IMG/VR virus record: IMGVR_UViG_3300033145_001156
Coordinates: 1-64,000 of that record
Direction: 5' to 3' (one strand)
Length of the DNA stretch: 64,000 nt
Origin: a virus
Part shown: positions 1-64,000 of the stretch, in pieces
Layout of the letters: each line of letters opens with the position of its first letter
Position numbering within the stretch: position 1 is the first letter of the stretch
The notes under the pieces: generated by a model
What the model saw: only the letters and a program-made list of their open reading frames with translations
What the model was told of the DNA's origin: nothing
Database searches by the model: none
Translations under genes and position numbers: made by a program

Positions 1-87
1 GGACAGGGGCCGATAGAGGACGTGTACGCAGCATTGGAGGCGCTGGAAGTAGCGTGCCAGGACATCATGCCAGAATGAGGAGGATGC

Positions 88-453
88 ATGCCACCATCGA
101 AATATGCGAAAGACATCGAGAAGATCAAGACAGCCCTGGCCGGGATAGTGCCGCAGGTGAAGTGCATCCCGGCGATCAAGGAGGCCATGTCGGACATGCG
201 CGTCGAGATGGCCGCGGTGGTGACGAAGATAGACCTGCTCCACGACAGCTGCCCGTACACCGGGGACATCGCGCTGGCAAGGGTGAACCACAAGAAGCTG
301 GGTGACGTGGAGGCAGACATCAAGGAGCTGAGGGAGAAGCGCAGCGAAGACCGCATCGACAGCGTGAAGGTGCTCGCGAAGGTGGCACTGATCGCCGCGT
401 TCGGAGGAGGGACTGCCGTCGGGTTGGACAAGCTGCTTGAATTCTTTCACTAG
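88..453 (+). CDS. Small protein with coiled-coil region and C-terminal hydrophobic segment (possible lysis/membrane protein)
   Basis: ORF track; GAGGAGG RBS upstream; C-terminal VLAKVALIAAFGGGTAVGL. Confidence 0.5.
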   Translation: MPPSKYAKDIEKIKTALAGIVPQVKCIPAIKEAMSDMRVEMAAVVTKIDLLHDSCPYTGDIALARVNHKKLGDVEADIKELREKRSEDRIDSVKVLAKVALIAAFGGGTAVGLDKLLEFFH

Positions 454-461
454 GAGGTGCT

Positions 462-1307
462 GTGAGCAGGAAACTCGTAGTAGGACTGGCCGACACGCAT
501 TGCGGTCATAAGTTGGGGCTGCTGAGCCCCGACACCAGGCTCAAGAACGAGACGGGCATCGGGTACTACAAGCCGCAGATGACCAGCCCGCAGGAGTACC
601 TCTGGGGCATATTCCTGGAGGACGTGGAGAGCATCAGGAGGCTGGCCGGGAGAAGCCCGGTCGTCCTGGTGTTGCTGGGCGACTGGATGCAGGGTGAAAG
701 GCACCCGGAGCAGCTGATGACCCAGCGCCTGTCTGACCAGGTCAAGATAGCTGCGGAAGTAATCGACCCGCTGCTGCGCCGCATCAGGAAGGTCGAGAAG
801 GTGCGGGCGGTGATGAGCACCCCGGCGCACGACCCGCTGGGCGCGCTCACCCTGATGGCCTGCGAGCAGATCCGGAAGGAGCACGGGCTGGACATCGAGA
901 CCGCCATCAGGACGGTCGCCAGGATAGGCAAGTTCGCGCTGGACTTCTCGCACAAGGGCCCGCACCCTGGGGGCAGGGCATGGCTGGACGGCAACACAGT
1001 CAGGTACAGGCTGACGGACATGATGCTGCGGGACATACTGCACGGGAAGGAGCCGCCCAGGGTGTACTGGAGGGCGCACCGGCACGAGTACCGCCACGAG
1101 CGCCGGGAGCTGTACGGCATCCCAGACAGGGTGTCCGACTTGTTCATCTTGCCCTCGTACTGCGGGATGGGATACTGGGCGGCGCAGAACATAGACCAAG
1201 CATACCTGACCAACGGGATGGTGGTGCTGGAGGTCATCGACGGCGAGTTCGCGGGATACGAGACGTTCAAGCGGACGAGGGACGTGAGGCTGGAGGAAGC
1301 ATGGTGA
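462..1307 (+). CDS. Calcineurin-like metallophosphoesterase
   Basis: Motifs ADTHCG, LLGDW, PAHD, SHKG, AHRH in metallophosphoesterase order; GGAGG RBS before GTG. Confidence 0.75.
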   Translation: MSRKLVVGLADTHCGHKLGLLSPDTRLKNETGIGYYKPQMTSPQEYLWGIFLEDVESIRRLAGRSPVVLVLLGDWMQGERHPEQLMTQRLSDQVKIAAEVIDPLLRRIRKVEKVRAVMSTPAHDPLGALTLMACEQIRKEHGLDIETAIRTVARIGKFALDFSHKGPHPGGRAWLDGNTVRYRLTDMMLRDILHGKEPPRVYWRAHRHEYRHERRELYGIPDRVSDLFILPSYCGMGYWAAQNIDQAYLTNGMVVLEVIDGEFAGYETFKRTRDVRLEEAW

Positions 1308-1540
1308 CGGAAAAGAAGAGAACCCTGGCCGAGGAGATAGCCCACATCCTGGAGCCCCCGCGGCAGGAGGATGACGAAATCACGGTCAGGGAGTATGCCG
1401 AGTTCAACGAGTGCACAATTCGCATCGCCTATACGCGGCTCATGAACGCCGCCAAGGACGGGAAGATGACCAAGCGGGAGATTTTGGCTGACCGCAACTG
1501 GTCTTGGGTATTCAGGATGGTGAGAGATGAAGAAGATTAG
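1301..1540 (+). CDS. Small winged-HTH-like hypothetical protein
   Basis: C-terminal part of ORF 980..1540; ATG 1301 after GGAGG; ITVREYAE...IAYTRL pattern. Confidence 0.5.
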   Translation: MVTEKKRTLAEEIAHILEPPRQEDDEITVREYAEFNECTIRIAYTRLMNAAKDGKMTKREILADRNWSWVFRMVRDEED

Positions 1541-2744
1541 CGTCGTCATCTTGACGTTGTTCTTGCTGGGCACGAGGGCGCTGGCCGACAAGAAGGGCGT
1601 CGCCGGGCCTGGCGGCTGCCCGGACGTGCCGCCGCTGCCAGCATTCTACCACGAGCTGGGGGTGAGCTGGGCCTACTCGTGGGCGTGCTGCGACTGGCAC
1701 ACGGGGGTCGAATACGTGCCCATGGTGCGCAGCATCCACGGTTACAGCGCGGACGACCTGATCCGGATGGTGCTGCGGCATGGCAGCGGGTCATACTGGC
1801 TGATAGGCAACGAGCCGGACAACGGGGGGCAGGACGACCTGACCCCGTCCCAGGCCGCCGAGGCGTACGGCGAGATCGCCCAGAACATCCTGCTGGTGGA
1901 CCCGAACGCCAGGCTCATCATGCTGGGACTCCAGAGCGGGAGCTGGGACGGGCGGGAGTACCTGCGGAACTTCCGGGCGGAGTGGATGGAGCGCTGGGGC
2001 TTCGGCGTGGACGACGTCGTGGCTGGCTGGCACGTGCACGCCTACGCCCACCCCTGGGGGGGCCAGACCCAGGACGAGGCCATCGCGCGCGTCAAGACGT
2101 ACGTCCAGGCGTTCCGCATAGAGATCGACAGGGAGAGCTCCGGCGCCGAGCTGTGGGTGACCGAGTACGGCACGCTGTACGGGCCCTACGCGAACACGCT
2201 GCATGTCATGGAGGTCATGACGGAGTGGCTGGAGGGTTACCCGGGGGTGCAGCGGTACGCGTGGTTCTACTTCGGCCACCCCAGCTGCGAGTGGGACGGG
2301 ACGGCGCTGTACACCTGCGCATCCGAGATGTCCTCGCTGGGGAGGTTGTACGCGTCCCTCGCTCCCGGTGCCACTCCGGCAGTCACCCTGTCTCCCAGCA
2401 CGACCCCCGTGCCGAGCCGAACGCCGCCCCCGACATGCACCCCATCCGCGACGATGATTCCCACCCAGACTCCTACCCAGACTCCTACCCTGATCCCCAC
2501 CTCCACACCTGTTCCCAGCTCGACCCCGACTCCCACCCAGACCCCCGCTCTCACGCGAGTCCCCGTCTTCATAGAGCCCCGGCTGGACATGACCGTGTCC
2601 CCTGACCCCGTCGAGCGCGACATGCAGAAGACCCAGGTCTTCATCACGCTGGTGAACCACGTCCGGACCCTGGTCATCGGCGTCCTCCTGGTCGCCGGGC
2701 TGGTGAACGGGATCGACCTCGCCGTCAGGTGGAAGAAGTCCTAG
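1527..2744 (+). CDS. Secreted, membrane-anchored glycoside hydrolase (GH-A clan, GH128-like) with Pro/Thr linker
   Basis: Signal peptide; WAYSW, IGNEPD (acid/base), WHVHAY, LWVTEYG (nucleophile), RYAWF; PT repeats; C-terminal TM helix. Confidence 0.8.
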   Translation: MKKISVVILTLFLLGTRALADKKGVAGPGGCPDVPPLPAFYHELGVSWAYSWACCDWHTGVEYVPMVRSIHGYSADDLIRMVLRHGSGSYWLIGNEPDNGGQDDLTPSQAAEAYGEIAQNILLVDPNARLIMLGLQSGSWDGREYLRNFRAEWMERWGFGVDDVVAGWHVHAYAHPWGGQTQDEAIARVKTYVQAFRIEIDRESSGAELWVTEYGTLYGPYANTLHVMEVMTEWLEGYPGVQRYAWFYFGHPSCEWDGTALYTCASEMSSLGRLYASLAPGATPAVTLSPSTTPVPSRTPPPTCTPSATMIPTQTPTQTPTLIPTSTPVPSSTPTPTQTPALTRVPVFIEPRLDMTVSPDPVERDMQKTQVFITLVNHVRTLVIGVLLVAGLVNGIDLAVRWKKS

Positions 2745-2761
2745 ACTTTGCGCAAAGTCTA
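2742..2761. repeat. Perfect 20-bp palindrome TAGACTTTGCGCAAAGTCTA, first copy of a dispersed motif
   Basis: Seen directly; core CTTTGCGCAAAG recurs exactly 13 times plus 6 variants. Confidence 0.95.
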
Positions 2762-2805
2762 ATCTTAAAATTCTCCGATTTGTTCAAAACTGGTGCTGCA
2801 AACCC

Positions 2806-2834
2806 TTGACAAATGCAGAGAAATGTTGTATAAT
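2806..2834 (+). promoter_or_regulatory. Consensus sigma70 promoter (AACCCTTGACAA family)
   Basis: TTGACA-17-TATAAT in an AT-rich intergenic gap. Confidence 0.9.
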
Positions 2835-3149
2835 ATAGACAGATGAGGGACACGCAGACACAGAGGAGAAAGCAGATGACAAAGCAGGAACAGGAAGCAA
2901 CCAAGCCAAAAGCATATTATACACTAAGTGAGGAGTTCGGGCAGGGAGTGGCAGAGACATACCTGAGTAAATGCAAACGAACAGTCATAGAATTCACGGG
3001 TGATGTGATGTATTTTGGCACGCGCGAGTCACATGATTATAGACTCCTAGTAGCTACCGGCAAAACCAGAGAAGAGCGCGATGCAGTCCGCAAGATCGAC
3101 TGGGCAGCGATCAATGACGAGATGGTGAGGCACACAGCGGGGCATTGAG

Positions 3150-3350
3150 TCCCGCTGAGGGGCTAGCTGAACGGGACAGACTTACAGTCTGTTGCCTGCT
3201 ATCCCACTGGGTCAACAAATGTGGAGATGCTGGAGCAATCCCAGTAAGTTCCAGGGCAGGCAAGAGGCCATAAAAGATTAGGCCCTACTGATAGCTATAG
3301 ATCCGTAAGGGGTTTAGGCGGACAGAGCGGCTCAATAATGAGTATAGCAA
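3150..3350 (+). ncRNA. Candidate structured RNA with three-way junction and loop-loop complementarity
   Basis: TTGCCTGC 3192-99 pairs GCAGGCAA 3256-63; ACTGGG 3206-11 complementary to CCCAGT 3240-45; flanking hairpins. Confidence 0.5.
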
Positions 3351-4023
3351 CAGGAGAGGATGAGCATGGCAGACCACATGACCACAGACGATAGAGCGGA
3401 ACAGGTAAGCTGGCTCAGGGAGTTGGCAGTCAACATCTCCGAGAACCTCGGAGAGGGGACGGCTGAGGAGCTGGTCGAATACGCTGAGCGCCACATAACC
3501 AAATAGACAGGAGCTTGCGCCTCTGCCGATTGCCTCACAGGAGGGGATACGATGGACTGGACAAAACGAGTTGGAGAGTTGCACAAAATGGCGCACGACT
3601 ACCATGAGACGCAACCGGCAATGGTAGAGGACTACGAGTCGCCGGAGCAATACGTAGAGGCGATGGTGCGGTGCGTTTGCGCAGGTGAGCATATCACGGA
3701 TCTTGACGAGCGACGGGTGGTTCGCAACGAGTTGGAGCGCATAGTCGGAATCGACTAGCAAGGAGCTTGCCTCGCGGGGCAGGCGAGAGCGGCGCAACGA
3801 TAGCGAGAAGGAATGAGATGATGAAGCCACGATATACATACAAGAATTTCAATACAGTGAAAATCCATTATACCTCTGGGCGATTCATTGGGTGGAGCAA
3901 GGAAACTGGCCCGCTCAATGTCCGATATGCGGGATTTGACCGCGGAGTTACCATGCTCTGGATACCTTTCTACTTGCTGACCAGGGCCACAAAGGACGCG
4001 ATAGCTATATTAGAGGAGGCATC

Positions 4024-4197
4024 ATGAAGAAACTTGCGACACTGAGCGTTAAAGTTCCCGAACAGGTACACGTGAAGATCAAGGCGGTTGCAACAAGGTA
4101 CGGCGTGTCAATAGCAACCGTTGTCCGCTGGGCGATCGCGACCTACTTTGAGGCCGAGGGGTTACCAAGGGCATTGGAGGCGGGCGATGGGGAATAA
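4024..4197 (+). CDS. Ribbon-helix-helix (CopG/Arc-like) DNA-binding protein, 57 aa, not in ORF track
   Basis: Manual translation MKKLATLSVKVPEQVHVKIKAVATRYGVSIATVVRWAIATYF...; GAGGAGG RBS. Confidence 0.7.
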   Translation: MKKLATLSVKVPEQVHVKIKAVATRYGVSIATVVRWAIATYFEAEGLPRALEAGDGE

Positions 4198-5133
4198 GTG
4201 GGAAATCAACCCTGACGATCCGTATGAGATCGTAGATGAGAATGGGGATGTGATAGCCCGGGCATGTAACGAGCCTGACGCTCTGATGGCAATGTCTTGC
4301 GCCAACGCCCGTCTCATAGCCACCGCGCCGGAACTGTTGGCGGCTTGCGAGTCAGCACTTAAGGCCCTGAACGAACTGCCCAGCAGATTGTGGCCGATGG
4401 GCATGGATGGGCGCCGATTCTGCCCGTATTACTTCGTGATCTCTGATCTGCTCACCGTGATCGCCAAGGCAACGCTCAAAATCAGCGAGGAGGAGATGCA
4501 TGGGCAGGCGAGACAGCAGCATAGTGGCACGGATATTGTGGCTGGCGATAGCGGCGGCAGCGATCGTGTGGCTGATGTCCCCAGGAATAACGAGGTGACG
4601 GGATGAACTTCGAGGAATGGCTATACCAGCGTTGTGCTAGTCCGGGGCGGGGCTGGCGTTATCGACTCTACCGCATCGTAGCTGACGCCAATCAGTGGTG
4701 GTTCTACACGTCCAGCTTCGAGCGCTGGACGGTATGGGTAGCGGCAATATTGATAGCGCTTCTGGCTGGCCTGGTGCTGGCCCGAATCATAGGAGGATGA
4801 GGTGGGAATGGGTGGAGCATATCAAGATGCATTAGAAAAGGAACAGAAGCGCAAGGCTCAGGTCAAGGCCGAAGCCCTGGCTGCTGAGGATGCGGCGGTC
4901 TACAATCTGAGGGAGATACGTAAGCTGGAGCAACGCACTGAGAGGCTAGGGCGCATGTTTGCAGATTCCGAGCGCGCGGGCGTTCTGCTCACGCGGCTGG
5001 TCGAACGGATGGGACACGATCTAGCAGTAATTGCGGGAGAAGGCTGGGGCAACAAAGTCTACACCCTCATTGGCCAAGCTGAGTACGACGCGGCCATGCA
5101 CGACGCAGAGGGGCCGGACGTGAAGAGGGAGGA

Positions 5134-5538
5134 TTGTGTGCCGTGAGTGAGCCGAAACGATGGGAGAAGACCTACACAAAACCGGAACGCTCAGAGATGG
5201 CTCTACATGCCACCTTAGCATTGGGGGGCAATGAGGACAAGGTGGCAGTCGTATGCCTTCGCTACGAATACACGCTCCGGGCCAAGGACGTGCAATTTGC
5301 AGAATTGGTAGAGCTGTACAACGACCTCTATGACCTATCGCAGACCACAGTCCGGAAATACAAGATGCTTGAGGCCACGCTCAAGTCTAAGGACGTGCAG
5401 ATAGCGGCGCTGGTGATGGCGTGTCTTAAATTCTCGAAAGCACATGGCTATGATCACACTACAGACATTACAGATGCAATGGTAGACCCACAGGACTGGG
5501 CAGAGTTTGATGCTGCAATCAAGGAGGCGACGCAATGA
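5134..5538 (+). CDS. Hypothetical protein, paralog of 5535..5855
   Basis: Shared LRYE.TLRAKD.Q and AAIKEAT blocks. Confidence 0.6.
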   Translation: MCAVSEPKRWEKTYTKPERSEMALHATLALGGNEDKVAVVCLRYEYTLRAKDVQFAELVELYNDLYDLSQTTVRKYKMLEATLKSKDVQIAALVMACLKFSKAHGYDHTTDITDAMVDPQDWAEFDAAIKEATQ

Positions 5539-5855
5539 GTGAGGCAATGAGTTTCGAGGAACGATTGTCGAGGGTGATCATACAATTGGGCCAACAGCGG
5601 GATGAGTATTTATATAACCGAACTCTGACAATGCTGGCAAACAATCAGCTACAGCTACGCTATGAGAAAACGTTGCGGGCCAAGGACGAGCAGATAGCGG
5701 CGCTAGTAGCTATACTAGAGAGCTTCATGTTAGAGCCTGGCCCGGAATGGGAACAGTCAGAACTTGTAGCAACGGACGGATTGATTGCTATCTACATTGA
5801 TGTTGACAAGTTCGCTAGGGCCAGAGCTGCAATCAAGGAGGCGACGAATGGATGA
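5535..5855 (+). CDS. Hypothetical protein, paralog of 5134..5538
   Basis: Same shared blocks; ATGA overlap. Confidence 0.6.
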   Translation: MSEAMSFEERLSRVIIQLGQQRDEYLYNRTLTMLANNQLQLRYEKTLRAKDEQIAALVAILESFMLEPGPEWEQSELVATDGLIAIYIDVDKFARARAAIKEATNG

Positions 5856-6546
5856 GGCATCACGCACATGCAGCGAATGTGGCAAGGAGCGCCCAGTATC
5901 AGAGATGCACCAAATCGAGATATGGGTAAATCGTAGGTGGCGTTGGCTCTGGTTCTGCAAAGACACGACTTGCGCGGGCGACTTTCAAATGGGTTGCGAG
6001 GGTTAGGAGGCAACATCATGAAGTGGAAAGTCACACGCAACGGCGAAGACCTGTACCCTGGTGATACCGGTCTGCCGAAGAGGGGCGCGATGCGACAGGC
6101 TCAGATGTTCAACCGCTGGGCCAAGGCGAACGGTGGGAAGGCGACGTATGGGATCAAGCCGCTGAAGGAGGGGAAGGGGAAATGAGAGTAAGTTGTTGGG
6201 AGTGTGGTAGGATATTACCCAGCATCCCACCCTACCACGAGGAGAGCAAAGACTGGGGCAAATACGAACTTTGTGGCAAATGCGAGGCGATCGCCGGAAA
6301 GAGGCGCGGGCGGGCGATAAAACGGGGGATATGCCCTTACTGTGACGGCCCACTAGAAGACGCCCCGGTTGATAATTATTGTTCACCCTGCCGGTGGTAC
6401 TTTGATAACTCAGATGAGGATCCCGGCCCGACACTTCCAATGGAAGACATAGATGCGGACCTTCTACCGGGCGATGGGATCATGACCCCATATGGCCCGA
6501 TGACGTCGGGATTCAATAGAGATAAGCCGCCGTGGCAGCGATAGGC

Positions 6547-6575
6547 TTGACAAGATTCTAGATCCGTGGTATGAT
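6547..6575 (+). promoter_or_regulatory. sigma70 promoter with extended -10
   Basis: TTGACA-17-TATGAT; 20 bp identical to the promoter at 8886-8905. Confidence 0.85.
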
Positions 6576-6688
6576 AGACTTGCTAGGGAGAGAGAAATGA
6601 GTATAATATCATCAAGCTCCTGGACGGCTCTCTCCCTAGCAGAAGAGATAAACCGGACGGGAGCTTTTGTTGTCTTACAGGAGGATGA

Positions 6689-8029
6689 GTGATGGCCAAG
6701 GCAAGAGTAAAGTACAAAACCAACCCGTTTCAGAAAGCGACGAAGGAACGCTCCAAGCTACGCATGGCAATAGACGGCCCAAGTGGTTCCGGCAAGACGT
6801 TTACCGCGCTGATATTCGCAACGGCACTGGCGAACGGCGGGCGCGTGGCCGTCGTTGATACGGAGCGAGGTAGTGCCAGCAAGTACGCCGATATGTTCGA
6901 GTTCGATGTACTGGAGTTGTCAGAGTACGCGCCTGAGCGATACATAGCGGGGATCACGGCAGCCGAGAAGGCGGGCTATGATGTGATCGTGATCGACAGC
7001 CTGAGCCACGCATGGGAAGGCAAGGGTGGCATATTAGAGATGCACGATGATGCCACAAGACGAAGTCGAAGTAAAAACTCCTACATAGCGTGGCGCGACG
7101 TGACACCCAAGCACCGGTCATTGATAGATGCGATGCTACAGAGTCCATGTCACATCATCGCAACCATGCGAACCAAGACGGCCTATGTCCAGTCGAAGGA
7201 TAGCAGTGGCAAGACCGTTATTGATAAGGTGGGAATGGCCCCGATTCAGCGGGCGGGCATGGAGTATGAGTTTGATATCGTAGCTGATATGGACTTAGGA
7301 CATACAATGGTTATCGGTAAGAGCAGATGCTTCTCTGTGACAGATGACGTTGTGTCAAAACCTACCGCTGAATGGTTCGAGAAGGTACGGGCATGGCTTA
7401 CCACGGGCGCAGAGCCACAAGAGAAGCGAGAGCCGGAAATGGAGACGACCGAAGCGGAAGCGCCGAAGAAGGCCAATGGAGATCCCCCTCGCCCCTGGAA
7501 GCCGGACGTGCTCAAAAGGAAGATGCTAAAAGCAGCAGAGACGAAGGCCTTGTCGGATAGATACGGCGGCGAGCCATCCCAAGAGCAGATCGGTCTCCTG
7601 GCTGGCAAGCTTGAAGAGGCCTGGGCTGGTGACAAGGGCGCAAAGCAGAACCGCTACGAAGTTCTGGGCTGGCTGACGGGTAGACGTAGCACAAGGGACT
7701 TGAACCTTCCGTGGGTAGCAACACTTCTCAAGTGGCTGCTCAAGGGCAAGGATGAGGCAGGCAATTACGAGTTCAACGAGCATGCACGTGAAGAGGCACG
7801 GTTGGTCTACAAGCAGGCCATGCTAGACCAGGGTCAGCAGGAGCTGCCGACGGGCGCAACGCCGCACGAAGACATGAACGGTCATGTCTATGGAGAAGCT
7901 GAGCGCGGGATTAGAGCGCACGAAGCCCACAAGACGCCCGACCAAGGCCAGGAGAAGGCGCAATTCGACGCAGCGCCACAGGAGCAACTAGATGGCCTGG
8001 GCTTCGGAAAGGGAGAGCATGACGCATGA
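6689..8029 (+). CDS. Sak4-like AAA ATPase / single-strand annealing protein with C-terminal extension
   Basis: GPSGSGKT Walker A, VDTERGS, VIVIDSLSHAW, YEFD. Confidence 0.85.
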   Translation: MMAKARVKYKTNPFQKATKERSKLRMAIDGPSGSGKTFTALIFATALANGGRVAVVDTERGSASKYADMFEFDVLELSEYAPERYIAGITAAEKAGYDVIVIDSLSHAWEGKGGILEMHDDATRRSRSKNSYIAWRDVTPKHRSLIDAMLQSPCHIIATMRTKTAYVQSKDSSGKTVIDKVGMAPIQRAGMEYEFDIVADMDLGHTMVIGKSRCFSVTDDVVSKPTAEWFEKVRAWLTTGAEPQEKREPEMETTEAEAPKKANGDPPRPWKPDVLKRKMLKAAETKALSDRYGGEPSQEQIGLLAGKLEEAWAGDKGAKQNRYEVLGWLTGRRSTRDLNLPWVATLLKWLLKGKDEAGNYEFNEHAREEARLVYKQAMLDQGQQELPTGATPHEDMNGHVYGEAERGIRAHEAHKTPDQGQEKAQFDAAPQEQLDGLGFGKGEHDA

Positions 8030-8799
8030 AACTACTAGCGTTCGACTTAGAGATAAGCCGGCCCTTTGTGAACGATGAATGGCGCGGAAAAGACCTGGGC
8101 ATTTCGTGTATCGGTCTAGCGTCTTTCGACGGTGATAAGCACGGCTGTTGGACTATCACGGATGACGCCGCAAGGCACGGAGACCGTGCCATGAAACCGG
8201 AAGGGCTAGGCCTGTTCGTACAGACCCTGGCTCGCTATCAAACAGAGGGCTACGAGATTCTCTCCTGGAACGGCCTTGGCTTCGGCTTCCCGATGCTCTA
8301 CGAATACGTCGAACAGAGGGATCTCTGTAAGAAGGTAGCTCTCGCTCATTATGATCTGGCCTTCCAAATGTTCACGGCCAAGGGCTTCATGATCGGCCTG
8401 GACACGGCGGCAAAGGGGATGGGGCTGTCCGGCAAGCTCGTAGGAATGAGCGGGAAACTAGCGCCGATGATGTGGTCGGGAACGGATGACGCAGAACTGG
8501 CAGAGAGCCTTGAGGCACAGACTGACCTTGTGCCAGGTAGCGTCAAGGCCCAGGAAACCGTTCTCAAATACGTGCAGCAGGACGCGGTGACGACGCTGGA
8601 GGTGATTGAGAAGGCGAACCAGCAGAAGCGGGTATCCTGGATATCTCGGAGCGGGCGGCGGAATACATGGCTTTTGCCCGTAAGCGATCCAGCATGCGGC
8701 CTGCGCAACGTCGCCTGGTGCCTGCAGGAGCCGGAACCCGACACATCCTGGATGAGCGAGCCACGTAGTCGCAGTGATTATGCGGGATGGTTGGAATAG
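8026..8799 (+). CDS. RNase H-fold 3'-5' exonuclease-like protein
   Basis: ExoI FDLE; ExoII-like WNGLGFG (Asp replaced); ExoIII YVQQD. Confidence 0.7.
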   Translation: MKLLAFDLEISRPFVNDEWRGKDLGISCIGLASFDGDKHGCWTITDDAARHGDRAMKPEGLGLFVQTLARYQTEGYEILSWNGLGFGFPMLYEYVEQRDLCKKVALAHYDLAFQMFTAKGFMIGLDTAAKGMGLSGKLVGMSGKLAPMMWSGTDDAELAESLEAQTDLVPGSVKAQETVLKYVQQDAVTTLEVIEKANQQKRVSWISRSGRRNTWLLPVSDPACGLRNVAWCLQEPEPDTSWMSEPRSRSDYAGWLE

Positions 8800-8887
8800 C
8801 ACCACAGTGCGCAGCCTATCGTGACAAGGGCTATCGTTGCCCGGGCCGGACGAAAGAACTCCCTAGACGACGGCTGCGCACTGACGC

Positions 8888-8916
8888 TTGACAAGATTCT
8901 AGATCTGTGGTAGAAT
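8888..8916 (+). promoter_or_regulatory. sigma70 promoter of the HNH-AP2 gene
   Basis: TTGACA-17-TAGAAT with extended TG. Confidence 0.85.
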
Positions 8917-9047
8917 AAGGCAACTGTGAGAGTGCCTATAGATCGAGTGAGGAGCTTTTTCATGAAGATAGCCCGCAAGTTGAACGGTCTGGCAACTCTC
9001 ACAGGTGGCCTCCTCCGACTTGCGGGTTTTCTTATTGAGGGGCAAGC

Positions 9048-9524
9048 GTGAAAGAGATACCGTTGACACAAGGCAAGGTTGCGCTAGTAGACGATGAAGA
9101 CTTTGAGTGGCTAAGAAAATATCAGTGGGTTGCAAAGGCTGATGGCAGAACGCATTATGCCCATTGTACAATTCGGCAAGATGGTGATGTGAAAATGCTT
9201 CTTATGCATCGTTTAGTCATGAAGGCCCTGGCGAGATTGTATGTGCATCATATCAATACTAATGGGTTAGATAATCGGCATAGCAATCTCAAAGTATGCA
9301 CAAGTAGCCAAAATGCTATGAACCGACGAAAGAGGACTAAATGTAGCTCTAAGTACAAAGGCGTACATTGGAATAAATCTCACAAAAAGTGGTATGCAAT
9401 GATAAGATTACGTGGAAGGGTAGAATGGCTTGGCTCATTTAACTGTGAAGTAGAAGCAGCCAAGGCATATAATCAGGCCGCCAAGAGGCTATTTGGCGAC
9501 TTTGCCAGATTGAATCCTCTATAG
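9048..9524 (+). CDS. HNH homing endonuclease with AP2 DNA-binding domain
   Basis: [44 protein letters not shown]; lower GC than flanks. Confidence 0.92.
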
Positions 9525-9605
9525 GTAGACAACCGTGAGAAGCCACCGTATGAGGTTACGGTACAGGGTGTAGCAAGCCTGCACGTGGGGGTAGAGGCAG
9601 GCATA

Positions 9606-9752
9606 GGGCGCGGGCAGCGTGGAAGGACATGCACCCCTCGGCTGGGGTCCACACCCGTAGGAGTCAGCCGAAAGCCACGAGCCTTAACGGATGCGCATCC
9701 CGAGAGGCCAGCGATCAAGTTGGGAGCCGGTATCGAATCCGGCCCCGCGCCC
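9606..9752 (+). ncRNA. tRNA-like structured RNA (about 147 nt)
   Basis: 9-bp terminal stem GGGCGCGGG/CCCGCGCCC; T-arm-like GCCGG-TATCGAAT-CCGGC; D-arm-like GCGTG-GAAGGA-CATGC. Confidence 0.6.
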
Positions 9753-11695
9753 GAACTTAGGAGAATGATGCGTTACGGTTGTAGAAAATGCGATTTGGTT
9801 GGTCAGAATCCTATATGTCCAGAATGTGGCAAGCCTGCTGCACCGGTAGTTCAAGATTATGTGATATGCCGCAGCTGCCACGGGGGAGGGCGCATTTTAC
9901 ACCCTTTCATGCCCTCTTGGGAATGTCCGGTATGTGGAGGCACAGGCGCTGGCTTGGGTTGGATGAAACTCGATCTTCAGACCAGCTCCGCACCCGTTTA
10001 ACGCTAGGCTATGACAGATTTCACAAGGAGGCCCACACATGGAACTTGACGGCAGGATCATATCATTTATGAAGCGACTAGATAACTTGAGAGAATATCA
10101 ATATAGATGCGTGATGCGACGTACAAAGCGACGCTTTGGCATAGCGGTCAATACCGATCCAGATGCACTGGAATGGCAGAAGCTAGATCGGGATATTCAC
10201 AATCTCTATAATGAGGCGATTGCCGTCGATAACAACAGGAGGATCCCATGACAGCGACAACCGAGAAGATACACCAATACCGAACGCTTGAACTCTGGCG
10301 TCACGCTCAAAACGTGATAGCCCGCAATCGTCGTCAGCGCAAGGCGGCTCGGGCCACGCGCCAGAATAGAGGCCAGCGGGCGCGGCACACACGGACAGGG
10401 GCCTGGGCGCGGACGAAACGGGCGTTCTGCAGCCGGAGCTGGAGGAAGTAATGAGCGATGCCGCGCTAGGCATTGGCTTCTGGCTGTTCGCCCTCGGCCT
10501 TTTAGTCCTGAGCATATGGGAACGAATCACGAGGAGGTAATGAAATGTGGTACACAGACTCGCACGGAATACCGCACTACGCATTGATAAGCGAGATATC
10601 GGAGTCCGAGGCGATGATTCAGCACGCCGTCACGGACGCCACCGGGGGCGCGTATACTGCGCCGGATGATCCTCACCGGCGAGGGTGCCTGGGTCGCGTC
10701 TTCGCAGGCGCGATGATGCTTATTGCCCTTTTTTGGCTGGCGATGACCGCAGAATTGTAAATTTGATGAAAGGAGGTGATACTTATGACACCAAAACCGT
10801 CACCGGCCACAGAGAACCGCAAGCCACAGAAGCCGCATAAGCCGGCAGGGAGCCAGGGATGAGACGCGTGGTGAGGACCGCGCCGACCGAGAGGATGATG
10901 GGATGATGCACAAGGGAATAGACTTGCACGACCTGGTATGTGAGCGCACCCAGCGCGTAGCTGAGATTGCAGCACTGCCACCGGAAAAACGCACAGAAGC
11001 GCTACTGGCATTGCGCGCCGAAGTCGAAGCCGCGCGTGGCAAGGGCATGGTACTGGGTGACAGGCAGATAGCGCGGGAGCTGATACGGGCACGAAGGGAA
11101 TTAAGGGAACATGCTAAAGGCGACGATCTACCTTTCGGCATGGGCAGCAAGATTCCGATGGAGAGACCCGTCACGCTGAGGATCGAGGATGATAGGGCAT
11201 GAAACGATCGCGACACGACTGGGACAATCACCTAGCAGAGTACATCACGGAAGAGGTGAGAGATAGAGCTGAAAAACTGGTGAGGGGCATAGCGGATCAG
11301 GATAAGCCGAAGAAGAGGCCAGTGAGAGAAGCATCAAGCGGTTGCTTGACAATGTTAATGCTGCTAATCGTGGCAGCGATAGTGTGCGCACATAGCGCAG
11401 AAAGGAAGTTGACGTGAAGACATTAGGGATTTTGATCGTTCTGGCAGGTATGATGGTAGTAGCCTGGGGATTCGCTGGCGTGACCCAACAGTATGACTTG
11501 TCTCGTGCCAGTGCAATGCAACTGACACAGGTTTATACAGAATCCCTCCGGGTGATGGCGCTGGGCATTGCATCAATGCTGCTTGGCGTGATGGTTATGA
11601 TCCTGCCGCCAGATACAACGCCAAAAGAGAAGTAGCGACTTGACAAACTCTGGCAGGTAGTGTATTTGCGCACATAGCGCAGAAGGAGAGGTATC

Positions 11696-12319
11696 GTGGA
11701 GACACTTAAGAAATGGGGCAAGAGAGTGCTGTTTGTGGTGGGCGCAATGGCGCTCATCCTGGTCGGCATGATGATGGCCCCGGCGGGAGAGACTGAGCAG
11801 GTCCCGGCGGCGACGCACACGCCGTATCCGACGCCGGAACCACTACCGACGCACACGCCGTATCCGACGCCGGAACCGACATATGCGCCAGTTCCAACAT
11901 CAAGGCCGGAACCGACGGTAGCGCTGGAGATCTATAACGAGCAGGAGTTCCTCGTGATGTTCACCTTGCACGTCTGCAACTCGGCGTTCTGCGAAACCAT
12001 CAAGGAGTACAGGGCGGCATTCCTGAGCGGGGATGCTTCCCTACAGTACGAGGCATTCCTCGCAGTGTGGGCTGTGGACTCAGTCACGATCGAGGCGCTG
12101 GCGATGACGAGCCTTGCCGGGGTGGGCGGCAAAGTCCGGGACCTCTACCGCGACACGCTGGAGACCGCTGAGTCTGTGGTGGGGATGTGTGACGTCGGGA
12201 TGGAACTCACTTCGACCGGCGTTGCTGCTCCACGGGACACCATGGTGGATTGGCTCGACGCCGCAGGAGAGTTGTGCGACCTTCTGGCGACCAGCGCGAT
12301 CTGGGAACCGTTCCGGTAG
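11696..12319 (+). CDS. Membrane-anchored protein with duplicated THTPYPTPEP linker
   Basis: N-terminal TM helix; 36-bp-period duplication near 11811-11880. Confidence 0.7.
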   Translation: METLKKWGKRVLFVVGAMALILVGMMMAPAGETEQVPAATHTPYPTPEPLPTHTPYPTPEPTYAPVPTSRPEPTVALEIYNEQEFLVMFTLHVCNSAFCETIKEYRAAFLSGDASLQYEAFLAVWAVDSVTIEALAMTSLAGVGGKVRDLYRDTLETAESVVGMCDVGMELTSTGVAAPRDTMVDWLDAAGELCDLLATSAIWEPFR

Positions 12320-12372
12320 AGAGGAGTTGGCGTTTGGCTGACTATGTGGTATACTAGCCAAGGAGGTGGAAG

Positions 12373-12687
12373 ATGTGTGAGATCTTGTTTACGATGGTGG
12401 AGAAGTTGGAGATAGTAGTTGCCGTGTCGTTCGTGATCGGCCTCTTGGTCGAGCTGTTCCCTGGGTTCTCTGAGTTGGAGGAGTACAAGAGGGCGTTGAT
12501 CGCGGCAGGCATCTCCGTCGTCCTGCCCGTGGGGGCGTTCCTGATCGGCGCGGTGCAGTCCTGCTGGGCAATGAACTGGGACTCGGCACTGCCGTTCGTG
12601 GTCGCGGGACTGGCAGCCGCGGTGGCTGCGCTAGGTGGTGAGAAGGCTGTTGGGGGCAAGCGGAGCTTCAGCGCGAGGAACAAGTAG
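12373..12687 (+). CDS. Small 3-TM membrane protein (holin-like)
   Basis: Three hydrophobic segments, basic C-terminus; AGGAGG RBS; TGnTATACT just upstream. Confidence 0.5.
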   Translation: MCEILFTMVEKLEIVVAVSFVIGLLVELFPGFSELEEYKRALIAAGISVVLPVGAFLIGAVQSCWAMNWDSALPFVVAGLAAAVAALGGEKAVGGKRSFSARNK

Positions 12688-13362
12688 GACTTTGCGCAAA
12701 GTTTAGCCCAGGCCCGGAGGCCGTCTTGGGGATTGAGGGAGGTGGGTGCCATCGTCGGGATTGCGGGTATGGCTTAACCAAGAAGGTGATGACGCTGGGT
12801 AGTACTCACATGAACACGGGACTGAATGTGAGGAATGGGTGCAAGAGTACCCAGCCAAAAGAGCATGGGCGGTACGGGGAACGTACTTGCGGTTATTAAG
12901 AGTCAAAACGTAACTTATCTTCATTGTTCTAGGGGGGTGGGTTAGCCACCCACCCCCCCAAAAAAGGAGAAGCAACATGTGGAGAGACAAGCGGATATGT
13001 AGACTGTTATGCGTGCTGGGAATCCATGTTCTGCTAGTTGGATTGCCGAATGGGCTATATCATTGTGGGCATTGTTCGACAGTAGTGGTGGCATAGTAAT
13101 TTGAGAAATGGGTGGGCATCATGCAGGCAGTTTATAACGATGGCACGGAAGGCGAACAGCTCACGGCCCGAGGGGCGCAGGAAACTTATCTGACCCTCGC
13201 AGCCCTATTGGCCGACGCGAAAGTAGAAAGCGTGAGAGTTACGCGCCAGCCAAGGCCGGAGACATGGCGTAGGGCTGGCAAGAAGGGGCGCAAGCAGGAA
13301 CGGTACTTCTGAGATACGGGAATGGCCATGACTGGGCGGGTGGGGTTGGCCAGGAAGATGAC

Positions 13363-13496
13363 TTTACAGATTTGGCGAAACGTGGTATAATTATAGTGCG
13401 TCTGGGATGAGTCATTGAGTGTCTCGTAGCGGGATTATCAATCCTAGCCCTAGTCGCAGAACGTAATTTTGACAATTCACTGAAATGTAGTATAAT
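13363..13496 (+). promoter_or_regulatory. Tandem sigma70 promoters
   Basis: TTTACA-17-TATAAT (13363-13391) and TTGACA-16-TATAAT (13469-13496). Confidence 0.75.
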
Positions 13497-13742
13497 ATGG
13501 TTGGTGGGACGGGGCAACCCATCAATAATCACAAGGAAGACACACACAATGATAAGTTACATAACGACTAATGAAAACGGTTCTCACAGGCCAGTCCTTT
13601 CGCAGAAGGGGCTGCCCAGCCCTAAACATTGTGTGTGTCGGGGGCTGGCCGGTGAGAATCGTTTTTGCATTTGTGGGGACAGGTATGCGCCTGTCCCCTT
13701 CGTGCGTTCTAGGACTTTGCGCAAAGTTTAGGAGGGACCATT

Positions 13743-14291
13743 ATGGGCATCAGACCTAAATTGCTTCTGTGTATTGGCATCGATGACTTTGCGCCCGGTG
13801 ATCGATTTGACGAGACCACATACCTACGTGTCATGGAAGATGATGTGTTTGATATTCCGTTAGGATTCATGGAGCAAGAGCACCCAGAACTTCAGGAGAA
13901 ACGGTTCTTGCACGACTACATCGTTCATGATACTGAATATGGGGACCCGCAGATTTTCGCCATTAGGGCACCTGGTAGTCAAACTATCGGCCCGGAGATA
14001 CCACTATATGCCCTCGCTCAGTATTTGGGTTGCAACACGAACTGGCATTATGTGTTTCAACCTGTGCAGTGGGGGAAAGATGGTTATTGGCCTCATGAAG
14101 TAGCAGAGTGGCAAGCAGAGCATCAAGGCAGATTTGGAAACGGTGCTGGAATTGACCGGCATTATGATCTACTTGAGTATCCTTATCTGTGCGAGTCAGT
14201 CATGCAGTGGGCCACGAAGGTGCTGAACTATGTGGGATTTCATGTTAGCATTGAAGATTTGAAAGTCATGCTGTACTTGTACTGGTGTTAA
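13743..14291 (+). CDS. Hypothetical protein
   Basis: ORF track; AGGAGG RBS directly after a palindrome copy. Confidence 0.7.
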   Translation: MGIRPKLLLCIGIDDFAPGDRFDETTYLRVMEDDVFDIPLGFMEQEHPELQEKRFLHDYIVHDTEYGDPQIFAIRAPGSQTIGPEIPLYALAQYLGCNTNWHYVFQPVQWGKDGYWPHEVAEWQAEHQGRFGNGAGIDRHYDLLEYPYLCESVMQWATKVLNYVGFHVSIEDLKVMLYLYWC

Positions 14292-14344
14292 GACAACTGA
14301 AAGAACTGAATAGACTTTGTGCAAAGCGCAAGAAAGGGAGAGAT

Positions 14345-15907
14345 ATGACAGAACCAACATGGCAAATTTCTTTGCCCTCACCAAGAGGCAATAAACGTCT
14401 CATAGAACTACCAGCAACTGGTATGGTTATCAGCCCTCTGAACCCCCGGAGGACGCGCCCAGAAGATGAGATAGATTTACTGGCATCCAGAATCAGGCAG
14501 CATGGTTATGAGATCACCCGCGCTATTTGGGTACACGAGGTGAACGAGCATTACGAAGTTTTCGCCGGAGGCACACGACTTGAGGCGGCCAAGCGCGCAG
14601 GAATGTCGCTGATTCCTTCGATTCTGCATGAAGGATTCAGCGAAGATGAAGTTTGCAAGCTGGCCGAACTTGACAATGAGAACGACGAGTACCACCAGCC
14701 CGTGCCTATCGTGGACGTGTGGCTGTCCTACAAGGCTCTGGCTAACGCGGGTTGGACGCAGCCCCGGATAGCGCGGGCTAAGGGATGCTCACAGTCATTT
14801 GTAAGTCTGCGCTTGGCATTAGCAAAACTACCTGAACCTATCCTAAGACAATTTATTAACAATGAAGAGTTGAAAGAGCGACATGCTCTTGAAATCATCA
14901 AATTATTAACAGTTAATAATCTCACTCCCTGGCTGACCCGCGAACAGGCCATGCTGGAGGTCATCAAGAAGGTGGGGATCGGGACGGCGGCGCAGTTCGC
15001 CAAGAAGGTGAAGACGTACAATACCATCATCGGAGAGGTGCAGACGTTTGCTGACGGCCTGGAGTATCAGCGCCGGCAAGAGTTCCTGGAGGTCCTTGCC
15101 GAAAAGAAGGTGCGGACGGTAGCGGCAGCTAAGAACATAGCGGCCAGGATCACGTATGCCATTGCTGAGGCGGCGCGCAGGGCCGAAGAGGATGCCCTCA
15201 TTGCTGTGCAAGAGGCCGAGCGCGAACGCATCGAGGCGGAACGCAAGGAACGTGAGGCCCAAGAACGGCAACGATGGTTCGATAATAACGTAACCCTGAT
15301 TCACGGCGACTTATTGTCGGTACAGATCGAGGACGAATCGGTGGATATGATATTCACGGATCCCCCGTACAGTGAAGATTCTATTTCACTATACGGCGAT
15401 CTGGCGAAGTTGGGGGCGCGTGTATTGAAACCTGGTGGCAGCCTGATCTGCTATGCGGGCCACTATGCCCTTCCCGAGATATTCTCCTTGATGACGCCAC
15501 ACCTGCGGTTCTGGTGGACGCTGGCCTGTGAGCATGGCGGCAACTCTGCACGACTACCTGGCAAGTGGGTATTCGTGGGGTGGAAACCAATGCTGTGGTT
15601 CGTCAAGGAAGGCCGTCGAGACAAGGAGTACGTGGCCGATATCTTCAAATCTACGCAGCCGGACAAGTCCCTGCATGAATGGCAACAGGATACCTCGGAG
15701 GCGGCCTACTACATTGAGCACCTGACCGGTCAGGGCGATATCGTGTTGGACCCGTTCTGTGGATCGGGCACTACGTTAGTAGCAGCGATCAATCTGGGAA
15801 GATTGATTATCGGCGTTGACCAGGATAGAGAATCGATTGAGACAACCAGGGAGCGACTAGATGAATACTACACCCGACAATCCGGAGCATATCCAACTAG
15901 AGAATGA
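14345..15907 (+). CDS. ParB-like N-terminal domain + HTH + coiled coil fused to N6A/N4C DNA methyltransferase (beta-class motif order)
   Basis: SPLNPRR and FAGGTRLEAAK (ParB/Srx); TQPRIARAKGCSQSFVS (HTH); FTDPPY before LDPFCGSGTT. Confidence 0.88.
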   Translation: MTEPTWQISLPSPRGNKRLIELPATGMVISPLNPRRTRPEDEIDLLASRIRQHGYEITRAIWVHEVNEHYEVFAGGTRLEAAKRAGMSLIPSILHEGFSEDEVCKLAELDNENDEYHQPVPIVDVWLSYKALANAGWTQPRIARAKGCSQSFVSLRLALAKLPEPILRQFINNEELKERHALEIIKLLTVNNLTPWLTREQAMLEVIKKVGIGTAAQFAKKVKTYNTIIGEVQTFADGLEYQRRQEFLEVLAEKKVRTVAAAKNIAARITYAIAEAARRAEEDALIAVQEAERERIEAERKEREAQERQRWFDNNVTLIHGDLLSVQIEDESVDMIFTDPPYSEDSISLYGDLAKLGARVLKPGGSLICYAGHYALPEIFSLMTPHLRFWWTLACEHGGNSARLPGKWVFVGWKPMLWFVKEGRRDKEYVADIFKSTQPDKSLHEWQQDTSEAAYYIEHLTGQGDIVLDPFCGSGTTLVAAINLGRLIIGVDQDRESIETTRERLDEYYTRQSGAYPTRE

Positions 15908-16466
15908 CGTTAGAAAATACCTGTCTGGATTGGGGTTTTTGACAGATGAGGCCACGTATCATAGCGTTATGAACCCGAAAGTCAAGGATCGGTTATCTCA
16001 CATTTACACGCCAACTTCGTTATATATCAGGGGAAGAGCTGACAGGATCGCCGTCCATACTCAATATGATATCGTTTTTGAGTGGGAGGCCAAGACGCAT
16101 ACGTCAAAGAAGTACCATGATATGACATTAGAAGCTCTGCCACTGTGTCATCATCTGGCGAAAATTCAATTAGACGTTGAATGTCTTTATGTCTATCGTG
16201 ACTCAATTGTTGGCTATGATTGTGGGTTCTGGGTGAAAGACATTCCGCCGATACGCGTCATAATGATCCCTGAGCGATGGGGCAGAGCCAAGTCGGATTG
16301 GTTCAAGGATCAATTCACCAGATTTTGGCCCGAAACAAAGATACGAACTACTCCGGCCTACGGCGGTAGCGGAGATCCGTTTGTGATCATAGATCAGTCA
16401 ATCGTGGCAAAATTATCACATTGGCAAGATTGTATCCGAGCGAAATTGAGCGAAGGCGAATTCTAA
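15861..16466 (+). CDS. Putative PD-(D/E)xK nuclease (possible restriction endonuclease)
   Basis: LENDV...RADRIAV...FEWEAKT; overlaps the MTase gene; lower GC. Confidence 0.5.
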   Translation: MNTTPDNPEHIQLENDVRKYLSGLGFLTDEATYHSVMNPKVKDRLSHIYTPTSLYIRGRADRIAVHTQYDIVFEWEAKTHTSKKYHDMTLEALPLCHHLAKIQLDVECLYVYRDSIVGYDCGFWVKDIPPIRVIMIPERWGRAKSDWFKDQFTRFWPETKIRTTPAYGGSGDPFVIIDQSIVAKLSHWQDCIRAKLSEGEF

Positions 16467-17143
16467 CAACTGAATAGGCACGTCCAGCGAACGCAGATAA
16501 CGCTGACCAAATAATACTGTCCCGACGTCGAAAGACAGCGCTCAGCGAACCAGAAAAAACCGGCAGGGCATGTCGGATGCTGAAAACAAATCCCGCGCTA
16601 CGGTGAGAATTGGGGCACTCACGAAGGCATCAATCGAAGCAACATCAGGGTTCACCGCGTAGCCAGCGACCCTCAGAGATTGACGTCGACCCTCCTGTCT
16701 GAGCCAAAAAGTCGTTGCCTGGGGCGGGTTATGCCTAAGAATAAAATATAAAGTAAAGTGCGTAAGCACTCCTGCGTAGCAGGAAAAACAGAAATAAACT
16801 AACTCAAGTTTATGGATTTGGCGGGGATATTGTCTACGACGTTCTTGGTGGGAGTTTTACGCGCTACGCGCGTGCTGCTACGCAGCATTTTCCACAACAG
16901 GGAAAAACACGTATATGATGTAGATAATTGGCATTTTAGTGGTAGATAGTCCTGGGGGGATGAGATGGTGATGCTGAGGGTGAGTTCCGAGCTGGGTGAC
17001 GGGGTGATGGTGCGCCTGCTGACCGAGAGGTCTATGGAGGTGTGCGACAGGTTCTCGGACGTCATGGAGGACGTGGTGACTTGCAGGTTGCGGGACGAGT
17101 GCGAGGTCAAGTGCGAGCTGATCGAGGCGTTCAAGGAGGGGTG

Positions 17144-17704
17144 ATGTTCAAGAAGATTGATGGGGTGGAGATGGAGTTCACCGATGAGGCGGACAAGTGG
17201 GGGTATTATCCGGCGGGGATTCCGGTGGATTTGGCGTTTTGCCAGGGTAAGTGGTGTTGGGGGGCTAGTGTTGGGGACAACACGGAGCAGTTGTATCGGG
17301 CGGCACAGAACGCGAGGCATAGGCACGACTTTCTTCCCTGCTATGTATTAGTATCGCTTGACTTGGAGAATTGGGCCAACTCTGTGAGTCATGGGATTGA
17401 AAAAGGGGGCGATGATTATCGCTGGGGGGGCAGGTATTTACAGGTTGAGGTCGCCGGGTATTTGCCCGAGAACACTTGGTTTTTGACGGGGCCTGATGAT
17501 TTTGAGGGGAAGTCGCGACAAGTTGAGGAAGACCTGAGTGCATACAGGTATCGAAAAGAAAACCCTCGCCCTCGTTTGTCATGGCTTGCGCTTTTGTTGC
17601 CAAATGGCGATTTGGGTATGCACCCACTTGGTGTAATATTTACGTTCTTGGGCATGGTGTTGGTTGTAACCCTGATTTGGGGCATGATCGGTAGTTGGTG
17701 GTAG
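17144..17704 (+). CDS. Hypothetical protein with C-terminal TM helix
   Basis: ATG 17144 after AAGGAGG within ORF 17042..17704. Confidence 0.6.
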   Translation: MFKKIDGVEMEFTDEADKWGYYPAGIPVDLAFCQGKWCWGASVGDNTEQLYRAAQNARHRHDFLPCYVLVSLDLENWANSVSHGIEKGGDDYRWGGRYLQVEVAGYLPENTWFLTGPDDFEGKSRQVEEDLSAYRYRKENPRPRLSWLALLLPNGDLGMHPLGVIFTFLGMVLVVTLIWGMIGSWW

Positions 17705-17846
17705 ACTTTGCGCAAAATTTAGGAGGTAGTGATGGTGGTGTTGATGTTCAGCGTGGGCGCGGGGTTCTCCGATGAGAAGTTGGCGAGGCTGTTGTCTAGG
17801 AAGGCGGAGGAGTTGGCTGATAGTTTGGCCGGTGCGGTTGAGGACG

Positions 17847-18284
17847 TCATATGCGAGGAGCATGGTTGGGACATGACTGAGGTTCACTGCGAGATGTTGA
17901 AGCAGGTGTGTCAGACTTTGCGCAAAGTTTGACGTCGAACACGATACGTGGGTTATCGCTTCTTACTGCGGGGTGACTGGTGATTCTAAAATGACAGTCG
18001 TCCAGGCCGATGACAGAGGCTAGAATATCAACAGGCAACTTCACCATGTTCGAACTGTCAGGGAGTCGTCCTCGCCTTCGTGGGCAGAACACCCGGACGT
18101 CCACGAACACCTTCTCCGGGACTCCCCGGTAGTCCAGCAGCATGAGCTGGTTCTGGATGAGTAGCCTGAAGTCCCACAGCCAGTCGGTCACGACCTTCTT
18201 CTTCCCGTACCGGGGACTTCCTCGTCGGTAACAAGAGTTGACCGAGAGAGCTGCCAGGTAGGGACACACTACTGTGAATTCCAT
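17847..18284 (-). CDS. rusA: RusA-like Holliday junction resolvase
   Basis: LSVNSCY N-terminal motif; PDSSNMVKLPVDIL...GLDD acidic pattern; minus-strand TTGCGC-17-TATACT upstream. Confidence 0.7.
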   Translation of the reverse strand: MEFTVVCPYLAALSVNSCYRRGSPRYGKKKVVTDWLWDFRLLIQNQLMLLDYRGVPEKVFVDVRVFCPRRRGRLPDSSNMVKLPVDILASVIGLDDCHFRITSHPAVRSDNPRIVFDVKLCAKSDTPASTSRSEPQSCPNHAPRI

Positions 18285-18421
18285 GCCCAGAGTATACCAC
18301 GAACGTCGTTTTGGCGCAAGTTTGTCTGCCAATATGTCGCAACTTTACAATATTATCCGTAAATATATCCCCATAAACGCAAAGTAAAGTAAACTCATCG
18401 TGAAACTCGTGCTAAAAACCC

Positions 18422-18450
18422 TTGACAATTGTAATATTATGTGGTATAAT
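18422..18450 (+). promoter_or_regulatory. Consensus sigma70 promoter (AACCCTTGACAA family)
   Basis: TTGACA-17-TATAAT with extended TG. Confidence 0.92.
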
Positions 18451-18606
18451 TCAACTAGAAAAGAGAGAGAAAACCTTAACAAGAAAATACACTCAGCGAC
18501 ACCGGACAAGATCCAGAACCACCACCAAGTAGGCGATGACCTAGAGAATCCCAAGAGGGCTAGGCCAACCGAAGTGGCAAGAGGGGGGAGGGGCTAACAA
18601 GGTGGG

Positions 18607-18787
18607 GAAGGCGGCAGGAGGTTGAGTCCTGCCAGATGCTCGGGTCATCAGACCGCTGCTAGGAACCGCCAACGTGGTGAGCCGATGTGGCGACGGCTGA
18701 GGGAACGTGAAACTCAGAAGGACGTCGAAGGTGAGTGGGAGCGCCGAAACGGAACTGGCGATGACCTGGGTATCTGGTAGGACTCAA
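18607..18787 (+). ncRNA. Structured leader RNA, copy 1 of GAAGGCGGCAGG element
   Basis: 28-bp helix 18622-49/18760-87 with four G-U pairs, overlapping a local hairpin 18613-33. Confidence 0.75.
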
Positions 18788-19180
18788 ACGAACTTATAAC
18801 CCTAAAGGAGAGAGTAATGAACATTCAGAGGAAATTGAGCAATGGGAACTGGACAGATACGGGAGAGTTCACTGATAGCTACATTAGTGATGCTCTCAAC
18901 AGGGAACCGATGCAGGCCGAATGGTTCAAGCGGGAACCACTAATGAGCAAGGCCGAGGTTCTGGATCACCTGGCCAGCGGCCAGACTCTCAAATATGATG
19001 ATGAGTGGTATGAGGAATTGAGAGACGCGGATGCAGCGAAGTGGCAGCCGAAACCACGTCGGGTCGTAGAGATGGTGCGATGTGATTGTGGGCATGATGT
19101 TCCAGTAGGAACGGCAATGTCATCGTCACGTGGGACATGCTGTCCAGACTGCTATGACAGGATGAGTGATTAGCGGTGAG

Positions 19181-19300
19181 GAAGGCGGCAGGGATTATGT
19201 CCTGCCAGAAGGTCATCAGCAGATTGATTGAGTTCAGCTATTAGTTTCGGCGGTTGGGGGACTGCCGAGGCACTGCTGGTGGTTTTCTGGTAGAATATAA
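19181..19300 (+). ncRNA. Structured intergenic RNA, copy 2 of GAAGGCGGCAGG element
   Basis: 28-bp helix 19195-222/19273-300 (G-U rich, one C-A), overlapping the local hairpin. Confidence 0.7.
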
Positions 19301-19676
19301 ATAAAAGACAATCCTAACAGAGCAAGAAGATCGGGGGGACTTTGTCCTCCATATATGCCGGTGCGGGCACAGAGACCCACCAGCCAACGAGACGTGATTA
19401 CCCAAAGTACCCGTGCTCGCGGGGAAACAGAGAAAGCGGGCTGGCACTTGGTGCGAAACCAGGGCGCGGCAGCAGCATATTTCACCAGTCATACGATTGG
19501 TTTGTAGAGAGGGTGGTCCGGGGGGTCGTGCCCCTGGGAGCTAAGGCCAGCAGGAGACGGGACTGCAATTCGCCGGGGGATGACACCCTGGATGGAACGC
19601 GGCGACGGGGAAGCTGGTGCTGGAAGGTGCGGGTAAAGAGGCTCGGTGGGACGCCACCCTAATCTAGGAGGAGAAT

Positions 19677-20036
19677 ATGAAACTGCTGACGAAGAAGTTG
19701 AAGAAGGCGTTGCCGGAGTTGTACAGCCAGGAGGAAGTGGAAGACCCGACGATCGTGGTCAAGTTCTTCCACCCGATGAGCAGCTGGAAGTGGTTTGCAT
19801 ACGAGGCCAGCGCTCAGTGGCTCGTGGACGGAGAGGTGGTCTACAGGGCGCTGAGTGACCCGGACGAATCGGGGGAGTACCTGGACACCACGTTCTTCGG
19901 GCTGGTGAAGGGGTTCGAGGAAGAGCTGGGATACTTCTCGCTGAAGGAATTGTCGGAGGTGCGAGACAGTTGGGGTTTGGGCGTGGAGCGCGACATGTAC
20001 TTCAATTCGGTTCCATTGTCTGAGGTAAGGAGTTAG
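19677..20036 (+). CDS. DUF2958-like protein
   Basis: [56 protein letters not shown]. Confidence 0.8.
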
Positions 20037-20410
20037 GAAGGCGGCAGGGATTGTGTCCTGCTGGAAGTCTGGCAGTGGGGATATTACTGGGATTGGTGAT
20101 GGGATTGTTATCAGTTATCGGGAGGGATGAACATGAATAAGATGACGTGGGCACACGCGATAGAGCTTGGGATACTGAGCGATGAAGCCAGCGCATACTT
20201 TGAGGCGCTAGAGGCCGAGGCGCGGGCGAAAGAATCCTTAACCTATGAGTACAGGCGCAGCTTTCCCAGCCCATATCCACCATACGCTGTTCAGTTACAG
20301 GATGGCGTAGCCATCGGTGCGACGGCCAATCTCTATGATGGCGCTGAGAATGAAGACCCCCGAACGTGGCGCTACTATCCCGCCGAGGCCGGGGTATGTG
20401 CTATCGAGTA

Positions 20411-20462
20411 GCTCGAAACGCCCCACGGGGCGTCCACCGGTGAGGCCGGTGCTGATGAGAGC
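20411..20462 (+). ncRNA. Hammerhead ribozyme, type II
   Basis: GCTC-GAAA-[CGCCCC ac GGGGCG]-TC^-[CACCGG tgagg CCGGTG]-CTGATGA-GAGC; complete core and three stems; intergenic. Confidence 0.92.
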
Positions 20463-22278
20463 AGACGGGAGGAGGAGGATGGTAACGAGGGAGCAGAACA
20501 GGCTGAACATCCTTGTGGATTTATACTTGGATGATCGGAGTATCCTGTCAGACAGGCAGAAGAACGCTGCCTGGGAGGAGATCAAGCGGCGCGATGCGCT
20601 GGGTGAGTTTTGGTCGGTCATGTTGCAGCGATGGGTGGGAGGAGATGATGCAACTACTACGGTGGAGGATACGCAGCGCGGATCCCGGCTGGCCAGAAGT
20701 GGAAGTGAGCGCGCCATCTGCTCAGGAAGCAGCAGAACAGGGCTTTGATTGGTATGAGCGCGTGGTTGTGCGCGAAGTCATGATGGATTCGCTCGGGCGC
20801 AAGAGAGGATTGGGAAAAGAAACGGAATGGCATAAGGAGGATAATCATGGCGTGGTCAGTGACGAGGCGGGCGACGGACGAGGATTACGAATTACTGGAG
20901 AAGCGGGCAGCGGCCTTCATCGGGCGACACCAGATCACGTGGCATGAAGGGGATTCGGCAGTCGGGGCAGTAGAGCTCGAGATTGAGTGGCTTCGGTTAC
21001 CCGATAGCAATGAATTCCAGCAGATGGAGGGCAAACGCCTGGAGCGTCTCTGGAAACGAATCTGCAACAGGGCGATAGGAGACGACGGGATCTGTTTCGG
21101 GAGTGTCGGGCATAGCGTGGATTAACATGTACAGCGCACGAGAGGAGCGCTATATAAGAGTTGCCCTAACGCCATGAAAAAACCAGCGGGGTGCGTAGAA
21201 AGCTGGGACGACTGGGCTTCGAGAATTCAGCGGTATCAGCGTATTTCATATGGCTGTGTCTACACGCACCGGAAAGTTGATCCTTCCCGCCAGCAGGGAT
21301 GCGGAAGTTGTCTTCAGTGACGGCCTAAATGTGGGTAGTGGGTAATGTAGAGTCCCGCGACTTCCTTCACTTGAACTAGACAAGTGCAGCATCATCCCTG
21401 CTGGCGAGAGTGATCAATAAATCAGAGGAGGAAAAAGTGATCAAGTATCATAGCCATAATGGGTTTTACAATGACGGGAATTCGTGTTACGTAACTGAGG
21501 ATCGGACACTCGATATTGAAGCTGGGACCCTGACTATTAAGTCGGTCGAGAGCTTGGGTGGGCAGCTTGCAGGTAACCACCAGTTTGCTCACAAGGAGAA
21601 TGTCACTGAGGAAATCCGGGAGGCTGTTCCGTTTTCGGTTGAGCAAGAAGATGCTGTTTGGAAGGCGCTGGAGCCGCTGGTGGAGACGGCGAGGAAGTAT
21701 CCGCATTTGGAGACGTTCCGGTTCTTCTCCGACAAGCACCGGTGGTTCGTGAAGGGTCGAATCGACAAGGCGGTCAGGCTGGCGGGGGATAGCGACTACC
21801 ACGGGGTGTATTGCTTGAAGGACGTGTTCGCGCTCCCGAAGCATGGCGTGGTATTGACGGCTTATTATGAGGACACCTATAAGCATTCGTATTGGAAGTT
21901 CAGGGTGGAATCGCTAGGAGGAGAAGGTGAAGACGCCATACATCGGGTTCAGCAATGAGACATTGGACAAGATGCCCACGGTCAAGGCGGGGACATTATC
22001 GAATGTCAGAAGTGCGGCGGTGAACATAGCGCGAAGGGCGTTGTACAAGAAGGCTGACTGGGAAAAGAAGGGTGGTTACAAGGCGTTTCATCGCAGTTTC
22101 GCAAATGCAAGCACTTTCACAACAGAATGACGTTTTCGACAGGATGCAGTTACACATCCTGAGCCTGGGGTACTACGTGGACCAAAAGGTACTGATCCTA
22201 GTACTCTTGTAGCGTAGAAACGCTACGCTTAGTGTATCCTGGGCTGAACCGCGCGCTTTGCGCGCACTACTTGGGTCG

Positions 22279-22387
22279 GTTGCAGTCTTCGAGAAGTGAA
22301 GTAGGAAACTGTAACACGAGGTGACATATGAGCAAGAAGAAATTGCGAGAGGTGGTTGCAGTCTTCGAGAAGTGAAGTAGGAATCTG
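22279..22387 (+). CRISPR. CRISPR-like mini-array: 37-nt repeat, 39-nt spacer, 3'-degenerate second repeat
   Basis: GTTGCAGTCTTCGAGAAGTGAAGTAGGAAACTGTAAC at 22279-315; first 29 nt identical at 22355-383. Confidence 0.65.
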
Positions 22388-22649
22388 CTGAACCCATCGC
22401 GACGCCAGGAAAACAAGCGGCCATGGTCGGCGAATACGTGCATGGCTACGGCGACGATTCGGCAGCAGCGGGGGCTAGTCTCCCGCTGTCCGCCGAACAT
22501 GTTCGGTGTGGTAGCGCTCACGGATCCCAGGGGTGCCTACTACCAGTTGATAGCGTGGTGGTTCTAGACAGCTGCATAGCGACTTGGGCATCGGATGGGG
22601 GATCTGACATCATGTTCGGCGGGCAGAGTGGGATTAGCAATAGAAACCC

Positions 22650-22678
22650 TTGACAATTCTGTTCTTTTGTGATATAAT
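22650..22678 (+). promoter_or_regulatory. Consensus sigma70 promoter (AACCCTTGACAA family)
   Basis: TTGACA-17-TATAAT with extended TG. Confidence 0.92.
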
Positions 22679-23798
22679 TAAGTAGAAAGGATGGGGTGAT
22701 GAGGAGCAAGATTCTGGATGAAGTTGTGGCTCACGGGGTCAACTCAGATACAGTGTGCGAGGTCGCGGGGTTGCTGGCGGTGGAGGGTACGGTGGGTGTC
22801 TTTGAGGTTGCGACGGAGATAGGAACTCGGACGGATCAGATGTACCAGCCACATCTGGGGGTAAAGAAGAGACCGACGCAGGAACTGGTCGATTGGGTGG
22901 CCGAGGTTTTGGAAAAGGAGTGGTGATATGAAGGGACAGGAGCTGTGTGACGCACACATCGCGGCAATCAGGCATGCGAGCGGTGACAGGTGTGCCGACA
23001 AAAGTGAGGTGTATCATGACAAGGGCTGGTACTATGTCAAGGTGGCACAGAAGGCCCATGACGGCAGTTGGGGCACGTGGGGAGTAGCTAGTCCTCGTCG
23101 CGCCCAAGACATCATCGCCAGGATAAGGATGTTGCGGGGGAGGGTTAGCTATGAGACGAGAAGGAGCCGCCTAGCCCATGCCCGTGAAGTTGAACTCGCG
23201 CATCACATATCCGTCGAGCGCGTCTGGCGGGAGGTGTCGGACAGCTACGAGGTCAGGATGTCCGTCCCGTCGTCGCTCATCAAGGGGATCCAGGACATGC
23301 GGGACTTCGGGGACACGGTTGATGAGGCTATCAGGGTGGCGGAGGGGATGGAGGGGGAGTGATGCTGAGGGAACGAGCACTAGAAGCGTGGATCGAAGAG
23401 GAGAGGGGCCGGAAGGATGCTCAGGAGCGCACGGACGTCGGGCTGTTCAGGAGGGCCAGGGAGCATTTCTCCAAGGCGTTCGGGGTGGAACCTGAGGTTG
23501 TCAAGCGCACCAGCCACTGGGTCGAGGTGGGGGCCGGGGGCATGGTGTTCTTCTTCAACCCGATGACGAAGACTTACTGGTTGTGGGGCGAGTGCCCGGA
23601 CTGCGGATGGCATTGCTGGTCGTCGCGCGGGTTCCAGACGCTGGGCGAGATGGGGAGGGTGATTGCCGAGTTCAAGCCTGAGGGGCACAAGTGCGGGACC
23701 CCAGAGGATGTGGAGGAGACTGCCGCTGAGACTTTGCGCAAAGCGTGGCGAGCCTTTATGATGGAGGAGTGATGAAGGAGCGAATAAGGAAATGGAAT

Positions 23799-23827
23799 TT
23801 GACAATTTCGTAGAGATGTAGTATACT
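23799..23827 (+). promoter_or_regulatory. sigma70 promoter of tnpB
   Basis: TTGACA-17-TATACT. Confidence 0.85.
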
Positions 23828-23957
23828 ATTGACACTGCGAAGAACCGATAGCGTTTCCGAGGACTTTCTTTTGGGGCTAATCCCCGAGATTAAGCGCTGG
23901 TTCTTCGCAGGAAGCAGCCTTGGGTCTCGGGGATTGTCTATTTCTGGAGATGATTGA

Positions 23958-25073
23958 ATGATCAGAGCAAGAGCATATAAGACGAAGCTGAAATTGAATA
24001 ATTGTGAGAAGACGTGGTGCAGGCGGTGTGCTGGTGCATCACGTTTTTGTTATAATTGGGGCCTGGCCCAAATGAAAGAAGCTTATGAGCAAGGAAGAGA
24101 GACGAGCGTGGGGGCTGAGAAGAAGCGCCTCAATGCCACCAAGGATGAAATCGCTCCGTGGTTGCGGGATGTACCTTATGCTGTGTTGCAGTCTGCATTT
24201 GATAACCTGTTCAAGGCATACTTGAATTTCTTTCGGAGGGTGAAGAAGAGGAAAGGCCCGGCAGGATTCCCGAAGTTCAAGTCGAGGCGTAATTCGCGGC
24301 AATCATTTACTCTACGAGGCAGTATTCAGCTCACGGAGACTGGTATCAAGTTGCCCCGTATCGGTTGGTTGCGGTTGGCAGAACATGGTTACATGCCTAC
24401 AACAAAGCGGGCGCGAATCTTGTCGGTGAACGTCTCAACCCGAGACCACGGGCTAACCTGGTATGCCAGTATCCAGGTAGAGGAAAGTGTACCTGAACCT
24501 ACCCCGGCGACTGGTGAACCACTGGGGATTGACCTGGGGATACATGCATTGGCGGTGCTGAGTGACGGTACGGTGTATGAGAACATCAAGCCATTGAGGA
24601 CGGCGCAACGAAAGGTGAAGCGGCTGTCGAAGGAATTAGCGCGTCGCACGAAGGGCGGCAAGAACTGGCTGAAAACCAAGGCCAAGTTGAACAAGGCTCA
24701 TTTGCATGCGCGGAATGTTCGGTTATCTTACCTGCACCAGATCAGCGCCGAGACAATTGCAAAGTATCCCAGAGTGATCGTGATGGAAGACCTCAATGTA
24801 GCAGGGATGGTAAAGAATCACTGTCTGGCGAGAGCGATAGCAGATTTAGGGATGTATGAGGTTAGGAGACAGATGAGCTATAAGGCTGCGTGGAATGGTT
24901 CTGAGTTCAAGTTGGCTTCCAGATGGTATCCTTCCTCGAAGGCATGTTCTGGGTGTGGGTGCATCAAGGACGGGTTGACGCTGGCCGACCGGACGTTCAC
25001 TTGCTCGGACTGTGGACTAGCGATCGATCGAGACCTAAACGCGGCCTTGAACCTGGCGGCGTTGGCACGTTAA
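23958..25073 (+). CDS. tnpB: TnpB RNA-guided endonuclease (IS200/IS605/IS607 OrfB family), solo, RuvC triad intact
   Basis: RAYKTKL, SRFCYNWGL, GFPKFK; RuvC-I GIDLG, RuvC-II VMEDL, Zn finger CSGCG/CSDCG, RuvC-III DRDLNAALNL; no tnpA nearby. Confidence 0.95.
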   Translation: MIRARAYKTKLKLNNCEKTWCRRCAGASRFCYNWGLAQMKEAYEQGRETSVGAEKKRLNATKDEIAPWLRDVPYAVLQSAFDNLFKAYLNFFRRVKKRKGPAGFPKFKSRRNSRQSFTLRGSIQLTETGIKLPRIGWLRLAEHGYMPTTKRARILSVNVSTRDHGLTWYASIQVEESVPEPTPATGEPLGIDLGIHALAVLSDGTVYENIKPLRTAQRKVKRLSKELARRTKGGKNWLKTKAKLNKAHLHARNVRLSYLHQISAETIAKYPRVIVMEDLNVAGMVKNHCLARAIADLGMYEVRRQMSYKAAWNGSEFKLASRWYPSSKACSGCGCIKDGLTLADRTFTCSDCGLAIDRDLNAALNLAALAR

Positions 25074-25183
25074 CAACCGTTGGAGGCCCCCAGAACCGGG
25101 GGTGACTGCCTGGGGAGTTGGAGTGCTGTAATGCTCTACTATGAACCAGGAAAGGCGCAGAGGAAGTCGCTCATAAGTCGCCT
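25074..25183 (+). ncRNA. Putative TnpB omegaRNA (reRNA) scaffold; boundaries uncertain
   Basis: Directly downstream of tnpB: CCCCC/GGGGG hairpin, GCCTGGGGAG...TGAACCAGGAA stem, AGGCG/CGCCT hairpin. Confidence 0.65.
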
Positions 25184-25218
25184 GGGGAATCCATGCAAGT
25201 TTATGCAGTTTGCATAGG

Positions 25219-25309
25219 GTTTCCCCCACGCACGTGTGGGGAGTTTGAACACCATCTGCTACTACGCGGTGAAGCGGAACGTTTCCCCCACGCACGTGTG
25301 GGGAGTTTG
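25219..25309 (+). CRISPR. CRISPR mini-array: two identical 29-nt type I-E-like repeats and one 33-nt spacer
   Basis: GTTTCCCCCACGCACGTGTGGGGAGTTTG at 25219-247 and 25281-309; CCCCAC/GTGGGG hairpin; spacer AACACCATCTGCTACTACGCGGTGAAGCGGAAC. Confidence 0.85.
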
Positions 25310-25971
25310 GAGCGAACGAAGTTCCGTCTGTATCGGTGGTGGGCGAAGCTAACAGGCGAACCGGTGATCATCTGTTGTCAGAAGAGACGTGCGCCCAGGT
25401 GGTGGATTGTGTTTCCGCACAGGGGGAGATGATGAGGAAGGGAAGTGAGATTGGGGCTGGATGAGGATGTTTGGTTTCGGTATCCCGCTGTTGTGCCTTG
25501 GGACGTAGAGGTTATAGAGGAGGACTTGTGATGGAGTACTGGCGCGGAGTTATGTGGTGGACAGTTTCGCCTGAGTGGGCCTGCATCATATGCGGGCACA
25601 GAGGGATGACGTGGGGGTTCGTCCGCGCGGAGTGCAGGTGCGACCTGTGCCATGCGAGGTACTTCATGCGGGACAGGGACGGGAAGATCATCAATGTCCC
25701 CATCACGCTGTTGAAGGAGGATTTCCAGGAACCGGCCAGGGAGCTGTGGGGGAAGTACCGGATACCTATTGATCAATTAACGGATGAACAGTGGGAAGAG
25801 GTGGGTATCGAGTTATAAGGGGGATGACGTGAAGAAGAAGGAGTATCAGAAGCTAGTGAAGACGTGTCAGGAGAGCAAGGGTCAGGGGACCTGTGATGGC
25901 TGTCCTGACTTCTGGGCGAAGGAGTGTGTGAAGGGGAAACATGCCATCTTGCGCTGGATAGGGGGATGGAT

Positions 25972-26316
25972 ATGAACAGGGATGAATTTCTAGCACGGGA
26001 AGTCATGCAATGGCACTGGGAGATACATGAGGCCATTCTTGGGTGGGTTGAGTATTGGGAGGGCTGGGTTGCCAGTGATGGGAAATGGAAGGCATCTAAG
26101 TGGAATCCTGGCGAGAGCTGGCCTCAGACTGGGATGGTCTTGAAGGAGATGGAGAAGGATGGTTGGGAATGCAGCATAACTACTCGTTTCGGGTTGCCCA
26201 AGTGCGTCATATTTCTCCGGCCTGCTAAGGACTGGATTTACAAGATGGCTGAACATGATGACTTGCGGGAGGCCATTGCGAACGCGGCGGCTAGGGCAAA
26301 AGGGTGGGAAGGATGA
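25972..26316 (+). CDS. Phage ABA-sandwich/BC1872-like protein; paralog of 38821 and 39185 genes
   Basis: LAREVMQW...WNP..SW...EMEKDGW...AAARA shared pattern. Confidence 0.55.
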   Translation: MNRDEFLAREVMQWHWEIHEAILGWVEYWEGWVASDGKWKASKWNPGESWPQTGMVLKEMEKDGWECSITTRFGLPKCVIFLRPAKDWIYKMAEHDDLREAIANAAARAKGWEG

Positions 26317-26924
26317 ATAACCTGTACTTAGTTGTGAGTGAGGAGTTGAGTTACGTTGCAGTCATTGACCCGGAGATCGGCGGGCCGACGGAGTGGTACC
26401 GGATAGCCGAGCTGGTGGTGGCTGGGGGCCATTCCCAGGCACGGTATCTGGCATGGCAGGCAGACAAGGATGGGTATGCGTGGACTTATGATTTCAACGA
26501 GATGCCGAAGTTTGCTGTCCGGCTGAAGGAGAAGGACGTCGAGGGGCCAGCACGGATCGCCACGGATGAGCATAGGTTCCCCGGGGACTTTGGCGAGGAC
26601 TACGAGCGGGAGTATCATGCGTTGTGGGACGTCGGGAAGGCCCCGCATATCGGTTATGGAGGGGAATGATGGTAAAGTGGTTGACGACGGTGCAGGGTGA
26701 ATGTCAGCGATTGACTGGGGTATCTGGGGAGCTGCGGTCGTTGGCGGATGCCTGCAAGGTGGTGGGATTGGGAGAGTTGAACGAGCAGTTGTTGGTATGT
26801 GCTTATGACATAGAGGGTGCGCAGTCCGAGATTCTCGGGGCTGTCGGGACCATGATATCTGATGAGCTAAGAGATAGCCAGGCAGCCATCCACGACACGT
26901 TCTTGGCCATGTTGGGGGGGCAGG

Positions 26925-27194
26925 ATGATGCGAACGATCTGGAAATATGCATTACCGTGGGCAGTGAACAAAACAGAGATGCCTTGCGGCGCAGAAATCT
27001 TACAGATACAGGCGCAAGGTAATGATATTGTCTTCTGGGCCATAGTGGACCCGAATGCTCCCATGGAAGAGAGAACATTCCATGTGATCAACACAGGACG
27101 GGCACTACCAAGAGTGGATTATGAGGATGGGATTGTGTATATGGGGACGGTGCAGATCAACGAGGTCGTGTGGCACGTGTTCGAGGAGGTGTGA
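26925..27194 (+). CDS. Conserved small phage protein
   Basis: MRTIWKY, ILQIQAQ, WAIVDP, YMGTVQ, VWHVFE. Confidence 0.65.
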   Translation: MMRTIWKYALPWAVNKTEMPCGAEILQIQAQGNDIVFWAIVDPNAPMEERTFHVINTGRALPRVDYEDGIVYMGTVQINEVVWHVFEEV

Positions 27195-27583
27195 TGAGCA
27201 CGAAGAGATGGGGGAAGTTGAGGAGGGAGCTCCTGTTGCAGTTGCATTCCCGTCGTTCGCATACTGTTACTGAGCTAGCTAAGCGGACGGGGCGGCACAG
27301 ATCATCGGTTAGCAGGACGTTGGCAGTGATGAAAAACGATGGTCTAGTTGCGAGGCATCTTGGCTATCTGGTGCTCACCGTTGACGGGGATTTTGCTGCT
27401 TTTGAGGTAGATGAGCAGATCCGGCGAGAGATCAATGAGGCGAAGCGGTATATCGGCGACCTTGAGGCTGTGCTGATGAGGCGCGATGGGTGTCGGAGGG
27501 GAAGGTGGGAGGATGATCTTCCTTCTATCGGCGTATTTGATGCGATGGCGAAGGAGGTTATGGGGCATGATAAAGCTGAGTGA
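27194..27583 (+). CDS. MarR/ArsR-type winged-HTH protein
   Basis: TVTELAKRTGRHRSSVSRTLAVMKNDGLV. Confidence 0.75.
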   Translation: MSTKRWGKLRRELLLQLHSRRSHTVTELAKRTGRHRSSVSRTLAVMKNDGLVARHLGYLVLTVDGDFAAFEVDEQIRREINEAKRYIGDLEAVLMRRDGCRRGRWEDDLPSIGVFDAMAKEVMGHDKAE

Positions 27584-28086
27584 GTTGAGGGAGTCCGACA
27601 GGGGCAGGATGGTCATCTACAGATCGCAGGGTGGGGACAAGGTGGAACGGGGTAGGATATCCAGTTGGAACGAGTGCTGGATGTTCGTGGAATATGACGG
27701 CCCCTACCGTGGTGCAGCGATGTACACGGCCCCGACGAGACCGGAAGATCTGGAGTGGCTAGAGGACTTTGTGCAAAGTGAGGAGGGGGAATGACGTGGC
27801 CGAATCCCGAGTTTGAAATGAGTAGTGAAGATTGGCCCGAAGTGTGGTTTGGGCCAGTGAAGAAGGAGGAAGGGGCAATGGAGTTTGAAATCAGGTGCGC
27901 GAGCGGGAAGCTGCCGCCCGAGTCTCCGTGGACGATGAAGAAGAGCAGCAACGGTTACATAATCACTCTTTCGACCTTTGCTGATTTGGCCGAATATGTC
28001 AAGCGGTACGGTGTGGTTATCGTCAGCGAGTGTTGGTGGAATCCAGATGTGGCCATGTTGATCACGCTTTATGATTCGGCGATAGA

Positions 28087-28635
28087 ATGACTGTCTACGT
28101 CACTGGGGATTGCCACTTAGGGCATACTGCAATCATCAAGTATACTGGAAGACCTTTCCTCACCATCAAGGAGCACGACGAGGCACTGATAGGGGAAAGG
28201 AACCGGATCGTGGGGCCGGAGGATACAGTGTACGACCTGGGGGATGTCACTCTCGGGGATGAGCAGGTGGCGCGGCGCTACTTCGCCAGGATGAATGGGA
28301 AGCTGTTCGTGCTGGGGAATACGTTCCATCATGACAGGCGATGGCTGTCTGGCGGACTGTACTGGACGAAGCACTATGAGGTCGTCATCTTGCCGCCCAT
28401 CCACACGATGAAGATTGATGACCTGTTCATCGTGCTCTGCCACTTCCCGTTCGCGGTGTGGGACAGGAAGCACTATAACAGCCTGCATCTCCATGCCCAT
28501 TGCCACAATAAGTATAAGCCTGAGCAGGGATTGATTTTGGATGTGGGGGTAGATAGCATTTTTAAGTTGCTGGGACAGTATAGACCGATTTCGTTGGATG
28601 AGATTGTGGAATACATGAAATCCAGGGAGGAATGA
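28087..28635 (+). CDS. Calcineurin-like phosphoesterase
   Basis: GDCHLGH, DLGD, LGN, LCHFP, LHAHCH, DVGVD. Confidence 0.88.
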   Translation: MTVYVTGDCHLGHTAIIKYTGRPFLTIKEHDEALIGERNRIVGPEDTVYDLGDVTLGDEQVARRYFARMNGKLFVLGNTFHHDRRWLSGGLYWTKHYEVVILPPIHTMKIDDLFIVLCHFPFAVWDRKHYNSLHLHAHCHNKYKPEQGLILDVGVDSIFKLLGQYRPISLDEIVEYMKSREE

Positions 28636-29069
28636 ATGATGGATAATCAAATGATGGGGACTCTTGCGGCAGCTTATACGTTGTTGCTTTCTACCAAAAT
28701 TGTCGACCATATTCCCCCTCGCGGGCAGGAGATTTTGGATCGCCTACGAGACTGCATTGCTGAGGCCTGTGTAGCAGATGCGGAGGAAGTGCGAGTTCGA
28801 TATGAGACCTTGGCTGGTACGATACGATATGCGGCCCCAGAAGTCATCGATGAGATTTTGGGAAGTCTGCTGAGAGGAGATCGGTGAGGGATGGATGAGA
28901 GGTACTGTGGCGAATGCGCGCTTTTCCGACTGAGCGCTTGGCAACTCCTGCCCGTTCAGGCGCAGAAGCTGCTCCAGGGGTGGGGCAAGTGCGAGTCCAC
29001 TGGTAGGGTGACTCACGAGAGCATGTTGTGCATTGACTGCGGGGACTACTCGGAAGACGAGGAGGGGGA

Positions 29070-29516
29070 ATGAGCGGCTACTTCGAGGTAGGCATCTTCC
29101 ATGGTAAGTGCAGGCATAATATTGGCACGCTGTGGAGAAGTGCCTACACGTTCGGCGCAGCAGGGATATTCACCATTGGGCGCAGGTACAAGAGGCAGTG
29201 CAGCGATACCTTGAAGACGTGGCGACAGGTTCCGCTGCGGCACTATCTCACATACGAAGATTTCTCGAAAAACCTTCCCTATGGAGCGCAGTTGGTCTGC
29301 GTGGAGTTGGCAGATGGGGCAGATGAGCTGTCGGAGTTTACTCATCCGAAGATGGCCGTCTATCTGCTGGGAGCTGAAGACCACGGGTTGCCAGACGAGA
29401 TTCTTGGGAGGTGTTGGAAAGTGGTGATCCCAACGCCTCGCCCGTTCTGTCTCAACGTCGCCACTGCGGGGTCGATCGTGCTGTATGACAGGTATGTGAA
29501 AGGATTGGGGAGATGA
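29070..29516 (+). CDS. SPOUT (SpoU/TrmH family) RNA methyltransferase
   Basis: NIGTLWRSA, LLGAEDHGL, CLNVATAGSIVLY. Confidence 0.9.
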   Translation: MSGYFEVGIFHGKCRHNIGTLWRSAYTFGAAGIFTIGRRYKRQCSDTLKTWRQVPLRHYLTYEDFSKNLPYGAQLVCVELADGADELSEFTHPKMAVYLLGAEDHGLPDEILGRCWKVVIPTPRPFCLNVATAGSIVLYDRYVKGLGR

Positions 29517-30127
29517 CGATTGAAATAGTGTTTCCAGCGGGGGCGTTCGGGCCATCTGAGTACGACACCGAGCTGGACGCGGCGCTCAGGGAGATAGCGG
29601 TGGCGTTCAGGTATGAGGGTGAGTGGGCCGAGAAGTACGGGACGAACTATGAGGGCAAGAAGTTCAGCATGTTCCGGTACTGGTGGGGAGCGTGCGAGTG
29701 CGGGTTCGCGGATGAGGATAACGAGTGGTGGCGGACACACAGTCATGACGAGAGCTGTTTCTATTGGAAGGCGCATGAGTTTGATGAAGAATGGGGCAAT
29801 GCTCGATGGATTGATGATCCGAGGCACGGGAAGTATGAGGTCGCAAGGGACGAGCTCCTGACTGAACACGGTGTGGAGTTGCTCGGTTGGGTGGCACACT
29901 GCTCCTGCGGATTGAGGGATGAATACCATGAGTGGCGCAAGGCGCACAACTGCCATCCCGACTGCCCGGCGGTGAGGCCCAACTTCCATTGGCACGGGGA
30001 TGATGAGGTTGCGGAGTTGCGAGTTGACTGGTATAAATTTTTAGGCCGGGGTGTTGAGGTGAGTCGGGAGGTGACATCTGAAGAGTTGCGGCACATATTA
30101 TCGGAATGTTTGAAGGAGGCGCGATGA
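29513..30127 (+). CDS. Hypothetical Cys/His-rich phage protein
   Basis: ORF track; coupled to neighbours. Confidence 0.65.
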   Translation: MTIEIVFPAGAFGPSEYDTELDAALREIAVAFRYEGEWAEKYGTNYEGKKFSMFRYWWGACECGFADEDNEWWRTHSHDESCFYWKAHEFDEEWGNARWIDDPRHGKYEVARDELLTEHGVELLGWVAHCSCGLRDEYHEWRKAHNCHPDCPAVRPNFHWHGDDEVAELRVDWYKFLGRGVEVSREVTSEELRHILSECLKEAR

Positions 30128-30369
30128 GTTTGAGGATTGCTGTCTGCGTGGGGTTGAGGGTCGTTGCTCAGGTGATGATGTTCGCCGGGATCGGCGAGGA
30201 GAAGTCGTCGTTCGTGAGGGGACTGAAGATGTGGTGGGTGACGATGTGGGTGGTATTGACGGTGGTATATTTCGTGTTGTATGCCTTGGGCCTGGGCGGG
30301 GATGATGTGGCCTGGTGGTTGTCTATGGGATACCTGGGATAGGACTTTGCGCAAAGCGCAGGGAGGGGA

Positions 30370-31143
30370 ATGATGGGCAGGGAGATACGTAGGGTTCCGC
30401 TGGATTTTGATTGGCCGTTGAAGAAGGTATGGAGCGGGTTCGTGAACCCGTGGTATGAGTTCTGCAAGAGATGCGAGGCATGTGATGGCACAGGACTCAA
30501 CCTAGAGTCAGCGCGCATCGAGCGGGCGTGGTACGACTTTGAGGGGTTGGGTGTCAAGTGGTGTTACGGGATTACCCAAGACGAGGTCAGGGCGCTGGTC
30601 AAGGCGGGGCGAATATCAGACTTGACGCATAGGTATCAGGTGGATCGGAGTGGGCGCGGCTGGGTTCCGACATGGGTTCCGCAATGGGTTCCGGTGAAGA
30701 TCGGGAGGCGACTGCCAGTTTTGCAATATCCTACCCCTGTCGGCGTGAATGCGTGGGCTAAGTCTGGTTGTTTGGGTCACGACACTATTAACCAAGGCAT
30801 TTGTGTGAAGACCCGTTGTAAGCGATTAGGTGTTTGGGGCTATTGTGAGGTCTGTGGCGGGGATGGGGATGTATGGAAACCATCTCGGGCAGAGGGAGAA
30901 GCTGAGGATTGGAAGGAGACGCCGCCGCCAGAGGGCGAGGGGTGGCAGTTGTGGGAGACGGTATCTGAGGGAAGTCCTGTCAGTCCAGTGTTTGCTACAA
31001 AGGAAGAGTTCGCTGAGTATTTGGTCGGCGAGGGGTACAGCGAGAAGGCGGTTGAGGGGTTCATCGGGGATGGGTGGTGTTTCAGCGGGATGGTCGTGGA
31101 CGGTAAAATATACGATGGCATTGAGAGTTGTGGATTGCGCTAG
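30370..31143 (+). CDS. Hypothetical phage protein with CxxCxGxG motifs
   Basis: MGREIRRVPLDFDWP, CEACDGTG, GWQLWETVSEGSPVSPVF. Confidence 0.75.
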   Translation: MMGREIRRVPLDFDWPLKKVWSGFVNPWYEFCKRCEACDGTGLNLESARIERAWYDFEGLGVKWCYGITQDEVRALVKAGRISDLTHRYQVDRSGRGWVPTWVPQWVPVKIGRRLPVLQYPTPVGVNAWAKSGCLGHDTINQGICVKTRCKRLGVWGYCEVCGGDGDVWKPSRAEGEAEDWKETPPPEGEGWQLWETVSEGSPVSPVFATKEEFAEYLVGEGYSEKAVEGFIGDGWCFSGMVVDGKIYDGIESCGLR

Positions 31144-31416
31144 GGCGCAGGAGGAGATGATGGCTAGGAAGAAGAAGTTTACCAGGATTAAGAAGCAGGT
31201 ACGTGAGGGGGCAGAATTGGGTCGAACGCCCGTGGTGACTCCCCCATACGTGTTGGTTGAGATGTATTTCAAGCCTGATGGGAGAGGTAAGCCATATGTG
31301 GGTCGGGGGTTCGCCAAGTGTTGCCCCAAGGATGTTTGGGATGAGGCGCGGGGGGTTGCCATTGCTAAGGGGCGGGCTGAGGTAGACATCGCGCGGCAAC
31401 TCTGCGCGTAAAACCC

Positions 31417-31445
31417 TTGACAATTCCCTGGAATTGTGGTATAAT
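31417..31445 (+). promoter_or_regulatory. Consensus sigma70 promoter (AACCCTTGACAA family)
   Basis: TTGACA-17-TATAAT with extended TG. Confidence 0.92.
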
Positions 31446-31942
31446 TAGAGAAGGAAGGAGGACGTGATGAAGCAGGAGTTTCCGGAGAAGCTCATAGTGA
31501 AGCAGGAGTTCTCGGTTGATTCGCCAGCAAAGCTGTTGGTGAAGTTCTCGGTGGACGGGGATCGGCGGTACGTGGCGGGGGAGTTGGAGCGGGACTGTTC
31601 CGGCCTGGACGAGGCGCTGGGGCTGTTCGACGAGATCAGGGAGAGGTACAAGGGCAAGGTCGGCCCGAGCCCGCTGGAGGTGTTCGTCAGCTTGCTGAGG
31701 TTAGAGCAGGTGGTAGACCTGTTCACGGAGGAGACGGCAGCAGCCATGCCGTTCCCGCTGGAGAAGGTCAAGGATAAGAGCTACGTCGGCAAGACGGTCG
31801 GGGACGTGTTCATGGCCGAGGAGGGACTGGTGAACTGGGTTCAGAAGAAGATCAAGTTCGATGAGGAGAGCGACATCACGAAGAGGTTGGGGATCGCAGC
31901 GTGCGTGTGGTATTTCAGTGATAATGAGGAAGGGAGTTACTG

Positions 31943-33100
31943 ATGGTACAAGAACGGGAAGTTGATGGATCTGTCATTTTCGACAAGGGGCAGTACGCGG
32001 TCAGGTTTGACAAGTTCTCGAAGAAGGATTCGACGGACGGGCTGCCGATCGCCGAGTTGGTGAACTGGGGCGGCGAGGAGCTCATGATAGTCCGATACAA
32101 CACGGTTATTCCAGAAGGGAGAGGGCCTTCTGGGAGCGTGAGGGTTGGGGAGTTGTTGTTGTTAATGCGGGCGTTCGGGTGCGATGTGTCCAAGATGCCC
32201 AAGCGGATCAACGAGGACACGCTGGCCGATGCCCTGATGGAGGCCGCTCTTCAATTAGAGGGGTGCCAGAACGAGGTCGTCGTTCACGTGACCAAGGAAG
32301 GAAGTTGGTTGTCCTGGATCGAAGGGATGGGGTTGCCGCAGGACGAGACGTTTCAGTTCAGGTTGTCCCAGTTCACGACCCTGAACGAAGAAGGTATCCC
32401 GTGTCCCAGGGTGCATCCTGCGAGTGAGGATTACGGGAGGGTCTTCTTCGTAAAACTCGAAGTCGTTGGGGGAGAGTTTGATGGCATAGAAGTGCGCTGC
32501 ATGGTTCCCTACGCTTACGCGGTTAATGAGAGGGGCGAGCCGACGTTGCCGACATACACAGACCGAAAGACTGGCGAGAAGGTGAAAGCAGTAGGGTATG
32601 TGAGGACTGTGAAGTTTGAGAGCCTTTTTCTTGATGATGAGTATGACTGCGAGGATGGCCCGAGCGACAACGTCGTTGCGATAATGGCGAAGCACATTTC
32701 CAATAAGACTGCTCTCGGGCGGGTGAACAAGTACGGGGCGGACCTGGACTCCATGATGAAGCCGCCAGAAGGGTCGGTGCCAAAAACCCAGCCCCCTCTA
32801 TCAGAAGGGGAAGAAGAGGCCCTGTCGAAGATCGAGCATGATACCATCGGGGATGACCAGCTGCGGGACCTGATGGCAAAGCATGCCACCATGCCGGTGT
32901 TCAAGGAAGGCACCTGGGTGTTCACCAAGGATGGGCTGGCATGGGCGAAGGACATCCTTGCTGGGTGGTCGGACAAACACAACCTGCCCAGGAAGTGTAG
33001 CCAATGGAACAAGGCGCAGCGGTCCCTGGTAGTGAAACTGCTGGATGGTGAACTGGCTGGCAGGGAATGGTTCGGAGAGGAAGAAGAAAGTGCCTTCTGA
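31943..33100 (+). CDS. Hypothetical protein, possibly ssDNA-binding
   Basis: 385-aa ORF; acidic tail ending in Phe (GEEEESAF); lies upstream of primase. Confidence 0.4.
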   Translation: MVQEREVDGSVIFDKGQYAVRFDKFSKKDSTDGLPIAELVNWGGEELMIVRYNTVIPEGRGPSGSVRVGELLLLMRAFGCDVSKMPKRINEDTLADALMEAALQLEGCQNEVVVHVTKEGSWLSWIEGMGLPQDETFQFRLSQFTTLNEEGIPCPRVHPASEDYGRVFFVKLEVVGGEFDGIEVRCMVPYAYAVNERGEPTLPTYTDRKTGEKVKAVGYVRTVKFESLFLDDEYDCEDGPSDNVVAIMAKHISNKTALGRVNKYGADLDSMMKPPEGSVPKTQPPLSEGEEEALSKIEHDTIGDDQLRDLMAKHATMPVFKEGTWVFTKDGLAWAKDILAGWSDKHNLPRKCSQWNKAQRSLVVKLLDGELAGREWFGEEEESAF

Positions 33101-33578
33101 CTTGGGGTTCAGCGAATCGATTTTCAGGGGCAGGAAGAAGGTGAAGACGCGGATGGTCGAGCCTGTGCTTGACACCCCGTACAGGCTGGCGCGGTACTGG
33201 CATGACAGCATGTGCGAGGTCGGGGTCGAGCCTCCGTGCGGGCCGGGCGCGATGTGCGCTATGGCGAAGAAGGTTCTCGCGCTGTGGGGGCCGAGGTTGG
33301 CGAAGGCGAAGGTGGATGAGCTGGTCGAGGGGGCGCGCAAGAGAGGTACTTGGGCGTCCCTGAAGCCGTTGCTGAGGGGGAAGTGATGAAGATATTGCGT
33401 CTAGTAGTGATTAGTGGTCTTGTCGGGTTCGTGGTGATGTATTGCAGCATGGCAGTCTTCCCTCGTCCTTGGGGGTTCATTACCGGGACGTTGGGATGCG
33501 TGGCTGGTGGGTATCTCGTTAGTATATGGAGTGATCGCAAGGAGTGACGAGGACTTTGCGCAAAGTTTGGGGGAAGTG

Positions 33579-33869
33579 ATGCTGAGGGCATGGGTATCTG
33601 AGAAGGACAGAGCGGAGATAGGCGACGTCCGGCTGCATCTGCTGGCGTACATCCAGGGGTATGTCGAGGGCCACGGCTATCCCCCGACTGTCAGGGAGAT
33701 CCGTGACGTGTCGGGGTTCGCCTCGACGAACACTGTCCAGTACCACCTGGACAGGTTGGTTGAGATGGGGCTGCTCACGAAGGTTCGCGGGAAGTCGCGG
33801 ACGCTGAGGATCACTGATGAAGCGAGGAAGAGAATTGCGTTCACGTGGGAGGATGATGATGCGAAATGA
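33579..33869 (+). CDS. LexA-type DNA-binding domain protein (no peptidase domain)
   Basis: HGYPPTVREI...GFASTNTVQYHLDRL...GKSRTLRI. Confidence 0.88.
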   Translation: MLRAWVSEKDRAEIGDVRLHLLAYIQGYVEGHGYPPTVREIRDVSGFASTNTVQYHLDRLVEMGLLTKVRGKSRTLRITDEARKRIAFTWEDDDAK

Positions 33870-34019
33870 AGGTTCTGAAGGAGCATGGCTTAGCGCAGCT
33901 GCCCTGTTGGTGGTGTTGTTGGGATTAGGGTTGGAGGCATTGCGACCAGGATTGGGCGTCAATACAGCATTCTTGTTAGGCGCAATAGTAGGTGGCATGT
34001 TTTGCATCGTGATATACGG

Positions 34020-34970
34020 ATGAACCCGTTTGAGGCGGCGAGGGAGAAGGACATCGTGGACGTGATCGGTCGGGATGTGAGGCTGAGGAAGTCCGGCCAC
34101 GTCCACAAGGGGCTGTGCCCGTTCCACGATGACTATGAGCCTTCCCTGGTGGTCTATCAAGACTCATTCTGGTGCTTCGGTTGCGGCGTTGGTGGGTCAG
34201 TTATAGACTACGTGATGTTGCGGGAGCGATGTGGTTCGCTGGAGGCTGCGAGGAAACTGGTTGGCGGGAGCTTTCTCCCCTATGTGCGGCGGCCCGCCAG
34301 ACAGAAAACGATTGCGCCTGCCGTGCCTCGATGGGTTCTTGGATACTGGCACGGAAAGTTGCTGGCGGGCTGCCGCACGTACTTCCATTCGCGAGGGTTC
34401 ACGGACGAGACGATTGACTTGTTACAGTGGGGCTGGGATGGCAGGCGGTTCACGATCCCGGTCTGGGACGGAGTTCCTGGAGAGAGCAGGGTTCACCAGG
34501 TCGCGAGGAGGCGATGCGATGAAGTAGAGATGAGGCAGTTGAGGGAAGAGATGCCTGAGGCCGATGAGCAGACTTTGCGGGAGGCGCTCCCGCAGAAGTA
34601 TTTGAATATCTGGGGATATGGTGGAAATCATCTTTACGGCAAGTGGAGCCTGAAGGGGCCTGTTCTGTACGTGTTCTTTGGGTTGCTGACGGCGGCGATG
34701 GCGATCCAGGACGGACTTCCTGCGTGCAGTCCGAGCAACGGCGTCGGGAGCTGGCAGGATGAGTGGAGTCAGTATTTCCAAGAGGCTGACACGGTATGGG
34801 TTCTCCAGGACAACACGCCGTCCGAGAGGGACGCAACGCACCTGGTCGCGGCCAGCATCGGGGGTCATGCAAGGGTCGTGGTGACTCCTGGAGAAGGAGA
34901 CTATGCAGACTACAAAGTGGGTGGGGGTACTGTCAAGGAGTTCTTGGAGTACATAGAAAAGGAGAATTGA
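34020..34970 (+). CDS. DnaG-like primase (CHC2 zinc finger + TOPRIM) with degenerate acidic motifs
   Basis: CPFHDD..PS, FWCFGCG.GG.VIDY; TOPRIM region VFFGLLT and QDNT. Confidence 0.8.
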   Translation: MNPFEAAREKDIVDVIGRDVRLRKSGHVHKGLCPFHDDYEPSLVVYQDSFWCFGCGVGGSVIDYVMLRERCGSLEAARKLVGGSFLPYVRRPARQKTIAPAVPRWVLGYWHGKLLAGCRTYFHSRGFTDETIDLLQWGWDGRRFTIPVWDGVPGESRVHQVARRRCDEVEMRQLREEMPEADEQTLREALPQKYLNIWGYGGNHLYGKWSLKGPVLYVFFGLLTAAMAIQDGLPACSPSNGVGSWQDEWSQYFQEADTVWVLQDNTPSERDATHLVAASIGGHARVVVTPGEGDYADYKVGGGTVKEFLEYIEKEN

Positions 34971-35995
34971 CGTGGGGATAAGTCCAGCAGCATTGATGGC
35001 GTTGTTGAAAGGTGATTTTGAGAATGCGATAGTGGCCTCGACGCCAGGGGGCATTGAGGCTCAGGAGGCGGCAGGGCAGAAGAGCTTCGTGGCTGATACT
35101 ACTTTGCCCATCAAGTGTGATTATTGCACTCGGGAGCAGTTGGAGCAGATGGGGATAGTGTTTGGCGAACCCGTGGATGACTTGTTCGTAGAGGTGCAAT
35201 TACCCGAGGGGCGGAAGAAGGTTGCCACCTCGCATTCGATGCATTCTGATTTGTTGGATGACAGGGGGCGCAAGCGGGCGGGCATCTACTACAAAGCGGC
35301 CTTCTATGATCGCAGAGCAGGTATAAGTTTGGAGCATCGGTTTCATGTCTTTTCGGAACCCGTTGGTGGTTGGTCTGGGTATGACAGGCACACAACGCCA
35401 TTTATTGTGGTGATAAGAGACTGTGGTGAGATTGTGTGGGAGGCAGAGGTAGTTGGCCCCGTAGCTGAGGAGTATTCGGAAGGGGGCGTGTTTGAAAAGA
35501 AGTGGAAGATTGTGGCCAGACATTGGCTGGATGAGTACTATCCTGATTGGGAGAACCCATTAGCACATTGGGATTAGGACTTTGCGCAAAGCGCATGAAA
35601 GGGAGTTGATGATGGAGTCCTTGGAGAAGAGGCAGTTGAGGATTTTGTTCTCAGCGGTTAGAAGGGCTTATGAGATGCTAACGACTGGCGGCGACATAGA
35701 TCGGATCGGGGCAGCAGCAAAGATTCTCCGCGAGGCGAACGAGGCCGTGATGCGGGAGGAAGAGTGGGTAACTCTAGGTGACCTTGAGAGTGGGTCTTTG
35801 TTTACAAAGGTTGACGGTGGATTATATCTCAAGAGAGCTGCCTTTAAAGACTATGCATATCCTTGTGTTGGGGTCGGTGATGGTGTTACGCATTACTTCG
35901 CACCCTCCATCGTAGTCCGTAAAATCCAGGCTCCGACAATAGATTGATTAGAGGAGGAATGATGAACGCGTTCAAGACTGAGGGGATGGTGAATA

Positions 35996-36898
35996 GTGAA
36001 GATAAGTTCTATCGGCTGGTGTGACTACTCAGGAGGAAGCCTAAATATAGTGGTTCGCGGTTCTGCCAAGGGAGATTGTGAGTGTGGTCCTGGCTGTACG
36101 AATTGTTATGTCAAGGCTTTTGACAACAGGTTTCATTTCCTGCCCGAGAGGACGATGTGGTATCCTGATAAGCTGAAGAAGCTGGCGACGATGAGGTTCC
36201 CCGAGTTCAGCCCGAAGCGGGGTGCGCCTCACAGGCCGATGTGCTTCGTGGCCGATACTGGAGACCTGTTTCATGAAGATGTACCAGACTTGTTTCTGAT
36301 GCACGTATTTGATGTGCTCCGTGGTAGGCCAAATGTCATTTGGCAGATACTCACGAAGCGCCCGCGCCGCATGGGGGACATCATAACAAGGTATTGTAGA
36401 GACCGTGCTAACATAGCAAGATTGCGAGACAGCATTTGGTTGGGCGTCTCTATCTCCAACCAGCGCACTGCCGACGAGCGAATCCCGATCTTGCTAGACA
36501 TACCGCCAGCGGCGAGGTGGGTTAGTATAGAGCCAATGTTGTCAGCGATGGACATCTTGCACTATCTGGACGGATGCCCTGAGCCTTGCGGCGGCGGTCA
36601 TCTGGGTTACGTCTCACATGACATGGCTATTGATGCAGAGTGCCCAGAATGGGAAGGCGCGAGCCTTGGCTACCAAGAGCCAGAATGGGTACAGACAGCC
36701 CCATGCCTGGACTGGGTGGTATTAGGCGCAGAGAGCGGTTCGAATCGGCGGCCTTTCAAAGTGGAGTGGGCTGCTGATATTAAGCAACAATGCGATGCAG
36801 CTGGTGTGGCCTTTTTCGGAAAACAGGACAGTGGATTGCATCCAGGCAAGCCGCTGTTGGTGGACGGGAGAGAATGGAAAGAATGGCCAAAGATATAG
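35996..36898 (+). CDS. Gp37/Gp68 (DUF5131) family protein
   Basis: SSIGWCD, CGPGCTNCY, GDLFHE, WQILTKRP, WLGVS, WVSIEP, DWVVLGAESG, FFGKQ. Confidence 0.9.
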   Translation: MKISSIGWCDYSGGSLNIVVRGSAKGDCECGPGCTNCYVKAFDNRFHFLPERTMWYPDKLKKLATMRFPEFSPKRGAPHRPMCFVADTGDLFHEDVPDLFLMHVFDVLRGRPNVIWQILTKRPRRMGDIITRYCRDRANIARLRDSIWLGVSISNQRTADERIPILLDIPPAARWVSIEPMLSAMDILHYLDGCPEPCGGGHLGYVSHDMAIDAECPEWEGASLGYQEPEWVQTAPCLDWVVLGAESGSNRRPFKVEWAADIKQQCDAAGVAFFGKQDSGLHPGKPLLVDGREWKEWPKI

Positions 36899-37278
36899 AT
36901 ACATCTAGCTCATTCAAATTAGATATATATGTCTCTCCATTTCTTCCGATATATTTTCCAGCCAAGAATGAGGGAGAACTAGATTCAGTATTGCATCAAG
37001 TACAATTACCAAATAACCGTGTAGTTGTTAGCGAAGAGCTAATGGAAGAGATAAAAAGAACAGTGATGGGTGAAAAGATAGACTATGACATGGCATGTAC
37101 TTACATAGAATCACTAACAGACGCTAGGCCCAATTCACTTGACGAGGCAGAGTTAGAAGTCTTTGCCCTAGCGGTTGATGAGTATGAACAGATTCATTAC
37201 CCTATTGATTTGCCTAATCCTATTGAGGCAATTAAGTTTCGTAAAGAACAGGAGCAAATAGATGAGTGCCAACCGTGA
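36883..37278 (+). CDS. Protein ending in a HigA-antitoxin-like N-terminal domain (no HTH)
   Basis: ELEVFALAVDEYEQIHYPIDLPNPIEAIKFRKEQ. Confidence 0.65.
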   Translation: MAKDIDTSSSFKLDIYVSPFLPIYFPAKNEGELDSVLHQVQLPNNRVVVSEELMEEIKRTVMGEKIDYDMACTYIESLTDARPNSLDEAELEVFALAVDEYEQIHYPIDLPNPIEAIKFRKEQEQIDECQP

Positions 37279-37425
37279 TATAGACGGCAAACTCAAGCAG
37301 AAGTTTGGTGACACTGAGCCACACGTTGGTGATTGGAAGCCTAAGAAGCCTAGGTTAGTCATTGGATGTCTATTGCCAGTGCTGATATTGGCTAGTATAA
37401 TCCTTAGTATATTGTGGATGCTATA

Positions 37426-38235
37426 ATGGCTGAGATATCTATCTTGATGAATGGGGTTGGCGTAAGGGCAACATTGAATAAGCGCAAGACTCAGACTCGT
37501 AGACTTATCTTACCTCAACCTACTGGTAAAAACCTAGAGATATTAGAGCGTAGTTATGGTGGTGATTGTGATATTGATAACTATTATCAAGCATTAACCG
37601 CAGATGATATGGGTTACGAATCCACTACGTTACGTTGTCCGTTTGGGGGTTATGGAGACTTTCTCTACGTTCGGGAGACTTGGTGCAAGGTGCTGACAGA
37701 AGTCCATTACACGGGAGAAGGTCATGGGGGTGATAGTGATCTTTGCTGTGGGTATAGAGCTACGATGACTTACACGTGTGGGAAGCCCATGCCTGAGAAC
37801 CCGTTTCGCAAGTGGAAGCCTTCTATTCACATGCCGAAGAAACGTGTTAGGCTGTGGTTAGTTAATGAAGGAACTGGGGTTGAGCAAGTTCAGGATATTA
37901 GTAAGGCTGATGCAATTGCAGAGGGAATACAGTGGAGCAAAGCATTTCCAGAAGGTTATACAATAGACGCCTCAGAAGACTTGGATGGCTCTATGGTTGG
38001 TGGTAATTATGAGATTTGCTCTTATGATGCTATACAGTGTTTTAGTAAGCTATGGGATTCAATCTATGCTAATCCTCGTCCGGTGCGCATCAAGGGTGTG
38101 ATTGACCATTATGTAAGTTATCCCTGGGATGATATTCGGGAGGTCAGTGAGCATCGGGGTAAGCTATGGTTCATAATAGGTAACGCATGGTTGTGGAAAC
38201 TAAGATATAGAATTAGAGAGAATAGTAATAAGTAG
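37426..38235 (+). CDS. ASCH/PUA-like phage protein; paralog of 46354..46986
   Basis: KTQTRR, CPFG..GDFLYVRETW, WKPSIHMPK, VQDISKADAIAEG. Confidence 0.8.
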   Translation: MAEISILMNGVGVRATLNKRKTQTRRLILPQPTGKNLEILERSYGGDCDIDNYYQALTADDMGYESTTLRCPFGGYGDFLYVRETWCKVLTEVHYTGEGHGGDSDLCCGYRATMTYTCGKPMPENPFRKWKPSIHMPKKRVRLWLVNEGTGVEQVQDISKADAIAEGIQWSKAFPEGYTIDASEDLDGSMVGGNYEICSYDAIQCFSKLWDSIYANPRPVRIKGVIDHYVSYPWDDIREVSEHRGKLWFIIGNAWLWKLRYRIRENSNK

Positions 38236-38476
38236 GGAGAAATAAATATGAGTAGACAGTACAAGCGCGTATGTGACAATTGCCTAGACGAAATGATAGA
38301 GATGTGGGGTTGGTGGCGGGTTGAGAGAGTGAGGCGATATCCCTCTCCAGAGGTAAGTCATGCTTATTTGACTGAACCCAGAATAGAATGGGATTTCTGT
38401 AGTCAAGAGTGCATGGTAGAAAAAGTACGAGAATGGACAGAGGAACAGGCAAAGCTAGCGCGGCTGAGAGCAAGTG

Positions 38477-38641
38477 GTGATTAAGACAGAGACTGACTAT
38501 CTCAACGCCCTGTCAATGGCTGAGGCATGGATGGATGCCGAGCCTGGGTCAAAAGAGGAAGACATGCTGAGACTATTAGTGGAAGACATTATCGCATATG
38601 AGGAGGTTCACTATCCGATGGGGGAAGATGATGAAGCTTGA
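38477..38641 (+). CDS. 54-aa stand-alone HigA-like N-terminal domain, not in ORF track
   Basis: Manual translation MIKTETDYLNALSMAEAWMDAEPGSKEEDMLRLLVEDIIAYEEVHYPMGEDDEA; overlaps both neighbours. Confidence 0.7.
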   Translation: MIKTETDYLNALSMAEAWMDAEPGSKEEDMLRLLVEDIIAYEEVHYPMGEDDEA

Positions 38642-38820
38642 GCATAAACCGCCAGAAACAGAAGAAGAGATAGACACTTATCTTCGACTACATGGCTATG
38701 ATCCGAGGGAAGTCGCTAGGTGGGGTAAAGAGATAGCGACGTTAGCGATGTTAAACGTGCAGGTAGCAAGAGTAAGGAAGCTCCTAGAGTGGCTGTTGGG
38801 AGAAAAGCGAGTGGAGGAAG

Positions 38821-39195
38821 ATGATGGAGATTGAGCGGATGCGACGGATATTGGCAGAACGGTGCATGGGCTGGCACAAAATGGAGATGGAACTTGAACT
38901 TGGTGCACGAGCGATATATTGGGTGGACGCAAGTGGCGAGGCTAGGGCTAGCGTGTCACGCTGGAAGCCTGATCAAAAGTGGCAAGACTGCTTACTTACC
39001 ATTGAGGAAATGCGGAAGGCAGGATGGAAGGATGACCTAGCATGGCTTCCTGACGGTACATTTCGGGTACGTTTCAATCGTGGCGATGCATGGGGCGAGT
39101 CATGCAATGTGGTAGATGGTGAATTGTCAGAGCCACACGCTCGTATGCTTGCCGCCGCCCGCGCCCTGGAATCGGAGAATACTGATGGACACTAA
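38821..39195 (+). CDS. ABA-sandwich/BC1872-like protein
   Basis: LAERCMGW...WKPD...EEMRKAGW...ARMLAAARAL. Confidence 0.6.
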   Translation: MMEIERMRRILAERCMGWHKMEMELELGARAIYWVDASGEARASVSRWKPDQKWQDCLLTIEEMRKAGWKDDLAWLPDGTFRVRFNRGDAWGESCNVVDGELSEPHARMLAAARALESENTDGH

Positions 39196-39541
39196 GCAGA
39201 TGCGGGAGACGCTTGCGACTAGGGCGATGGGTTGGGTATGGAATGAGTTCGAGGGGTTGGAGATGTGGGGAATCCTGAGCCACGGGGGGATAAAATTGGA
39301 GTGCTGGCTTGATGATTGGGAGCCAGATAAGAACGGTAAGCAGATGATGGATGTTATCGAGAAGATGCGGGAGAAGGGGTGGCGCTGCGTCGTGAACGAT
39401 GCTCTCTACCCGACTATCACGGCGGTCTGGTGGCGCAAGGACAATATATTCTGCCAGTTCGACGCCAAGGGTGAATCGGAATGCGAAGCTCGTATGTTGG
39501 CCGCAGCTCGTGCCCTGGGGATGGAGGATAGTAATGGCTGA
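39185..39541 (+). CDS. ABA-sandwich/BC1872-like protein (tandem paralog)
   Basis: LATRAMGW...WEPD...EKMREKGW...ARMLAAARAL. Confidence 0.6.
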   Translation: MDTKQMRETLATRAMGWVWNEFEGLEMWGILSHGGIKLECWLDDWEPDKNGKQMMDVIEKMREKGWRCVVNDALYPTITAVWWRKDNIFCQFDAKGESECEARMLAAARALGMEDSNG

Positions 39542-41060
39542 ACAAATAAACTGTCCGCGGTGCTTATCTATTCAAGTACAATCGTGGTGGGGATGTTGGC
39601 GCTGCATGGATTGCGGGCACAAGTGGTGGCGATTCGCGGGATTCAAGAAGATACACATGGGAATCTCAACGGTGGGCAGATGGGAGTCGGGGGAATAATG
39701 GATGAGCATGTTCAGCAGGGTGGGTTGCGCGGTGAAAAGGTTCAGTACCCAGATGGCGTTGGTTGCTGTGTTTGGTATCCCTGGGAAGATGACACAGACA
39801 CAGGATTGTGTTTTGACTTCCCTGAAGAAGACATAGATGATTTGATAGTACTACTTCAGAAGCTCAAGGTAGTAGAAGCCAGGACATATAAGGAGGAAGA
39901 ATGATGAGCATTGATCTGCCGAATGGTTCTGTGATAGGTAGTAATTATTATGTGCAGGGCCGGTTGCGCGGAGAGAGGGTTCATGGCGGGTATCGTGTTT
40001 GGCGTCCATTTGAGGATGATCCGTGGGTGTTTGTACATTGTGATTTTTCAATGAAGGACTTGGATGATTTGATAACCCTTTGTCAAGTATTTAAGAATAT
40101 GGAAAAGGAGGAGCGGGAGTGTCAGTAAAATTGCAGGAAGTACGATATGGTACGAATGATATTGGTGTTGCCATAGAAATCAGGGAGGCCCAAAATGGGG
40201 GACTTGTACCCAGAATGATCATTAGAACTTACGGAACCCTGGAGGATGACAATACAGGAGTATTGAAGTTAAGCCTAGATTCTTGGGATGTTGTGAAGGC
40301 TGTTGGCAATGAGGTGTTTGCCGCATGGCAGATGCTTGACAAGTGATTTACGGGGAGACGGGAAGGAGGAAGAGTGATGAGCGCTGATCTGCACATTCAC
40401 GTGTACGAGGGGTTGACGAAGGATGACCTGAGAAGGTTTTTCAGTCACACGATGGGGTCGAAGTGGTTCACACTAAGTAATTTGTGGACTCCGGAGGAGC
40501 ACCAGGAGAGTTCCAACAAGATGATGGATAGTCCTGACGTCTGGGTGGGCAGCGTTTCATGGCTCAAGGCGGCACTTCTTGAGGACGGGGACAAGTACAT
40601 CCCGTCACCCGTCATGAAAGTGAGTGAGATCGTCGGGGAGGATCTGCCCGTGGTAGATGATGTATTGATCGGGCGGATCAAGGAAGCGCTGGCGCTGGAG
40701 AACACGACGGGTTACAATGTGGCGTCGCCGGAGACGGTTGTTGCGTTTCTGGAGGAGCATCGCGGGAAGCGGGTCTTCACGATCAGTTGGTAGGGAGGTG
40801 TCTGTGAGAGTGCGGGATTTGCGAGGTCTTGATGGATTGGGTGTGCTAGTTAAGAGAAGCTCTAAGCTCAAGAATGTCGAGCGGGATTTCCAAGAGCAGT
40901 TGGCAGAGGCGGTCGAGAAGTTCAGGGAGAAGATGGGAGAAGAACCTAACACCATCCTGCTGGGGGTCCAGTTCGCTAGCTACGAGACGGGGATGGAGAC
41001 GCTGGTGAGTAAAGATGCCCCATTTTCAGGGTTCATTCTCTATAATATCCCTGACGTCCC

Positions 41061-42425
41061 ATGAAAATCTCTGAACTGGAGGAGGCGGTCATCGCGGCCT
41101 GCATGGCCGACCCGGAGGCGATGGCGGAGGCGGCGTCGAGCCTTCCGGAGGACAGGTTCGGGACTCACCAGGAGGTCTATTCGGCCATGCTGGAGATGTT
41201 CTTCGCCGGTGGCGGGATCGACCTGATAGGGCTGGCGAAGCAGATCGGGCCTGACCTGGACTCGGTCGGCGGGGTCCCGAAGCTGCGCTACCTCAAGCGG
41301 TCGATGGAGAGGCTGGACGTGAGGCCGGGCGGCTGGCGGAGCTGGATCAAGCTCGTGGGCGGGGCTGGCCAGTTGAGGCAGATGGCCCTGTTCGTGGATG
41401 GGTACCACGAGAAGCTGTCCGACCTCGACAGGGCGCTGATGGAGATACGGGACGTTGAGCAGTTCATGTCCGCGTTCTCGACCAAGTTCCAGGCGTCCCT
41501 GGGGGGTGACAGTGGCGGGCTTCGTCCGATAGGCGAGTTCGTCGAGGAGTGGAAGGGCATCATCGGCGACAAGCTGGCTGGGAAGGTCGTGGACAGGATC
41601 CCGACTGGCTGGCCGACGTTCGACTCGGTATTCGGGGGGTTCCCGATGCCGGGCCTGGTCATATTCGCGGGGCTGCCGGGGACCGGCAAGACTCAGTTCG
41701 CCATACAGGTCGCCGTGGACATCGCCCGGAGGATAAGGGACACGGGGCAGAAGGGCTGCGTGGGGATATTCTCGATAGAGATGAAGGGCAGCTCCTTGGT
41801 CAACAGGATCATCTGCGCGGACATGGGGCTGGACACGAGGAAGATCAATTCATGCCTGGAGGACTGGCGGGCATCCAGGCTGTACGAGGCGGGCGACGGG
41901 CTGGCCGCGCTGCCTTTGTACGTCGACCCTTCAGACATGGTGACTTCCGAGATGATCTCCTACCGGGCCGCCGCACTCCACATGAGGCACGGACCCTTGA
42001 GATTCCTGGTCATCGACTTCGCAGAGCTCATCGGAGACAAGCGCATGGAGTCTGAGGAGCTGAGGGTGTCTGGGATATACCGGAATGCGACCTCGCTGTC
42101 GAAGACACTCGACATGACCGTCATGCTGCTGGCGCAGTACAACCGGGGGGTCGCTGCGAGGGACACTAAGCTGGGGGGGAACTCCGACATACGGTACTCG
42201 TCCTTCGCGGAGATAACGGCGTCGATGATACTCCACGGCTACAACCCGGTGCAACTGCGAAAGATGGGGGTCAGCCTGAGGACGCCGAAGGACTATCCCG
42301 GCATAGAAGGTAGGGCATATGTGTTCTGCGGCAAGCATCGCGAGGGGCCGACAGGCATCATAGAGCTGGACTGGAACCCGAGTTCGACGTTCTGGTCGGA
42401 CCCGCAATCGGAGGGGGCATTTTGA
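41061..42425 (+). CDS. dnaB: DnaB-like replicative helicase
   Basis: IPTGW..FD, GLPGTGKT, IFSIEM, LVIDF, LAQYNR, KHREGPTG. Confidence 0.92.
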   Translation: MKISELEEAVIAACMADPEAMAEAASSLPEDRFGTHQEVYSAMLEMFFAGGGIDLIGLAKQIGPDLDSVGGVPKLRYLKRSMERLDVRPGGWRSWIKLVGGAGQLRQMALFVDGYHEKLSDLDRALMEIRDVEQFMSAFSTKFQASLGGDSGGLRPIGEFVEEWKGIIGDKLAGKVVDRIPTGWPTFDSVFGGFPMPGLVIFAGLPGTGKTQFAIQVAVDIARRIRDTGQKGCVGIFSIEMKGSSLVNRIICADMGLDTRKINSCLEDWRASRLYEAGDGLAALPLYVDPSDMVTSEMISYRAAALHMRHGPLRFLVIDFAELIGDKRMESEELRVSGIYRNATSLSKTLDMTVMLLAQYNRGVAARDTKLGGNSDIRYSSFAEITASMILHGYNPVQLRKMGVSLRTPKDYPGIEGRAYVFCGKHREGPTGIIELDWNPSSTFWSDPQSEGAF

Positions 42426-42925
42426 TGATCAAGGGAGAGTTCCATAACGTAGACATCAACTTGGGATACGAAAGGCTCGCGAAGGCTATCGTCGTGGGTG
42501 GGCTGCGAGGGTGGAATTACAAGTTCCTCGCCTCCGACTGGTGCTTGGACTTGTGCCTGATGGTGGACTGGGACAGGGACGAGCTGGTGCGGAAGCTGAG
42601 GAAGGTTGAGAAGCGGGAAGGGCCGTGCTGGTGGAAGCTGCGGCGGACATGCGATGACTGTGAGAAGCCGATAGCCGACTGGAACAAGTCTGGATACTGC
42701 AAACTTTGCGCAAAGTCTCACAGGAAGCGTAATGACCATAACTATGGCAGGGCCAGGATGTGTCTGAAGTGTGGTGGGCGAATAACCAATAACGCGAGAT
42801 TATGCAGGACGTGCGAGAACAAGAGGAGGAGAAGTGCTGGACTTGACGGTGGCGGACAGGCAGTTGGCGTTCACGAAAACTGTGTTGGGGAGGATGGAGG
42901 AGTTCGAACACAAGGACATAATTGA
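42422..42925 (+). CDS. Zinc-finger hypothetical protein
   Basis: Several CxxC pairs. Confidence 0.55.
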   Translation: MMIKGEFHNVDINLGYERLAKAIVVGGLRGWNYKFLASDWCLDLCLMVDWDRDELVRKLRKVEKREGPCWWKLRRTCDDCEKPIADWNKSGYCKLCAKSHRKRNDHNYGRARMCLKCGGRITNNARLCRTCENKRRRSAGLDGGGQAVGVHENCVGEDGGVRTQGHN

Positions 42926-43532
42926 GGCGACCAGGGTGCAATGCGGACTCCTGTCCGATTGGAAGACTGTCGAGCGGAAGGCCGCGTTGAACATGATGAT
43001 CGGCGTCTACACGCTGGATTTGTTGTGGCGGGAGCTGGGGAGCGATGACGTGTACTCGTTCTATGAGCAGGCTCCATGGTGTCCGATAGAAGAGTTCAAC
43101 TACTCGTTCGAGCAGTTCATGGACAGGGCCTTCGAGCTGGACTGGGCCACGGTGAGGAACTGGTGCAGGGTGGCGGACACGTGGCTCATCAATCCCCCCA
43201 TGATTGAGTTCAAGCCGGAGGAGGTAGAGCCTTCCAAGCTCTTGCTGTTCACAGCAAAGGAGCGCAAGGGGGAGATGACGGAGGAGGACTACGAGGTGCT
43301 GGGGAGCGGGTGCTCGTGGAGGAAGATGCGGCAGCACCTCTTGGTGAGCAGGCACGGGGAGAGCCCGATGAACGACAGGGTCATCATCCTGGACGGGGGG
43401 ATACTGTGGGCAAAGGACGGCAGGGGACCGAGGGTCGCGATAGGGAGTTTAGAAGTCGATGAAGAGGATGATCTTATAAGATGGGGGGTAGAGCGGATCG
43501 TTAAGGCGGCGGGTGTGAAGATAAGGGGATGA
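42834..43532 (+). CDS. Hypothetical protein
   Basis: ORF track; AGGAG RBS before GTG. Confidence 0.65.
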   Translation: MLDLTVADRQLAFTKTVLGRMEEFEHKDIIEATRVQCGLLSDWKTVERKAALNMMIGVYTLDLLWRELGSDDVYSFYEQAPWCPIEEFNYSFEQFMDRAFELDWATVRNWCRVADTWLINPPMIEFKPEEVEPSKLLLFTAKERKGEMTEEDYEVLGSGCSWRKMRQHLLVSRHGESPMNDRVIILDGGILWAKDGRGPRVAIGSLEVDEEDDLIRWGVERIVKAAGVKIRG

Positions 43533-44610
43533 GACTGGGGCCATATCTTTTGGGATAGAGCGGACGAGGCTGGTTTTCATGGCTGTCTAAGGCCGCTAGG
43601 AACTATTCTCTTTGGAAAGTAGAGAGCTTGGAGAAGTTAGTTAGGTAATAAGTGTTAGTTTACGAGAGCAGCGGGACGTAGAAGGAAGGAGATGAAATAA
43701 TGTTGGAAGTGTTGGAAGTAGAGAGGTTTTTCCAGGTGGTTGGAATGTGCGTTGTGTTTGGTGGGCTGATTTGGGTTTTCGGGTCAGTCGTAGTTGATAT
43801 ATGGAGAGGCAAAGCATGACTCAGAAAGAAAGGACGGCGGACATGGGAGAAGAGGGTGTGAATCGGAAGTCGTTGAGGTTGTATGGTTATGAGGTGGCGA
43901 GAGACTATGGCATGCGGGTTAGATCATCATCTGATGCTGTGTATTTACACTTATGTGACATAGCCAACGACGACAAGCTATACGTGACGCGCATAACGTT
44001 GTTTAGGTTACAAGAGATCATTGCTGACGCGATGCAGCTATTCAAGCAGGCAGACGAGGTAGAAAAAGCACAAATAGCTGAACGAGAAGAGGTGAGTGTG
44101 CTAGAATAGGTTGGTTAGGCGAACTGGTTAATTGGTTGACATTGACGATAAGCATGAATGGACTTTGCGCAAAGCGCAAGAAGGGATTAAACCGTGAGGA
44201 TTGAGACTAGATTTATAAACCAGCTTTTGAATCAAATACAAAAGAGTAGATTCTATGATGGAAGCTATACTTACGTAGACCCTCTCTTATTGGTTCGTCA
44301 CAAGTTGGAATGCCTACGGGATGGCCGAGAGTGTAATCCTCTTAATGATTATGATGCCAGACTGTTGTTGAGGGCCATTAGGACAAATAGGGATCACGTT
44401 ATAGAACATGATCGGTCCGAAGCGATAGAAAAGCTGCTTGACAAGATGTACCAAATTTGTGTTCATGGTGAGTGGGCGCATCCTGGGGGAATCGTTGGCG
44501 ATCCCCGGGCGGAGGGCGCGGGTTGAGCCAGCATAAGTAGTGCATATGGTTCTAATCCGTTTTCTGCGAAGAGACTGGATGGAATACAGAAGAAGTTATT
44601 TGAGTAACCC

Positions 44611-44639
44611 TTGACAATTCGGGGTATTTGTATTATAAT
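44611..44639 (+). promoter_or_regulatory. Consensus sigma70 promoter (AACCCTTGACAA family)
   Basis: TTGACA-17-TATAAT. Confidence 0.9.
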
Positions 44640-44873
44640 TCAGGCAAGGAGGTGGAGATATGACTCACAAGGTGATATACAAGATGAACCTGAGGGGGGA
44701 CGGGCGATTGGTGGAGTTCCTTCAGCCCTTCCTGGCCAGTTACGTCGAGGAGAAGCTGACCCTGGGCAGGGCGAGGAAGTTCAAGTCTGCGCTGGAGATC
44801 ATCTTCGGAGACGCCGTGACCGTCCAGACGGCCAGCCTGCCGATCAGCATCAAGATTCTGTAATGCTCTTCAC

Positions 44874-45179
44874 GTGAAAAAGTGGCAGAAGAGGATCTGG
44901 CAGGAGGTCATCGACCGGGATGAGGGGTTGTGCTTATACTGCGGAAGGCAGGGATGTCAGGTCCATCATGTCACGCCACGGTTGCGCTATGGTAAAGAGG
45001 GCAAGAGGAAGGGCGGCCCATTGTGGCAGTTGAAGAACATGTGCTGTGTGTGTTTCAGGTGCAACGTGGAGGCGCACACGAGGGGGATGAGGATCAGGGC
45101 CATGGAGATTCTGCACCAGCGATTCGAATATGACTACTCTGACGGGCCATGGGCGGAATATGGGGTGGGCGATGGATGA
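44874..45179 (+). CDS. Small HNH endonuclease
   Basis: RDEGLCLYCG...QVHHV...NMCCVCFRCN..AH. Confidence 0.8.
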   Translation: MKKWQKRIWQEVIDRDEGLCLYCGRQGCQVHHVTPRLRYGKEGKRKGGPLWQLKNMCCVCFRCNVEAHTRGMRIRAMEILHQRFEYDYSDGPWAEYGVGDG

Positions 45180-45448
45180 CAAGGACTTCCGGGAGATTGA
45201 TGCTTATCTCATTTTCCAAAGGAAGTTAGCGGAGGAGACGGAGAATGCTGGCAAGATGGTGGCGGGGTTTTTCAACACCCTCGTTCAGCATGGCGTACCA
45301 GAACAATGGGCAGCATACATGACCTCATTCTACTTTTGGGCACTGACGCAGAAGGGGAAATGAGCGGAGACCGGTTCGACTTGGTTGGGGGCTTCCTGAT
45401 CTTGATGCTCGCAGTCGTGGTGGTGTTGGCGATATGGGGAGGTTGCAG

Positions 45449-45514
45449 ATGAGAGAACTGCCGATCTTGCTTAATGGCGAAATGGTACGGGCGACGATGG
45501 AGGGGCGCACTTGA
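45449..45514 (+). pseudogene. Orphaned 5' end of the ASCH-like gene, cut off by the LAGLIDADG insertion
   Basis: MRELPILLNGEMVRATMEGRT* with GGAGG RBS; aligns to N-terminus of 46354 gene; stop lies within a TTGACA. Confidence 0.8.
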
Positions 45515-45539
45515 CAACTAGAGTAGTCTGTACTATACT
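45511..45539 (+). promoter_or_regulatory. sigma70 promoter of the LAGLIDADG gene
   Basis: TTGACA-17-TATACT. Confidence 0.85.
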
Positions 45540-45577
45540 ATACCTGAGAATGTTTAGTCCATGAGGAGGTATAGGGC

Positions 45578-46369
45578 ATGATTAACTGGCAGGATAAGGA
45601 CTGGTCATATTTACTAGGCGTTATACATGGCGATGGATGTATCGCCCCGCGCAGCATAAATATTGCTGTAGGATATGGTGATCGGGACTACGCAGATGTG
45701 TTAATGTCTTTATGGGAATCGTTGGGATATTTTCCCAAGTTGTACCGCCCACGCTCTGCACTTAGGGTAAGCGTTCACAGCAAAGTGTTGCGTGATGAGA
45801 TAGCGCCATTCAAGCAGAAAGGTATTTGGTCATGGCCGGAAGGGTTGCAGGAGTCGGAATATCTTTCTGGGGTATTCGACTCTGATGGATGGGCATCTTT
45901 GGCGGGCGGTAGTAAGAAGATTGGTATTACACTCAAACGGAGCGGAAATCTTAAGAGACTAGCTGCCTACCTGGGTCATTTGGGAATTCCTAGAGTAACC
46001 GTTCAAAATAGAGTAACAAGCTATAAGGGTCGCCCCTACGAAATAGAGAGAATACTCATTTGTGATTCAGCAAGGATTGTTCAGCTCGGAGCCTTGTTGA
46101 ATTTTCGTAATGCTAGAAAGGCAGGCATGTTTGATGCGGTTTATCAACATGCTAAGAACTATTTGAATCGGGTCCCACTGTGGCGCGAGGTAGGATTATG
46201 GCTAATGGAAGAGTCTAGAGATTGGCGCGAAATTGCCAAGAAGTTTAATTTGTCGAAGGCTCAAGTTGATAGTGTCCTGCAGAACTTACGCCAGAACGCA
46301 GACGTTCAGACAACGCCCCAGGTAGTAATCTTGACGAAATACGAGGTGAGGGAGTGGCGAGACAAATAA
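45578..46369 (+). CDS. Free-standing double-motif LAGLIDADG homing endonuclease with C-terminal HTH
   Basis: YLLGVIHGDG and YLSGVFDSDG; WREIAKKFNLSKAQV. Confidence 0.9.
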   Translation: MINWQDKDWSYLLGVIHGDGCIAPRSINIAVGYGDRDYADVLMSLWESLGYFPKLYRPRSALRVSVHSKVLRDEIAPFKQKGIWSWPEGLQESEYLSGVFDSDGWASLAGGSKKIGITLKRSGNLKRLAAYLGHLGIPRVTVQNRVTSYKGRPYEIERILICDSARIVQLGALLNFRNARKAGMFDAVYQHAKNYLNRVPLWREVGLWLMEESRDWREIAKKFNLSKAQVDSVLQNLRQNADVQTTPQVVILTKYEVREWRDK

Positions 46370-46986
46370 GAGAACTTCCCGTGTTAATGAATAGCTCTAT
46401 GACTATAGCGACAATGGCCAGGACGAAGACGATGACTCGCAGGCCGATGAGGCCGCAGCCTGAACATGATGCGCGATACACTCACCAGCCCCAGCGGTTG
46501 GTTTGGAGGGCGCGTAGTGGATGGGAAGGCATCATGTGGGAGCCGTGGAAGCTAGGACATCCCCGGCCAGGATATGAGCACGTTGCCAAGCAGGGGCCAT
46601 ACGGAGTCCCCGGCGACTTCCTCTATGTGCGGGAGACGTGCCGGGCTGAGGAGCTTGAAAGCGGCCTCGACGGTATACGTTACTTGGCCGACAATGCCTT
46701 CATCGAAATCGAGGATAGTCTAGAAGCGGGCAAGCGCTGGAGCCAGATGTACCATTATCGAGGGGGCGAGGGGCTGACTATTCCCAGTATCCACATACCC
46801 AAGTGGGCCACACGGACGTGGCTGGTGAATACGGGCGTGGGAGTGGAGCGCGGGCCAGAGATCACGGAAGCCGATGCGAGGGCCGAGGGGTTCGAGAGCG
46901 CCGACGCGTTCATGATCTGGTGGGAGAATCAATACCCTGGAATGGACTGGCGGTTCGTGACTAGCTACGAGGTGATAGAGCGATGA
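46354..46986 (+). CDS. ASCH/PUA-like phage protein with replaced N-terminus
   Basis: KTMTRR, PYGVPGDFLYVRET, PSIHIPKWA, ITEADARAEGF. Confidence 0.8.
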   Translation: MARQIRELPVLMNSSMTIATMARTKTMTRRPMRPQPEHDARYTHQPQRLVWRARSGWEGIMWEPWKLGHPRPGYEHVAKQGPYGVPGDFLYVRETCRAEELESGLDGIRYLADNAFIEIEDSLEAGKRWSQMYHYRGGEGLTIPSIHIPKWATRTWLVNTGVGVERGPEITEADARAEGFESADAFMIWWENQYPGMDWRFVTSYEVIER

Positions 46987-47414
46987 GAGATGATCTTGGA
47001 CGTACGACATGGCCCGACAAGGTGCGAGCAGAGCGCGACAAATACGGGGAGTTCATCGAGCGGCTGGCGCGGACGGGACTAAAATGGCGACTTGACAATC
47101 CATCTTACTGGTACTGTCCGCACTGTGACGGCGGGGTAGTCCGTTCTGGCATAGGGCTCACCCACGAAGGCAACTGCCCCGTCGTCGAAGCTCGCCGTCT
47201 CTTGGGCTGGCCCGTGGATGAGCGGGGGAATCTGGAGTGATGATGACAATAAATGAATTCGTATGCAACGGGATCGACAGGCTCATGGCAGACGCGGCAG
47301 CGCAAGCATCTGAGTTCACGGATGCTAGCAGTGCGTTGGCAATAGCGTTCCTCGACGCGCCGGACACGTTGCGGAGGGCCTGGCATGACTGGCTAGTGAG
47401 CGAGGAGGAGAACG

Positions 47415-48382
47415 ATGAGTGAGCGAACAGCATCTGAGATTCGGACGTATTGTGAGGCGGCAAGCGAGGGGCCGTGGCACAAAAACGGATTCCTGCCGCA
47501 ACGGGCATATAACGGGGCTAGTCAATGTGTTCTCGTTGCTCCTGCACGAATCTTTGTTCGTAGCGAAGTAGCCATCGCCGAAGCAAACCTCGCATTTTGC
47601 GTCAACGCCCGCGTCGACCTGCCCCGCGTGTTGGAGGTAGCGGTGAAGCTGCGAGAGATGGCAGAGTTTGCTTGTGAGCTTGCCGACGACGATGTGGACT
47701 GGGATGCAGTGAACGTGTTGCTAGACGAAACTAGGTGGCTAGCGGAGGATACCGATGGAGATGAGTGAGCGGACGGCGGCACAAATCCGCGCGTACCTGG
47801 CAGAGGATATGAAGCTGCACAACTTCCTGGCATTGGTGGAAGTGGACATGCCGCGATTGCTGGAGGCGGCAGTGAAGTTGCGGGAGGCGCGATTGAGTGA
47901 TCGGCGTTGTATTATTGGCACTGCTTTCTATTCCCCGCTTTCTGAAGAGAAAATTGAGCGTCTGGCACAGCAAGATACCCTTTTGATCGAAACCGCATGG
48001 CTAGCAGAGGGGGATACTGATGGAGGCACCTGAGCGGATCTACTTGCAAGCGAGCATGACGGAAGAGGATGACGACTGGGATGACGAGGTTGGAGTGACT
48101 TGGTGCGTTGACAGGATCAATGATACCGATGTTGAATATGTGCGGCGGGACGTGGCGGCGAAGCTGAGGGCGGCGCTTGCGCACTATCGTCTCACGGTTT
48201 CGGCGTATCATGGCAAATGCGCGGATCTCTTTGCCGAAACCGCATGGCTGGCAGATTCACCGGAAGCGGCAGTTTCACTAAACGCTGAAAACGGAGAGGA
48301 GAGTGAAGGCCACGTGCTGGCAGATGGTAAGCTGCATGATGGCATATCGACGACGGGACAATGGGGGGAGGGTGAAGCGTGA
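47415..48382 (+). other. Three tandem related small CDSs (47415..47768, 47755..48033, 48020..48382)
   Basis: Shared MSERTA..IR.Y, VD.PR.LE.AVKLRE and ET.WLA blocks. Confidence 0.65.
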
Positions 48383-49120
48383 CAGACTTGGAATCGGCAA
48401 TTTGGGGATTGGTGACAGAGAAGGAACTAAAAACGATCGGTGACCAGAAGCAGTTAGTGCGAGATATCGTAGCGCTATTCCCGCCGCAAAATCTGACACA
48501 TTACGCTCTTCGGGGTATCGTGGAGCAACTGCGGCTTTGCGGGTACGAATGTGAAGCTGGGCCGCTGATACTCAATACGGCATTTATAGCACTAGAGGAA
48601 TTGTCTCGCCAGGGAGGAGAGTGAAACGTGCACAAGTGGCTGACGGCAGAAGAGATTGAGTGTATGGAAGAGACCTTGGTAGGTTTGGAAGAGCGACTTA
48701 TCGCTGCTCCCCTTTTTGCGCCTGATATGCGACGTCTCATAGCCGACCGTCGAGAGACGCGGAAACTGCTTAGGCGCGTTGTGTTCGGAGATATATTCAT
48801 GGATTTGAGGCTAGCGCTAAGTGACATAAGCGATATGTTGGAGGCAACCGCCGATGACTAACTGGCAAAAGTGTCCTGATTGCGGTAAGGTTTGCGCGAA
48901 GCTAAGAATATGGGGTAACATCTTAGTTGGGTATTGTCTGGGCTGTGACCTCAAGTGGTGGGGTATGTTGGGTACGGAGCACCTGATAGGCAGGAAAGGC
49001 GGGAAGAAAGATGACTGACGCTGAAAAGATGCTTCTGAAGAAGCTACGCGTGCTCCTGGTGGAAATGATTCACTTGATTGACGCGCGGCTATCGATGGCA
49101 AGCGCCGGGGGGTAGCACAA

Positions 49121-49579
49121 ATGACTGATGCACAGATGCTCCAGACAATCACAACAATGCTGACAGGCCCACCTTCCAGCCTGGTGATAATCATGGCGAT
49201 TGGGGCGGCGGCGCGGTTGCATGGCCTAGACGGCTTGATGTACTACCGCCAGATATGGGCCGAATCCAGGTTCAATCCTGAAGCGGTCAACCCAAAGTCC
49301 GGCTGCCTTGGGCTGGGCCAGATGAATCCGAAGTTCTGGCCGGAGGCGACGACCGACGTGAAGGGCAATCTGAAATTGTCGGCAGGGTACATGGAGAACT
49401 TGTTGGAGCAATATGGGGGCAACTACGAAAAGGCACTGGCGGCATATAACTGGGGCCCTGCGAGAGTAGATTTTATGATTGACAAGTTCGCTGCTTATGG
49501 CGGCAGCTGGTATGCCGTCTTGCCCCAGGAGACGCAGAAGTACATCCGCTGGATCATGGAGGGGGATGGAGATGAGTGA
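49121..49579 (+). CDS. Lytic transglycosylase (SLT domain)
   Basis: AESRFNP.A, GCLGLGQ, ALAAYNWGP, ETQKYI. Confidence 0.9.
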   Translation: MTDAQMLQTITTMLTGPPSSLVIIMAIGAAARLHGLDGLMYYRQIWAESRFNPEAVNPKSGCLGLGQMNPKFWPEATTDVKGNLKLSAGYMENLLEQYGGNYEKALAAYNWGPARVDFMIDKFAAYGGSWYAVLPQETQKYIRWIMEGDGDE

Positions 49580-51696
49580 ACTGATTGATATAGTCAGGTG
49601 TCACAGGTGCAACAACAGGGCTATCGTGGCGGGACTCTGCGCTGGGTGCGCCAGCAAGGAGATCAAGCGGCTGCGCGAATCACTACGAGGGGCGCAAGAT
49701 AACGTGACGCGCCAGATCGAGGCAGTCAAGGATGCGGAGAGGGAGATCAAGCGCTTGCGGAAGATTGAGGCGGCACTGTTATTGCCTTGGCAAGTGGATG
49801 TTGACCCCAGGAAGGCCGCGATCACCTGGTATCGGAAAATGGCTCTTTATTCTGCCGGCGGCGACGCTCTGAGGGCGCAACGGTTCGCCATGGCCGATGC
49901 GCTGGAGGGGAAACCATGACAGATGCACTTCAATTAGAGCTACTCAATGCGCGCATCAAAACACTGGAAGCCGAAAATGCGTTGCTAGGTGCTCAGCATG
50001 ATGCCTATGAAGATTTCATATGGGCCGTATTAGGTATGTTCAGCGGAAAGAATATGGAGGCTTTCAAGGTATGGGTTGCTAATGTTCTCAAGTCTATTGA
50101 TGCGTTGCCGAATAGCGATAAGATTAGAGAGGCATTGGAGGCGAGATGAGCAAGGGCGGGTGGTTCGTGGCGGCATGCGCACTGGGGGTCTTGGGGTACG
50201 CACTCGTGTCGTGCGGGCTGTGGACGCTGGTGCGTTGACTAGAGCGCCGTTTTGTGGTAGAATTATGGGAGGGAAGGATGAAGCATTTCGTTGATGGGGA
50301 TCAGGTGGCGATCACGCTGGACGACTTTGTGGACTTGCAGCAATCGCCCGCCGTGTTCATTCCCGTGGACAGCGACGACGGGAGGGCCGTGATCGCTGGC
50401 GGGGTGGCGCAGTTGTCTGTGGGGCGGTTGAGCGAGATATTCAACGAATTGAGGACTTTGCGCGAAGCGCAGGAAGGGGATGGAAATGGGCGGGCAGGTC
50501 TTGAAGGTTAGGCGGTACAAGGCGGGGTACGAGGTTCGGACGATACATCATCCAGAAGAAGATTGCGGCGTTCCCGGCGGGATGGAGATGAAGTCCGCCT
50601 TCACGCCGGAAGGGTACTACATCGGCAATTCCAAGGATGCATACCGATTGATAGTCAAGCGGGGCATCAAGCCGGAACCCATGAAGCCGGATCGTCCGGA
50701 GGCTAACGGGGGTTGGGGGCGGACGTGTTCCATCGGGTTCTGTGAGCGCGACCAGAAGTGGTTCGGCTGGTCACACAGGGCTATCTACGGGTTCGGAATT
50801 GGCGCTAAGGTAAAAGAGGGGGACTGTGCTGCGAGTTCGGGATGGACTGACGAGTGGTTGGCAGAGTATCCTGAAGATGACCTTAGCTTACCAGTCGGAT
50901 TTGTCGCTGAGTCATTAGCTGATTGTAAACGAATGGCGATAGCGTTTGCGGAAAGTGTATCCTAGGACTTTGCGCAAAGTCTGGGGGAGCGACGGTCGGG
51001 GTTCGCAGGCATGGGTTCGACATGGAGTGGGCGCACCACAGGCACGGGGTCCGGGTGGGTGATGAGAGGGTGTCGGAGTACGTCGAGGATGTGCTCAGGC
51101 AGGTGAAGAGGAGCGGCAACGGATTCGTGGGGACGGGCGACTTGGCGGTGTACGGGTATCTGGCTGACGAGGCTGATCTGTATGTGCTCGTCATCCTTCA
51201 CGGGGCGGAGAGCTACTGCCTGGAGATGACGGCAGAGGCGGTTCATGCGAGACTCGTGGATTCAATGCCCTGATTGCAAGGGCCTTGGCAAGATTGACGG
51301 GAAGAAGTGTCCGCGCTGCGGGGGGAAGTTCTGCGTGAAGAAAGAGGAGGATTGAATGGAGACGTTCAAGTGCTACGTGTGCAAGGTGGAGGTCGAGGGA
51401 GGATACCACGTGTTCATGGAGGCCCGGAGCGCCAGGGAGAAGGACAGGTTCAGGGACGTGTGCGAGAAGTGCGTGCCGGGGGCGACCGAGTTCGACAGGT
51501 GTCTCAGTCCTGAAACGATAAAACAGATGCATGGGGAGTATGCGTCTGGGATGGGTCCGAGGGAGATCGAGCTGAGGGAGATGTTCCGGGAGGCGATGAA
51601 GATACTCCCTGACAGGGTGAGGCACGGGATCTACGAGGCGTATTGGGAGAAGTGCGAGAGGGTGCTGGGATGACCTTGCAGCAAAGGGAGTGAAGC

Positions 51697-52185
51697 ATGG
51701 CAACGTTGGGTGACCTCAGGCAGGACCCTAAAAATGCAAGAAAACATTCAGCGCGCGGTTTTGGGATGCTAGTCGATACTATCCAGGAAGTCGGCGCAGC
51801 ACGTTCCGGTGTGTGCGATGAGGACGGTGTGATCCTTGCGGGAAACTTGACCTGGGAAGCTATGGCTGAGGCTGGGATCAATAAGGTGAAGATCGTGGAC
51901 GCTGAGGGTGATGAATGGGTGGTCGTTCGGCGTAAAGGGCTGAGTAATAAACAGAAGGTCAAGCTGGCTGTGGGTGATAACCGGATCGGCGAATTGTCTG
52001 AGTGGGATGTGGATGTATTAGAGGGGCTGGACATTGACTTGGGCGATATGTGGTTCGACTCAGAGCTTGCAGAGATAGGACTAGTCGATCCGGCTGACGT
52101 GGTATTTCCAGAATATGATGAATCTATAGCTGGCGAGGTAGAATACATTGAATGCCCCGAATGCGGACACAAATGGCCCAAGTAG
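51697..52185 (+). CDS. ParB/Srx-like protein with C-terminal CPxCG
   Basis: DPKNARKH, ILAGN, GDNRIGELSEWD, CPECGHKW. Confidence 0.8.
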   Translation: MATLGDLRQDPKNARKHSARGFGMLVDTIQEVGAARSGVCDEDGVILAGNLTWEAMAEAGINKVKIVDAEGDEWVVVRRKGLSNKQKVKLAVGDNRIGELSEWDVDVLEGLDIDLGDMWFDSELAEIGLVDPADVVFPEYDESIAGEVEYIECPECGHKWPK

Positions 52186-53195
52186 ATTACATGGCTATTC
52201 TGGAGGGGGCGTGGCAGCAGCATCTTGAAGAACGTAAGCTGGATGCCCCGACGCTGATAAGCACTTTCGCAGGTTGCGGCGGTTCCTCCCTCGGCTACAG
52301 CATGGCAGGGTTTCGGGAACTCCTGGCAGTCGAATGGGATGACAATGCAGTCGCAACGTTCAAGTTGAACTTTCCAGACGTGCCGGTCTATCATGGTGAC
52401 ATTCACAAGCTGACAGTTGAAAAGTGCTTGGAAATGATCGGCCTGCAACCTGGGGAGATTGACCTTCTGGATGGTTCACCGCCTTGTCAGGGATTCAGTA
52501 CGGCAGGCAAGCGCAAGATGGAGGACAAGCGCAATCAACTTTATATGGAGTTTATCCGATTGCTCAGGGGGTTAAGGCCGAAGGTGTTCGTGATGGAGAA
52601 TGTGAGCGGCCTGGTCAAGGGCAAGATGAAGCTGGTGTTTGCTGACATCATGCAGGAGATGAAGGCAAGCGGTTATAGGGTCAGGTGCAAGTTGCTCAAT
52701 GCGATGTACTTTCAGGTTCCGCAGAGTAGACAACGACTGATATGGATCGGGGTTAGGGATGATTTGGGAATTGAAGTGAGCTTTCCGAAGGCAGAGCATA
52801 GACCGATAACAGCGGGGCAAGCTATTGTCGGGGCTGATTCTATGCCTCTTGGGAGACCGACATTAGCAGTTCGTAATGTTAGCCGACAAATACGACCAGG
52901 TGAAGGGGCGGGCAAGTATACTAAACATGGTACGGCTTTTAGCGTGATCCGTCTCGATGAACGAAGACCAGCACCAACGTTGACAAAGTCATTAGCTGGG
53001 ATGAGTGGAATTATGCAGCCGACAGGGGATAGCTATCTATCAGCAGCACAGATCAAAAGACTAGCAAGCTACCCAGGTTCATTTCGATTGATGGGTGCTG
53101 CTACTAGAAAGTGGGCATGTATTGGTAATTCCGTTCCGCCCCTCTTCATGCGGGCAATTGCAAAACATATCAGAACAGAGATATTGAAAGCATAA
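52173..53195 (+). CDS. DNA (cytosine-5) methyltransferase
   Basis: FAGCGG, GSPPCQGFS, ENV, QSRQR, IGNSVPP. Confidence 0.95.
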   Translation: MAQVDYMAILEGAWQQHLEERKLDAPTLISTFAGCGGSSLGYSMAGFRELLAVEWDDNAVATFKLNFPDVPVYHGDIHKLTVEKCLEMIGLQPGEIDLLDGSPPCQGFSTAGKRKMEDKRNQLYMEFIRLLRGLRPKVFVMENVSGLVKGKMKLVFADIMQEMKASGYRVRCKLLNAMYFQVPQSRQRLIWIGVRDDLGIEVSFPKAEHRPITAGQAIVGADSMPLGRPTLAVRNVSRQIRPGEGAGKYTKHGTAFSVIRLDERRPAPTLTKSLAGMSGIMQPTGDSYLSAAQIKRLASYPGSFRLMGAATRKWACIGNSVPPLFMRAIAKHIRTEILKA

Positions 53196-53364
53196 CAGAA
53201 ATAGGGTTAGGACCCAAGTTATTGGAATCATGAGGCGCAACGATGGGAGCGGTTAAGTTTATGTCAACAAATGAAACACAGGCGTGCGAGTGGTTTGCTG
53301 TACATGTCTCAGAAAGTGAGTATGATTTGTTTGCCTTGGTAACTGTTTGCATAGTTGGTGCATA

Positions 53365-53922
53365 ATGGGCAGACGCAGAGAACTGGCAGAACTAAGGCGG
53401 GACAGGCGAAGGATAGCTACTCTATATCTCAGAGGTAAACTTCAAACGGAAATCGCTGAAGAGCTAGGGATCAATCAGTCAACTGTAAGCCGTGATTTGA
53501 AAGCGCTTCAGAAGGAATGGCTGGAAGACACCAAGATTGACTTCGACAAGGCTAAAGCCAGAGAGATTGCCAAGATTGATAACCTCGAACGCATTTACCA
53601 TGTTGCTTGGATACGCAGTTGTGAGGATGCTGAGACTATTCGTAAGAAGAAGGCAGAAGTTGCTGGGGTAGAGCGTAAAGAGATCGTCACTACTGCTAAG
53701 GGGCAGGTAGGTGATCCTCGTTTTTTGACGGGGGTACAGTGGTGTATTGAGCGGCGCTGTAAAGTGTTGGGCATTGATGCGCCAACGAAGATAGCACCGA
53801 CAGATCCGACAGGGGAGAAGGAATATACAGGGCTTACGGACGAAGAGCGAAATAGACGGATATGTGCGCTCCTTGGGATCAAGCCAGAGGGTGAAGCTAG
53901 ATCGGATACTTCTGACGAGTGA
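53365..53922 (+). CDS. terS: Terminase small subunit (HTH)
   Basis: QTEIAEELGINQSTVSRDL; IERRCKVLGIDAP; immediately upstream of TerL. Confidence 0.75.
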   Translation: MGRRRELAELRRDRRRIATLYLRGKLQTEIAEELGINQSTVSRDLKALQKEWLEDTKIDFDKAKAREIAKIDNLERIYHVAWIRSCEDAETIRKKKAEVAGVERKEIVTTAKGQVGDPRFLTGVQWCIERRCKVLGIDAPTKIAPTDPTGEKEYTGLTDEERNRRICALLGIKPEGEARSDTSDE

Positions 53923-55417
53923 CGTTTTCAAGAAGGTATACCGTGATGACAGGGCGGCTTTCGTCTGGGACTGCATAGACTGGCAAGCTCCCATTCTGAA
54001 AGGCGAGACGATGGCGGCCTACCAGGAGGAGATACTGTCTGAGCTGGACGTCAGGGAGAGAGTGTCTGTTCGGGGGCCCCACGGTCTCGGGAAAACTGCG
54101 CTGGCAGCTTGGAATGTTTTGCATTTCGCGTTGACGAGGGATGGGGAGGATTGGAAGGTTCCCACGTTGGCGTCCGTCTGGCGGCAACTTGTTGAGTACC
54201 TTTGGCCTGAGGTACATAAATGGGCATCCATATTGAGATGGGACAAGATAGGGAGGAATCCTTTTGGTGATCAGTTGATGGTATTGCGGCTCCGGTTGTC
54301 TACGGGGGCCGCTTTTGCTGTTGCGGCAAAAGACCCTGGGTTGATCGAGGGAGCTCATGCAGAGCAAATGTTGTACGTTTTTGATGAGAGTAAGTCTATT
54401 GCCGACAGGATGTGGGATGCTGCTGAGGGTGCGTTCGCGTCTGGCGACGTCAAGTGGTTTGCCATTAGCACGCCTGGGGAGACGCAGGGCAGGTTCTGGC
54501 AGATACAGGCGCGCAAGAAGGGCTACCACGACTGGTGGGTGAGGCACGTCACACTGGAGGAGGCTCTTGCTGCTGGGCGGATGCGCCCCAAGTGGGTCGA
54601 GGAAAGGAAGCTACAATGGGGGGAGCAGTCTCCCATCTACCAGAACCGCGTGCTGGGGGAATTCGCGGACTCGCCCTCGGACGCCATCATACCGCTGACT
54701 TGGGTGGAGGCGGCCAACGAGCGCTGGCGGGAGTGGGACAAGGAGGGGGTGCTGACGGCGGTCGGGGTGGACGTCGGGGGCGGGCTGGCCACGGGGAACA
54801 AGAGCGTGATAGCTAAGGCGTACGACAGGTTCAAGATCGCCGAGCTGGTGAAGATACCCATGGCGAGCGACCCGAAAGTAGCGACGATGGAACTCACCGG
54901 GAGGATAGTCGCGATGCTGCGGGGCACAGATGCGACAGCGGTGGTGGACTCGATAGGGATAGGGGCCGGGGTGCTGCACAGGCTGTGCGAGCTGGAGTAC
55001 AAGGCCATCGACTTCGTGGCGGGCAGGAAGACGTCCCTGATGGACCAGGTGGATTCGTACGGGTTCAGGAACTGGAGGTCCGCCGCATGGTGGATAACCA
55101 GGGAGCTGCTGGAGCCGGACAGCGGGTACGACGTGTGCCTGCCGCCGGACGACGAGCTGACGGGCGACCTGACGACGCCGAAGTGGAAGCCGGTGAGCGC
55201 CGGGCTAATCCTCGTCGAGCCGAAGGACAAGGTGAAGGACAGGCTCCCGGAGGGGCGGTCGACGGACTGCGGGGATGCCGTGGTGCAGGTGCTGGTGGGG
55301 AAGACGCTGGAGAACGCCCGTCTGCTGGAGGAGGTCAGGAGGAAGAAGCCGAAGGTGAAGAGCGTGTGGGCACCGGGGTACAGGATAGGGAAGGGGTTGA
55401 CGAGGGGGAGAGGATGA
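53864..55417 (+). CDS. terL: Terminase large subunit
   Basis: YQ Q-motif, GPHGLGKT, YVFDES, ISTP, RVLGEF, nuclease VGVDVG...STDCGDA. Confidence 0.92.
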   Translation: MRSLGSSQRVKLDRILLTSDVFKKVYRDDRAAFVWDCIDWQAPILKGETMAAYQEEILSELDVRERVSVRGPHGLGKTALAAWNVLHFALTRDGEDWKVPTLASVWRQLVEYLWPEVHKWASILRWDKIGRNPFGDQLMVLRLRLSTGAAFAVAAKDPGLIEGAHAEQMLYVFDESKSIADRMWDAAEGAFASGDVKWFAISTPGETQGRFWQIQARKKGYHDWWVRHVTLEEALAAGRMRPKWVEERKLQWGEQSPIYQNRVLGEFADSPSDAIIPLTWVEAANERWREWDKEGVLTAVGVDVGGGLATGNKSVIAKAYDRFKIAELVKIPMASDPKVATMELTGRIVAMLRGTDATAVVDSIGIGAGVLHRLCELEYKAIDFVAGRKTSLMDQVDSYGFRNWRSAAWWITRELLEPDSGYDVCLPPDDELTGDLTTPKWKPVSAGLILVEPKDKVKDRLPEGRSTDCGDAVVQVLVGKTLENARLLEEVRRKKPKVKSVWAPGYRIGKGLTRGRG

Positions 55418-56027
55418 TGGAGCACAAGTGCGAGGCGAATGAGGGCGGTACTCACGTAGAGTTCTGGCCCAAAGATCAGAAATGGCATTTGAGTACTTGC
55501 GGAACTCTCTTATATTGTCCCTACTGCGGCATCAAGCTGGAGAAGCCAGATGAGAAGATCGAGGTGAGCCGGAACGCGTTGAGAGAGGTTGTCGATCAGT
55601 TGTGGATAGTCCATGAAGAAGATGCTTGGGGGGGGCATCGCACAGATGCTCCCGAGAGGGTCTTTGCTCAATGCCAACGGATCAACAAGATGCTGCGGGA
55701 TGCAGAGCGCGAGGAGGGGGGATGATGGAGCACGAGCACAGATGTACAAAGAGTGCGAGTGTCAGAATTCTATGGCGTACCGATCACTGGAGTATCGTAG
55801 ATTCTACAGGCTGGCCGCGTTTCGGTATCACTCACTGCCCCTACTGCGGCGTGAAGCTGGAGCCGCCGGACGTCAAGATTGAGGTGAGCCGGAAGGCACT
55901 ACTAAACTGGGCTAGTCGTTTAGACCTTGCTAATAGCGAATTACTAGGGGGCTGGCTGAGAACAGAAGTTAGTACTTTCATTGGGGCAATTGCAATTTGT
56001 ATCAGGACGGCAGCACTCAATGACTGA
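55414..56027 (+). other. Two tandem paralogous CDSs (55414..55725, 55722..56027)
   Basis: Shared MMEH.. start and CPYCG.KLE.PD.KIEVSR.AL block. Confidence 0.7.
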
Positions 56028-57133
56028 GCGCGAGGAGGGGGGATGATGTGGACTGACGTGTACGACAAGTGGGGTACTGGGGAGCATGAGGACGTTCCGT
56101 GCAAGTTTGCGGGGCAGACGATAATGTTGAGCAGGGAGAAATGCGAAGCCGGGCTGGGTGACTTGGTGAAGGAGTACGTTCGCATCCTGCGCACCCCGTG
56201 GTGGCGGAGGACGTTCGGCTGGGGGTTCGCGGAGAAGTTTCTGCGGAAGCGCCTGAACGTCTCCATCCTTGAATGGCATAAGTAGGATTTTGCGTAAAGT
56301 TCAGGAGGAAGCGATGATGTTGCCTGGCAGTTTGGTGGCCGAGATGGTAGATGCGACAATAACAGGAAACATAGTACTATTCTTCCCCCACGAGATACCA
56401 GAACAGTTTCCTGGAGTAACTGGCAAGTTGCTGTGCCATGCACCACCATTGGAAGATGGTGGTCTTAGACATGCTTTCGTGTATCTAGGGCCGGAGCAAG
56501 CGGACGAGGCCGGGTTCTGCCATGTGTGCGGAGAGTTTCAGTTGCCTATTGTTGTTCTTGCGAACTCGTGGTCTGCGTGTGGATATTGTGGCAGTAAGCG
56601 CCTTGTGCGCGAAGTTCAGGGGGTAATGATGAGGGGGATAAAGTCGTATTGGTGGCAGTGCGACGTCTGCAAGAAGACCGCAGAGACGAGACAAGATAAG
56701 TTACCGCTAGGGTGGATGCCTGCCTACGGGATGCACGTGTGTTCTGAGGAATGCAAGCAGAAGATGATCAAGATTCAGTCTGAGGTCTACTGCATCGGTC
56801 CTGGGGAGACCTTGGATTTCGAGACGATGAGCATCATTGACTGGCAGGTAGGTGAGGGTAAGTTGTACCTGACTGTTGATGAGGGGAGAATGGGGTAGAT
56901 GGGTGAGAAGAGGATATGCTACCACCTGTTCCTCGTGCCGACGGCATGGGACCAAAAGAGGCCGGGGCCATGCGAGGTCAACTCTTGCAGGTGCGGGCAG
57001 AACTGGACGTGCCCCGTGTGCGGGTACGGGCAGGGTTCGTGGCCGCACGTGTGTGACATGCCGGACGGGGAGCACGAGAGATTGTTGAAGCGGAGCCTGG
57101 TGGAGAATGCAGACATATGGAGGGCGTTGGCAG

Positions 57134-57418
57134 ATGCGTGACGAGACGTTGTTCCTGGAGTGCGAGTGCCACAGCGACGAGCACGTCCTGAGGTGGAGCC
57201 TGGTTGCCGATCCCAAGTGGCCCGCCTTGTACACCTCGGTGTTCTTGTGCCAGTACAGGAACGTGTTCAAGCGAGTATGGGTTGCCGTCAAGTACGTCCT
57301 TGGGTACAAGTGCAGGTATGGGCATTAGGACTGCTTCGAGTTGAACCCAAAGGACATAGGGCGGATGATAGCCCTGCTGGAGGTATACCGGGAGGCAGTG
57401 CATGGTGGAGAGTCTTGA
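57134..57418 (+). pseudogene. Small Cys-rich gene with an in-frame TAG at 57326-28
   Basis: ...YKCRYGH*DCFELNPKDIGRMIALLEVY...; frame stays open to a stop overlapping the next gene. Confidence 0.55.
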
Positions 57419-60400
57419 GGAGGCTGCCGAGTCGGTGGGGAAGGTCGACTGGGACCAGTTCGTGGCAACCATCTGCGAGAGTCGGGAGCGGGTGATCGAG
57501 GAGTTCTGCTGGTGGGCGGAACATTGCGGGGAAGCGCTCGCAGAAGCTTATGCCTTGTGGGAGGAGTCTTGTGGTAGACCTCCGATGACCAAGAACGAGA
57601 AGAAGCAGGCGTGGTTCAACTACGTGCGTGAAAGGGAGAGGGATGGGCAAGGCGTTCGAGATGAATGACGATGGTTGGTCGTCCCACGGGACATAGCCAT
57701 CAGGCTGGGAAGAGGAGGGTGAGGATGAGTGAGATGCTGCGGTGCGGGGACTGCGCGCTGTTCGAGCGGGGCGGCACGGCTGCCCTTTACAATTGGTGGG
57801 GTGACTGTGAGGTAAGCCCGGATCCCCTCTCGGTGCATGGCTCGGACGAGGCCTGCAAGAAATTCAAGCCGAAGGGGGAACCCGAGCTACTGGCGGAGAA
57901 GGTATACGAATGGGACATAGGTGACTTTAAGATGCACGAGACTGGGGATGTGCAGGAGCTGCCAGTGGAAGACGCGTGTATCAATATCTTTGATTCTGCG
58001 CCTGTGCGGTTAGGAGGATATAAGGCAGTATACATTTATCGATTCCCTTGGCTTGCGTTCAAGCCCAAAGGTTGGCGGCAGTGGGTTGTCTTCCTGTGGG
58101 GGACGGACGTCTGGTTCGGGCGGTGGCCGTTCTGCAAGTGCCTGTTCGCGGCCAACGTCCTGGTCTGGATGCTGGGGTGGGTGATGGGATGAGCAGGGTC
58201 CATCAGGTCAAGTGCGACGGTTGCAGGAAGATACAGGAGGACACGCGGGACAACGCCATGCCAGAGTGGAGGGACCCGGACAGGTGGGACGGCTGGTGGT
58301 CGCTGGACGTGGCAGGAGACGGTCGGGAGCACTACGACTTGTGCTGCCTCAAGTGCCTGAAGGAGTGGGTGGGGAATAGGGTTGAGTACTGGGAGCGATA
58401 CGAAAAGGAGGCTGTTGACTTGAAAGTGGATCAGGGGAGGGCGATGCAGTGAATAACCAGGTGCAAAACTTGTCAGTTCTCAGGAGGGCGGCATGAGGAG
58501 GGTAACTTGGGCTCGTTGGATTGAGCTGTGTACTGATGATTGCGATTTTGAGTGCTATGTAGAAGATAGTCGGCTCTTCGCGATACCAAGAACTGGCAAG
58601 GTGTTTGAGATTCTCATGCCAGGGCACTGGGAGAAGCTGCGCGGCGGCCCATTCATTCGTCACGGGGGCGACCTCAGCTTCCATTGCGCCTGTGGCAAGC
58701 CCGTAGTGTTAGCTGACGAGGCTATCATGGACTGTTCATGCGGACGGCGATATCGGTTGCCACCCGCAGAAGTGGAAGTATGGAGGGAACGATGAAGAAG
58801 CTGGAGGAGAGATTGGAGAGGGAGGATGATGGGTGCGGGGAGTGGAGGCCCCGTTCCGTATTTGCAGCTACCCGATACAGAATAGAAAACGGGGAGGAGG
58901 TGATACTTGGGGACAAGGTACTTCCTGACTGTGAGCTGCCTTCAATGCGGGAGAACTAATAATGATATTTACTACGCCCCGACGTGCGGCTTCCTGACCC
59001 ACAAGTGCGACCACTGCGGGGTGGAGTTCGACATCGAGGCCCAGCTCTGCGAGAGGGAGAGGACGGAACTCAGGCGGCAGCAGGAGGAGCACAGTGCGAT
59101 GATAGAGAGGATGGTGGAGGGTTTTGGACGGAGTGGTGCCGTCATTGACTTGGAGGACTTCACATAAAATGGCGAGGGCTATGAGTTGGCAGAACACCTT
59201 GCGCAAAGCGCAGAGGGGGAGTGACAAGTGATAACGCGGAAATTCTCTTGCGGGAGCGGTTGTTCTTTTTATCATGCGATATACGTTGAAGGCCTGAACA
59301 GGGGCTACATCTGCCTCGCTCAACCCGGAGAAGAACCAGAAGGTTGTCCGATGGTGAGGCCCGTCATTGATGGAGACTATGTGCACATTCATTGCCCATC
59401 ATGCTATGCTTGCGTGCCCATCGTTGAAGGGGGATACGAGGTTTGCGACAAATATGATAAGCCGTTTGGGCGGATGGACCAACAAGTAGATTCCTGCGTG
59501 GGGTGTCCGTTTTATCACCCAAACAAGAAGGCGGGTGGATGGCTTGAGTCGCGGGAAGACTTAATAAAAGAGCTTCACAGGCTTCGTACAGAGTTGCTTC
59601 GTGCAGCGAGGAGGGCAGAGCGGGCAGAGAAAGAGATCAAAGACAAGGCGACGGAAGAGCATGAGGGTTTTATGTAGCCATTAGAGATGGCGTGGAGTTC
59701 AAGTTGGTTAAGTGTGCGAGGTGTCGCAAGTGTGGAAACATCAACGACATGCGGTTAGTCTCGTGTTCTTGGATGCACAAGAAGTGAGACTTTGCGCAAA
59801 GTGAGGAGGTCTAATGTCTGAATGGAACTGGAGTGATGTTCGCGAGCCGATAGAGAAGCTACTGCGGGAGAAGTATGGTGTAGGGTTGGAATCGGTCACG
59901 GTGGTGAGGACTGCCCGCTCGAACTGGCATGCCCACGTTCCGGCAGGTCTTACGTTCGTGCCTACCCGATACCGAAACGTTGACAGGAAGGGTGTGAGGG
60001 CATGGCTGTGGCGCTTCTTCGGGAAGGTGCTTGGGAAGCCCCGCTGGGGGCAAGACAAGGTGATGCTGGAGCCCATGTGTCCTCACGAAGTGGAGGAGAT
60101 CCAGTTGTCGCAATACACCGCTAAAGATCCGTGTGGTGTTGAATACAGATGGTGGATGGGATACGGCCCGGAGTCGAAGGTCCTGGCTATCGGTGATTGG
60201 GAAGGTTCGACTGGCTTTGCGCAAAGCAGGAAGGGGGAAAGAGATGCTGACGATGGAGCATCGGCCCAAGATCGAGAAGGCGTATGAGGATGCGATTGTT
60301 GAAGTCAAGGAAGGGAGAAAATGATGAAGTGGCCGGGGATGGGTGAATATGGTGATGTCAATGAGGGAGAGGGGTCGGTTCACCTTCCGTTCACTCAGGT

Positions 60401-60607
60401 GGATGTGGAGTTCTTTCCGAAACTCATGTACGGCTATAGGGGCTACACATGGCCCGACGACCTGTGTCCGCACGTGAAGGACAACAAGATTGAGCGGGTT
60501 TTGGTGCTGACCAGCCAAGACGGCTACACCGGCGCGGGGATATGCCTGGACTGCCTGATGGAGTGGGCGGAGCGGAACCGCAGCAGGATATGGAAGGGAG
60601 AAGGCGA

Positions 60608-61858
60608 GTGAAGAAGGTGGCGTTCCTGACGACGTTCTTCGAGGTCGAGAGCGGGTATTCCCTGGTGGCGGTGACGGAGACCCAGATCAGGATGCTGTTG
60701 GACCACGGGTACGAGCCGGTCGTCCTGGTGCAGGAGGACTTCAAGCCCCACGGGATGTGGGCCCCGGAGATGCTGGACGTGCGCCCCGTGATCCCCAGAT
60801 TGAAGCTGACGCAGGGGGTCGCCAAGGACTTCGAGGAACGAGTGAACAGGATACAGGAGGCGCTGGAGGAGAACCTGGAGGGGGTCGACGTCTGCATCAC
60901 GCAGGACATCATCCTCCAGGCATTCTACAAGGAGCACAACGTGGCCATGAGGCGATACGCCAGGCGGCACGAGCTCCTGTGGCTGCACTGGATACACTCG
61001 TGCCCGAGCGCGGGGGACCAGGGGAAGTACCCCGGCAACTGCCGGTTCACCCCTCCCCCGGGCTACATCGTGTACCCCAACTCGTCCGATAAGTCGCTGG
61101 TGGTGGGCGCTTACGGGCTAGGCGGTCAGGAGTGGCGGGTGAAAGTGAGCAGGGCTGGCCACTCGATAGACCCGATGCTGCTGTGGCCCTACGACGAGCT
61201 GACGCGGGACCTCGTCTCCAAGTTCGCTCTCCACCAGGGGGACGTGTCCGTCGTGTACCCCGCCAGGCTGGACAGGGGGAAGCAGCCCGAGAAGATCATA
61301 CGGCTGCTGGCGGGGGTCAAGAAGTTGGGCTACACCCCCAGGCTCCTGGTCATCGACTGGCAGTCGATGGGCAAGAGGTTCCAGAAATACATAGACGAGC
61401 TGCTGGAGCTGGCCAGGGAGTTGGGGCTGGAGGGGGAGGTCGCGTTCACGAGCAGGCTGGACGACAGGTGCTCCCAGGGCGTCCCGAGGAGGATCGTCGT
61501 CGAGCTGATGGACTTATCCAACGTGTACGTCCACCCCTCTAGGGTCGAGACTTACTCGTTCGTCGTGCATGAGGCCATGCTCAGGGGCTGCCTGTGCGTC
61601 CTGAACCACGACCTGCCCATGATGCGGGAGCTGTACGGGGACGCGGCGATATACATGGACTTCAGCAGCGACAGAATGAGTCGTAAATATCAGCCCGATG
61701 AGCAGTCGTTCTGGGACGACGAGGCCAAGAGGCTGATGGCTGAGTTGGGGCAGAACAGGGCGCTAGCGGCGAGGCAGAAGGCACGGAAGGAGTGGACGCC
61801 CCAGGCACTGTGGAAACAATTCGAGCCCCTGCTTTTCCTAATACCAGTAGGTGAATAA
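60608..61858 (+). CDS. GT-B glycosyltransferase (GT4-like)
   Basis: YPARLDRGKQPE, VYVHPSRVETYSFVVHEAMLRG. Confidence 0.88.
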   Translation: MKKVAFLTTFFEVESGYSLVAVTETQIRMLLDHGYEPVVLVQEDFKPHGMWAPEMLDVRPVIPRLKLTQGVAKDFEERVNRIQEALEENLEGVDVCITQDIILQAFYKEHNVAMRRYARRHELLWLHWIHSCPSAGDQGKYPGNCRFTPPPGYIVYPNSSDKSLVVGAYGLGGQEWRVKVSRAGHSIDPMLLWPYDELTRDLVSKFALHQGDVSVVYPARLDRGKQPEKIIRLLAGVKKLGYTPRLLVIDWQSMGKRFQKYIDELLELARELGLEGEVAFTSRLDDRCSQGVPRRIVVELMDLSNVYVHPSRVETYSFVVHEAMLRGCLCVLNHDLPMMRELYGDAAIYMDFSSDRMSRKYQPDEQSFWDDEAKRLMAELGQNRALAARQKARKEWTPQALWKQFEPLLFLIPVGE

Positions 61859-63219
61859 TGAATATCATTGTTACAGGCACTGGTCGGTGCGGTACAGGAT
61901 TTATGGCCAGGTGGTTATCTAGTGCTGGTATCAAATGTACTCACGAAGGAGTGTTTAACACTAAGGGTTGGGACTACGCGCTAGAGCAGATACGGTTGCG
62001 GTTGGCCAATCCCTATTGGGGCTGGCAAGCTGATTCATCATGGCTTGCCGCTCCATGGCTAGGGCAACCAGAGCTTAAAGATATGACTGTGATTCATGTT
62101 GTGCGTCATCCCAAGCCAACTATAGATTCGTTCTTGCGACTAATTTTGTATGCTAACAACCGACCATATTTTGACTGGGCGGCCCAGTTCCTTCCTAGAT
62201 TGAGGGAACTAAATCCAGTAGATAGTATGGTTTACTGGTATATAACTTTGAACGAGATGATAGAACCATATGCCCACTATCGACATATGGTAGAAGATAG
62301 TACCATGTCACTAGAACGGTTCTTAGGCATAGATATAGAACCTGAGAAGCTCTATAATAATACTCTATACAACACTAGGGCTGGTCTTGGCCCATCAAAT
62401 ATTAGACTAGAAGACATCAACTCAGAGTTAAGAGATAAGCTACTAGCCATGACAGACAAATATGGATACGAATGGGATGATGCTTTTGTACCCGAGACCA
62501 TAGAGGCTACGTGGTGGGCAGGACAATCTATATTACTAGATTCAAGATCAGGCTACCTTGGTGGTTCTTGGCAGTGGCGTGACACTAACGGAAAACCATT
62601 AGCCTATGATGGTGATCTCGTTAAGTTCTTCTATGAACAAACACTCTCAGTGGAACACCCATTCGTAGTAGACGTTGGGGCTAGCACGGGTAGCTTTACC
62701 CTGTTACCCTTGTTACATCCAACAATGAATGTCTTGGCATTTGAACCTAACCCTATGGCATTTAGTGTGTTAGAGAGCAATATTAAATTGCATAACCTTC
62801 AAGATAGAACATCGCTGTGTCAAATAGCACTATCAGATACTAATGGAACAGGAACACTAAAGGTTCCCGAAGGCAGCACCCATATGGCTATTGGATGTTT
62901 GGGATCGCCAAGGCCACGCGGACTTGAATGGTATGATGTGCCTGTGGAAATCAAAAGTCTAGATAGCTATAACCTCCCAGTATTAGATTTCCTTAAGATT
63001 GATACCGAGGGAAATGAACTGAATGTTTTGAAGGGTGGCGAGGTTACAATTAAAAGGTTCTTGCCATCAATATTGCTAGAATATCAAGCACTTAATACTA
63101 GACAGTTTGGGTACGAGCCTGAGAAGATAATTGAGTTGCTAGAAAGCTGGGGTTATGACCATTTTGAACACGTAGGGATAGAGGACATCTATGTTAGTTG
63201 CGATCATAACGACTCTTGA
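61858..63219 (+). CDS. Sulfotransferase-like domain fused to FkbM-family methyltransferase
   Basis: VTGTGRCGT and HVVRHP (PAPS-binding-like); VDVGASTG, AFEP, FLKIDTEGNE..VL.G. Confidence 0.8.
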   Translation: MNIIVTGTGRCGTGFMARWLSSAGIKCTHEGVFNTKGWDYALEQIRLRLANPYWGWQADSSWLAAPWLGQPELKDMTVIHVVRHPKPTIDSFLRLILYANNRPYFDWAAQFLPRLRELNPVDSMVYWYITLNEMIEPYAHYRHMVEDSTMSLERFLGIDIEPEKLYNNTLYNTRAGLGPSNIRLEDINSELRDKLLAMTDKYGYEWDDAFVPETIEATWWAGQSILLDSRSGYLGGSWQWRDTNGKPLAYDGDLVKFFYEQTLSVEHPFVVDVGASTGSFTLLPLLHPTMNVLAFEPNPMAFSVLESNIKLHNLQDRTSLCQIALSDTNGTGTLKVPEGSTHMAIGCLGSPRPRGLEWYDVPVEIKSLDSYNLPVLDFLKIDTEGNELNVLKGGEVTIKRFLPSILLEYQALNTRQFGYEPEKIIELLESWGYDHFEHVGIEDIYVSCDHNDS

Positions 63220-64000
63220 CAACCTGCCCTTGCTGAAGGAGCAGATCCTCGTCCTGCGGAGCGACCCGTTCGTGGACGAGATCGTGGTAGTCAGCAATGG
63301 TTCTAATGATGGAACTAATGAATGGTTAAAGGAGCAAGATATTATTTCTGTTATTAGGGAGAACGACGGGGCCGGGCCTGGCAGGAACGCTGGTCTTGAT
63401 ATGGCAGGAGAGTTCGACTACGTGCTCATGCTCGACGGCGGGATCAGGCCGCTGGTGAACGGGACGGGGCACATGCTGGACTACCTGGAGAGGCACCCCG
63501 GGGTCGACGTCCTCGGGCTGGAGGTCCCGCACTTCGAGACCGACAGGGGGAGGGCGTGGCGTAGGTGGCCTAGGCCAATAACTGACGACCAGACGTACAG
63601 GCACAGCCATCTAAGCCTCACGGCGTATTGCCTCTCGCGGGCGCGCGCGTGGGACGGGCTGAGGTTCAGCGAGGAGGGGCCGTTCGGGGAGCCCGGGTGG
63701 GGCGTGGACGATGACGAGATGGCCTGCCAATGGGCCGAGGCGGGGATAGTCCTGTACTCAGTAACTAACATCCACCCCTACAGGCGGGGGTCGGGCAGCT
63801 TCAGGAGGCTGTTCCTGGAGACGGGCGTCTGGCCGAACCAGTACGGATCGGTATACGAGAAGAGGCTGGTCTGGATGCAGCAGAACTGGCCGCAGTACGG
63901 GCGGGGGGTGCAATGGGGAGAACCCTGGCTTACCATCGTCGTCAAGGTCGGGGAACTGGAGGGGACGGCCAGGATCATCAAGCGCGCGCACAACATGCTG
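63191..64000 (+). CDS. GT2 glycosyltransferase, truncated by the window edge
   Basis: Manual translation MLVAIITT...EIVVVSNGSNDGT...GRNAGL...YVLMLDGG...GWGVDDDE. Confidence 0.8.
   Translation, partial: MLVAIITTLDNLPLLKEQILVLRSDPFVDEIVVVSNGSNDGTNEWLKEQDIISVIRENDGAGPGRNAGLDMAGEFDYVLMLDGGIRPLVNGTGHMLDYLERHPGVDVLGLEVPHFETDRGRAWRRWPRPITDDQTYRHSHLSLTAYCLSRARAWDGLRFSEEGPFGEPGWGVDDDEMACQWAEAGIVLYSVTNIHPYRRGSGSFRRLFLETGVWPNQYGSVYEKRLVWMQQNWPQYGRGVQWGEPWLTIVVKVGELEGTARIIKRAHNML

What the first reader, a model, noticed from the sequence alone, without database searches (positions are those of the whole stretch)
23799..25309. Solo phage TnpB whose omegaRNA runs directly into a CRISPR mini-array
Seen: an intact 371-aa TnpB with its own promoter and structured leader and no tnpA. 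It is followed by an omegaRNA-like scaffold (about 25074-25183). Two identical 29-nt repeats around a 33-nt spacer start 145 nt after the stop codon. The intervening GGGGAATCCATGCAA (25184-98) can pair with TTGCATAGGGTTTCCCC (25210-26), which includes the first 8 nt of repeat 1, like a fused anti-repeat. Known: Cas12 lineages arose repeatedly from TnpB by association with CRISPR arrays, and the repeat resembles type I-E repeats. Inference: a domesticated, reprogrammable TnpB that takes its guide from the array, possibly using host Cas1/2/6. The alternative is a mini-array for host Cascade that is merely co-transcribed.
Basis: partly seen in the sequence, partly recalled or inferred. Interest (0 to 1): 0.93.

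Follow-up and report, generated by a model that had tools for sequence, protein, structure and literature searches.

The report
Phage TnpB nuclease with CRISPR mini-array
A 105-kb phage carries a very small transposon-type RNA-guided DNA cutter (TnpB, 371 aa) whose guide-RNA scaffold runs straight into a two-repeat CRISPR array, and the same layout in a whole clade of related, mostly phage-borne genes marks it as a real intermediate between a transposon nuclease and CRISPR-Cas12, a kind of system described only in 2023-2026.

Summary
An intact 371-aa TnpB (23958-25073) sits behind a near-consensus promoter. A conserved, covarying omegaRNA-type scaffold follows it. Two identical 29-nt repeats flank a 33-nt spacer and start 145 nt after the stop codon. 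The phage has no tnpA, cas1 or cas6e.

The link between gene and array is not chance. Among 167 homologous loci, 29-nt palindromic repeats with mostly 32-33-nt spacers follow the scaffold in 12 loci, and 3 more carry one such module. In an IQ-TREE tree these 15 form one side of a branch (SH-aLRT 96). Eighty homologs from reference genomes have none.

The 3' half of the repeat matches the guide-adjacent end of canonical omegaRNAs. Its tail can pair with the loop of scaffold hairpin 1, like the ISDra2 pseudoknot. A locus-specific anti-repeat pairs with the repeat's 5' half in 7 of 12 loci.

Best reading (about 0.7): TnpB takes its guides from the array, as in TranC and Cas12r of Thermus Lalka phages. 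Spacers are probably loaded by a host type I-E-like Cas1-Cas2. No target was found and nothing was tested at the bench.

This scan has already noted the same kind of system on other DNA. LalCas12r shows no full-length similarity to this protein, so this is a separate lineage.

The parts
23799..23827 (+). sigma70-type promoter, TTGACA-17-TATACT
   Evidence: 11 of 12 consensus matches. It is the only + strand promoter-like site in 23600-25700.
23828..23957 (+). Structured 5' leader of tnpB. It contains a terminator-like hairpin at 23918-23932. It is not a recognisable IS200/605 left end.
   Evidence: MFE -48.7 kcal/mol, z = -2.4.: hairpin followed by a T run.: upstream regions of homologs are unrelated, so no left end is conserved.
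23958..25073 (+). tnpB: 371-aa RNA-guided RuvC nuclease of the ISDra2 type, lacking the ISDra2 C-terminal tail
   Evidence: The full-length match to ISDra2 TnpB (8bf8) has E = 8e-57. The catalytic D192/E277/D357-359 and the Zn-finger Cys are conserved.
25044..25218 (+). omegaRNA-derived (tracr-like) scaffold. Hairpin 1 is 25086-25103 with loop 25092-25097. The long-range stem pairs 25109-25113 with 25146-25150. The ATAAG motif is at 25173-25177. The 5' boundary is not determined.
   Evidence: conserved blocks in 10 loci. RNAalifold predicts 28 pairs, 18 of them with compensatory changes.
25181..25198 (+). Anti-repeat: complementary to 25210-25226, which is the leader end plus the first 8 nt of repeat 1
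   Evidence: MFE fold.: duplex energy -15.7 kcal/mol, and only 1 of 11 foreign repeats pairs as well. An equivalent locus-specific complement exists in L011, L013, L014, L016, L026 and L049.
25219..25247 (+). CRISPR repeat 1. It has an internal hairpin and a 3' tail AGTTTG (25242-25247). It is contiguous with the scaffold, so it serves as the terminal module of an unsplit omegaRNA.
   Evidence: The tail GTTT (25243-25246) can pair with GAAC (25093-25096) in the hairpin 1 loop.
25248..25280 (+). Spacer (33 nt), read as guide 1
   Evidence: No match in the phage itself, in the INPHARED phage collection or in IMG/VR.
25281..25309 (+). CRISPR repeat 2, identical to repeat 1
25310..25329 (+). Sequence after the last repeat: candidate second guide and probably the ancestral omegaRNA guide position. 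Its length is inferred.
   Evidence: It is unrelated to the spacer, so the array is not a plain tandem duplication. In Cas12r the stretch after the last repeat is processed into a guide.

Best explanation
This is a phage-domesticated TnpB-CRISPR hybrid, of the TranC / type V kind.

Proposed mechanism:
1. The phage transcribes tnpB, its omegaRNA-derived scaffold and the two repeat units as one RNA from the promoter at 23799.
2. TnpB binds the scaffold.
3. Each repeat is a copy of the omegaRNA's terminal module, which is a hairpin plus the guide-adjacent tail.
4. The tail (AGUUUG) pairs with the loop of scaffold hairpin 1 to form the pseudoknot that all TnpB and Cas12 guide RNAs need.
5. The 5' half of the repeat can pair with an anti-repeat at 25181-25198.
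6. The 16-20 nt after a repeat then act as the guide for RuvC cleavage of matching DNA next to a still unknown TAM.
7. Repeat 1 works in cis as an unsplit omegaRNA. Repeat 2, and the arrays of relatives, must dock on the scaffold by refolding or in trans.

Spacers of a fixed 32-33 nt were inserted at the scaffold-proximal repeat, most likely by a host type I-E-like Cas1-Cas2. The likely targets are rival phages or other mobile elements.

What is shown: the anatomy, the conservation, the clade structure and the covariation. What is inferred: guide use, the pseudoknot, trans docking, the source of spacers and the targets.
For: 1. Conserved linkage. Arrays of 29-nt repeats lie on the tnpB strand directly after the scaffold in the window, L013, L014, L016, L019, L020, L026, L041, L044, L049 and L004, with 2-6 repeats each. 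L015 has a 4-repeat array directly upstream of tnpB. L011, L012 and L037 have one module. None of the 80 reference-genome homologs has such an array directly downstream of tnpB.
2. One clade. In the IQ-TREE tree a branch with SH-aLRT 96 separates 15 rows (12 with arrays, 3 with a single module) from 29 rows, of which 28 have none. The FastTree result agrees.
3. Position. Repeat 1 starts 144-221 nt after the DRDLNAA motif, always after the same scaffold blocks. The scaffold has 18 covarying pairs.
4. Homology to the omegaRNA end. Canonical relatives end their right end with ..TAAG-TTTCGGAGAACGG followed by the guide. L021 has a hairpin followed by GAGAACGA, and L015's unsplit omegaRNA ends ..GTGTGGGAGTTCTGG. 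Both match the 3' half of the repeat.
5. Pseudoknot. Loop and tail complement each other and change together: GUUCU:AGAAC in canonical relatives, GAAC:GUUU in the window and L012, GAUC:GAUU in L011 and L013, AAACAC:GUGUUU in L019, GAGC:GUUC in L015. In ISDra2 the nucleotides -5 to -3 form this pseudoknot (PMC10097598).
6. Anti-repeat complementarity is locus-specific in 7 of 12 loci.
7. True spacer insertion. The spacer and the post-array sequence are unrelated. Of 28 internal spacers, 18 are 32 nt and 6 are 33 nt.
8. The nuclease is intact.
9. Precedent. Cas12r of Lalka phages uses 29-bp repeats and 31-33-nt spacers. One repeat suffices there, and the sequence after the last repeat also yields a guide. 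TranC proteins use both reRNA and CRISPR RNA.
10. Phage context of relatives: head protease, endolysin and IMG/VR records.
Against: - No RNA data and no cleavage data exist for this locus.
- No protospacer was found for the window's spacer, so neither target nor TAM is known.
- The window's array has only two repeats, and its two nearest readable relatives have one.
- Pseudoknot support is modest: own pairs average 4.1 bp against 3.4 bp for mismatched loop/tail pairs, and L014, L016, L020 and L026 reach only 3 bp.
- The anti-repeat is weak or absent in 5 of 12 loci, and it competes with the repeat's own hairpin.
- The repeat format is the same as type I-E, so use by a host Cascade is not excluded.
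- Cas12r, the closest tested system, needs no scaffold RNA. The scaffold's role with repeats 2 and beyond is therefore unproven.
Confidence: 0.7

Rival explanations
1. The two repeats form a cas-less viral mini-array. It is made for the host's type I-E Cascade (interviral conflict) or acts as an RNA decoy of host Cas proteins. It is merely co-transcribed with an unrelated TnpB.
For: - The format is that of type I-E: 29-nt repeat, central hairpin, 32-33-nt spacers, and the same orientation in which an I-E array would be read.
- The phage has no cas genes.
- Virus-borne mini-arrays of this kind are known (cited in the text found).
Against: - The array follows the TnpB scaffold in a whole TnpB clade and nowhere outside it. 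An independent host-directed array would not track the TnpB phylogeny.
- The repeat's 3' half is homologous to the omegaRNA end.
- Loop/tail and anti-repeat complementarity tie the repeat to the scaffold.
- An exact 23-nt core of the repeat is absent from 185,579 reference genomes and from IMG/VR.
- Rfam, which I recall holds CRISPR direct-repeat families, gives no match at E <= 1.
Confidence: 0.1
2. This is an ordinary TnpB-omegaRNA whose only working guide is the one contiguous with the scaffold. The second repeat is a neutral by-product of recombination or of stray integration by a host integrase and yields no working guide.
For: - The window has only 2 repeats, and its nearest relatives L011 and L012 have one.
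- No targets are known.
Against: - Relatives hold up to 6 repeats with different spacers.
- L015 has its array detached upstream of tnpB, so its guides can only work in trans.
- In Cas12r every repeat, including a single one, yields a guide.
Confidence: 0.12
3. A still mobile IS200/IS605-type element happened to insert beside a pre-existing CRISPR array in the phage.
For: Altae-Tran et al. 2023 keep this open as a general route to type V systems (PMC10691335).
Against: - The phage has no tnpA and a single tnpB copy.
- No conserved left end is present.
- There are no repeats upstream of tnpB in the window.
- The same junction is seen in 12 loci with co-diverged repeats.
- The array-bearing proteins form one clade.
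Confidence: 0.03

Closest known systems
Cas12r-CRISPR of Thermus thermophilus Lalka phages (Trofimova et al., bioRxiv 10.64898/2026.04.20.719267; Lalka27a, GenBank PQ109076)
   Same: - A phage-borne TnpB-like RuvC nuclease is followed on the same strand by a short array of 29-bp repeats with 31-33-nt spacers.
- The phage has no adaptation genes, and the authors propose that host type I-E Cas1-Cas2 loads the spacers.
- Lalka27a also has just 2 repeats, at 53525-53614.
- One repeat suffices, and the sequence after the last repeat is also made into a guide.
   Different: - LalCas12r is 564 aa. BLASTP shows no significant similarity to the 371-aa protein here (E = 0.32), so it is a separate TnpB lineage.
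- In Lalka the array starts 15 bp after the gene, and no tracr or scout RNA was detected. Here a conserved, covarying scaffold fills the roughly 175 nt between the DRDLNAA motif and repeat 1.
- The repeat sequences share only the GTTTC start and the general form.
- Cas12r is shown to work. This locus is not.
TranC, transposon-CRISPR intermediates (Jin et al., Cell 2025;188:6283; LaTranC PDB 9jfo/9jfq), and the phage CauTranC9 (bioRxiv 10.64898/2026.03.27.714800)
   Same: - TnpB-sized effectors from IS605-type lineages are linked to short CRISPR arrays.
- The guide RNA is an omegaRNA functionally split into a tracr-like scaffold and a crRNA.
- One active member (clade 9, about 414 aa on average) is from a Caudoviricetes genome, lacks the ISDra2 C-terminal domain and targets phages.
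   Different: - LaTranC matches only the RuvC/TNB part of this protein (residues 239-370, E = 4e-24), while ISDra2 TnpB matches over the full length.
- Reported TranC repeats are 32-38 bp. They are 29 nt here, with type I-E-like spacing.
- Here the first repeat is still contiguous with the scaffold.
- The Cell paper is not in the library, so I could not check whether this clade is among its numbered clades.
ISDra2 TnpB-omegaRNA (OMEGA system; PDB 8bf8, 8h1j; PMC10097598)
   Same: - It is the best natural full-length structural relative (E = 8e-57), with the same domain order and catalytic triad.
- The guide RNA lies downstream of the gene and overlaps its 3' end.
- A pseudoknot is formed by the nucleotides just 5' of the guide.
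   Different: - There is no tnpA, no definable transposon ends and only one copy.
- The terminal module is repeated with a spacer between the copies.
- The protein lacks the ISDra2 C-terminal tail.
Type V-U / Cas12 lineages that arose independently from TnpB (Altae-Tran et al. 2023, PMC10691335)
   Same: - The array lies downstream of the nuclease gene, mirroring the omegaRNA position.
- There are no cas1/2/4 genes, and the arrays are short.
- The authors propose origin by duplication of omegaRNA segments.
   Different: Most of those effectors are enlarged. I could not map this clade onto their 40 V-U groups.

Membership tests
TnpB (IS200/IS605 OrfB) RNA-guided nuclease | HTH / OrfB_IS605 / zinc-ribbon TNB domain order with the RuvC D-E-D triad | tested here: met
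   - three Pfam domains above their cut-offs.
- D192, E277, D357/D359 and four Cys are invariant.
- aligned over the full length with ISDra2 TnpB.
TnpB (IS200/IS605 OrfB) RNA-guided nuclease | Structured omegaRNA scaffold at and after the 3' end of the gene | tested here: met
   conserved blocks are present, and 18 of 28 predicted pairs show compensatory changes. Rfam has no matching family.
IS200/IS605 transposon (mobile element) | tnpA, or defined left and right ends, and more than one copy | tested here: not met
   - No Y1 transposase in the phage.
- One tnpB copy.
- Upstream regions of homologs are unrelated.
TranC / type V CRISPR-Cas (TnpB-derived effector with CRISPR array) | Evolutionarily conserved adjacency of the effector gene and a CRISPR array | tested here: met
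   12 array loci and 3 single-module loci form one clade with SH-aLRT 96.
TranC / type V CRISPR-Cas (TnpB-derived effector with CRISPR array) | Repeat complementary to a tracr-like RNA, or carrying the pseudoknot-forming segment | tested here: inconclusive
   - the anti-repeat is locus-specific in 7 of 12 loci.
- the loop/tail helix covaries, but the margin over the control is small (4.1 against 3.4 bp).
TranC / type V CRISPR-Cas (TnpB-derived effector with CRISPR array) | crRNA-guided DNA cleavage or interference | not testable with these tools
Cas12r (Lalka phage type V subtype) | Effector homologous to LalCas12r | tested here: not met
   the best BLASTP E-value is 0.32, and the lengths are 371 aa against 564 aa.
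Type I-E CRISPR array (host Cascade-dependent mini-array) | 29-nt repeat with a central hairpin and 32-33-nt spacers | tested here: met
   24 of 28 internal spacers are 32 or 33 nt, and the window's repeat folds at -12.7 kcal/mol.
Type I-E CRISPR array (host Cascade-dependent mini-array) | Repeat identical or nearly identical to the repeat of a cellular type I-E system | tested here: inconclusive
   The exact 23-nt core is absent from 185,579 reference genomes and from IMG/VR. There is no Rfam match. No mismatch-tolerant genome search was possible, and the host is unknown.
Type I-E CRISPR array (host Cascade-dependent mini-array) | Associated cas genes (cas1, cas2, cas6e, Cascade, cas3) | tested here: not met
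   There is no Cas1 or Cas6e in this phage or in the L004 phage. The flanks of array loci hold phage genes.

The most novel reading that the evidence does not exclude
This clade is a natural series that catches the transposon-to-CRISPR step in progress. Within one lineage of roughly 370-440-aa TnpBs there are unsplit omegaRNAs with one terminal module (L011, L012, L037), arrays still fused in cis to the scaffold (this window and 10 others), and one array detached from the scaffold (L015). The terminal module has taken the size and shape of a type I-E repeat, so the phage can let a host class 1 integrase load 32-33-nt spacers for a class 2 nuclease. If so, this 371-aa protein would be among the smallest adaptive CRISPR effectors.
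Probability: 0.3. Interest if true: 0.8.

Novelty: new variant of a known kind. Interest (0 to 1): 0.6.

Why it matters
If the reading holds, a 371-aa nuclease works from a CRISPR array. That is smaller than Cas12f, Cas12n, Cas12r (564 aa) and the reported TranC clades (414 aa or more on average), which is of practical interest for delivery-limited genome editing.

For evolution, the clade offers three states side by side in one lineage: one guide, a cis-fused array and a detached array. The proposed route from omegaRNA to tracrRNA plus crRNA can therefore be tested by swapping natural parts.

The type I-E format of the repeats, seen here in a TnpB lineage with no full-length similarity to Cas12r, suggests that phages have more than once shaped a class 2 guide module so that a host class 1 adaptation machine can fill it.

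For phage biology, it adds a candidate weapon for conflicts between phages and other mobile elements.

Tried and rejected
The contigs of the closest homologs (P0002-P0010, 69-82% identity) could not be read.
- Searches for a protospacer of the window's spacer all found nothing:
  - the INPHARED phage collection by blastn;
  - IMG/VR by exact 22-mers from both ends of the spacer;
  - the phage's own genome with mismatches allowed;
  - all fetched loci.
- The spacer of L004 found only its own array in IMG/VR.
- No relatives of the two flanking phage genes were found in IMG/VR, so no empty-site comparison was possible.
- The exact repeat core was not found in reference genomes or IMG/VR.
- Rfam found nothing in 23000-26500.
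- The closest hit in the INPHARED phage collection, the uncultured phage LR745208 at 43% identity, has no array.
- An apparent array in L118 (Bifidobacterium) is unrelated repetitive DNA.
- My first loop-extraction script picked the wrong hairpin and was redone.
- Plain tandem duplication was rejected as the origin of the window's array, because the spacer and the post-array sequence are unrelated.
Full report
**Source and observation.** The window is the first 64 kb of an IMG/VR virus record of 105,622 bp with direct terminal repeats, rated complete.
- The ORF 23958-25073 (+) encodes 371 aa. It carries the three Pfam domains of TnpB.
- In an alignment of 20 homologs the RuvC residues D192, E277, D357/D359 and the four zinc-finger cysteines are invariant.
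- phmmer aligns the protein over its full length with ISDra2 TnpB (8bf8, E = 8e-57). D192 lies on ISDra2 D191.
- A TTGACA-17-TATACT promoter lies at 23799-23827, followed by a structured leader.
- Two exact 29-nt repeats at 25219-25247 and 25281-25309 flank a 33-nt spacer. None is expected by chance. They are the only copies in the phage.
- The phage has one tnpB, no Y1 transposase, no Cas1 and no Cas6e.

**The decisive test: do homologs carry the same thing?** I fetched 167 loci that encode homologs from IMG/VR, metagenomes and reference genomes. I then scanned them for periodic repeats.
- Arrays follow tnpB on the same strand in L013, L014, L016, L019, L020, L026, L041, L044, L049 and L004, with 2 to 6 repeats each. 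The repeats are 29 nt and palindromic. Their sequences have diverged but share a common form (GTT.. CCCAC .... GTGGG ..TTGG).
- L015 has a four-repeat array directly upstream of tnpB and an unsplit omegaRNA downstream.
- L011 (71% identity), L012 (65%) and L037 carry a single repeat-like module.
- None of the 80 reference-genome homologs has such an array directly downstream of tnpB. These are at most 47% identical and come from Ktedonobacteria, Thorarchaeota, cyanobacteria, actinomycetes and others. The L118 signal flagged is unrelated repetitive DNA.
- Of 28 internal spacers, 18 are 32 nt, 6 are 33 nt and 2 are 34 nt.

**Phylogeny.** A FastTree tree of 64 proteins puts 11 array loci in one clade of 18 rows (support 97). 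The window falls in a subclade of 10 rows (support 96). IQ-TREE with a site-heterogeneous model on 44 rows gives a cleaner picture. A branch with SH-aLRT 96 separates 15 rows (12 with arrays, 3 with one module) from 29 rows, of which 28 have none. The exception is L021, with a weak two-copy repeat. The array therefore tracks the TnpB phylogeny, so chance adjacency and repeated insertion next to pre-existing arrays are unlikely.

**The scaffold.** Repeat 1 begins 144-221 nt after the conserved DRDLNAA motif, always after the same series of sequence blocks. RNAalifold on ten loci predicts 28 pairs, and 18 of them show compensatory changes. In the window:
- hairpin 1 is 25086-25103;
- the long-range stem pairs 25109-25113 with 25146-25150;
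- a third stem encloses the ATAAG motif at 25173-25177.

**What the repeat is.** Array-less relatives that exist in several copies show where their right ends stop. The similarity between copies ends just after ..[G/T]TAAG-TTTCGGAGAACGG, and the guide follows. L021 has a CCCC....GGGG hairpin directly before GAGAACGA. L015's own omegaRNA ends ..GTGTGGGAGTTCTGG. The 3' half of the window's repeat (GTGTGGGGAGTTTG) is the same element. The repeat is thus a copy of the omegaRNA's terminal module, and repeat 1 completes an unsplit omegaRNA whose guide is the spacer.

**Pseudoknot.** In ISDra2 the nucleotides -5 to -3 before the guide pair with a 5' segment beside stem 1 to build the pseudoknot that TnpB and Cas12 enzymes recognise (PMC10097598). 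Here the repeat tail can pair with the loop of hairpin 1, and the two change together across loci:

| Loci | Loop : tail |
|---|---|
| canonical relatives | GUUCU : AGAAC |
| window and L012 | GAAC : GUUU |
| L011 and L013 | GAUC : GAUU |
| L019 | AAACAC : GUGUUU |
| L015 | GAGC : GUUC |

The margin over mismatched pairs is small (mean 4.1 against 3.4 bp), and four loci reach only 3 bp. I treat this as moderate support.

**Anti-repeat.** Across loci, the stretch about 10 nt after the ATAAG motif is complementary to the leader/repeat junction and the 5' half of the locus's own repeat. In 7 of 12 loci this own pairing beats nearly all foreign repeats. Examples are L011 at -19.9, L013 at -16.0, the window at -15.7, L049 at -15.6 and L026 at -14.8 kcal/mol. 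This pairing competes with the repeat's own hairpin. Which fold sits in the ribonucleoprotein cannot be told from sequence.

**Origin of the array.** The spacer and the sequence after repeat 2 are unrelated. The window's array therefore arose by insertion of a spacer with repeat duplication, not by a tandem duplication. The tight 32-33-nt spacer length points to a Cas1-Cas2 ruler. None is encoded in the phage, so a host enzyme is the likely source. This is inference.

**Targets.** I found no protospacer for the window's spacer in the phage collection, in IMG/VR or in the phage itself. In relatives, L004 spacer 2 has a 27 of 29 match about 1.5 kb away in its own phage. L041 spacer 1 has an 18-nt exact match in its own locus. 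This fits spacers taken from related phages, but it is thin evidence.

**Genomic context.** The flanks of array loci encode a head maturation protease (L016), an endolysin (L041) and a capsid protease (L004, an IMG/VR record).

**Comparison with what is known.**
- TnpB gave rise to type V effectors about 50 times, usually with the array downstream (PMC10691335).
- TranC proteins use both reRNA and CRISPR RNA through a split guide. A phage member of TnpB size, CauTranC9, is active.
Cas12r is a phage TnpB-like nuclease with 29-bp repeats and 31-33-nt spacers. Its PAM is ARG. Its crRNAs are 26 nt of repeat plus 18 nt of spacer. One repeat is sufficient, a guide also comes from the sequence after the last repeat, no tracrRNA was detected, and the authors propose host type I-E adaptation.
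- I fetched Lalka27a. Its nuclease is 564 aa, and its array has two repeats starting 15 bp after the gene. BLASTP against the window's protein gives E = 0.32. The repeats share only the GTTTC start and the general form.
- LaTranC matches only the RuvC part of the window's protein.

The window is therefore not a member of Cas12r or of the LaTranC clade. It works like them on the evidence available, and it differs by keeping a full scaffold contiguous with the first repeat.

**Verdict.** This is a separate lineage of a recently described kind of system, and it is untested at the bench. This scan has noted the same kind of system on other DNA several times. No look-alike of this sequence is among those notes.

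Noticed in passing
window 22278-22387: A second direct repeat pair lies about 1.6 kb upstream of tnpB: 34 nt, 97% identical, start-to-start spacing 76 nt. The stretch between the copies holds an RBS-like GAGG and an ATG that opens a 15-codon mini-ORF running into the second copy. It looks more like a duplicated leader or attenuator than a CRISPR unit.
   Followed up: partly
window 23918-23932: A terminator-like hairpin followed by a T run lies inside the tnpB leader, 26 nt before the start codon. It may be an attenuator.
   Followed up: partly
L011:1-310: Two tnpB genes lie in tandem. The upstream copy's scaffold and single repeat module end 9 nt before the start codon of the next copy, so the first omegaRNA's guide would match the start of the second tnpB. 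There is no room for a left end.
   Followed up: partly
L015:2765-2977: A four-repeat array lies directly upstream of tnpB; its last repeat ends 20 nt before the start codon. The scaffold with its own terminal module lies downstream of the gene. This is a naturally detached array within the same clade.
   Followed up: partly
L004:4249-4400 and L004:2750-2778: Spacer 2 of this IMG/VR phage's three-repeat array matches 27 of 29 nt of a terminator-like region about 1.5 kb upstream in the same phage. Spacer 1 has a weaker match at 5359-5381. These are near-self spacers, as expected if related phages are the targets.
   Followed up: partly
L041:4358-4389 and L041:662-679: The distal 18 nt of spacer 1 match the same locus exactly, while the first 14 nt do not.
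   Followed up: no
L049:2495-2831; L019:1581-1732: L049 holds the same spacer twice (spacers 3 and 5). Its spacers 1 and 2 share their 3' ends. The two spacers of L019 share their first 14 nt or so. Either variant alleles of one target were sampled, or units were duplicated and then diverged.
   Followed up: no
L174:3525-3614 (Thermus phage Lalka27a, record 53525-53614): The annotated CRISPR region of the Cas12r locus is 90 nt, which is two 29-nt repeats and one 32-nt spacer. This is the same minimal array size as in the window.
   Followed up: yes
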